DNA of 34,327 bases, from the sequence record SRR31156797_6791; one strand, written 5' to 3'. The notes beneath the pieces are model-generated. The model did not search any database and was not told where the DNA came from. It saw only the letters and a program-made list of their open reading frames with translations. Position numbers and translations under genes: made by a program. The stretch's first letter is position 1, and every line of letters begins with the position of its first letter. This document shows, piece by piece, positions 1 through 34,327 of this stretch.

Positions 1-52
1 AAATATTATATATTTAATTGATTATCATATTATTAAGAATCGAACTCGGGTT
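1..52 (-). mobile_element. Probable terminal end of an IS982-family insertion sequence that continues beyond the left window edge
   Basis: The minus strand reads (T)AACCCGAGTTCGATTCTTAATAATATGATAATCAA, resembling IS982-family ends (AC..GAGTTCGA) as recalled, not searched. IS110 protein similarity stops abruptly at this point. Confidence 0.55.
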
Positions 53-409
53 ACTACTTAATAATCCTAATGAATGTAGCTTTTGAATCCATTGGCAGTC
101 TTCAATATCTGTTTTTTTGCCTTTGATATTCTTGGTAAACTTACCATTACACAATATTACCTTAAAGCCTTTGCTAATAAGTACGGCATATTAGTTTTGC
201 CAGTAGGTACCTGTGCTTTCCATGGCAATAGTGGTTACTTTCTTTTCGATAAACCATTCTGCCATTTCAAAGAGGTCTTCATTATAAACTCCAAATTCAC
301 GAATATCCTCTTCTCTTTGTCCCACAGCCGCCCAATGTGAACGACTTCCGACATCAATACCTGCTGCATGGGTATTGATTACTTCCATTGAAATTGATCT
401 TTCTTCCAT
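53..409 (-). pseudogene. IS110-family transposase/recombinase, N-terminal RuvC-like DEDD domain only; in-frame stop plus truncation
   Basis: GIDVGSRSH..AV and IAMESTGTYW motifs. After TAA at 191-193 the same frame continues YAVLISKGFKVILCNGKFTKNIKGKKTDIEDCQWIQKLHSLGLLSS (the KTD..D..W....GLL motif of IS110) down to nt 53. Confidence 0.92.
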
Positions 410-425
410 AACCTGTCTTTTAAAA

Positions 426-604
426 CTCTATGGAGATGCGCTTTCGGCAAAGTAAACATTCTGAACGGGGTCATAGATACAAAGTATCAATGCCGCCACT
501 GAAATCATCGCAAACATCTCAACCAGAATTGCGCTCGTGCTTAAGAGCAACACTTTAAAGATCGGCCTTGCATAGAGCTAATGGTAAAGGTACCCCCGTT
601 AGCT
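426..604 (-). ncRNA. Candidate IS110 bridge/seek RNA in the non-coding end upstream of the transposase
   Basis: Nested stems: AGCTAA 576-581/TTAGCT 599-604, CTCTATG 426-432/CATAGAG 571-577, GAGATG 433-438/CATCTC 515-520, GATAC 476-480/GTATC 484-488, GCTC 533-536/GAGC 545-548. These leave two large internal loops at the position where IS110-group elements encode their guide RNA. Confidence 0.7.
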
Positions 605-634
605 TCAGAAATCAATGTCTTTGGTATAGGAGGA

Positions 635-676
635 ATTGGCTACAGATTACTGTTAATTAAAGACTATTCACTGTTT
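635..676 (+). repeat. Degenerate 7-bp tandem repeat tract (ACTGWTN type)
   Basis: attggct|acagatt|actgtta|attaaag|actattc|actgttt. Confidence 0.65.
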
Positions 677-681
677 TTTTA

Positions 682-689
682 TATTTTTG
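682..689 (+). promoter_or_regulatory. Bacteroidota sigmaA -7 element upstream of the SDR gene
   Basis: TATTTTTG matches TAnnTTTG, about 21 nt before ATG 711. Confidence 0.6.
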
Positions 690-710
690 CAGCAAACAGA
701 ATCATTCATC

Positions 711-1523
711 ATGAAAAATAAAGTCGTAGTGATTACCGGAGCTTCATCTGGAATTGGTCTGGCCCTTGCCAAAGAATTTGCCCATAGAGGATCAAAACTG
801 GTTTTAGCAGCCCGATCTAAAGACAAACTCAACGAAATTGAAGTAGAACTTAAACAAAAAAACACCGAAGTCATCACCGTAACTACAGACGTAAGCAAAG
901 AAAAAGATTGTAAACGAATGATAGAAAAAGCCATTGAAAGCTTTGGTGGTATTGATATTTTAATTAACAATGCCGGTTTGTCCATGCGCGCTTTATTTAA
1001 AGATGTAGATTTAGCCGTTCTCAAACAATTGATGGATGTAAATTTCTGGGGAACGGTTTATTGTACTAAATATGCCTTACCTCATCTTTTAGCTTCCAAA
1101 GGCTCTGTAACAGGCATTTCTTCCATCGCTGGCTTTATAGGCCTACCGGCTCGAACAGGTTATAGTGCCAGCAAATTTGCCATGCATGGTTTTTTAGAAA
1201 CCTTACGGGTTGAAAACCTAAAAAAAGGCTTACACGTATTGATTGCCGCTCCGGGCTTTACAGCTTCAAACATAAGAAAAACAGCGCTGACTAACGATGG
1301 TTCTCAGCAAGGTGAAACACCTCGCAAAGAAGATAAAATGATGAGTGCGGAAGAGGTCGCTTTTAAAGTAGCCAATGCCATCAAAAAAAGAAAAGCAACT
1401 TTAATACTGACTTTTGTGGAGGGTAAACTAACCGTATGGCTCAAAAAATGGATGCCTCGTTTATTGGAAAAAATGGCCTACAACCATATGGCAAAAGAAC
1501 CAGATTCTCCGCTAAACAAGTAA
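711..1523 (+). CDS. Classical short-chain dehydrogenase/reductase (SDR)
   Basis: TGASSGIG cofactor motif, NNAG, catalytic YSASK. ATG 711 is preferred to TTG 687, which overlaps the -7 promoter element. Confidence 0.93.
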   Translation: MKNKVVVITGASSGIGLALAKEFAHRGSKLVLAARSKDKLNEIEVELKQKNTEVITVTTDVSKEKDCKRMIEKAIESFGGIDILINNAGLSMRALFKDVDLAVLKQLMDVNFWGTVYCTKYALPHLLASKGSVTGISSIAGFIGLPARTGYSASKFAMHGFLETLRVENLKKGLHVLIAAPGFTASNIRKTALTNDGSQQGETPRKEDKMMSAEEVAFKVANAIKKRKATLILTFVEGKLTVWLKKWMPRLLEKMAYNHMAKEPDSPLNK

Positions 1524-1556
1524 ATGGTAAGTATTGGCGATGTTTGGATTTTAGGA

Positions 1557-1828
1557 TTGTCGAATTGCTTATTTGTCGAATTGAGGAGTTGAAAGTAATT
1601 ACATTAATCAACTAAACGGTTTAGCAACTTACCAATTTACCAAAAGACTGATGACTGTTTACTGAATAGCCAGGATTTTACTTTGATCGTTAGGGTATTA
1701 GGTTAATAGGTCATTAGGATTATCTTACACTGTTGACTTTTGACTGATTACTGTTCCACCTGATAACTCTTAATTGAAGACTGTTGACTAATTACTGTTA
1801 ACTGATGACTACTAACTGTTAACTGAAA
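1557..1828 (+). repeat. Mosaic of degenerate 8-bp and 7-bp tandem repeats between convergent genes
   Basis: 8-mers: ttgtcgaa|ttgcttat|ttgtcgaa|ttgaggag|ttgaaagt (1557-1596), ttagcaac|ttaccaat|ttaccaaa (1621-1644), ttagggta|ttaggtta|ataggtca|ttaggatt (1690-1721). About 14 heptamers (actgttg/actgatt/actgtta/actgatg) at 1729-1828. Confidence 0.8.
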
Positions 1829-1829
1829 G

Positions 1830-2468
1830 CTAATCCAGCGGATTATCAATCATAAAAATAATAAAACCAATAACAACTAGAATAACAATGGTGGCACCGG
1901 TAATTTTATTCAGCCACCATAACCTGCGTAAGTTAATTTTTGAACGAAACATACTGATTAGCGAAGTAAGAATAAACCACCACAAGGACGCACCAGACAT
2001 CACTCCTCCTATTAAAACAAAATGATCATAGGCTCCTCCTCCCGGTTTAACTGCGCCAAATCCGGCAAAAAAGGCTAAAAATAAAAATATGGCTAAGGGG
2101 TTAGATATGGTAATTAGAAAAGTGGAAATAAAATCCTGAAATAAATTGCCTTTACCCTGCCGCTGCTTCCTAAGCTGCTTGGCCGGGTTACTATAAAAAA
2201 TATTGATACCTAATAATATTAATAAAACAGCACCAAATATCTGAATATATAACATTTGCTTTTCAATAAAGCTAATGATAAAAGAGAGGCTAAATCCTGC
2301 AATAACAGCATAAGCAGTATCGCTCAACGCTGCACCTAAACCTGAAATAAATCCGGATAAGCGGCCTTTATTTAAGGTACGCTGTATACACAGCACCCCA
2401 ATCGGTCCCAAAGGTACCGAAGCCGAAAAACCAACGATTATGCCATCAATATAATATTGTAATATCAT
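1830..2468 (-). CDS. LysE/RhtB-family amino-acid exporter
   Basis: N-terminal GFSASVPLGPIGVLCIQRTL..G..SGF motif, LITISNP motif, about 6 TM helices, 212 aa. Confidence 0.9.
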   Translation of the reverse strand: MILQYYIDGIIVGFSASVPLGPIGVLCIQRTLNKGRLSGFISGLGAALSDTAYAVIAGFSLSFIISFIEKQMLYIQIFGAVLLILLGINIFYSNPAKQLRKQRQGKGNLFQDFISTFLITISNPLAIFLFLAFFAGFGAVKPGGGAYDHFVLIGGVMSGASLWWFILTSLISMFRSKINLRRLWWLNKITGATIVILVVIGFIIFMIDNPLD

Positions 2469-2826
2469 CTCTTTATATTATCCTTCAATCCCACTTTTCA
2501 ATCTCCTTACACCCACTATAGACATTGTATTTAAGGTAGTGAAGTTTACGGTCGAATTCAAGTTTAAGGTTCCTTATAAATTACTGATTCCCTATCGTTC
2601 ATATTATTATTATAAACAACTCTAATTATTTTAGGGAGAGCAAAAATAGAAGAAAAAACTACACTTAAAAATAGGCCGGCTGTAGAACCCAATTAATCTT
2701 TTATTATATTGTTTTGATTTTCAATTCATAAAGAAAACTAAAATCTCTTTACACAAAGCTTCACACACCTTCTTTGATGAAAATTTATGATTATTTATTT
2801 GTTAATTTTAGCTAAACACTACCTTT

Positions 2827-2894
2827 GTTAACATTCAGTTAACATTTATATAACATTTAGCAAATATTAATAGTTTGAATACTACCTATGTTTG
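2827..2894 (+). promoter_or_regulatory. Pho-box-like 11-bp direct repeats plus -7 promoter element upstream of the phosphate transporter
   Basis: TTAACA at 2828 and 2839, ATAACA at 2850 (exact 11-bp period); TATGTTTG at 2887-2894. Confidence 0.6.
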
Positions 2895-2928
2895 CGCCAC
2901 TATTAAGAGTAATTAAACTAACAAATTA

Positions 2929-5187
2929 ATGGACAATATTTATTTAATTCTGGTAGTCGTTTTGTTTGTATTGGCTATATCAGATTTGGTTGTAGGTGTG
3001 AGTAATGATGCTGTTAACTTTTTAAACTCAGCATTAGGATCTAAAGCAGCACCTTTTAAAGTTATTATGGTCATAGCGGCAGCTGGTATTTTTGTCGGAG
3101 CCACATTTTCAAGTGGTATGATGGAAGTTGCCCGAAAAGGGATTTTTAATCCTCAGTACTTTTATTTTACTGAAATCATGACCATATTTTTAGCGGTAAT
3201 GATTACGGATGTATTATTACTGGATGTATTTAATACATTTGGAATGCCTACTTCCACCACCGTATCTATTGTTTTTGAATTACTGGGTGGAGCTATAGCA
3301 CTGTCTATCATCAAGCTATCTAACAACCCGGAAATTCCTTTAAGTGATTATATTAACACCGCCAAAGCGCTGGCCATTATATCCGGTATTTTATTATCCG
3401 TTGTGGTGGCTTTCTCTTCCGGAGCTATTATTCAATATTTTACCAGGCTCGTTTTTTCTTTTAATTATGAAAGCCGTCTTAAGTATTTAGGTGCCCTTTG
3501 GGGAGGAATTGCTATTACAGCAATCACTTATTTTATTTTGGTGAAAGGCGCTAAAGGGGCTTCTTTTATGAGTAGCGATGCCAAAGCCTGGGTTAAAGAA
3601 AATACGGTTCAAATTATTTTCATCAGTTTTGCCGGCTGGACTGTTCTGCTTCAGCTGATGCGAATGATCTTTAAAACAGACATTCTGAGATTAACGGTAC
3701 TGGTTGGTACCTTTGCATTGGCCATGGCCTTTGCCGGTAACGATTTAGTTAACTTTATTGGAGTACCGTTAGCCGGATTTGAATCATTTAAGATATTTCA
3801 GGCATCCGGTTCTGCTGCTGATGGTTTATTAATGGAATCCTTAGCAGGGAAAGTAAAAACAGACACCTACCTTTTAATTATTGCCGGTTTAATCATGGTT
3901 ATCACTTTATGGACTTCTAAAAAAGCCCGTAATGTGGTAAAAACATCTTTAGATTTAGCCAGACAACATGAAGGTGAAGAAAGATTCGGTTCATCTTATT
4001 TATCCCGTGCCATTGTGCATGGAGTTGTAAACATGGTAAATACTGTTAATAAGGTAATTCCGGCAGGTGTTCGCACAAAAATTGAAAAGCAGTTTGATTA
4101 TCAGGTATACGAAGAAAAAAGAAAGCAATTGGGAGATGAAGCTCCTGTGTTTGATATGCTTCGTGCCTCGGTAAATTTAGTTGTTGCCAGTATTCTGATA
4201 TCTTTAGCTACCTCATTTAAACTTCCTCTATCCACCACCTACGTGACCTTTATGGTAGCTATGGGTAGTTCATTAACCGACGGAGCCTGGGGTAGAGAAA
4301 GTGCTGTATATCGTGTAACAGGAGTACTATCTGTTGTGGGAGGATGGTTTTTAACTGCCATATCTGCATTTACAGTTTGTTTTATCGTAGCCAATATTAT
4401 TTATTTTGGTGGTGTTTATATGGTATTTGTCCTTATCGCTATTTCTTTGTTTATTATTTACAGAACTCACATTATCAGTAAAAAAAGAAGTGCTAAAAGC
4501 ATCGATACAAAAACTGCCACACTTGAAGAGATAGATGAAAAAGCTTTAGCTAAAGCGATTTTTGATAACTGTACTTTAAATACTATTTCTTGCCTGCAAG
4601 AGGTTTCTGATATATACACTGCCACATTCCCTCTTTTCCAGGAAGAAAACAGAAAAGGAATTAAACAAAATATTAAAAAGGTATCTGAGTTAAACAAAAC
4701 CATTAAAGGGTATAAGGACAATATTTACAAAACAGTTAAAAAATTACAGGAATCAGAAATTGATTCTAGCTTACATTACGTACAAGTAATTGATTATTTA
4801 AGAGAAGCAGCACATGCTTTATCTTATATCGTAAAACCTTGTTATCAGCATCTGGATAACAACCATACACCATTTAATGATAAACAATACGAGGATCTGA
4901 ATATCTGTGTTGATGATGTAGCCAAATATATTAGCTCGGTAATTGATATTATTAAGAAAGGTGATTACAATGACTTTGAATCTGCCCGCGATAAGATGGA
5001 AAAATTCACCGGAGATTTAAAATCGCTTAGAAAAAAACAATTAAAGCGAATTAAAAAATCTTCTAAATCGAGCACACAAAATAGTATGTTGTTTTTAAAC
5101 TTGTTACACGAAACCCAAAATATGATTTTGCATATTGGTAACTTGTTAAAAGCTCAAAAAGAATTTGGAAGTTACAACAATGACTAA
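2929..5187 (+). CDS. PiT-family inorganic phosphate transporter with a C-terminal helical, PhoU-like domain
   Basis: Two PiT signature repeats (GVSNDAVN, AGNDLVN), PTSTT and PLSTT motifs, many TM helices, soluble helical C-terminus of about 230 aa. Confidence 0.9.
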   Translation: MDNIYLILVVVLFVLAISDLVVGVSNDAVNFLNSALGSKAAPFKVIMVIAAAGIFVGATFSSGMMEVARKGIFNPQYFYFTEIMTIFLAVMITDVLLLDVFNTFGMPTSTTVSIVFELLGGAIALSIIKLSNNPEIPLSDYINTAKALAIISGILLSVVVAFSSGAIIQYFTRLVFSFNYESRLKYLGALWGGIAITAITYFILVKGAKGASFMSSDAKAWVKENTVQIIFISFAGWTVLLQLMRMIFKTDILRLTVLVGTFALAMAFAGNDLVNFIGVPLAGFESFKIFQASGSAADGLLMESLAGKVKTDTYLLIIAGLIMVITLWTSKKARNVVKTSLDLARQHEGEERFGSSYLSRAIVHGVVNMVNTVNKVIPAGVRTKIEKQFDYQVYEEKRKQLGDEAPVFDMLRASVNLVVASILISLATSFKLPLSTTYVTFMVAMGSSLTDGAWGRESAVYRVTGVLSVVGGWFLTAISAFTVCFIVANIIYFGGVYMVFVLIAISLFIIYRTHIISKKRSAKSIDTKTATLEEIDEKALAKAIFDNCTLNTISCLQEVSDIYTATFPLFQEENRKGIKQNIKKVSELNKTIKGYKDNIYKTVKKLQESEIDSSLHYVQVIDYLREAAHALSYIVKPCYQHLDNNHTPFNDKQYEDLNICVDDVAKYISSVIDIIKKGDYNDFESARDKMEKFTGDLKSLRKKQLKRIKKSSKSSTQNSMLFLNLLHETQNMILHIGNLLKAQKEFGSYNND

Positions 5188-5207
5188 TTCGTTTTAAAGA
5201 ACATATT

Positions 5208-5243
5208 AAAAGGGAGAAATGAAATATCGTTTCTCCTTTTTTT
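5208..5243 (+). terminator. Rho-independent terminator
   Basis: aaaagggagaaatga...tcgtttctccttttttt hairpin with U-tract after the PiT stop. Confidence 0.8.
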
Positions 5244-5369
5244 ATTCCCTTTTATATTTAACAAAATCCAACATATGCCAAATTGTTAGACTCCAGTTTT
5301 TGATATAATCAACTCTACAGATAACTATTCATCGTAAACCGATCTTTATTTTTATCTCCCCACGCCTGC

Positions 5370-5528
5370 TTTCTATTTTGCTTGATCAAAAAGAAACAAA
5401 AAATCAAGAGCAATAGAATCCTTCATCCCTCATCGAACTTCAATTCCTGCTGACTCACAACCTCCTCAAGTGCGCTCTTGAAGTTCTCTCTCCATCACCG
5501 GCTCGGTCTATTGCTCTGGCCAGCGCAC
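5370..5528. other. Structured intergenic element (pseudoknot plus multi-stem); probable dispersed repeat, MITE or ncRNA
   Basis: Hairpin 5370-5396 whose loop CTTGAT is complementary to ATCAAG 5403-5408; perfect 11-bp IR 5407-5417/5507-5517; 9-bp IR 5435-5443/5478-5486; more GC-rich than its flanks. Confidence 0.6.
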
Positions 5529-5653
5529 ATGAATACCAGAAAAGAACAGTATTCACCTATCATATAGTCGACATATTTATTAATCAACTTATAATTCTAA
5601 ATAACAACCAATTACTAATATATCGATCTCTAATTACTGATTACTAAAAAGCG

Positions 5654-5668
5654 TTAGAATAAATCTAA
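5654..5668. promoter_or_regulatory. Fur/PerR-like 7-1-7 inverted repeat upstream of rubrerythrin
   Basis: TTAGAATAAATCTAA is an imperfect palindrome resembling the PerR box TTATAATnATTATAA. Confidence 0.5.
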
Positions 5669-5744
5669 ATTAAATTCGAGAAGAATAAATCCATAGCAGA
5701 TTTGCTATATTCATGCCGCAAATAGATAAAATAAACAAACTAAT

Positions 5745-6320
5745 ATGAAAAGTTTAAAAGGTACAAAAACAGAGCAAAACTTATTAAAAGCCTTTGCAGG
5801 TGAGTCTCAAGCACGTATGAGATATACTTACTTTGCGAAACAAGCTAAAAAAGATGGTTTGGAGCAAATCTCTGCCATTTTTATGGAAACTGCAGAACAA
5901 GAAAGAGAACACGCAAAACGTTTCTTTAAATTTTTAGAAGGTGGTATGGTTGAAATAACAGCTACTTATCCTGCAGGAGTGATTGGTTCTACTTTAGAAA
6001 ACTTAAAAGCTGCTGCTGATGGAGAAAATGAGGAGTGGACGGAGCTATATCCTGAATTTGCAAAAGTAGCGGAAGAAGAAGGTTTTAAAGAAGTGGCTGT
6101 AGCTTTTAAAATGATTGCTAAAGTGGAAGCTTATCACGAAGAAAGATATCGTACTCTATACAATAATCTTGAAGCCGGTAAAATATTTGAAAAAGACGGA
6201 AAAGTAATCTGGAAGTGCAGAAACTGTGGATTCCTTCATGAATCAGCAAAAGCACCAAAAACTTGTCCTGCTTGTTTACATGATCAAAAATACTTCGAAA
6301 TCAAAGAAGAAAATTATTAA
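5745..6320 (+). CDS. rbr: Rubrerythrin
   Basis: [12 protein letters not shown], two ExxH diiron motifs (EREH, EAYH), C-terminal rubredoxin CRNCG...CPAC. Confidence 0.97.
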
Positions 6321-6323
6321 TAG

Positions 6324-6365
6324 AAAAAACGTCATCAGTAATAAAAAGCTGATGACGTTTTTTTT
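6324..6365. terminator. Bidirectional rho-independent terminator
   Basis: Perfect 15-bp stem aaaaaacgtcatcag/ctgatgacgtttttt between convergent genes. Confidence 0.9.
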
Positions 6366-6441
6366 AATCTTATTATTAAAGATGTTGGATTTGTGATTGA
6401 CGACTTTGCTTATATCGTTTGTTCATTAGTAATATTGTTAG

Positions 6442-6488
6442 ACTGATTACTGCAAACTGATCACTGTTCACTGATTATTGCAAACTTG
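6442..6488 (+). repeat. 7-bp tandem repeat tract
   Basis: actgatt|actgcaa|actgatc|actgttc|actgatt|attgcaa. Confidence 0.8.
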
Positions 6489-7844
6489 TTATCTGGATCT
6501 CACTATAGTCGTCTCATTAATCCATGAACCCAAAGGATACTCATCTCCCTCTTTCAGGCCTCTGAAAAACAATGTTTCTTTATTGGGAAAATATTGAGTA
6601 TAAATAGCAATCTGCTCATTGGCCTCTTCAGCACATGATGGATCAATAGACTTTGCTTTTGAAAAGCTATCGGTAGCCAGCCAATAAACAGTTGAATGCT
6701 CAAACTCATCTTTCCCAAATTTTTTGCTTCCTGCTGCATATATTTTACCAATCAGTATATAAGGTTTACCCCAATCCCCTTTCAATGCAACTGCTTCACG
6801 GGCTAGCTTTCTGGCCTCCTGTAAGTCCTGAAAATGAGCAAACTCAATAGAAGCTAATTCATAACAATACATCGATTTTACAGCTTTATCATCACAACTA
6901 TTGATGGCTTCCTGATAATAAGATTTTGACTTTTGAAAATCCTGCTTTTTAACAAATAACTTCGCCAATTGATATGCTGCTTTGTAATCAGGATTTAACG
7001 CATAATTTTTCTCAACTAACTCAACATAAAAGGGTGAATCTGTACAGGATAACTTATCCAACAAACCAACTATCCTGGAAACATTCTCTGCATTATCTTT
7101 ATCTGCGCTAAATTGCTCCTGCAACATATTTTCAATGGAAGCACACTCTCCCCCACCCGACTGTACAAATAAGTCTTCACAACCATTTCTAATTTTTTTA
7201 ATGCGCTCTGTTTCATTGACAGAGGCATTGGCAATTTGCACATCTAAAACGGCAGAAATTGTCATGAAATCGTTAAAAAACTGATCTTTTGAAATATCAC
7301 CATGATTCATTAAACTCAATCCTGTTTTTAACCAGGTAAACAACACCACATCTTCTGACTGATCTCCTCTTAATTCAAAGGATTTAGAAAACCAATTATA
7401 TGCATCCATCATATCCTTTTGGTTACCTCTTTTGTATTTCATTAGATCTAATGCTTTTCTACCCAAAATCCAGCCTTCAGGATATTTGGGATGAGTACCA
7501 AAGTATTTGATGCGCTGATCATAAATCATCATCATGGTATCTACAATTTCATCCTTCCTGGTTTCTGTTTTTGCTTTATTGTAATAATAGGAGTATAATT
7601 TTATTCCATCCGAGTACACTCTAATTTTGGCATCCGGACAATTCTTAAACATATATTGCCATGGCTCAAGTGTGTAGTTATACATTTTCTTTTTAAGATT
7701 TAATGTATAGATAGAATACTGTTTTAAACATTCGATGCTATCGGAAGCTGAAGAATCATTGTATTCCTGCACATCGTTTTTTTTTGCATCTACCCCAATA
7801 AAAACTGCTAAAGTCAGCAGTGTTAACATATATTTCATCATCAT
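6489..7844 (-). CDS. Exported tetratricopeptide-repeat (TPR) protein
   Basis: Signal-peptide-like MKYMLTLLTLAVFIGVDA; TPR-like helices (AAYQLAKLFVKKQDFQKSKSYYQEAI, PYILIGKIYA, SFSKAKSIDP). The start is one of ATG 7844, 7841 or 7838. Confidence 0.85.
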   Translation of the reverse strand: MMMKYMLTLLTLAVFIGVDAKKNDVQEYNDSSASDSIECLKQYSIYTLNLKKKMYNYTLEPWQYMFKNCPDAKIRVYSDGIKLYSYYYNKAKTETRKDEIVDTMMMIYDQRIKYFGTHPKYPEGWILGRKALDLMKYKRGNQKDMMDAYNWFSKSFELRGDQSEDVVLFTWLKTGLSLMNHGDISKDQFFNDFMTISAVLDVQIANASVNETERIKKIRNGCEDLFVQSGGGECASIENMLQEQFSADKDNAENVSRIVGLLDKLSCTDSPFYVELVEKNYALNPDYKAAYQLAKLFVKKQDFQKSKSYYQEAINSCDDKAVKSMYCYELASIEFAHFQDLQEARKLAREAVALKGDWGKPYILIGKIYAAGSKKFGKDEFEHSTVYWLATDSFSKAKSIDPSCAEEANEQIAIYTQYFPNKETLFFRGLKEGDEYPLGSWINETTIVRSR

Positions 7845-7911
7845 TAAAAGATTTAAATTTAAACACGAAACAAATTCGTTCAATTAGCTTAATTATTTCA
7901 AAACTTATCTA

Positions 7912-8032
7912 ATCAACAACCTTGCCACATTTACATAAGCAACTAAAATCCAAAATCATACACTTCACAAAGACCTATAAACTATAGTTCTATAGTGTAC
8001 GATCTACAACGCTTTTTGTCCGAAAATGAACA
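7912..8032 (-). promoter_or_regulatory. Sigma54-type -24/-12 promoter with upstream TGT-N10-ACA enhancer sites
   Basis: Minus strand TGGCAAGGTTGTTGAT (7927-7912); TGTTCATTTTCGGACA (8032-8017); a second degenerate site CGTTGTAGATCGTACA (8011-7996). Confidence 0.7.
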
Positions 8033-8141
8033 GAACACGCATTCATTTATATATATTTGCATGTTAGACTAAATGAGTTTTCTGCCTGGCATGAATGCTC
8101 TGTTTGAATATTTAAAGAATATCTCTGGAGATTAAAATAAT

Positions 8142-10034
8142 ATGGAATCAATCATTAGTTTTTTTTGCAGCAAAGTAGAAGCGTTTGCAAGTAACCCCCT
8201 ACTATGGGAAAAAGAAGGAAATCAGTTTCAGGCGACGTCATATAAAGAAACCTTCGATCAGGTAAGTCAATTAGCTGTAGGCTTAAAAGAGTTTGGTTTA
8301 CACCCAGAAGATAAAGTAGCCTTACTCTCTGAGGGAAGAAACCTTTGGCTTATCAGTGAGTTGGCTGTATTGAGTAATAAAGCCATTACAGTTCCTTTAT
8401 CTATCAAACTGGAACCTGATAATGATTTGATTTTTCGTTTACAACATTCTGAAAGCTCTTACATATTCGTTTCCGAAAACCAATTAGCTAAAATCAGATT
8501 GGTAAAGAAACAATTAGGTAATCTTAAAAAAATAATTGTTTTCTCAACTCAGATTCCACTGGAAGAGGATGAAATGTATGTTGAAGATTTGTTTAAGATT
8601 GGAAAAGAGCAATTGACCATAAATAACGAAGCGTATCGAGATTTGATAAAAGAAGTAGAACCTGATGATATTGCAACCATTACCTATACTTCAGGAACAA
8701 CGGCTCAACCTAAGGGGATTATGCTTTCTCAGCATAACTACACAGCTAATGTTGAGCAGGCATTCAGCTATATAGATATTCCTCCTCACTATATTACTTT
8801 GGTGGTTTTACCATGGGATCATGCTTTTGCGCATACGGCAACATTGTATTCTTTTATGCGCACCGGAGCTAGCATAGCATCCGTACAGGTTGGCAAAAAC
8901 CAAATGGAAACGTTGAAGAACTTTGCCAATAACATTAAGGAAATTAAGCCTCATGTATTAATGAGTGTACCTGCCATGGCTAAAAACTTCAAGAAAAACA
9001 TTGAAAAGAACATTCAACAAAAAGGCAATACCATTTACAAGCTTTTCCAATTTGCCTTACAACTTTCTAATTGGTATAACGGTACAGGTAACAATAAAGG
9101 AAAAGGTATTAAATGCATCGCTAAACCCCTTTTGAATGTATTTAATAAGATTCTTTTTAGTAAAGTAAAAGTAGGATTCGGTGGTAATTTACAATTCTTT
9201 ATCGGAGGAGGGGCTTTGCTTGATTTTGATTTACAACAATTTTTCTATGCCATTGGTATACCGATGTATCAGGGATATGGACTAAGCGAAGCCTCACCTA
9301 TTATTTCGGCAAACACTCCGGTTTATCATAAATTAGGTTCATCAGGAAAAGTAGTCAATGATCTTGAAATTAAAATTTGTGATGAAGAGGGTAATGCTCT
9401 TCCTGTAGGCCAATCTGGTGAAATTGTAGTAAAAGGCGCCAACGTAATGAAAGGGTACTGGAGAAATGAAGAAGCTACAGCAGAAACCATAAAAGAGAAC
9501 TGGCTATACACCGGGGATTTAGGATATCTTGACGCAGAAAATTACTTATATGTAAAAGGAAGATTTAAAAGCCTGCTCATTGGTTCTGACGGAGAAAAAT
9601 ATAGCCCGGAAGGTATTGAAGAAGCGATCATCGACAACTGTGACCTGATCGATCAAATTATGCTTTATAATAATCAAAATGCATATACCACTGCTATAGT
9701 TGTTCCCAACACTGAGAAAATAAAGCAGATGTTGAACTCAAATATTCAAAACGAGCAAATTATCAAAGCCATTGAATATCAAATTAACTATTTTAAAACC
9801 GGTGGTAAATTAGAAAATATGTTCCCACAACGATGGTTACCTTCTACATTTGCCATTGCAAATGAATCTTTCTCTGAACAAAACAAACTTATTAACAGCA
9901 CCATGAAAATGGTGAGAGATAAGGTAGCGGAACATTTCAAAGCAGAATTAGATGTTTGTTATTCTCCAGAAGGCAAAAAATCATCGAATAATATGAATAT
10001 AGAAAACCTAACAAAATTAATTCAGACAAGCTAA
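8142..10034 (+). CDS. Long-chain fatty acyl-CoA synthetase (AMP-binding, FadD/FAA1-like)
   Basis: YTSGTTAQPKG P-loop, QGYGLSE, WLYTGDLG and GRFKSL motifs; -7 element TATATTTG at 8052-8059. Confidence 0.93.
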   Translation: MESIISFFCSKVEAFASNPLLWEKEGNQFQATSYKETFDQVSQLAVGLKEFGLHPEDKVALLSEGRNLWLISELAVLSNKAITVPLSIKLEPDNDLIFRLQHSESSYIFVSENQLAKIRLVKKQLGNLKKIIVFSTQIPLEEDEMYVEDLFKIGKEQLTINNEAYRDLIKEVEPDDIATITYTSGTTAQPKGIMLSQHNYTANVEQAFSYIDIPPHYITLVVLPWDHAFAHTATLYSFMRTGASIASVQVGKNQMETLKNFANNIKEIKPHVLMSVPAMAKNFKKNIEKNIQQKGNTIYKLFQFALQLSNWYNGTGNNKGKGIKCIAKPLLNVFNKILFSKVKVGFGGNLQFFIGGGALLDFDLQQFFYAIGIPMYQGYGLSEASPIISANTPVYHKLGSSGKVVNDLEIKICDEEGNALPVGQSGEIVVKGANVMKGYWRNEEATAETIKENWLYTGDLGYLDAENYLYVKGRFKSLLIGSDGEKYSPEGIEEAIIDNCDLIDQIMLYNNQNAYTTAIVVPNTEKIKQMLNSNIQNEQIIKAIEYQINYFKTGGKLENMFPQRWLPSTFAIANESFSEQNKLINSTMKMVRDKVAEHFKAELDVCYSPEGKKSSNNMNIENLTKLIQTS

Positions 10035-10209
10035 GCTCTATACATTTTATAAATAAGATTGCTGTCTAGTAAATTTTAACCTCATCCAAGGATTCATTGC
10101 TCATTAAAAAAAGGACTGTTAACTAATTTCTAATAAAAAATAGAGGTATTTTGCTCTATAAATAAGATTTAATTCTATTTTTGCACTTGTATGGTATAAT
10201 TTATTTAAT

Positions 10210-10246
10210 GATGAAATACTTGATTTGATAGTATTTCGTCTTTTTT
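10210..10246 (+). terminator. Rho-independent terminator-like hairpin
   Basis: gatgaaatact/agtatttcgtc stem followed by a T6 run. Confidence 0.6.
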
Positions 10247-10393
10247 ATATCATTTTGATTAACAATATGATTTGTTTTTACTATAAAATTCAAAAAAGTT
10301 TAAAAAGTAAAGGCTTTTGACTAAAAACATTTTTCTTTTATTAAACTTTTTGGCATTTTTACAAGTAATAAACCTGTTGATAAACTGATCTAA

Positions 10394-11275
10394 ATGCATA
10401 AACACCTAAAAAAGGCCCTGCTAGCCTGCTTAGTCTTGTTCTTTTCTTTATCTGTTTCCAGTCAGTACAGAAGAAAAAGAAATCAGTTCCTTGAAGGCTT
10501 TAAGGTACAACCCAAAGCAGGTATTAATATGTTTTTTGGGGATTTAGTAACTCAGGGCAGAACTAACTATGTTTTTGGTGTGGCTGCAGAAAAAGAGGTA
10601 CTCCCATTTTTAAATGTTAGACTTGATGTTGATTACGGTTCTATGAAAGGAACACAAATCAATGAAGGTTTCACTGAACCATATGCATATTTTAAAAATT
10701 CATTTATGTATTTTAATGCAGGTGCTACTTTCAGACCTTTAGATTTAGCATTTGGTCTTTTCAGACAACGTTTATTTAAACCATATGTAATTGGACAGAT
10801 TGGTATGGTACAATATAGTGCCACTGAATATTGGGGGCCGGATGGACCTATCAGATCTGGTTTTCGTGAAGTTGATGATGTTTGGAGGGAAACAAGTGGT
10901 ATGACACCTAACCTTTCTTTTGGTGGCGGAGTTAGTTTCTATTTTACATCCAATATTAGTTTTACTGCTGAATTTATTGCCACAGCTTTAGTTTCTGATC
11001 AATTAGACGGACACGATGTTTGGTATACAGGCTGGTTTGACTATGATGACACTGGAGATCCGAATACTTTAACAGAATATCAAACAGAAGGCAATGACTT
11101 TTTCTACATGGGAACTGTTGGACTAACCTATACATTTGATGATAGTCATTGGAAAAACTCGCCTAAATATAACCGTAAAGCTTACCTAAGAACTAGAAGT
11201 TTATACAAACAGAAACGATCTAAAAAATACAAACGCCCATCTAAACGAAGCGTGAAAAGATACAGAAAAAGATAA
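10394..11275 (+). CDS. Outer-membrane beta-barrel protein (OmpA/DUF6089-like) with a very basic C-terminal tail
   Basis: Signal peptide; alternating amphipathic strands (GINMFFGDL, PYVIGQIG, GGGVSFYF); SDQLDG; beta-signal-like GLTYTF followed by a Lys/Arg-rich tail of about 45 aa. Confidence 0.75.
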   Translation: MHKHLKKALLACLVLFFSLSVSSQYRRKRNQFLEGFKVQPKAGINMFFGDLVTQGRTNYVFGVAAEKEVLPFLNVRLDVDYGSMKGTQINEGFTEPYAYFKNSFMYFNAGATFRPLDLAFGLFRQRLFKPYVIGQIGMVQYSATEYWGPDGPIRSGFREVDDVWRETSGMTPNLSFGGGVSFYFTSNISFTAEFIATALVSDQLDGHDVWYTGWFDYDDTGDPNTLTEYQTEGNDFFYMGTVGLTYTFDDSHWKNSPKYNRKAYLRTRSLYKQKRSKKYKRPSKRSVKRYRKR

Positions 11276-11279
11276 TACC

Positions 11280-11312
11280 AAAAGCTCCTTAAATTTTAAG
11301 GGGCTTTTTTTT
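11280..11312 (+). terminator. Rho-independent terminator
   Basis: aaaagctccttaa/ttaaggggctttt stem with T-run. Confidence 0.8.
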
Positions 11313-11384
11313 GCACTCCCCTTCTTTTATAAACTATTTACTCTTCCTATATGTTAGTTAATCATTATCTAGATTATACGATTG

Positions 11385-13391
11385 ATGGATTTAAAAATAA
11401 CAGCTGATTTTAACCCCACAGGAGATCAACCTGAAGCCATAAAGCAGTTATCAAGCGGAATTAATGATCAAGTCCCTCACCAGACCTTGTTGGGTGTTAC
11501 CGGATCGGGAAAAACATTTACTATTGCTAACGTTATAGAAAAGGTTCAAAAACCCACGCTGGTTTTAAGCCATAATAAAACACTGGCCGCACAGTTGTAT
11601 GGAGAATTTAAGAATTTCTTTCCGGAAAATGCTGTTGAATATTTTGTATCCTATTATGATTATTATCAACCGGAAGCATATTTACCGGTAACTGATACCT
11701 ATATTGAAAAAGATCTTTCGATCAACGACGAAATAGAGAAGCTAAGACTTAGTGCCAGCTCCTCACTCCTATCAGGTCGTAAAGATATTATTGTGGTTTC
11801 TTCTGTATCCTGTTTATATGGTATTGGCAACCCGGAAGACTTCCATGCCAATGTTACCCAGCTGGAAGTAGGTCAAAATATAGGTCGAAATCAATTATTA
11901 AGACAATTGGTTGATAGTTTATATTCCAGAAACGAAATTGAATTTAACAGGGGAAATTTCAGGGTTAAAGGAGATACAGTAGAAATATTCCCTGCATATG
12001 CAGATGATGCCTACCGTATTGGATTTTGGGGCGATGAAATAGAAGAAATCACCGTATTTGATCCTGTTAATGGAACAACGCTTGCCGAGCGTGAGAGTAT
12101 TTTGGTTTACCCGGCTAATTTATTCGTTACGACAAAAGAAAGAACACAATTAGCTATCCGAATGATTCAGGATGATTTACTGGATCAAACCACTTATTTG
12201 AAAGACATCGGTAAACACTCAGAAGCAAAAAGACTGGAAGAAAGAGTGAATTACGACCTTGAAATGATTAAAGAGCTGGGATATTGCCCTGGCATTGAAA
12301 ATTATTCCAGGTATTTTGATGGCAGGGAAGCAGGAACAAGACCATTCTGTTTATTAGATTATTTCCCTGATGATTTTTTGATGGTCATTGACGAAAGCCA
12401 TGTAACCATACCGCAAATCAGAGCCATGTATGGTGGTGACCGTTCCAGAAAAGAAACCTTGGTAGAACATGGTTTTCGCTTACCTGCAGCCATTGATAAC
12501 CGTCCCCTTAAATTTGAAGAATTTGAGAATATTGTCAATCAATCTATATATGTTTCTGCTACTCCTGCTGATTATGAAATCGAAAAGAGTGAAGGTGTAA
12601 TTGTTGAACAGGTTATTCGCCCTACCGGATTACTGGATCCTATTATTGAAGTCAGACCCAGCCTCAATCAGATTGATAATCTTTTGGAAGAAATAAGGCA
12701 GCGAATTGAAGCCAAAGAAAGAGTACTGGTTACCACACTAACCAAGAGAATGGCTGAGGAATTAACCAATTACCTTCAAAAATTAAATATTAGTTGTGAG
12801 TATATTCACTCTGATGTAGATACGCTACTGAGGGTAGAAATTATGGAGAACCTGAGAAAGGGTGTTTTTGATGTGCTCTTAGGTGTTAACTTATTGCGGG
12901 AAGGATTAGATTTACCGGAAGTTTCTTTAGTCGCTATTTTGGATGCAGATAAAGAAGGTTTTCTTCGTTCCGAACGATCATTGACACAAACAGCGGGTAG
13001 AGCAGCCCGTAACATTAACGGTTTGGTGATTATGTATGCAGATAAAATCACCCAGTCCATGCAAAAAACGATTGATGCCACCAATCACCGACGAGAAAAG
13101 CAGTTAAAATACAACGAAGAACATAACATTACCCCACAACAAATCAATAAAAAACAAACCGGAATATTAGGAAAGTCAACAGCAGAAGAAAAAGCCTATA
13201 TAGAACCTGAAAATGCAGATATTGCTGCAGATCCTGTGGTAGGTTATATGAGTATAGAAGGACTGGAAAAAGCTATAGAAAAAGCGAAAAAAGCCATGCA
13301 AAAAGCCTCCAAAGAGCTTGATTTTATCACAGCTGCTCAATACAGAGATGAAATGTTTAAATTACAGAAATTACTAAAAGAAAAACAGTAA
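11385..13391 (+). CDS. uvrB: Excinuclease ABC subunit B
   Basis: PTGDQP, GVTGSGKT, YYDYYQPEAY beta-hairpin, DESH, QTAGRAARN, C-terminal UVR domain. Confidence 0.99.
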   Translation: MDLKITADFNPTGDQPEAIKQLSSGINDQVPHQTLLGVTGSGKTFTIANVIEKVQKPTLVLSHNKTLAAQLYGEFKNFFPENAVEYFVSYYDYYQPEAYLPVTDTYIEKDLSINDEIEKLRLSASSSLLSGRKDIIVVSSVSCLYGIGNPEDFHANVTQLEVGQNIGRNQLLRQLVDSLYSRNEIEFNRGNFRVKGDTVEIFPAYADDAYRIGFWGDEIEEITVFDPVNGTTLAERESILVYPANLFVTTKERTQLAIRMIQDDLLDQTTYLKDIGKHSEAKRLEERVNYDLEMIKELGYCPGIENYSRYFDGREAGTRPFCLLDYFPDDFLMVIDESHVTIPQIRAMYGGDRSRKETLVEHGFRLPAAIDNRPLKFEEFENIVNQSIYVSATPADYEIEKSEGVIVEQVIRPTGLLDPIIEVRPSLNQIDNLLEEIRQRIEAKERVLVTTLTKRMAEELTNYLQKLNISCEYIHSDVDTLLRVEIMENLRKGVFDVLLGVNLLREGLDLPEVSLVAILDADKEGFLRSERSLTQTAGRAARNINGLVIMYADKITQSMQKTIDATNHRREKQLKYNEEHNITPQQINKKQTGILGKSTAEEKAYIEPENADIAADPVVGYMSIEGLEKAIEKAKKAMQKASKELDFITAAQYRDEMFKLQKLLKEKQ

Positions 13392-13519
13392 CCGATTTAG
13401 CCATAAAGGCCAAGCGATTACTGTTGATATCTATATTTTTAGATTATCCTCTTATTCTGTAACAATCAAAAGAATAAGCTAACAATTATTTATTGCAAAC
13501 TGAGTATTTTTTACTCAAG

Positions 13520-13561
13520 ATTGCCGACTAATAACTGTTTACTGTACACTGCTAACTAAAC
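13520..13561 (+). repeat. 7-bp tandem repeat tract
   Basis: attgccg|actaata|actgttt|actgtac|actgcta|actaaac. Confidence 0.75.
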
Positions 13562-14530
13562 CTACTTCTCCATTTCTTTATATACCAAAGCACTGGCCCC
13601 AACAATCGCAGCATCCCCACTATCTAACTCTGAAGGTAGTACTTTGATTTTATCCTTAAAGATAGGCAACAAATGCTCTTCCATACTCTCTTTAGTTGGC
13701 TTAAAGATATAATCACCGGCAGCAGTAGGTCCGCCAAACAAGAAAATAGCTTCAGGACTTAAGTGATGAACGGTATCTGCCAATCCCTGACCCAAATACT
13801 TTCCTGTTAGTTCAAAAACTTCTAAAGCCACCTTATCGCCACTTTCTGCAGCATCAAAAATCATTTTAGAATCCAGCTCATTAAAAGACCTGTTGGCCAA
13901 TAAACTATCTGTAGCATTGTATTTAGCCATCAACTCAAATGCTGTTCTCTTCATACCTGGTGCTGAACAATAAGCCTCTAAATGACCTTTAGCTCCACAA
14001 CCACATAATCTTCCATCAGGAATTAATGTCGTATGACCGCATTCTCCGGCAAATCCATCATGTCCGTATACTAAATCTCCATTTACCACAATACCACTTC
14101 CAACTCCGGTACCTAAAGTAAACATGACAAAGTTTTTCATTCCCTTGGCACCACCATAAATCATTTCACCAATTGTGGCAGCATTGGCATCATTGGTTAA
14201 GGCCAGGTAATCCAGCTCAGGAAATCTCTTTTTAAGAAGATCAACTAAAGGTACCACACCCTTAAAAGACAAGTTTGGCGCATATTCAATAGTTCCACTA
14301 TAATAATTTCCGTTAGGTGCACCAACGCCAATCCCCAATACTGTTAATATTTCGCCGGTAGAATTAAGCAATTCTCTGATAGCAGCTGCCAAGTCATCCA
14401 TATACTTATCAATATCTCCATGACCCGGAGTACTTATACCGCCTTTAGCAATTACTTTTCCGGCTTCATCAACGATACCGATTGCGGTGTTGGTTCCGCC
14501 TATATCTACACCAACTGATACTTTTTTCAT
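13562..14530 (-). CDS. ROK-family sugar kinase (glucokinase-like)
   Basis: GVDIGGT, NDANAA, TLGTGVGSG, GECGH and CGCG..GHLE zinc motif; no N-terminal HTH. Confidence 0.93.
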   Translation of the reverse strand: MKKVSVGVDIGGTNTAIGIVDEAGKVIAKGGISTPGHGDIDKYMDDLAAAIRELLNSTGEILTVLGIGVGAPNGNYYSGTIEYAPNLSFKGVVPLVDLLKKRFPELDYLALTNDANAATIGEMIYGGAKGMKNFVMFTLGTGVGSGIVVNGDLVYGHDGFAGECGHTTLIPDGRLCGCGAKGHLEAYCSAPGMKRTAFELMAKYNATDSLLANRSFNELDSKMIFDAAESGDKVALEVFELTGKYLGQGLADTVHHLSPEAIFLFGGPTAAGDYIFKPTKESMEEHLLPIFKDKIKVLPSELDSGDAAIVGASALVYKEMEK

Positions 14531-14704
14531 AATCAAGTTTTTGATTTTAATGTGTTATTGAATTATTATGAGCACAGGTATGCCAAAAATATAAATAAAT
14601 AGAAAAACATAACACTTAAAACGAAAAAAAGGTAAGCCAACCAAACATTATCGGTTAACTCACCTTTAGGGGTAAAAAACAACTATTTTTAATTTCTTAA
14701 TATT

Positions 14705-16084
14705 TTACTTCCATACCTCTTCCATTTCTTCCAATGTTTTACCTTTAGTTTCCGGTACCATTTTCCATACAAAAAAGGCAGACAGGATACTCATGATTCC
14801 ATAAAACATATAAGTAGCACCTCCACTAAACTCCATCATAGCCGGATAAGTGGAAGAAATAAAATAATTTGCTGACCATTGTGCTGCCACAGCAATGGCA
14901 ATAGCTTTACCTCTTATTTTATTTGGGAAAATTTCACCAATTAAAACCCAACAAATAGGTCCCCAACTCATCATAAAAGAGGCTGTATATATAATAATGA
15001 ACACTAAAGTTCCTATACCAATCACTTCAAAAAAGGATAACATACCGATAGCCACCATACCAATAGCCATACCAATGGAGCCTGTTATCAATAAAGGTTT
15101 ACGTCCCCATTTATCGACTGTTAAAATGGCAATAACGGTAAATACCACATTTACTAATCCCATGACAATGGTTTGTAACATACTGGCATCCTTGGCAGCT
15201 CCCATACTTTCGAAAATACGTGGTGCATAATACAAGGCAACGTTAATACCAACAAATTGCTGAAATACAGAAAGTAGAATACCGATAATGATCACTACTT
15301 TTCCATATGCAAATAGCGTGGATGATGATTTTTGTACGGTTCCTTTAATATCTTCAAGTATATTTTTAGCTGCACTTAATCCATTAATTCTTTCTAAAAT
15401 GGACAATGCTTTTTCATCCTGACCATGCATAGCCAGATATCTTGGTGTTTCTGGTACTAATAGAAGAAATAAACCAAACAAACCTGCAGGAATAGCTTCT
15501 GACATAAACATATAACGCCATCCTGTTTCATTTATCCAATCAAGACTTTGACCTTTAGCAATACGCCAGTTTACAAAATATACAACCAGCATACCGAAAA
15601 TAATGGCAAACTGGTTAAAAGAGATTAATCTTCCTCTAAGGTGCGCAGGGGCTATCTCACTAATATACATAGGACTAATCGCAGAAGCTAGTCCTACTCC
15701 AATTCCTCCAATTACCCTGTAAAAATTAAACATGTAAAGCAACCCCATTGTAGCTTTACCTGGTTCGAAGAATAGAAACTCAGGCTTACCGGATCCCAAC
15801 GCCGATATAAAAAAGAGAACTGCAGCAACAATTAATGAGTTTTTTCGACCTAAACGAGAAGCTAATAACCCGGAAATGGCACCTCCAATAATACATCCTA
15901 TTAAAGCACTGGAAACAGTAGCTCCATGAGCAAAGGAATTTAAATTAAGTCCGTCTATTAAAAAGGCCTGAATTGATTTTTCAGCACCAGAAATAACAGC
16001 TGTATCATAACCAAATAATAAACCACCCAGAGTTGCCACCAAGGTTAAAAGTATGATATAAGCTGTACTTTGTTTATTGTCCAT
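14705..16084 (-). CDS. xylE: D-xylose:proton symporter (MFS sugar porter)
   Basis: GGLLFGYDTAVISG, PETPR, QQFVGIN, PETKGKTLEE; adjacent to xylA. Confidence 0.95.
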   Translation of the reverse strand: MDNKQSTAYIILLTLVATLGGLLFGYDTAVISGAEKSIQAFLIDGLNLNSFAHGATVSSALIGCIIGGAISGLLASRLGRKNSLIVAAVLFFISALGSGKPEFLFFEPGKATMGLLYMFNFYRVIGGIGVGLASAISPMYISEIAPAHLRGRLISFNQFAIIFGMLVVYFVNWRIAKGQSLDWINETGWRYMFMSEAIPAGLFGLFLLLVPETPRYLAMHGQDEKALSILERINGLSAAKNILEDIKGTVQKSSSTLFAYGKVVIIIGILLSVFQQFVGINVALYYAPRIFESMGAAKDASMLQTIVMGLVNVVFTVIAILTVDKWGRKPLLITGSIGMAIGMVAIGMLSFFEVIGIGTLVFIIIYTASFMMSWGPICWVLIGEIFPNKIRGKAIAIAVAAQWSANYFISSTYPAMMEFSGGATYMFYGIMSILSAFFVWKMVPETKGKTLEEMEEVWK

Positions 16085-16138
16085 ATGTAGATTATTTTTT
16101 TTGATTTTAGATGGTGTTGATTTTTATGATTGTAAAAG

Positions 16139-16175
16139 AGAAAACCAGGACGCTGATCAATCATCCCGGTTTTCT
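16139..16175 (-). terminator. Hairpin or partial terminator between xylA and xylE
   Basis: agaaaaccagga/tcccggttttct inverted repeat; a T-rich run follows on the minus strand. Confidence 0.6.
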
Positions 16176-16183
16176 ATATTAAT

Positions 16184-17509
16184 CTACATATACCAATTTA
16201 ACATTTGCTCGTATAATTCCTGCTTACCACTAATCATAGCCGGCTCTCCTACTTCTTTACCAATTTTGTAAAGATCTTCCAGCGTTAAACCACCTGCAGC
16301 AAATTCAGCTCCTTTACCCGTATTAAATGAGGCATAACGATCTGATCTCATTTTAAGGTAATCTGATTCCTGTAAAATTCTGTCAGCAATAACTAAAGCT
16401 CTTGCAAAAACATCCATACCACCAATGTGAGCGATAAAAATATCTTCCAAATCAGTTGAGTTACGACGTACTTTAGCATCAAAGTTGATACCTCCGTCAA
16501 TCAAACCTCCACCTTGTAATACCTCTAACATAGCAGCCGTAGTCTCTGTAATATTAGTTGGGAACTCATCTGTATCCCATCCATTTTGGTAATCACCTTT
16601 GTTTGCATCAATGGAGCCTAACATATCATTATCAGCAGCTACTCTTAATTCGTGCTCCATAGTATGTTGCGCCAAAGTAGCGTGGTTAACCTCAATATTT
16701 AATTTAAAATCTTTATCTAAACCATAATTTTTTAAGAAACCTATAACCGTATGCGCATCCTGATCATATTGGTGCTTAGTTGGTTCCATTGGTTTAGGCT
16801 CAATAAAGAAAGTACCTTTAAATCCTTGTTTACGGGCATAATCACGAGCCATGCCTAACATACGACCAAGGTTGTCTAACTCTTGTTTCATGTTCGTATT
16901 ATGTAAGCTCATATAACCTTCACGTCCTCCCCAGAATACATATCCGGTACCACCTAAAGCAATAGTAGCATCGATCGCATTTTTTATCTGAACACCAGCA
17001 TTAGCTACCACATTGAAATCAGGGTTAGTAACAGCTCCGTTCATATAACGAGGGTCTGAAAATACATTCGCCGTACCCCAAAGTAATTTAACACCTGAAG
17101 CTGCTTGTTTTTCTTTAGCCACTTCAACAATCTGTGCTAATTTTTTCTCGATATCTAATACAGATCCACCTCCTACTAAATCTGTATCATGGAAACAATA
17201 ATGAGGAACACCTAATTTGGTAATAAATTCAAAGGCTGCATCCATTTTTTGTTTGGCTGCATCCATTTCGCTGGAAGCCTGATCCCACTCAAAAACCTGT
17301 GTTCCAGGACCAAATGGATCACCACCGTCACCGCAGAATGTATGCCAGTAAGCAATAGCAAAGCGCAAATGCTCCTTCATGGTCTTTCCTGCAACCACAC
17401 GATTTTCATCATACCATTTAAAAGCTAAAGGATTCTTAGATTCTGGTCCTTCAAACTTAATTTTGTCAATACCCTTAAAGTATTCCTTATTACCAATTAA
17501 AACATCCAT
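16184..17509 (-). CDS. xylA: Xylose isomerase (class II)
   Basis: [51 protein letters not shown]. Confidence 0.99.
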
Positions 17510-17558
17510 TGTACTTCGTTTTAAATATTATACACTATTTATTTTATTATTATATCTC

Positions 17559-19037
17559 TTACAATTTATCTATCGCAGCCTTCCATCTTTCATAGGCTTC
17601 CATGGTAGCCTCAATTTCAGAAGGATTTGGTTCAGTTGAATCCACTTTTTTAAGGCCTCCGAAGGCTTCTTCAAATGACTGATATATTCCTGCACCCACT
17701 CCTGCACCTCTGGCTGCACCCGCTGCTCCGTCAGTATTATAAAGCTCAATGGTTGCGCCAGATACATTTGATACCGTATTTTTAAACAAAGGACTTAAGA
17801 ACATATTCGCTTTTCCAGCCCTGATAACATCGCACTGAATGCCCATATCGCTCATAATATCCATTCCATATTTAAATGAAAAAGCAATTCCTTCCTGCGC
17901 AGCACGATACATATGAGCCGGTGTGTGAATATTAAAGTTTAAGTGATTTATTTGAGAACCGTAATCCACATTCTTCAGAATACGCTCTGCACCGTTTCCA
18001 AATGGAAGAATGGTTAAACCGTCAGATCCGATAGCTACCTTAGCTGCCATTTCGTTCATTTCTGCATAGCTAACTTCTTTCCCAACATTCTTATTCATCC
18101 ATGAATTCAAAATACCAGTTCCATTGATACACAAAAGAACTCCTAAGCTTGGATTTGGCATTTGATGGTTGACATGAGCAAAAGTATTGACCCTGGAATC
18201 ATTGTCATATACATTTTTATCTGTTACTCCATACACCACTCCGGAAGTTCCTCCTGTAGCAGCTACCTCTCCCGGATTCAATACATTTAATGAGAAAGCA
18301 TTATTTGGTTGATCTCCTGCTCTGTATGTAACCTTAATACCTTTGGGTAAACCAAACTCATCTGCTATTTTATCTGTGATAGTTCCCTGATCTCCGAATG
18401 AAGTTTTTGCTTCCGGAATAAATGATTCATCTAAACCATAATAAGACATTAATTTATCTGACAAACCATCTTTTGTAAATTCCCAAAACACACCTTCTGA
18501 AAGTCCGGACATGGTAGTTAAAGCCTCTCCTGTAAGCTTATAAGCTATATAATCTCCGGGAAGCATGATTTTATCTATTCTTTCATACAATTCAGGTTCA
18601 TTTTCCTTCACCCATTTTAACTTAGATGCAGTAAAATTACCCGGAGAATTTAAAAGGTTTTGAAGACACCAGTCGTGACCTAAATCGTCAAAAGCCTTAT
18701 TCCCATATTCAGCAGCACGGCTATCACACCAAATAATAGATGGTCTGATAACGGAGCCTTTTTTATCAATTAATACCAATCCATGCATTTGATATGAGAT
18801 ACCAATAGCCTTAATTTCATCCTTTTTCACTTCTGGATGTGCAAGAGCCTTTTGGCAAGCCAACTTTAAATTTTCGAACCACAGCTCTGGTTCTTGCTCT
18901 GCCCAACCTGGCTTTAAAGCTTTGATTTCCATTTCTCTTTCGGGATATTGAGCCGAAGAAATCGTTTCACCCTTATTCACGTCAAGCACAGAAACTTTAA
19001 CGGATGAACTTCCTATATCAAATCCTAATAATTGCAT
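17559..19037 (-). CDS. xylB: Xylulokinase (FGGY family)
   Basis: GFDIGSSSVK, ISYQMHG, IIWCDSR, AGDQPNNA, GNGAER; upstream of xylA. Confidence 0.95.
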   Translation of the reverse strand: MQLLGFDIGSSSVKVSVLDVNKGETISSAQYPEREMEIKALKPGWAEQEPELWFENLKLACQKALAHPEVKKDEIKAIGISYQMHGLVLIDKKGSVIRPSIIWCDSRAAEYGNKAFDDLGHDWCLQNLLNSPGNFTASKLKWVKENEPELYERIDKIMLPGDYIAYKLTGEALTTMSGLSEGVFWEFTKDGLSDKLMSYYGLDESFIPEAKTSFGDQGTITDKIADEFGLPKGIKVTYRAGDQPNNAFSLNVLNPGEVAATGGTSGVVYGVTDKNVYDNDSRVNTFAHVNHQMPNPSLGVLLCINGTGILNSWMNKNVGKEVSYAEMNEMAAKVAIGSDGLTILPFGNGAERILKNVDYGSQINHLNFNIHTPAHMYRAAQEGIAFSFKYGMDIMSDMGIQCDVIRAGKANMFLSPLFKNTVSNVSGATIELYNTDGAAGAARGAGVGAGIYQSFEEAFGGLKKVDSTEPNPSEIEATMEAYERWKAAIDKL

Positions 19038-19074
19038 CGTCTATATTTTAATCTGTTCTGGTCTGTTCTGCTTG

Positions 19075-19105
19075 CAAATTTACATGCATTTTTGATTCAA
19101 ACAAA
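19075..19105 (-). promoter_or_regulatory. Bacteroidota sigmaA promoter (-33/-7) of the xylose operon
   Basis: Minus strand TTTG (19105-19102), 19-nt spacer, TAAATTTG (19082-19075). Confidence 0.65.
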
Positions 19106-19227
19106 CGTTCAATCTATTTTTTTACCATTACTTTTTCTTTTGATAAGGAAAACCAAGGAATAATCTGGCCAGTTTAAAAGAGGCAATACTCTAATTTAGA
19201 ATTATTATACATAAAGATTCAGAGCAT

Positions 19228-19262
19228 AAAAAAAGCCCTGAAATAATTTTCAAGGCTCTTTT
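19228..19262 (-). terminator. Rho-independent terminator of the helicase gene
   Basis: aaaaaaagccctgaaa/tttcaaggct inverted repeat; T7 run on the minus strand. Confidence 0.8.
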
Positions 19263-19280
19263 CTATAATTAAATATCTTA

Positions 19281-20519
19281 CTACTTCTTCTTTTTTCTTT
19301 TCTTCCCTTTCATTGCAAAATCATCGTGATCATCAATCAAGGTCTTCCAATCGGCATGACTCTCTGCAGAAAAATCGATAGTATGAGAATAATCTTCCTT
19401 TTCTATTTCCAATCTCTTGATGGGTTTACCCAGAAAGCCTTCAATCTCTTTTAAAATATCCATTTCATGCTCACTACAGAACGATACAGCCAATCCTTTT
19501 TCCTTTCCTCTACCTGTACGTCCAACACGATGCACATAGTTCTCTGTCATATCTGGTAAATCATAATTTACCACATACTCAACATTAGGAATATCAATCC
19601 CTCTGGCACTTACATCTGTGGCAATTAACACTTTCACTTCTCCTTTTCGGAAAAGATCCAGTACTTTTTTGCGTTCTTCCTGCTCTTTACCTCCATGTAT
19701 AGACCGTGCTTGAATTCCCACCCGGTTCATTGCCTTCTCCACTCTTTCGCTTCTTACCTTGGTTCTAACAAACACCAATATTTTACGACCATCGTTTTCC
19801 TTGATTAAACGTTCTAAGAAAAAACGTTTATCATCCATATTAATAAAAGTAACAGAATGATCAATATTACGCGCCACCGGATCTTTAGGAGAAACCTGAA
19901 TTCGAATAGCGTTTTTTACCAGAGAATAAGCCAGCTTTTTAATGGTTTCATTTATAGTTGCCGAAAAGAACAAGGTTTGTTTCTTTTTAGGCAGATAGGT
20001 CATTAAATCCCTGATATCTTTAATAAATCCTAAATCAAGCATATGATCTGCTTCATCCAGAATTAAGATCTCTGTTCTGTTTAGTTTGATAAATCCCCTA
20101 CTGGCTAAATCAAACATTCGGCCGGGTGTGGCAATTAATACATCGATACCTTTTTCGAGCTTAGCTATCTGAGGCCCTTCTTCCACACCTCCAAATACAC
20201 AAAATGATTTTACCTTAGTGTGTTTTCCAATGGTTTCAAATACCTGATGGATTTGCATAGCCAACTCACGTGTTGGAACCATCACCAGGCACTTAATACC
20301 ATCACCACGTCCCTTAATTTTACGAACATGCAACTGATGAATGACCGGAATGGCAAAAGCAGCCGTTTTTCCTGTACCGGTTTGCGCAATTGCCAACACA
20401 TCTTCACCTTTTAATATGGCAGGTATCGACTTAAATTGTATATCTGTTGGACGGCGATAATCCAGTTTAGCTAAACTTGTTTTAATCTCCGATGCAATAG
20501 AATAATCCTCAAACTTCAT
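19281..20519 (-). CDS. DEAD-box RNA helicase (RhlE-like)
   Basis: Q motif PTDIQ, AQTGTGKT, PTRELA, TPGR, DEAD, SAT, ARGID, HRVGRTGR; -7 element TATCTTTG at 20549-20542. Confidence 0.97.
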   Translation of the reverse strand: MKFEDYSIASEIKTSLAKLDYRRPTDIQFKSIPAILKGEDVLAIAQTGTGKTAAFAIPVIHQLHVRKIKGRGDGIKCLVMVPTRELAMQIHQVFETIGKHTKVKSFCVFGGVEEGPQIAKLEKGIDVLIATPGRMFDLASRGFIKLNRTEILILDEADHMLDLGFIKDIRDLMTYLPKKKQTLFFSATINETIKKLAYSLVKNAIRIQVSPKDPVARNIDHSVTFINMDDKRFFLERLIKENDGRKILVFVRTKVRSERVEKAMNRVGIQARSIHGGKEQEERKKVLDLFRKGEVKVLIATDVSARGIDIPNVEYVVNYDLPDMTENYVHRVGRTGRGKEKGLAVSFCSEHEMDILKEIEGFLGKPIKRLEIEKEDYSHTIDFSAESHADWKTLIDDHDDFAMKGKKRKKKK

Positions 20520-20812
20520 AACCAAAAACTCTTTAACTCGGCAAAGATACTTTATAATCTAGTAAAGCAAAACCTTAATTGTATTTGTTATATTAAATGC
20601 ATTCAACGCTATCAACGAATAAAAACAAATCATTTAACATTATGAATGTAATTTACTGCATTACCAACTCTTTAATTAAGTAATACACTTATTTATTAGA
20701 CTTTATAACCGGATAATTAAAAATTATTAATTCGTCATATTTTTACACCAAAAGTCTTTTCTTTCAGTAATGTTCTTCGTAAATTAAATTTTGAATCCAA
20801 AAATTTATAGCG

Positions 20813-21112
20813 ATGGAAAAGTGGGCACGAAAATTTCAATTAATCCTTAATAAACGCGATGCTTTATTAAGTCAGCTTAACGAGTTAACCAATAACACAT
20901 TCTCGTATCAAAGCATTAAACGCTTAACAATCAATAGCTTCAAAGATGCTAATGCTAAAATTATTTTTGCTAAGCTAAGCAATGCGATAAAAGAATATGA
21001 AGAAGCATTAGCAGAAAGAGATGATAAAATGTTTAGTAAATTTTTGGATAGTTTAATCCATGAAAAATCACCTACCAAAGAAAGTCGAAATTGGTGTGCA
21101 TTCAGGTATTAG
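20813..21112 (+). CDS. Small hypothetical protein, predicted helical
   Basis: 99-aa ATG-started ORF filling an otherwise empty gap; no recognised motif. Confidence 0.6.
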   Translation: MEKWARKFQLILNKRDALLSQLNELTNNTFSYQSIKRLTINSFKDANAKIIFAKLSNAIKEYEEALAERDDKMFSKFLDSLIHEKSPTKESRNWCAFRY

Positions 21113-21118
21113 GTAAAC

Positions 21119-22564
21119 TTAATTGCAAACAAATCCGGCAGGTAAAGAAACGGTGAATTTTGTTCCTTTTCCGGGATTGCTTTCTACTTTAAGTTTTCCT
21201 TTATTAATATCCATCATTTCTTTACTTAAAATCAAACCTAAACCCGTACCCTTTTCATTATTTGTACCTAAGGAAGAAATGGTGTTGTTAAGACAAAATA
21301 GGTTATCTAACTGATTTTCGTTCATTCCTATTCCACTATCAACGATTTCGACAATACAGGTATTTTCTTTTAGTCTGACATTAAAATTGACAACACCATT
21401 ATCTGGCGTAAACTTAATGGCATTTGAAAGTAGGTTCCTTAATACGGTTTCAAACATATGCTCATCTGCATAAGCATATACCTCTCCATCAATATTATAA
21501 TTCACTTTTAATTTTTTGGCTGCCCATGCTTCAGATTGCTGATCAATAACCCTGCAGATTACTTTTTCCATAGGTAATTTAACTGGTCTCGGATCAAGGC
21601 TTTTACTTTGCGATTTACTCCAATCCATCAGATTGCTTAACATTTCTAATCCATTGTTGGCCGTTTTATGAATGGCATACAATGATTCCAACATGCCTTC
21701 TTTATCGATATGATGAAAATCGTGTAACAAGAATTCTGACAAAGAACTCTGCACACATAAAGGAGATCTTAAGTCATGGCCGATAATTGAAAACAATTTA
21801 TCTTTTGTTGCAACAAGTTCTTCTAATTCTTTATTTTGTTGCTCAATTACATCTTTTTGCCTGTTTAGTTCTTTGGTTAATTGTTCCTGAAGCTTCCAGT
21901 TTTGAATGGCCAATTCTTTTCTTTGCGTTTCCAGAGCCAATTTAATTTCAATTTCTCTGCGTTCATTATTTACCGCATTTTGCTTTTCCACCAAACGGTT
22001 TATCATTTTAGGAATACTAAACATGAAATACCCCATTAAAATGAAGTAAACACTCCTATAAAAAGCTCCTTCCGGTCCGGCAGATGCCACCTTTGATATT
22101 AATTCAGTATCAATTTGAGGGTATCTGATAAAGTAAATCAGGTTTGAACATACAACAATAAGACCCGTGGTATATACCACCAATTTACCATTATACCTTA
22201 GTACCGAAAGCATAATTAAAACGGCATACAAAAACAAAGAAGGTGCAGTTGCTACTGCAATCGGTGTAAAAAAGTAAGAATAATTAAAAATGTGAGCAGA
22301 CAGAACGATTACATCAATAGTAGACGAAACGTATGGAATCCATTCGGGATAATCATACTTTTTTAATAAAACATTTATCCCAAAGTTATAAATAATATAA
22401 ACCACCGCCAGAATAAGCGACACTGTACCACGCTCTATTTCTCCTGAAAGAAAAATATAAGCTATTAAAACTATTATGGCTGCAATTAATATCCAACGAA
22501 ATCGAATTACCTGCCGCTCTCCCCATGCTGCGTCATCGTTAGAAAGAAAAGAATGATATCTCAT
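21119..22564 (-). CDS. Membrane-bound sensor histidine kinase
   Basis: About 5-6 N-terminal TM helices, coiled coil, H-box IIGHDLRSP, N-box RNLLSNAIKF, G1 DSGIG, G2 GTGLGL. Confidence 0.95.
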   Translation of the reverse strand: MRYHSFLSNDDAAWGERQVIRFRWILIAAIIVLIAYIFLSGEIERGTVSLILAVVYIIYNFGINVLLKKYDYPEWIPYVSSTIDVIVLSAHIFNYSYFFTPIAVATAPSLFLYAVLIMLSVLRYNGKLVVYTTGLIVVCSNLIYFIRYPQIDTELISKVASAGPEGAFYRSVYFILMGYFMFSIPKMINRLVEKQNAVNNERREIEIKLALETQRKELAIQNWKLQEQLTKELNRQKDVIEQQNKELEELVATKDKLFSIIGHDLRSPLCVQSSLSEFLLHDFHHIDKEGMLESLYAIHKTANNGLEMLSNLMDWSKSQSKSLDPRPVKLPMEKVICRVIDQQSEAWAAKKLKVNYNIDGEVYAYADEHMFETVLRNLLSNAIKFTPDNGVVNFNVRLKENTCIVEIVDSGIGMNENQLDNLFCLNNTISSLGTNNEKGTGLGLILSKEMMDINKGKLKVESNPGKGTKFTVSLPAGFVCN

Positions 22565-22731
22565 ATAATTTTATAGGTAGTTTTTAAAGACTTAACGTTC
22601 AAAATTACGATTTTTTTTCAAAATAAAAATAATGATGTTTTAAAAGTTATAATGGTTAATAAGGCCATATAAAAAGGCGCCTAGTTTATTAAAAAAGCCG
22701 TACATTGCGCTCTTATTTTACCGTAGTTGGC

Positions 22732-23451
22732 ATGGACAATAAACAGCAAAACGCACAGGAAAAACAAGCAAATCTTACTTTTTATAAAGATGGATATTCC
22801 ATTGCATCGCAAGCTATAACTAATTTTGATAGTTTAACTCCTTTATTCAAAGGAATACAAGCGCAGTATAGTGCAATCAGTCAGCTTACACAGTCGTTTG
22901 CCATGCGAACACATCAACAAAATAAACCTATTGCCTGCCAAAAAGGATGCAGCTGGTGCTGTCATCAACCGGTTTATATGACTACTCAGGAAGCCTTATT
23001 GATTTATGAATATTTACTTCAGGCAGTAAGTGATGAGCAAAGAAAAGCTTTTCAGTTTAAAGCCGAGAAGAAACTCAAAAAAACAAAAGGCTTAACAGAA
23101 GAGAAAAAACAAAAAATCGTCCATCCTTGCCCTTTTTTAGTTGATGATTCATGCTCCATCTACCCGGTTAGACCTATGGCCTGCAGAATTTATTTATCAT
23201 CTGATGTGCAATCCTGTAAAAACAAATATGATCACCCGGGAGATAAAGTCATTCCTGCTATTTTTGATTTTATATTACGAACCGGTCGTTATATGAACGA
23301 AGGATTTGTTGGCTTTTTAAAAGGGAAAGGTCGAAAAATGGAGGAATATACCATTGAAGAGTTTATGGTTAAGCTTTTTAAAGATCCGGACTTTTATAAA
23401 AAATGGCTCACTGAAGATTATTTTGGAGACGAAGAAAATAGTAAGTCTTAA
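22732..23451 (+). CDS. YkgJ-family (CxxCxxCC) zinc/Fe-S cluster protein
   Basis: CQKGCSWCC, CPFL..DSCSIYPVRPMACR. Confidence 0.88.
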   Translation: MDNKQQNAQEKQANLTFYKDGYSIASQAITNFDSLTPLFKGIQAQYSAISQLTQSFAMRTHQQNKPIACQKGCSWCCHQPVYMTTQEALLIYEYLLQAVSDEQRKAFQFKAEKKLKKTKGLTEEKKQKIVHPCPFLVDDSCSIYPVRPMACRIYLSSDVQSCKNKYDHPGDKVIPAIFDFILRTGRYMNEGFVGFLKGKGRKMEEYTIEEFMVKLFKDPDFYKKWLTEDYFGDEENSKS

Positions 23452-23672
23452 AACTGAAATATATTTAAATCAAATAACTGATTGGCCCCAACCAACGAAA
23501 ACAATAATCCTAATAAGGCATAAAATATACGCGCACCTGTTAGACCGAACCAATTAACAAACACTTTGGCTTTACGTTGCTTAAAAAAATAGTTCCAGTT
23601 AAAAATTGATGCCAACAAAACCAAAACTCCAAAACCTAAAAACAACGCATTTAAAAAACTACTTTTTTCCAT
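23448..23672 (-). CDS. Small two-TM protein, Imm17 immunity-family-like
   Basis: SIFNWNYFF...FG..GARIFYALLG pattern, recalled as typical of Imm17. Confidence 0.7.
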   Translation of the reverse strand: MEKSSFLNALFLGFGVLVLLASIFNWNYFFKQRKAKVFVNWFGLTGARIFYALLGLLFSLVGANQLFDLNIFQF

Positions 23673-23712
23673 TTTACCACCTTTCTTTTCTTAAAAATTC
23701 ACCGGAATTAGC

Positions 23713-25851
23713 TTAGTATTTCCAGCTTCCTGTCCGTTTACCTTTTTTAAATTGACCTTCTATTTTAGTTATCCCATTCTGATAATAATAGAACGCATCT
23801 CCCCATCTTTCTCCATCTTTAAACGCAATACGAGCCTTTACATTACCATCTGTATAAAATTCCTTATACTCACCTTCAATAATATCATCCTTAAAATCAA
23901 TTTCGGCTTTAATAATATGCTCTTTATTATCGTAATAAAAAATAGCTGATCCATTTACCAATCCATCCTCATACGGCACTACTGATTGAATATTACCGGA
24001 AGTATAATAGGCTTTCCACATACCTTGCAACACTCCTTCTTCCAATTCCCCTTCATAAACCAATACACTATCCTGAACACTCTCGGGATGAGTCAAATAA
24101 TAATCCAACGAACCGTTATATGTTGCAAATTCATCACCCAAATCAACTTTAAATTCCAAACTGTCAAAATCTTCAATTATTAGCTCTTCTGCCGAAAGGT
24201 TAAGTTTTTCAAGTGCTATATTTAGCATTTCACTGGTATCTTGCTTGGCAAAAACTTCGGTTCGAATTAAGTTATTATCAGGATACATCTGAACTCCAAG
24301 CAAGCCGATGTTTTGCATTAGGTCTCTGTACTTTTCCAGGTTAGCTCTTTCCTGCTTATTGGAATAATAATACAAATGTTCGTATAAACGATGCATGTTC
24401 ATATAAGCCGTGATCGCAGCCTGACTGTTTAAATGTTCATCAAACTTTTTAAAAGATGAATTCCGTTCTAAAGTATTTCCAACCAAATAATTATCAATAA
24501 CCTGCATGAGTAATCCGGAAGAATTACTAAATACAACATAATCTTCTACGATAGTATAATATGGTTTTTCTCTGTTACGAAAGAAGTTACCTATCATAAT
24601 TTTGAAAAATCCACTTACGTTTAAAAAGTTAATTTGATGATTTTTATAATCCATCTTTTTAAACCTTACCGTAGTTCTGTTTTTAATTTTTTTGGCTATT
24701 TCATCTAACTCCGTGGAGGCTTTTTGAATATCATTTGCCTTTATAGCGACCACAAAGTCCAGTTCTCTTGAATTATCGGAAGGTCGTAATTTGGCTAATG
24801 CAATTTCACCATCCATCCATGAAAAGACATTCTCTTTTATATTAATTCCTAAAAATGATTCCGTTAAACGAATACCACTCATGTAAGTTGAATAACCAAT
24901 GGCATCGAGATTAGCGTATTGTAGCAAAAAGTCATCGTAAAATCCATCAAAATCACTAACATTAAAATTAGCATATAATACCGCTCCGGACGGTATTACC
25001 CTATCAGCATTTCTAGTTCCTGATTCAGCCTTTAACAATGGTAAAAACATAGAAGGAATAGAATCTAAACAACTCGAATATCCATCTAGAATAAAAGAAG
25101 TTGAACCAAAATCGCCTCCTAAATTGGCAAAACCTAAACCTTTTAAATACCTGCCATAGTCTCCTTTATTTAAAGCTTTTGTTAATCCCGGTATGTTTAC
25201 ATATACATTGAACTGGCGCTTTTCAAATACGGTATAAATTTCATTGTTTTTAATGGTTTGTTCACCTCCGTTTTTAAAACGATTTTGAATAGTTTTTTCC
25301 AGTAACTCATACGATAAACTCCCCACCAGCAAATTATCGATTGTTGCCAGATGAATGGTTTTATTTAATTCTTCCACCACCACAGAATACATTCTAACAC
25401 TATCTACTACATGATCCCTTATCGGTAATTTAAATGCAGAAGCAATTTTTGGAATCGGATTTAGTTTCCCATATTTCCTGATATCAACTACATATAGAAA
25501 ATCGCTTTTAAATCTTGAAAGTTGATGCATAGAAACTGCCACCTTCTGATCTTGTAATACAGCAGCCAACAACTTATTTTCCTGAACAGCATCATTAAAT
25601 GATTTTAAGCTCTCATTAAACTCAGAAAACAATTCTCCCTGAATAATCGAATTCCAATAAGCAGAATGTGTCAATTCCACCATTAATTCGGATATATTCT
25701 CAGATTCTGTTATTACAACGGCATCATCGGGAATTAAAGCTAAAGGAGACCTTTGTGCTGTTCCTCCAAAATGGAAATAGACAAAAAAGCCGATTACCAC
25801 CAGAATTATAGCGATTAACAGAACTCCAAAAAACTTAAAAAATTGCTTCAT
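23713..25851 (-). CDS. Membrane-anchored DUF3352-like protein with C-terminal MORN-variant (YwqK-like) repeats; probably shortened by a nonsense codon
   Basis: N-terminal TM anchor then LIPDDA; long alpha/beta region with WMDGEIAL and YVVFSNS; C-terminal G.W..YY.NG repeats. The frame continues to TAA 23674-23676. Confidence 0.75.
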   Translation of the reverse strand: MKQFFKFFGVLLIAIILVVIGFFVYFHFGGTAQRSPLALIPDDAVVITESENISELMVELTHSAYWNSIIQGELFSEFNESLKSFNDAVQENKLLAAVLQDQKVAVSMHQLSRFKSDFLYVVDIRKYGKLNPIPKIASAFKLPIRDHVVDSVRMYSVVVEELNKTIHLATIDNLLVGSLSYELLEKTIQNRFKNGGEQTIKNNEIYTVFEKRQFNVYVNIPGLTKALNKGDYGRYLKGLGFANLGGDFGSTSFILDGYSSCLDSIPSMFLPLLKAESGTRNADRVIPSGAVLYANFNVSDFDGFYDDFLLQYANLDAIGYSTYMSGIRLTESFLGINIKENVFSWMDGEIALAKLRPSDNSRELDFVVAIKANDIQKASTELDEIAKKIKNRTTVRFKKMDYKNHQINFLNVSGFFKIMIGNFFRNREKPYYTIVEDYVVFSNSSGLLMQVIDNYLVGNTLERNSSFKKFDEHLNSQAAITAYMNMHRLYEHLYYYSNKQERANLEKYRDLMQNIGLLGVQMYPDNNLIRTEVFAKQDTSEMLNIALEKLNLSAEELIIEDFDSLEFKVDLGDEFATYNGSLDYYLTHPESVQDSVLVYEGELEEGVLQGMWKAYYTSGNIQSVVPYEDGLVNGSAIFYYDNKEHIIKAEIDFKDDIIEGEYKEFYTDGNVKARIAFKDGERWGDAFYYYQNGITKIEGQFKKGKRTGSWKY

Positions 25852-25966
25852 GTTTTTAATCTTTCTTTTTTGTTTCCAAATGAAACTTTCCAAGTCAATC
25901 GTTCTATTCTGCGAGAAGAAATGTTTCTTGGCTCGTTTCAAGTATTATATTATTTAGTCCTATCTC

Positions 25967-27085
25967 TTAGTTATAGAATTTTATACAAATAGGATTCTCA
26001 ACCACTTTTTGCACAGATACTTTAGATAAGGAACCGGTATCTTGATTTATTCGAAAAACGACAATGTTATTTAAATCCCGATTAGCTACCAATAAAAACT
26101 GACCACTTGGATCGATGGCAAAATTACGTGGCCATTTGATTTCATCACTTACAAATTCTTTAAATACCAATTCTTTACTGTTCACCTTAAAAACAGCAAT
26201 ACAACCAAACCCTCTATTGGAAGCATATAAAAACTTCCCATTAGGTGTAAAGTGAATATCTGCCGCTTTGGCAAAACCATTAAATGTATCTGGTAACAAA
26301 CTTAGTGTTTGTAATTCTTTTCTATAAATTCCGGTTGAATCTTTTTCAAATGTAGTGATTGAACAATCTAACTCATTTAAAACTGCTAAAAACTGTCCTT
26401 GTGGTGAAAAGTCGAAATGTCTTGGACCATAGCCTGGATTACACATTACGGAATCAATCTTAATCAATCCTGTCTCTTTCATTTCATAAACCATTAATTT
26501 ATCTGCACCTAAATCTGCGGCATACAAGTTTGTACTAAATGGATCCACATCAATGGAATGTGCATGTGGTTTCTCTTGCCTATCCTTGTTAGGCCCCGAT
26601 CCCTCATGCTTTACCGAATTTAGAAAGCTTAATTTACCATCTTCATTTATAAACGATGTAACATCACCAGAAGCATAATTCGCAGTAAAGACAGACTTTT
26701 TATCATTTGATAATGAAACATAACATGGGTGAATTCCGGGAACAGTAACTGTTGAGATCAAACTGTGCTTAGCTCCGTTTTCTTTTATTTTGTATGCATT
26801 TATAATATAAGAAGTCTCCTTTCCATACTTTTGATCACCTGTTGCAAATAAAATATTATTGTCTGCATCTATTTCTAAAAAATTGGGATTAAGCATTGGA
26901 GCTACCAACTGAGGTTGTGACAAAGCACCTGTAAGCGTATCTAAATAACAATACTGAACTCCCGATAAGGAATCATTATTAGAACTACCAATATACATTA
27001 ATACAGATGTATTATTTGTATTTGTAACTTCGCATGCAATGCATAAAAAGAACAAAGTGATTATTCCCAGAAAACTCCTTTTCAT
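25967..27085 (-). CDS. Lactonase, 6-phosphogluconolactonase/cycloisomerase 7-blade propeller family; probable lipoprotein
   Basis: ANYASG, RQEKPHAH, ADLGAD, GPRH, LYASNRG, WPRNF; lipobox-like LCIAC. Confidence 0.92.
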   Translation of the reverse strand: MKRSFLGIITLFFLCIACEVTNTNNTSVLMYIGSSNNDSLSGVQYCYLDTLTGALSQPQLVAPMLNPNFLEIDADNNILFATGDQKYGKETSYIINAYKIKENGAKHSLISTVTVPGIHPCYVSLSNDKKSVFTANYASGDVTSFINEDGKLSFLNSVKHEGSGPNKDRQEKPHAHSIDVDPFSTNLYAADLGADKLMVYEMKETGLIKIDSVMCNPGYGPRHFDFSPQGQFLAVLNELDCSITTFEKDSTGIYRKELQTLSLLPDTFNGFAKAADIHFTPNGKFLYASNRGFGCIAVFKVNSKELVFKEFVSDEIKWPRNFAIDPSGQFLLVANRDLNNIVVFRINQDTGSLSKVSVQKVVENPICIKFYN

Positions 27086-27278
27086 ATGTTTAAATTTTAC
27101 TCTGTATTGCCAATTGGAACTCGCCAACTTTAATACTTTCTACATGTGAGAATCGAAGATTATTAAAACTAAAGGTTTTCCCATGATTCTTTTCTTCTTA
27201 GTTTCTCATTAAAATCGCTTAAAGATAATCAAACAAAACGCTCTATAAAGCAAAGCGTATATTGAATATTCGTACAAA

Positions 27279-27400
27279 TGTTCATTTTCGTACAGCACAT
27301 TGTCTCACCCCCGAACAACTTTCTTATTATTAAGTATTTAAAATCCTCATTCTAACTACCTATAATACTAACCTTTACATTTTATGGCACATGCATTGAT
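27279..27400 (+). promoter_or_regulatory. Sigma54-type -24/-12 promoter with upstream TGT-N10/11-ACA enhancer sites
   Basis: TGTTCATTTTCGTACA 27279-27294; TGTCTCACCCCCGAACA 27301-27317; TGGCACATGCATTGAT 27385-27400. Confidence 0.72.
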
Positions 27401-27449
27401 TAACCCTTATCGTACTGATACTTGAAATAATAATTAAAAACATATAGTC

Positions 27450-27953
27450 ATGAAAACTTTAAATCTTAACAACTTCAGAAAAATTACTTTAGTTACTTTA
27501 TTGTTAACAAATATTTGTTCCAGTGTATTTGCTTCCGGATTAAAAAAAATGGAACCTATGCCAATTGCTCCTGTAGTGAGTACTAATTTCGAATATTTAA
27601 TCTATTCGTTATCAATTGAAGAAGCCACAGAAGAAAGCCTTCCTGTTGAAGATTGGATGTTAAATCCAGATTTATTTTTAGATCATGAGGAAGAAGAACT
27701 TGAACTTGAAGCCTGGATGACTGATGTAGATTCTTTTTTAGATACTGAAAGTGAACCTGCTTTAGCATTAGAAGGTTGGATGATGGATCTAAATGCTTTT
27801 GATGTAGAACAAGATGTTACTCTTGCCCTTGAAAATTGGATGACAGATCTTAACAGTTTTATTCCAGAAAACTCAGAACCTGAATTAATGGTTGAAAACT
27901 GGATGACAGATTTAGATGCTTTTATTTGTAATGATGTTTATGCTCTTAAATAA
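27450..27953 (+). CDS. Secreted acidic protein with five tandem ~20-aa 'L.LE.WM.D...F' repeats, function unknown
   Basis: Signal peptide ending SVFA; repeats LPVEDWMLNPDLF, LELEAWMTDVDSF, LALEGWMMDLNAF, LALENWMTDLNSF, LMVENWMTDLDAF. Confidence 0.85.
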   Translation: MKTLNLNNFRKITLVTLLLTNICSSVFASGLKKMEPMPIAPVVSTNFEYLIYSLSIEEATEESLPVEDWMLNPDLFLDHEEEELELEAWMTDVDSFLDTESEPALALEGWMMDLNAFDVEQDVTLALENWMTDLNSFIPENSEPELMVENWMTDLDAFICNDVYALK

Positions 27954-27999
27954 TATAGGATTCTTAAATACATATAAAATATGGCAACTAAAAGTATAT

Positions 28000-28036
28000 A
28001 GCCGTAAAACAGTAGGATTTGTTTTACGGCTTTTAT
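28000..28036. terminator. Rho-independent terminator between convergent genes
   Basis: Perfect 12-bp stem agccgtaaaaca/tgttttacggct with T-run. Confidence 0.85.
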
Positions 28037-28037
28037 T

Positions 28038-29342
28038 TTACAATTGATTCAATTTTTTTCCTTTGTGCGATCCAAATAAAAAGTTCTTAGGACTCCCAAT
28101 AATCTGTTCTCCATAAATACCTGTGTGACCAGAAAATAAATAAGCCGTAGCACACGCAATGCCAATAAATACACCTGCATCTGCTCCAAACAGTTCAATT
28201 CCCATTAAAGTACATGCAATTGGAGTATTCGTTGCGCCGGAGAATACTGCTACAAATCCCATCCCTGCCAACAATGCCACTGGTAAAGGAATAAAAATAG
28301 AAAGTGCACTACCTAAGGCTGCTCCTGTATAAAACAAGGGTGTCACTTCCCCACCTTTAAAACCTGCTCCAAGCGTAAAAGAAGTAAAAAGAATTTTTAG
28401 CAGAAAATCAGAAAAGGGTAATTGGTGTTCAAAAGACTCTACAATAACCGGTACTCCCAAACCTATCCAGCGCGTAGAATGCTCTCTATCTACCAAATAA
28501 AATATCCCACCAACGGCTGCCGCTAAAACTACACCACCTATAACCGGACGTAAGGGTGGGTATTTAACTATTTTCTTAAAAAAATTACCCCAAAAATGAG
28601 TTGCATTTGAAAAAAGCATTCCTCCTAAACCAAAGCAAACACCTGCTAAAATTGCCCATAACAATTGTGGAGCCCATAAATCCGGAACAAACGGAATATG
28701 GTAATGCGTATGATGAACTGGCCACAAATGAGCGGCTTCATTGGCAAAGATAGCTGCTAAAAAACTTGGAATTATGGCATCATATCTCATTCTTCCAACA
28801 ACAAACACTTCAAGTGCAAAAACAGCTCCAGCAAGTGGTGTTCCAAAAACAGAAGCAAAACCGGCACTTACCCCGGTTACCAACAATATCTTACGGTCTT
28901 CGGGCTTCAGTTTAAACAACTTGGTAAACTGATCAGCAATGGCTCCTCCCATTTGTATCGCCGTTCCCTCTCTACCTGCAGAACCACCAAATAAATGGGT
29001 TACAATAGTACTTAGTAATACCAGCGGAGCCATTTTTAGCGGAATAATTTTTTTAGGACTATGAAATTCTTCCAGTATTTGGTTGTTTCCTTTTACCACA
29101 GACTGTCCGAAATAATGATAAACCAATCCTATTACCAATCCTCCAATTGGTAATAAAGCGATGATCCATAAATGGGACTCTCTGGTAATTGTGGCCCATT
29201 CCAGTGAAATCAAAAATATCGCAGATGCGGAACCTGCCAACAAGCCTACAATTCCACACAACAAAAGCCATTTACCTAAGTAAAGAAGTGAAGGAATAAA
29301 ACCCTCAGGAATATTTTGCTTTAATCTCTTTTTTAAACTCAT
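28038..29342 (-). CDS. CLC-family transporter, fluoride/proton antiporter (CLC-F) type
   Basis: GNNQI, GREGT and GEVTP signatures in place of the chloride-type GSGIP, GREGP and G.F.P. Confidence 0.88.
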   Translation of the reverse strand: MSLKKRLKQNIPEGFIPSLLYLGKWLLLCGIVGLLAGSASAIFLISLEWATITRESHLWIIALLPIGGLVIGLVYHYFGQSVVKGNNQILEEFHSPKKIIPLKMAPLVLLSTIVTHLFGGSAGREGTAIQMGGAIADQFTKLFKLKPEDRKILLVTGVSAGFASVFGTPLAGAVFALEVFVVGRMRYDAIIPSFLAAIFANEAAHLWPVHHTHYHIPFVPDLWAPQLLWAILAGVCFGLGGMLFSNATHFWGNFFKKIVKYPPLRPVIGGVVLAAAVGGIFYLVDREHSTRWIGLGVPVIVESFEHQLPFSDFLLKILFTSFTLGAGFKGGEVTPLFYTGAALGSALSIFIPLPVALLAGMGFVAVFSGATNTPIACTLMGIELFGADAGVFIGIACATAYLFSGHTGIYGEQIIGSPKNFLFGSHKGKKLNQL

Positions 29343-29827
29343 TATTTCTCTAAATAAAAGGCTTCAACACCCGGGTACATATACTTTTCTCGCGCCACTT
29401 CCTGGGGAAACAAAAAGTATGTTACCTTACCCATGGAACATACTTTTCCCTTACTATCTTCTATTTTTGTATTGATAATCGCCATTCTTCTATTAAAACT
29501 TTCCACTTTGGCCTTTATGATTATTGTTTCACCATCAATCATTAAAGGATTCTTATATCGTACATCCAAATTTGAAGTAACGCCTGCTGTTTCACATTTA
29601 GTGTATACTGTCCAACTGGCAATTTCATCATGGATAGTTGCCTGAATACCGCCATGTACTACATTTAAATAACCTTCAAAGTGCTTATGAGGTTCCCATT
29701 TACAAATTACTTCGTCTCCATTATCCCAGAACTCCAGCTTTAAACCAACATTATTTAAAGGAGAGCAACCAAAGCATTTATAATCATGATGCTTACTATT
29801 TACAAATGGATTAACAATTTTCTTCAT
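29342..29827 (-). CDS. PaaI-family hotdog-fold thioesterase
   Basis: CFGC...N..GL.L.F and VVHGGIQATIHDE motifs; stop codon overlaps the CLC start. Confidence 0.9.
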   Translation of the reverse strand: MKKIVNPFVNSKHHDYKCFGCSPLNNVGLKLEFWDNGDEVICKWEPHKHFEGYLNVVHGGIQATIHDEIASWTVYTKCETAGVTSNLDVRYKNPLMIDGETIIIKAKVESFNRRMAIINTKIEDSKGKVCSMGKVTYFLFPQEVAREKYMYPGVEAFYLEK

Positions 29828-29884
29828 AAGTTCTTTTTTTGATCGCATTTAACAGCAAATGTATAAGATTTCTCCTATAAACTA

Positions 29885-29919
29885 AAAATGCCGAAAAGTA
29901 GCGTTCTTTTCGGCATTTT
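29885..29919 (-). terminator. Rho-independent terminator of ferritin
   Basis: Perfect 14-bp stem aaaatgccgaaaag/cttttcggcatttt. Confidence 0.85.
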
Positions 29920-29970
29920 AATATTGTATTCCAGTCCTAAAACCAGACTCAGATAGTTATTACCTTATCA

Positions 29971-30477
29971 TTATTGTTGGCTTCCAGGTATTTCACCTCT
30001 CATTCCAGCAACATCTCTATCAAATAAATAAAGATTTTTTCCATCTAATAATTTCAATCTATCGATGATAGATGAAACAGAAGCTTCCTCTTCAATTTGT
30101 TCTGTAACAAACCACTGAATCCAGTTATGAGTTGTAAAGTCTTTTTCTTCTAAACAAACACCTACAATCTCATTAATACTTTCTGTAACAAACTCTTCGT
30201 GTTTTAAAGTTTCTTCAAATACTTCCTGAACAGTACTAAAGTCTGCTGGTGGTTGAGCAACAGCCGGAATAACAGCTTTTCCACCTCTTTCATTCACATA
30301 CTTCATGAACTTTAGCATGTGAATTTTTTCTTCTTCAGCCTGCGCATACATCCACTCTGAAACACCTCCAAAACCATTTGTTTCAGCCCAAGAAGCCATC
30401 GACAAATATAAATTTGAAGAATATGCTTCTCTTTCAATTTGTCTTACTAAAATTTCTTCTACTGCTTTTTTCAACAT
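29971..30477 (-). CDS. ftnA: Non-heme ferritin
   Basis: E..SSNLYLSMASW, EEKIH, HE..VT..I and WFVTEQIEEE ferroxidase residues. Confidence 0.95.
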   Translation of the reverse strand: MLKKAVEEILVRQIEREAYSSNLYLSMASWAETNGFGGVSEWMYAQAEEEKIHMLKFMKYVNERGGKAVIPAVAQPPADFSTVQEVFEETLKHEEFVTESINEIVGVCLEEKDFTTHNWIQWFVTEQIEEEASVSSIIDRLKLLDGKNLYLFDRDVAGMRGEIPGSQQ

Positions 30478-30573
30478 AATTCTATCTTTTTATTGTTTTT
30501 TTCAATCTCTATACTCCCCAAAATTATAACAATTCAGTTTAAAAAATACATTTTAAGCCTTGAGTAAAGTTAT

Positions 30574-30588
30574 TTAGAATCTATCTAC
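30574..30588. promoter_or_regulatory. Fur/PerR-like box between ferritin and the carboxylase operon
   Basis: TTAGAATCTATCTAC is 12/15 identical to the box upstream of rubrerythrin. Confidence 0.4.
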
Positions 30589-30697
30589 ACAAAAGAAAAT
30601 CACTCAGTTTTAACCGATCTTTTGAAAGTAAAAGGACTTAGAAGTCTTTAATTCTCAAAATTAGTTATAACTTATAGCACAGTTAAGTCTATATTTA

Positions 30698-32203
30698 ATG
30701 ATAAAAAAGATACTTGTTGCTAACCGAGGCGAAATTGCGGTGCGCATTATGCGCTCGTGTCGCGAAATGGGCATTTTATCTGTAGCTATATTTTCTGAAG
30801 CTGATCGTACCTCCATGCATGTCAGGTATGCAGATGAAGCTTATTGTATTGGTCCTTCTCCTTCTAACGAGAGTTATTTAAGAATTGATAAAATCATTGA
30901 AGTGGCATTGCAAACCAAAGCAGATGCTATACATCCCGGCTATGGATTTCTATCTGAAAATGCAGCATTTGCCGCAAAAGTCGCAGAAAACGGCATTATT
31001 TTTATTGGTCCTCGCGCACGTGCTATATCAGACATGGGCGATAAAGTAACAGCCCGAAAGTTAATGAAAGCATCAGGTGTTCCTGTTGTTCCCGGAACGA
31101 ATAAAGCGATTTCAACAACTGAAGAACTGCATACTATTGCTAATGAAATTGGTTATCCTGTTATGATCAAGGCTTCTGCCGGTGGTGGTGGAAAAGGAAT
31201 GCGATTGGTACACCTGGAATCTGATATTGAAGCCGCTTATAATATGGCTAAGTCAGAAGCTGCATCTGCATTTGGTAACGACACGATTTATATTGAAAAA
31301 TTTATTGAATCACCACATCATATTGAATTTCAGATTTTAGCTGATCAATCAGGGAATACTATTCATTTATTTGAAAGAGAATGCTCGGTGCAGCGCAGAC
31401 ATCAAAAAGTGGTAGAAGAAACACCTTCTCCATTAATGACTCCTGAGTTGAGAAATAAAATGGGAGAATACGCCATTAAAGCAGCCCAATCTGTGGAATA
31501 TGTAGGAGCTGGAACCATCGAATTTTTAGTAGATGATAATCACAATTTTTACTTTCTGGAAATGAATACCCGATTGCAGGTTGAACATCCCATAACGGAG
31601 AGAATTACCGGAATTGATATTGTGAAAGAACAAATACACATTGCCGACGGAAAACCTCTTTCTTATAAACAAGAAGATATTGTAATGCATGGTCATTCAA
31701 TTGAATGCCGGATTTATGCTGAAGATCCTCAAAATAATTTTATGCCAAATCCCGGACTCATTAAGCACATTAGTGAGCCTTTGGGTTTAGGAGTAAGGAC
31801 AGATGGCTATGTATATAAAGGCTACGAAATTCCCATCTTTTATGACCCCATGATATCTAAACTTATCATTTGGGCTAAAACTAGGAAAGAGGCTATTGAG
31901 CGTATGAAGAGAGCGCTTTACGAATATAAAATTACAGGCGTTAAAACTTCTATTCCTTTTTTGGAGAAAATTATGGATACGCCTGATTTCAGATCAGGAA
32001 ATTACAATACTTACTTTATTGAAAAAAACGCAGACAGACTAAAAATTGATGAGCCATGTGAACTTGAATGTCAAGATATTGCCATGTTTGTAACCTATCT
32101 GGATTTTTTGAAGAAACAAGAATCCCATGTTCAGGATAACGTAACTAATAAACCCTCTCCCTGGAAGGAATTTGGTAAGAAAAGAAATATGCTAAGATTT
32201 TAA
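30698..32203 (+). CDS. accC: Biotin carboxylase subunit of an acyl-CoA (propionyl/acetyl-CoA) carboxylase
   Basis: ANRGEIA, HPGYGFLSEN, GGGGKGMR, RECSVQRRHQK, EMNTRLQVEH. Confidence 0.95.
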   Translation: MIKKILVANRGEIAVRIMRSCREMGILSVAIFSEADRTSMHVRYADEAYCIGPSPSNESYLRIDKIIEVALQTKADAIHPGYGFLSENAAFAAKVAENGIIFIGPRARAISDMGDKVTARKLMKASGVPVVPGTNKAISTTEELHTIANEIGYPVMIKASAGGGGKGMRLVHLESDIEAAYNMAKSEAASAFGNDTIYIEKFIESPHHIEFQILADQSGNTIHLFERECSVQRRHQKVVEETPSPLMTPELRNKMGEYAIKAAQSVEYVGAGTIEFLVDDNHNFYFLEMNTRLQVEHPITERITGIDIVKEQIHIADGKPLSYKQEDIVMHGHSIECRIYAEDPQNNFMPNPGLIKHISEPLGLGVRTDGYVYKGYEIPIFYDPMISKLIIWAKTRKEAIERMKRALYEYKITGVKTSIPFLEKIMDTPDFRSGNYNTYFIEKNADRLKIDEPCELECQDIAMFVTYLDFLKKQESHVQDNVTNKPSPWKEFGKKRNMLRF

Positions 32204-32213
32204 AATCAGGATT

Positions 32214-32735
32214 ATGCCTTTAGAATTAAAAATTAAAAATCGAAAAGCTAAAGTTGAAGTTTTAAATCAAACTGGTAATATCTATCATGTCAAAATTGAT
32301 GGTAAAGAATATAAATTAGATGTTTTGCAGGTAGAGAGTTCTGTTTATTCTGTGATATACAATGGCAAATCAATCAATTTAGAACTTATAGAAGGAGATA
32401 CAGTAAATCAGTATAGAGTAAATACCAGAACCGATCATTTTAAAATAGAAGTAATTGATCCTATCATACGCTATAAATCTTCCGTGATAGGAAAATCTCT
32501 CAAAACTGAAAATATTATAGAAGCTCCAATGCCAGGACGTATTGTCAAAATAATAGTCAGTGAAGGTGATACTATTGAAAAAGACGATACTGCCATCATT
32601 GTATCTGCCATGAAAATGGAGAGTGAATATAAAGCTCCTGTTTCAGGAACTGTTTCTAAAATACATGTATCAGAAGGAGATACAATAGATGGAGGTGCCA
32701 TCCTGATTGAAATAGATTCTTCAACTAATCATTAA
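32214..32735 (+). CDS. Biotin carboxyl carrier protein with an N-terminal BT-like domain
   Basis: APMPGRI and SAMKMESE biotinylation motif. Confidence 0.93.
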
Positions 32736-32748
32736 ATTAATTTGTCCT

Positions 32749-34284
32749 ATGCATTCATTAAACGATAAATACAAAATATATTCAGAGAAAAACGAAGCTG
32801 CAGAGTCAGGGGGTGGTCAGGATAGAATTGAAAAACAACATAAAGCAGGTAAACTAACCGCCAGAGAAAGGATTCATCTTTTTTTAGATCCGGGAACCTT
32901 TGTTGAATTAGATAAAATGGTAGCGCATTCATGCAAAAACTTCGGCATGGATAAACAAATTATTCCGGGAGATGGTGTGGTTACCGGGTATGGTAAAGTA
33001 GATGGTAGACTAGTCTATGTTTTTGCGCAAGACTTTACAGTTTTTGGTGGATCCTTAAGTATCACCAATGCAAAAAAAATGGTAAAAGTACACCAACTTG
33101 CTTTAAAGATGGGTGCGCCGATAATCGGTCTTAATGATTCAGGAGGTGCGCGTATTCAAGAAGGTGTTCAAAGTTTAGCTGGGTATGGGGATATTTTTTA
33201 CCTGAATGTTAAAGCTTCCGGAGTTATCCCTCAAATATCGGCTATTATGGGACCGTGTGCCGGAGGTGCTGTATATTCTCCGGCTTTAACCGACTTCATC
33301 TTTATGGTTCAGGATACCAGCTATATGTTTGTCACAGGTCCTGAGGTAATAAAAACAGTTACACACGAGGATGTGAGTAAGGAAGAATTAGGTGGAGCTT
33401 ATACACATAATGCCAAAAGTGGAGTGGCTCATTTTTTAGGTAATGATGATGAGCATACCTTAATGATGATAAGAGAACTACTTAGCTTCTTACCTTCCAA
33501 TAATATGGAAGAAACGCCAATTATTCCTAGTGGAGATAAAATTAACCGTGAAGATGAATCTTTGCAAGAGTTAGTACCTGCAGATCCTAACAAACCATAC
33601 AATATGATGGACTTAATTTCTACAATAGTTGATAACCATCACTTTTTAGATGTTATGCCTCAATATGCAAAAAATATAATCACTGGATTTGCCCGTTTTA
33701 ATGGTAGATCAGTAGGTATTGTTGCCAATCAACCTTCATTTTTAGCAGGCGTTTTAGATATCAATTCCAGCATTAAGGCTGCCCGGTTTGTTCGCTTCTG
33801 CGATTCATTTAATATACCATTGGTCACCTTTGTAGATGTACCCGGATTTTTACCTGGAACAACTCAGGAGTTTGGCGGTATTATTAAACATGGAGCTAAG
33901 TTATTATATGCTTTTGCTGAGGCTTCTGTACCAAAGATAACAGTCATCACTCGAAAAGCTTATGGTGGTGCTTATGATGTAATGTCCAGTAAACATCTAA
34001 TGGCTGACGTAAACCTAGCGTTTCCTACGGCAGAAATTGCTGTCATGGGTCCTGAAGGAGCTGTAAATATTATTTTTAGAAACGAACCAGAAAATGAAAG
34101 GCTAAAAAGAGTTGAAGATTACCGTGAGAATTTTGCCAATCCTTATGGTGCTGCAGAATTAGGTTATATAGATGAAGTAATCATGCCAAGAGAAACTCGT
34201 CAGAAAATAATACAGGCCTTGGATATGACGCAAAATAAAAGTGAAACAAATCCTCCCAAAAAACATGGTAATATGCCTTTATAA
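32749..34284 (+). CDS. pccB: Acyl-CoA carboxylase carboxyltransferase (propionyl-CoA carboxylase beta / methylmalonyl-CoA decarboxylase alpha type)
   Basis: [63 protein letters not shown]. Confidence 0.9.
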
Positions 34285-34327
34285 AACTCTATAAACACAA
34301 AAAGAGCAACCACAAAAAATGTGATTG

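Follow-up and report, generated by a model that had tools for sequence, protein, structure and literature searches.

The window, meaning the whole 34,327 nt stretch of DNA that was analysed, starts within one insertion sequence and then enters the remains of another. The latter is the left end of an IS110-family element, which runs from ~635 downwards on the minus strand. The left ~two-fifths of the element, ~635–52, is present; its right end, right flank and right junction lie outside the window. The features of the locus are:

1–66, minus strand: end of an IS982-family insertion sequence, within which the window starts and which truncates the IS110 transposase gene near 66–52
52–409, minus strand: 5′ part (~119 codons) of an IS110-family transposase pseudogene, with an in-frame TAA at 193–191; similarity to relatives is lost near 52
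425–578, minus strand: predicted bridge RNA gene (RNAalifold and pair counts, n = 51; covariance model, 155.5 bits)
580–635, minus strand: leader or non-transcribed stretch of the left end, with the terminus TTCCTCC at 635–629 and a small conserved hairpin
587–580, minus strand: TAccTTTA box, within a variable spacer
602–597, minus strand: left subterminal inverted repeat CTAACG, upstream of the variable spacer
614–608, minus strand: internal site TGATTTC, identical to one guide of the RNA (the loop B 5′ guide, below)
636–647, minus strand: left flank, the left half of the target, ending ...GTAGCCAA at 636, the last 3 nts of which, CAA, match another guide (the loop A 3′ guide)
687–1523, plus strand: short-chain dehydrogenase gene, from the start of which an AT-rich spacer leads to the IS110 left end

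The first 72 codons of the open reading frame that begins at 409 match PF01548 (DEDD_Tnp_IS110) with E = 9.9e-6 at 25.9 bits, a score below the cut-off of 29. By tblastn the pseudogene is 79% identical to residues 1–119 of the intact 452-aa protein of a related locus, L014, and the TAA replaces a leucine that the relatives have in the context YWQN-L-YAVL. Positions 11–66 match the ends of a 1.05-kb repeat that is present in 10 copies in the nearest genome, G001 (83% identity over the terminal ~45 nts), and the open reading frame of that repeat encodes an IS982-family transposase (268 bits on NF033520). The IS110 transposase gene in the window is dead twice over, by its in-frame stop and by IS982 truncation. 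That makes the RNA gene 5′ of it a relic, except if the genome has intact copies at other loci that employ this RNA in trans.

Homology of the window copy to other copies sets in at 638–636. Degenerate (A/T)ACAGT-type short repeats, the number of which varies between strains, fill spacers here (640–690 and 1740–1830 in the window, and 1545–1800 in L001). An empty site was sought in G001, where homology to the flank ends at window position 675, in the variable ACAGT-repeat tract; because the number of repeats differs between strains, the empty site was not rebuilt.

Among 23 genomes of the genus there are two copies at 92% identity (L012 and L018, both in G016) and four at 75% (in G023 and G009); the nearest genome, G001, was searched for an IS110 copy and none was found. 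A scan seeded with the protein, covering a single genome for each species, confirmed 250 relatives, of which the best 80 loci were used. These best 80 have 74–100% transposase identity, and all are from Bacteroidota by record title. On NF033542, 'IS110 family RNA-guided transposase' (cut-off 140), the intact homologue in L014 reaches 226.6 bits, and it also matches PF01548 (79.9 bits) and PF02371 (47.4 bits). Its resemblance to the IS621 protein is marginal (phmmer, E = 8.6e-4) and it is the longer of the two, 452 aa against 326–328. A Bacteroidota bridge recombinase is what an earlier note, made from the letters alone, had tentatively proposed, and the lineage is a Bacteroidota one, distant from IS621. 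A search of the literature on bridge RNA, IS110, seekRNA, IS1111, attC and integrons, with supplementary tables outside its scope, found no paper on this Bacteroidota clade.

The window copy is not alone in its decay. In L012 and L018, which are 99.7% identical to each other, the transposase gene is frameshifted at the same A9 run (~2495–2504 and ~2493–2502, respectively), so that either a copy spread after the frameshift or the A9 run is slippery or error-prone. The transposase gene of L013 has an in-frame stop.

The upstream RNA and its conservation

The sequence in which the earlier note read a bridge-RNA-like guide RNA is present where that note placed it, on the minus strand. In an alignment of 51 distinct upstream sequences (A1, 172 columns), RNAalifold gives six helices:

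P1, 578–573/430–425, minus strand: outer helix, CTCTATG/CATAGAG
P2, 567–563/525–521, minus strand: with G-U pairs
P3, 552–547/540–536, minus strand: with G-U pairs
P4, 520–514/439–433, minus strand: GAGATG/CATCTC
P5, 498–487/476–466, minus strand: with one T-T mismatch, common to L012, and G-U pairs
P6: a GAAA mini-hairpin

The two closing helices that the note had drawn (P1 and P4), and both internal loops with their capping hairpins, are kept in the 51 distinct homologues. Pairing holds in 97.0% of the 1823 paired cells of A1, and in 23.9–48.0% when the partners are slid by 1–3 columns. Compensatory changes, affecting both sides, occur in 21 of the 36 pairs, so that the stem covariation for which a covariance model of homologous ends had been suggested as a check is present. 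The observed covariation score was reached by none of 500 shuffles, a control whose significance is inflated by the relatedness of the 51 sequences; the slid-partner control is the fairer one and is clear-cut. The invariant G-U pairs in P2, P3 and P5 settle which strand the RNA comes from, the transposase-sense one.

A covariance model built from A1 has a single match in the 34-kb window, 424–579 on the minus strand at 155.5 bits, a result that is partly by construction as the window sequence is in the training set. Of 80 related loci, 79 have a match to it just 5′ of the transposase gene, and the exception, L043, has only 66 nts upstream. The model also matches loci outside its training (L026, L027, L044, L084, L088, L101, L107 and L108), among them a Pontibacter plasmid copy with 63% transposase identity (L108, 70 bits) and a Chondrinema copy with 48% (L107, 38 bits). 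The minimum free energy fold of the single sequence has z = +0.96, and 168 of 200 shuffles fold equally well or better. Because the lone sequence folds no better than its shuffles, support for the RNA is comparative and not thermodynamic. An Rfam search of window positions 1–1500 gave 4 matches, all far under their gathering scores, and no fitting family.

One helix of the earlier reading, a 5′ hairpin at 604–576 (GCTAA...TTAGC), does not survive the comparison. Its 3′ arm is missing in the 92% identical L012 and L018, the spacer there is variable in length and sequence, and its left arm is the left subterminal inverted repeat CTAACG.

Element ends and the DNA matched by the two loops

Near-identical copies within the same genome diverge exactly between ...AA and T(T/C)CC at the left, and exactly after ...GT(C/T)AGAA at the right. 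These boundaries come from L012/L018, from L013/L019/L022, from nine copies of a single Prolixibacteraceae assembly and from six of a Schleiferiaceae one. After the stop codon the right end comprises only ~35–50 nts. There are subterminal inverted repeats of 6–7 bp, ACGTTAG being 6 nts from the right terminus and CTAACG(T) ~33 nts from the left terminus. The left-end start, TCCNCCC, is conserved, and the small hairpin between it and the internal site has two covarying pairs. [In L030 and L031 a right end abuts a left-end start, GTCAGAA being followed directly by TTCCCCCTATACC (by TTCCCCC in L030); the contig is 3.5 kb long, and the abutment is either a circle junction that was assembled or a copy in tandem.]

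The sides of the two internal loops that match DNA are as follows:

554–562, minus strand: loop A 5′ guide, ATCTTTAAA, which, read as its reverse complement, predicts a right flank (+1 to +9) of TTTAAAGAT
526–534, minus strand: loop A 3′ guide, GCGCAATTC, identical to the left flank, −4 to −1, and the left-end start, +1 to +3
501–508, minus strand: loop B 5′ guide, ATGATTTC, identical, on the same strand, to the left-end internal site at 614–608
458–465, minus strand: loop B 3′ guide, TTCAGAAT, identical to the terminal hexamer of the right end in relatives, TCAGAA

The first loop covaries with the flanks of the insertion site, its 3′ side strongly and its 5′ side weakly. Across 60 insertion events the 3′ guide is identical to the left flank at −4, −3, −2 and −1 in 46, 44, 55 and 59 events, and to the left end at +1, +2 and +3 in 59, 59 and 60. 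The covarying types of 3′ side and DNA are GG/AA/TT, CC/TT and AA/CC, with TT/CC at +2. The left flank in the window matches this guide only at CAA. For the 5′ guide, the best of all offsets and orientations is its reverse complement at right flank +1 to +9, with a mean of 4.4 matches in 9 (49%). The background is 2.76 (sd 1.44 per site), and as a fraction the other offsets give 0.31 (sd 0.05). Cognate against permuted pairs gives z = 2.7, with same-lineage copies being non-independent. In the identity orientation this guide shows no cognate enrichment in the flank. On these figures the 5′ side appears to match the right flank weakly. The possibility that the 5′ guide corresponds to the right-end subterminal sequence ATTTTTAC was also considered; this is true in L012–L014 and fails in the larger set.

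The second loop matches the right-end terminus, and its match in the left end is at the internal site and not at the terminus. The 3′ guide is identical to the right-end terminal hexamer, 6/6, in 34 of 35 distinct elements, with TCAGAA, TTAGAA and TTATAA covarying; in the distant 63% and 48% relatives TCAGGA and TATGGAAT covary likewise. The 5′ guide matches the first bases of the element on neither strand. Across loci it is identical instead to a site on the same strand 21–28 nts inside the left end, with 7/7 agreement in 22 distinct elements, 6/7 in 17 and 5/7 in 2 (at least 6/7 in 39 of 41). There are 25 distinct pairs of guide and site. Under permutation (2000 permutations) the mean is 4.72, with sd 0.13 and a maximum of 5.27. 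The complement of this guide was looked for elsewhere in the element and was found at no consistent place, a comparison of the loop B guides with target flanks gave no signal, and a covariation scan for an RNA partner of the left-end start TCCNCCC found none beyond the 3 nts in loop A. The 5′ guide being identical to the top strand, ~21 nts further into the element, a single physical strand would pair with both guides of the donor loop. As it misses the first bases of the element, the donor reading is incomplete and departs from that of IS621. [The internal site was also considered as the −33 element of a promoter, for which its TTG is unconserved.]

The segments that the earlier note had picked out as guides, 555–562, 527–531, 501–508 and 460–465, are those that covary with DNA in homologues, and to that extent its view that the loops track junctions and sites was right. 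The specificities it obtained by combining them were not: both loops track DNA in another combination than that of the note. Its ATGATTTCTGAA is not the circle junction. The copy boundaries and the natural abutment in L030 predict that the junction is ...GTCAGAA joined to TTCC...; the 5′ side of loop B tracks the internal left-end site, and the 3′ side the right terminus. The note's full 12-mer is present inside the left end, at 615–604, only in the window's own lineage.

Target preference and integron attC sites

In a logo of 61 insertion events the left half of the target has C at −12 in 55, G at −11 in 60, T at −10 in 55, T at −9 in all 61, A or G at −8 in 58, A at −2 in 54 and A at −1 in 60; the right flank is T-rich and then A-rich. 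The sites favoured are thus CGTT-N6-AA, with CGTT 8 nts to the left of the crossover, the spacing that is found in the right end (CGTTAGTCAGAA). CGTT at −12 to −9 is the strongest feature of the target, and on neither strand is it matched by any of the four guides. The left flank in the window has ATCT at these positions, in place of CGTT, and the site is in an ACAGT-repeat spacer. Specificity is less predictable than the earlier note had held out: the guide for the right flank averages 4.4 matches in 9 at natural sites and the dominant CGTT is unmatched by the guides.

Many left flanks are imperfect palindromes of ~150 nts that start ...YAAC and end AACGTTAG, and these come in arrays with a spacing of 0.5–0.7 kb. 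In L057 a tyrosine recombinase gene (1–738, minus strand) is ~215 nts from the insertion; its partial protein matches TIGR02249 with E = 2.9e-28, below the cut-off. [An integron-integrase-like tyrosine recombinase is found at this distance in L052 and L059 also, all three loci being from one Prolixibacteraceae assembly.] The palindromic flanks, the arrays and the nearby integrase together place the family often at the R′ end of integron attC sites. The Prolixibacteraceae loci suggest several chromosomal integrons in that assembly, each struck in attI or its first attC, or close by. Papers cited for the IS1111-attC group include Tetu & Holmes 2008 and Post & Hall 2009. The L012 insertion is in a coding region and not in an attC.

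In L013 and L022 the element is directly upstream of a different IS110-type element, and the right flank fits the guide poorly there, which suggests targeting dominated by the left half-site. [A second, divergent bridge-RNA-like match, at 51.6 bits, is directly 3′ of the right end at 3234–3398 in L013, at 201–365 in L022 and at 2686–2850 in L042 and L045.] L013, L022, L042 and L045 have two IS110-type elements head-to-tail, with the upstream one inserted exactly at the left junction of the resident. [On the reverse strand of L024, at ~2848–2880, is an unoccupied attC end, CGTTAGTTGCATTTTAAAT, that is similar, apart from −1, to the target cognate to the G023 element; the guides of that element are GCGCAA and TTTTTTAAA.]

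A probable bridge RNA in a decayed element, and alternatives to it

With a probability that we put at roughly 0.88, window ~635–52 on the minus strand is the decayed left end of an IS110-family element of a Bacteroidota-wide lineage, and 578–425 encodes its bridge (seek) RNA with two guide loops. The RNA structure, three of the four correspondences between guide and DNA, the boundaries of the element and the target logo come directly from the comparison of homologues. That the RNA is made and binds the recombinase we infer, as we do what the 5′ side of loop B pairs with. In the scheme proposed, an outer helix would enclose two stem-loops, and the two sides of each internal loop would serve as DNA guides. 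Loop A would be the reader of the target and would run 3 nts into the first bases of the element in a handshake-like manner. Loop B would be the donor reader, with its 5′ side matching 21–28 nts inside the left end, by the left subterminal inverted repeat. Recombination would join target ...AA to the left-end T(T/C)CC and the right-end ...GAA to the right flank, the common AA being the core. The earlier assignment to the IS110 family, with loop A for the target and loop B for the donor, is borne out by the homologues and by the matches of guides to DNA.

The scheme has its precedent in IS621, whose bridge RNA has two-loop logic and handshake guides, its first loop reading the target and its second the donor (Durrant et al. 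2024, PMC11208160; Hiraizumi et al. 2024, PMC11208158). As there, the predicted RNA is in the left end, upstream of a recombinase with DEDD/RuvC and Tnp domains, and of its two internal loops one, the first, is for the target and the other, more conserved, for the donor. The 3′ guides extend by 1–3 nts as handshake guides, which the last 3 nts of the loop A 3′ guide resemble (PMC11208158), and a short core is common to donor and target. Unlike IS621, an outer helix is present around both domains and the conserved 5′ stem-loop is absent, and the core is AA(T) where that of IS621 is CT. The IS621-type guide polarity is not found. The polarity is reversed, the 3′ sides of both loops being identical to the top (transposase-sense) strand of the left halves, to the left of each site. 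With the polarity so reversed, the canonical scheme accounts for three guides of the four and not for the loop B 5′ guide. By that scheme this guide should be complementary to the top strand at the first bases of the element; its match 21–28 nts inside the left end is, unlike its IS621 counterpart, on the same physical strand as that of the 3′ donor guide.

In the IS1111-type seekRNAs the order of the guides is reversed relative to IS621, and some of these elements target attC (Siddiquee et al. 2024, PMC11187229). The lineage shares with the IS1111-attC elements ISKpn4, ISPst6 and ISPa25 an orientation-specific insertion at one end of attC and subterminal inverted repeats, and with the IS1111 seekRNAs a target guide in which the bottom-strand complement is 3′ of the top-strand complement (PMC11187229). 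It differs from them in several respects. The RNA is upstream of the transposase gene in 79 of 79 loci with a match, whereas that of IS1111 is downstream, in a long non-coding region; the inverted repeat is 6–7 bp (CGTTAG/CTAACG; ACGTTAG/CTAACGT) and not 11–13 bp; and the terminal extensions are 6 nts on the right and ~33 nts on the left, compared with 3 and 7. The hosts, unlike those of the IS1111-attC group, are Bacteroidota. Judged from sequence, the guide order is IS1111-like and the placement of the RNA is IS110-group-like. The family shows that the architecture and polarity of a bridge RNA are not tied to the position of its gene in the element.

Taken alone, the locus is what remains of an RNA-guided insertion sequence of a known kind, and a largely expected feature. 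Could the structured leader instead be a cis-acting 5′ UTR that governs translation or stability of the transposase message and reads no DNA? It is directly upstream of the start codon, P1 ending 15 nts before the ATG at 409. However, it is the unpaired sides of the loops, and not the stems, that track the left flank and left-end start, a right terminus ~1.5 kb away and an internal site in the left end. A UTR model does not predict such tracking of outside DNA, which counts against it, and the homologous family is annotated, and established by experiment, as RNA-guided (PMC11208160 and PMC11187229). We regard a UTR of this kind as very improbable. That the RNA gene in the window still functions as an orphan guide, used in trans by intact transposase copies in the same genome, is less far-fetched and yet unlikely. 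The RNA itself scores 155.5 bits and has a single non-standard pair, common to L012; short derivatives that have cognate ends and lack the RNA show that the family mobilises in trans; and the IS621 bridge RNA is functional in trans (PMC11208160). Set against these, the nearest genome, G001, is without a copy, the only close relatives, L012 and L018, are both frameshifted in the A9 run, and the donor to be guided has its right end missing at this locus. The bridge RNA of a decayed element remains the preferred reading.

Within that preferred reading, the identity of the loop B 5′ guide to the internal site is the feature to carry forward: a conserved match of the donor loop, on the same strand, inside the left end. 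It might reflect self-regulation, the RNP acting near its own promoter or the RNA pairing with an antisense transcript, with the left terminus being read by protein. The internal site is ~20 nts upstream of the TAnnTTTA-like box in the window. [By the Bacteroidota consensus this TAccTTTA box is a putative promoter.] Also in keeping with self-regulation, the left-end start TCCNCCC is conserved and yet partnerless in the RNA covariation scan, and the complement of the guide is absent elsewhere in the element. The TTG of the site is, however, unconserved (variants are TCAGTAC, ATACTCC and TAACAAA), the stretch that separates it from P1 is variable in both length and sequence, and derivatives that lack the RNA retain the site, which suggests a role in cis in mobilisation; self-regulation is on balance doubtful. 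Equally doubtful, and of a different kind, is that the donor loop reads a folded donor, single-stranded or cruciform in the manner of attC, and not the U-shaped duplex of IS621. Both loop B guides would then pair with the strand that matches the recombinogenic bottom strand of attC, one at the right terminus by the right inverted repeat and the other by the left repeat, ~20–30 nts beyond the crossover; the CGTTAG/CTAACG repeats would form the stem and the left-end start the loop. The reconstructed junction is able to fold by way of the inverted repeats, and its folds have a mean of −12.4 kcal/mol for the bottom strand and −10.1 for the top (RNA parameters). A TTC/GAA pairing of the internal site with the right terminus, which a folded donor predicts, is common and shows no covariation, the AAA, TAC and TCC variants retaining GAA. 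Because this pairing fails to covary, the folded donor is put forward tentatively.

If the same-strand match at the internal site is what it appears to be, it would add to the ways known for a bridge RNA to recognise the element that encodes it, and the oddity of the donor loop would bear on the engineering of bridge recombinases and on the colonisation of integron cassette arrays. The family may also serve as a natural case of targeting led by a left half-site and a fixed CGTT motif. It is abundant in Bacteroidota (250 relatives in one scan), and several cultured strains appear to have intact copies: Algoriphagus yeomjeoni DSM 23446 (L032), Algoriphagus jejuensis JCM 16112 (L051), Mariniflexile sp. 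HMF6888 (L029), Flavivirga algicola Y03 (L099) and Kaistella sp. SH40-3 (L089).

The short derivatives are MITE-like elements of ~130 nts that retain ~45 nts from the start of the left end and the final ~19 nts of the right end, with no RNA and no transposase. In G023 their internal site and terminus are the same as those of the full element of that genome. From their sequence they look like non-autonomous partners. The internal left-end site was considered as the true left boundary, which would make the short elements empty targets; this fails, since full and short elements stay homologous beyond the site, as far as CTAACG, and are homologous again only from the right end on, and the left-end start is in all copies. 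Some short elements are in tandem, the right end of one being the left flank of the next. MITE-like elements are at ~1490–1640 in L015, L016, L017, L023 and L024, and the part that their inverted repeats enclose is similar to a short attC. L024 and L019 also have members of a second type, in tandem or nearby, that end CGTTAGTCACAA.
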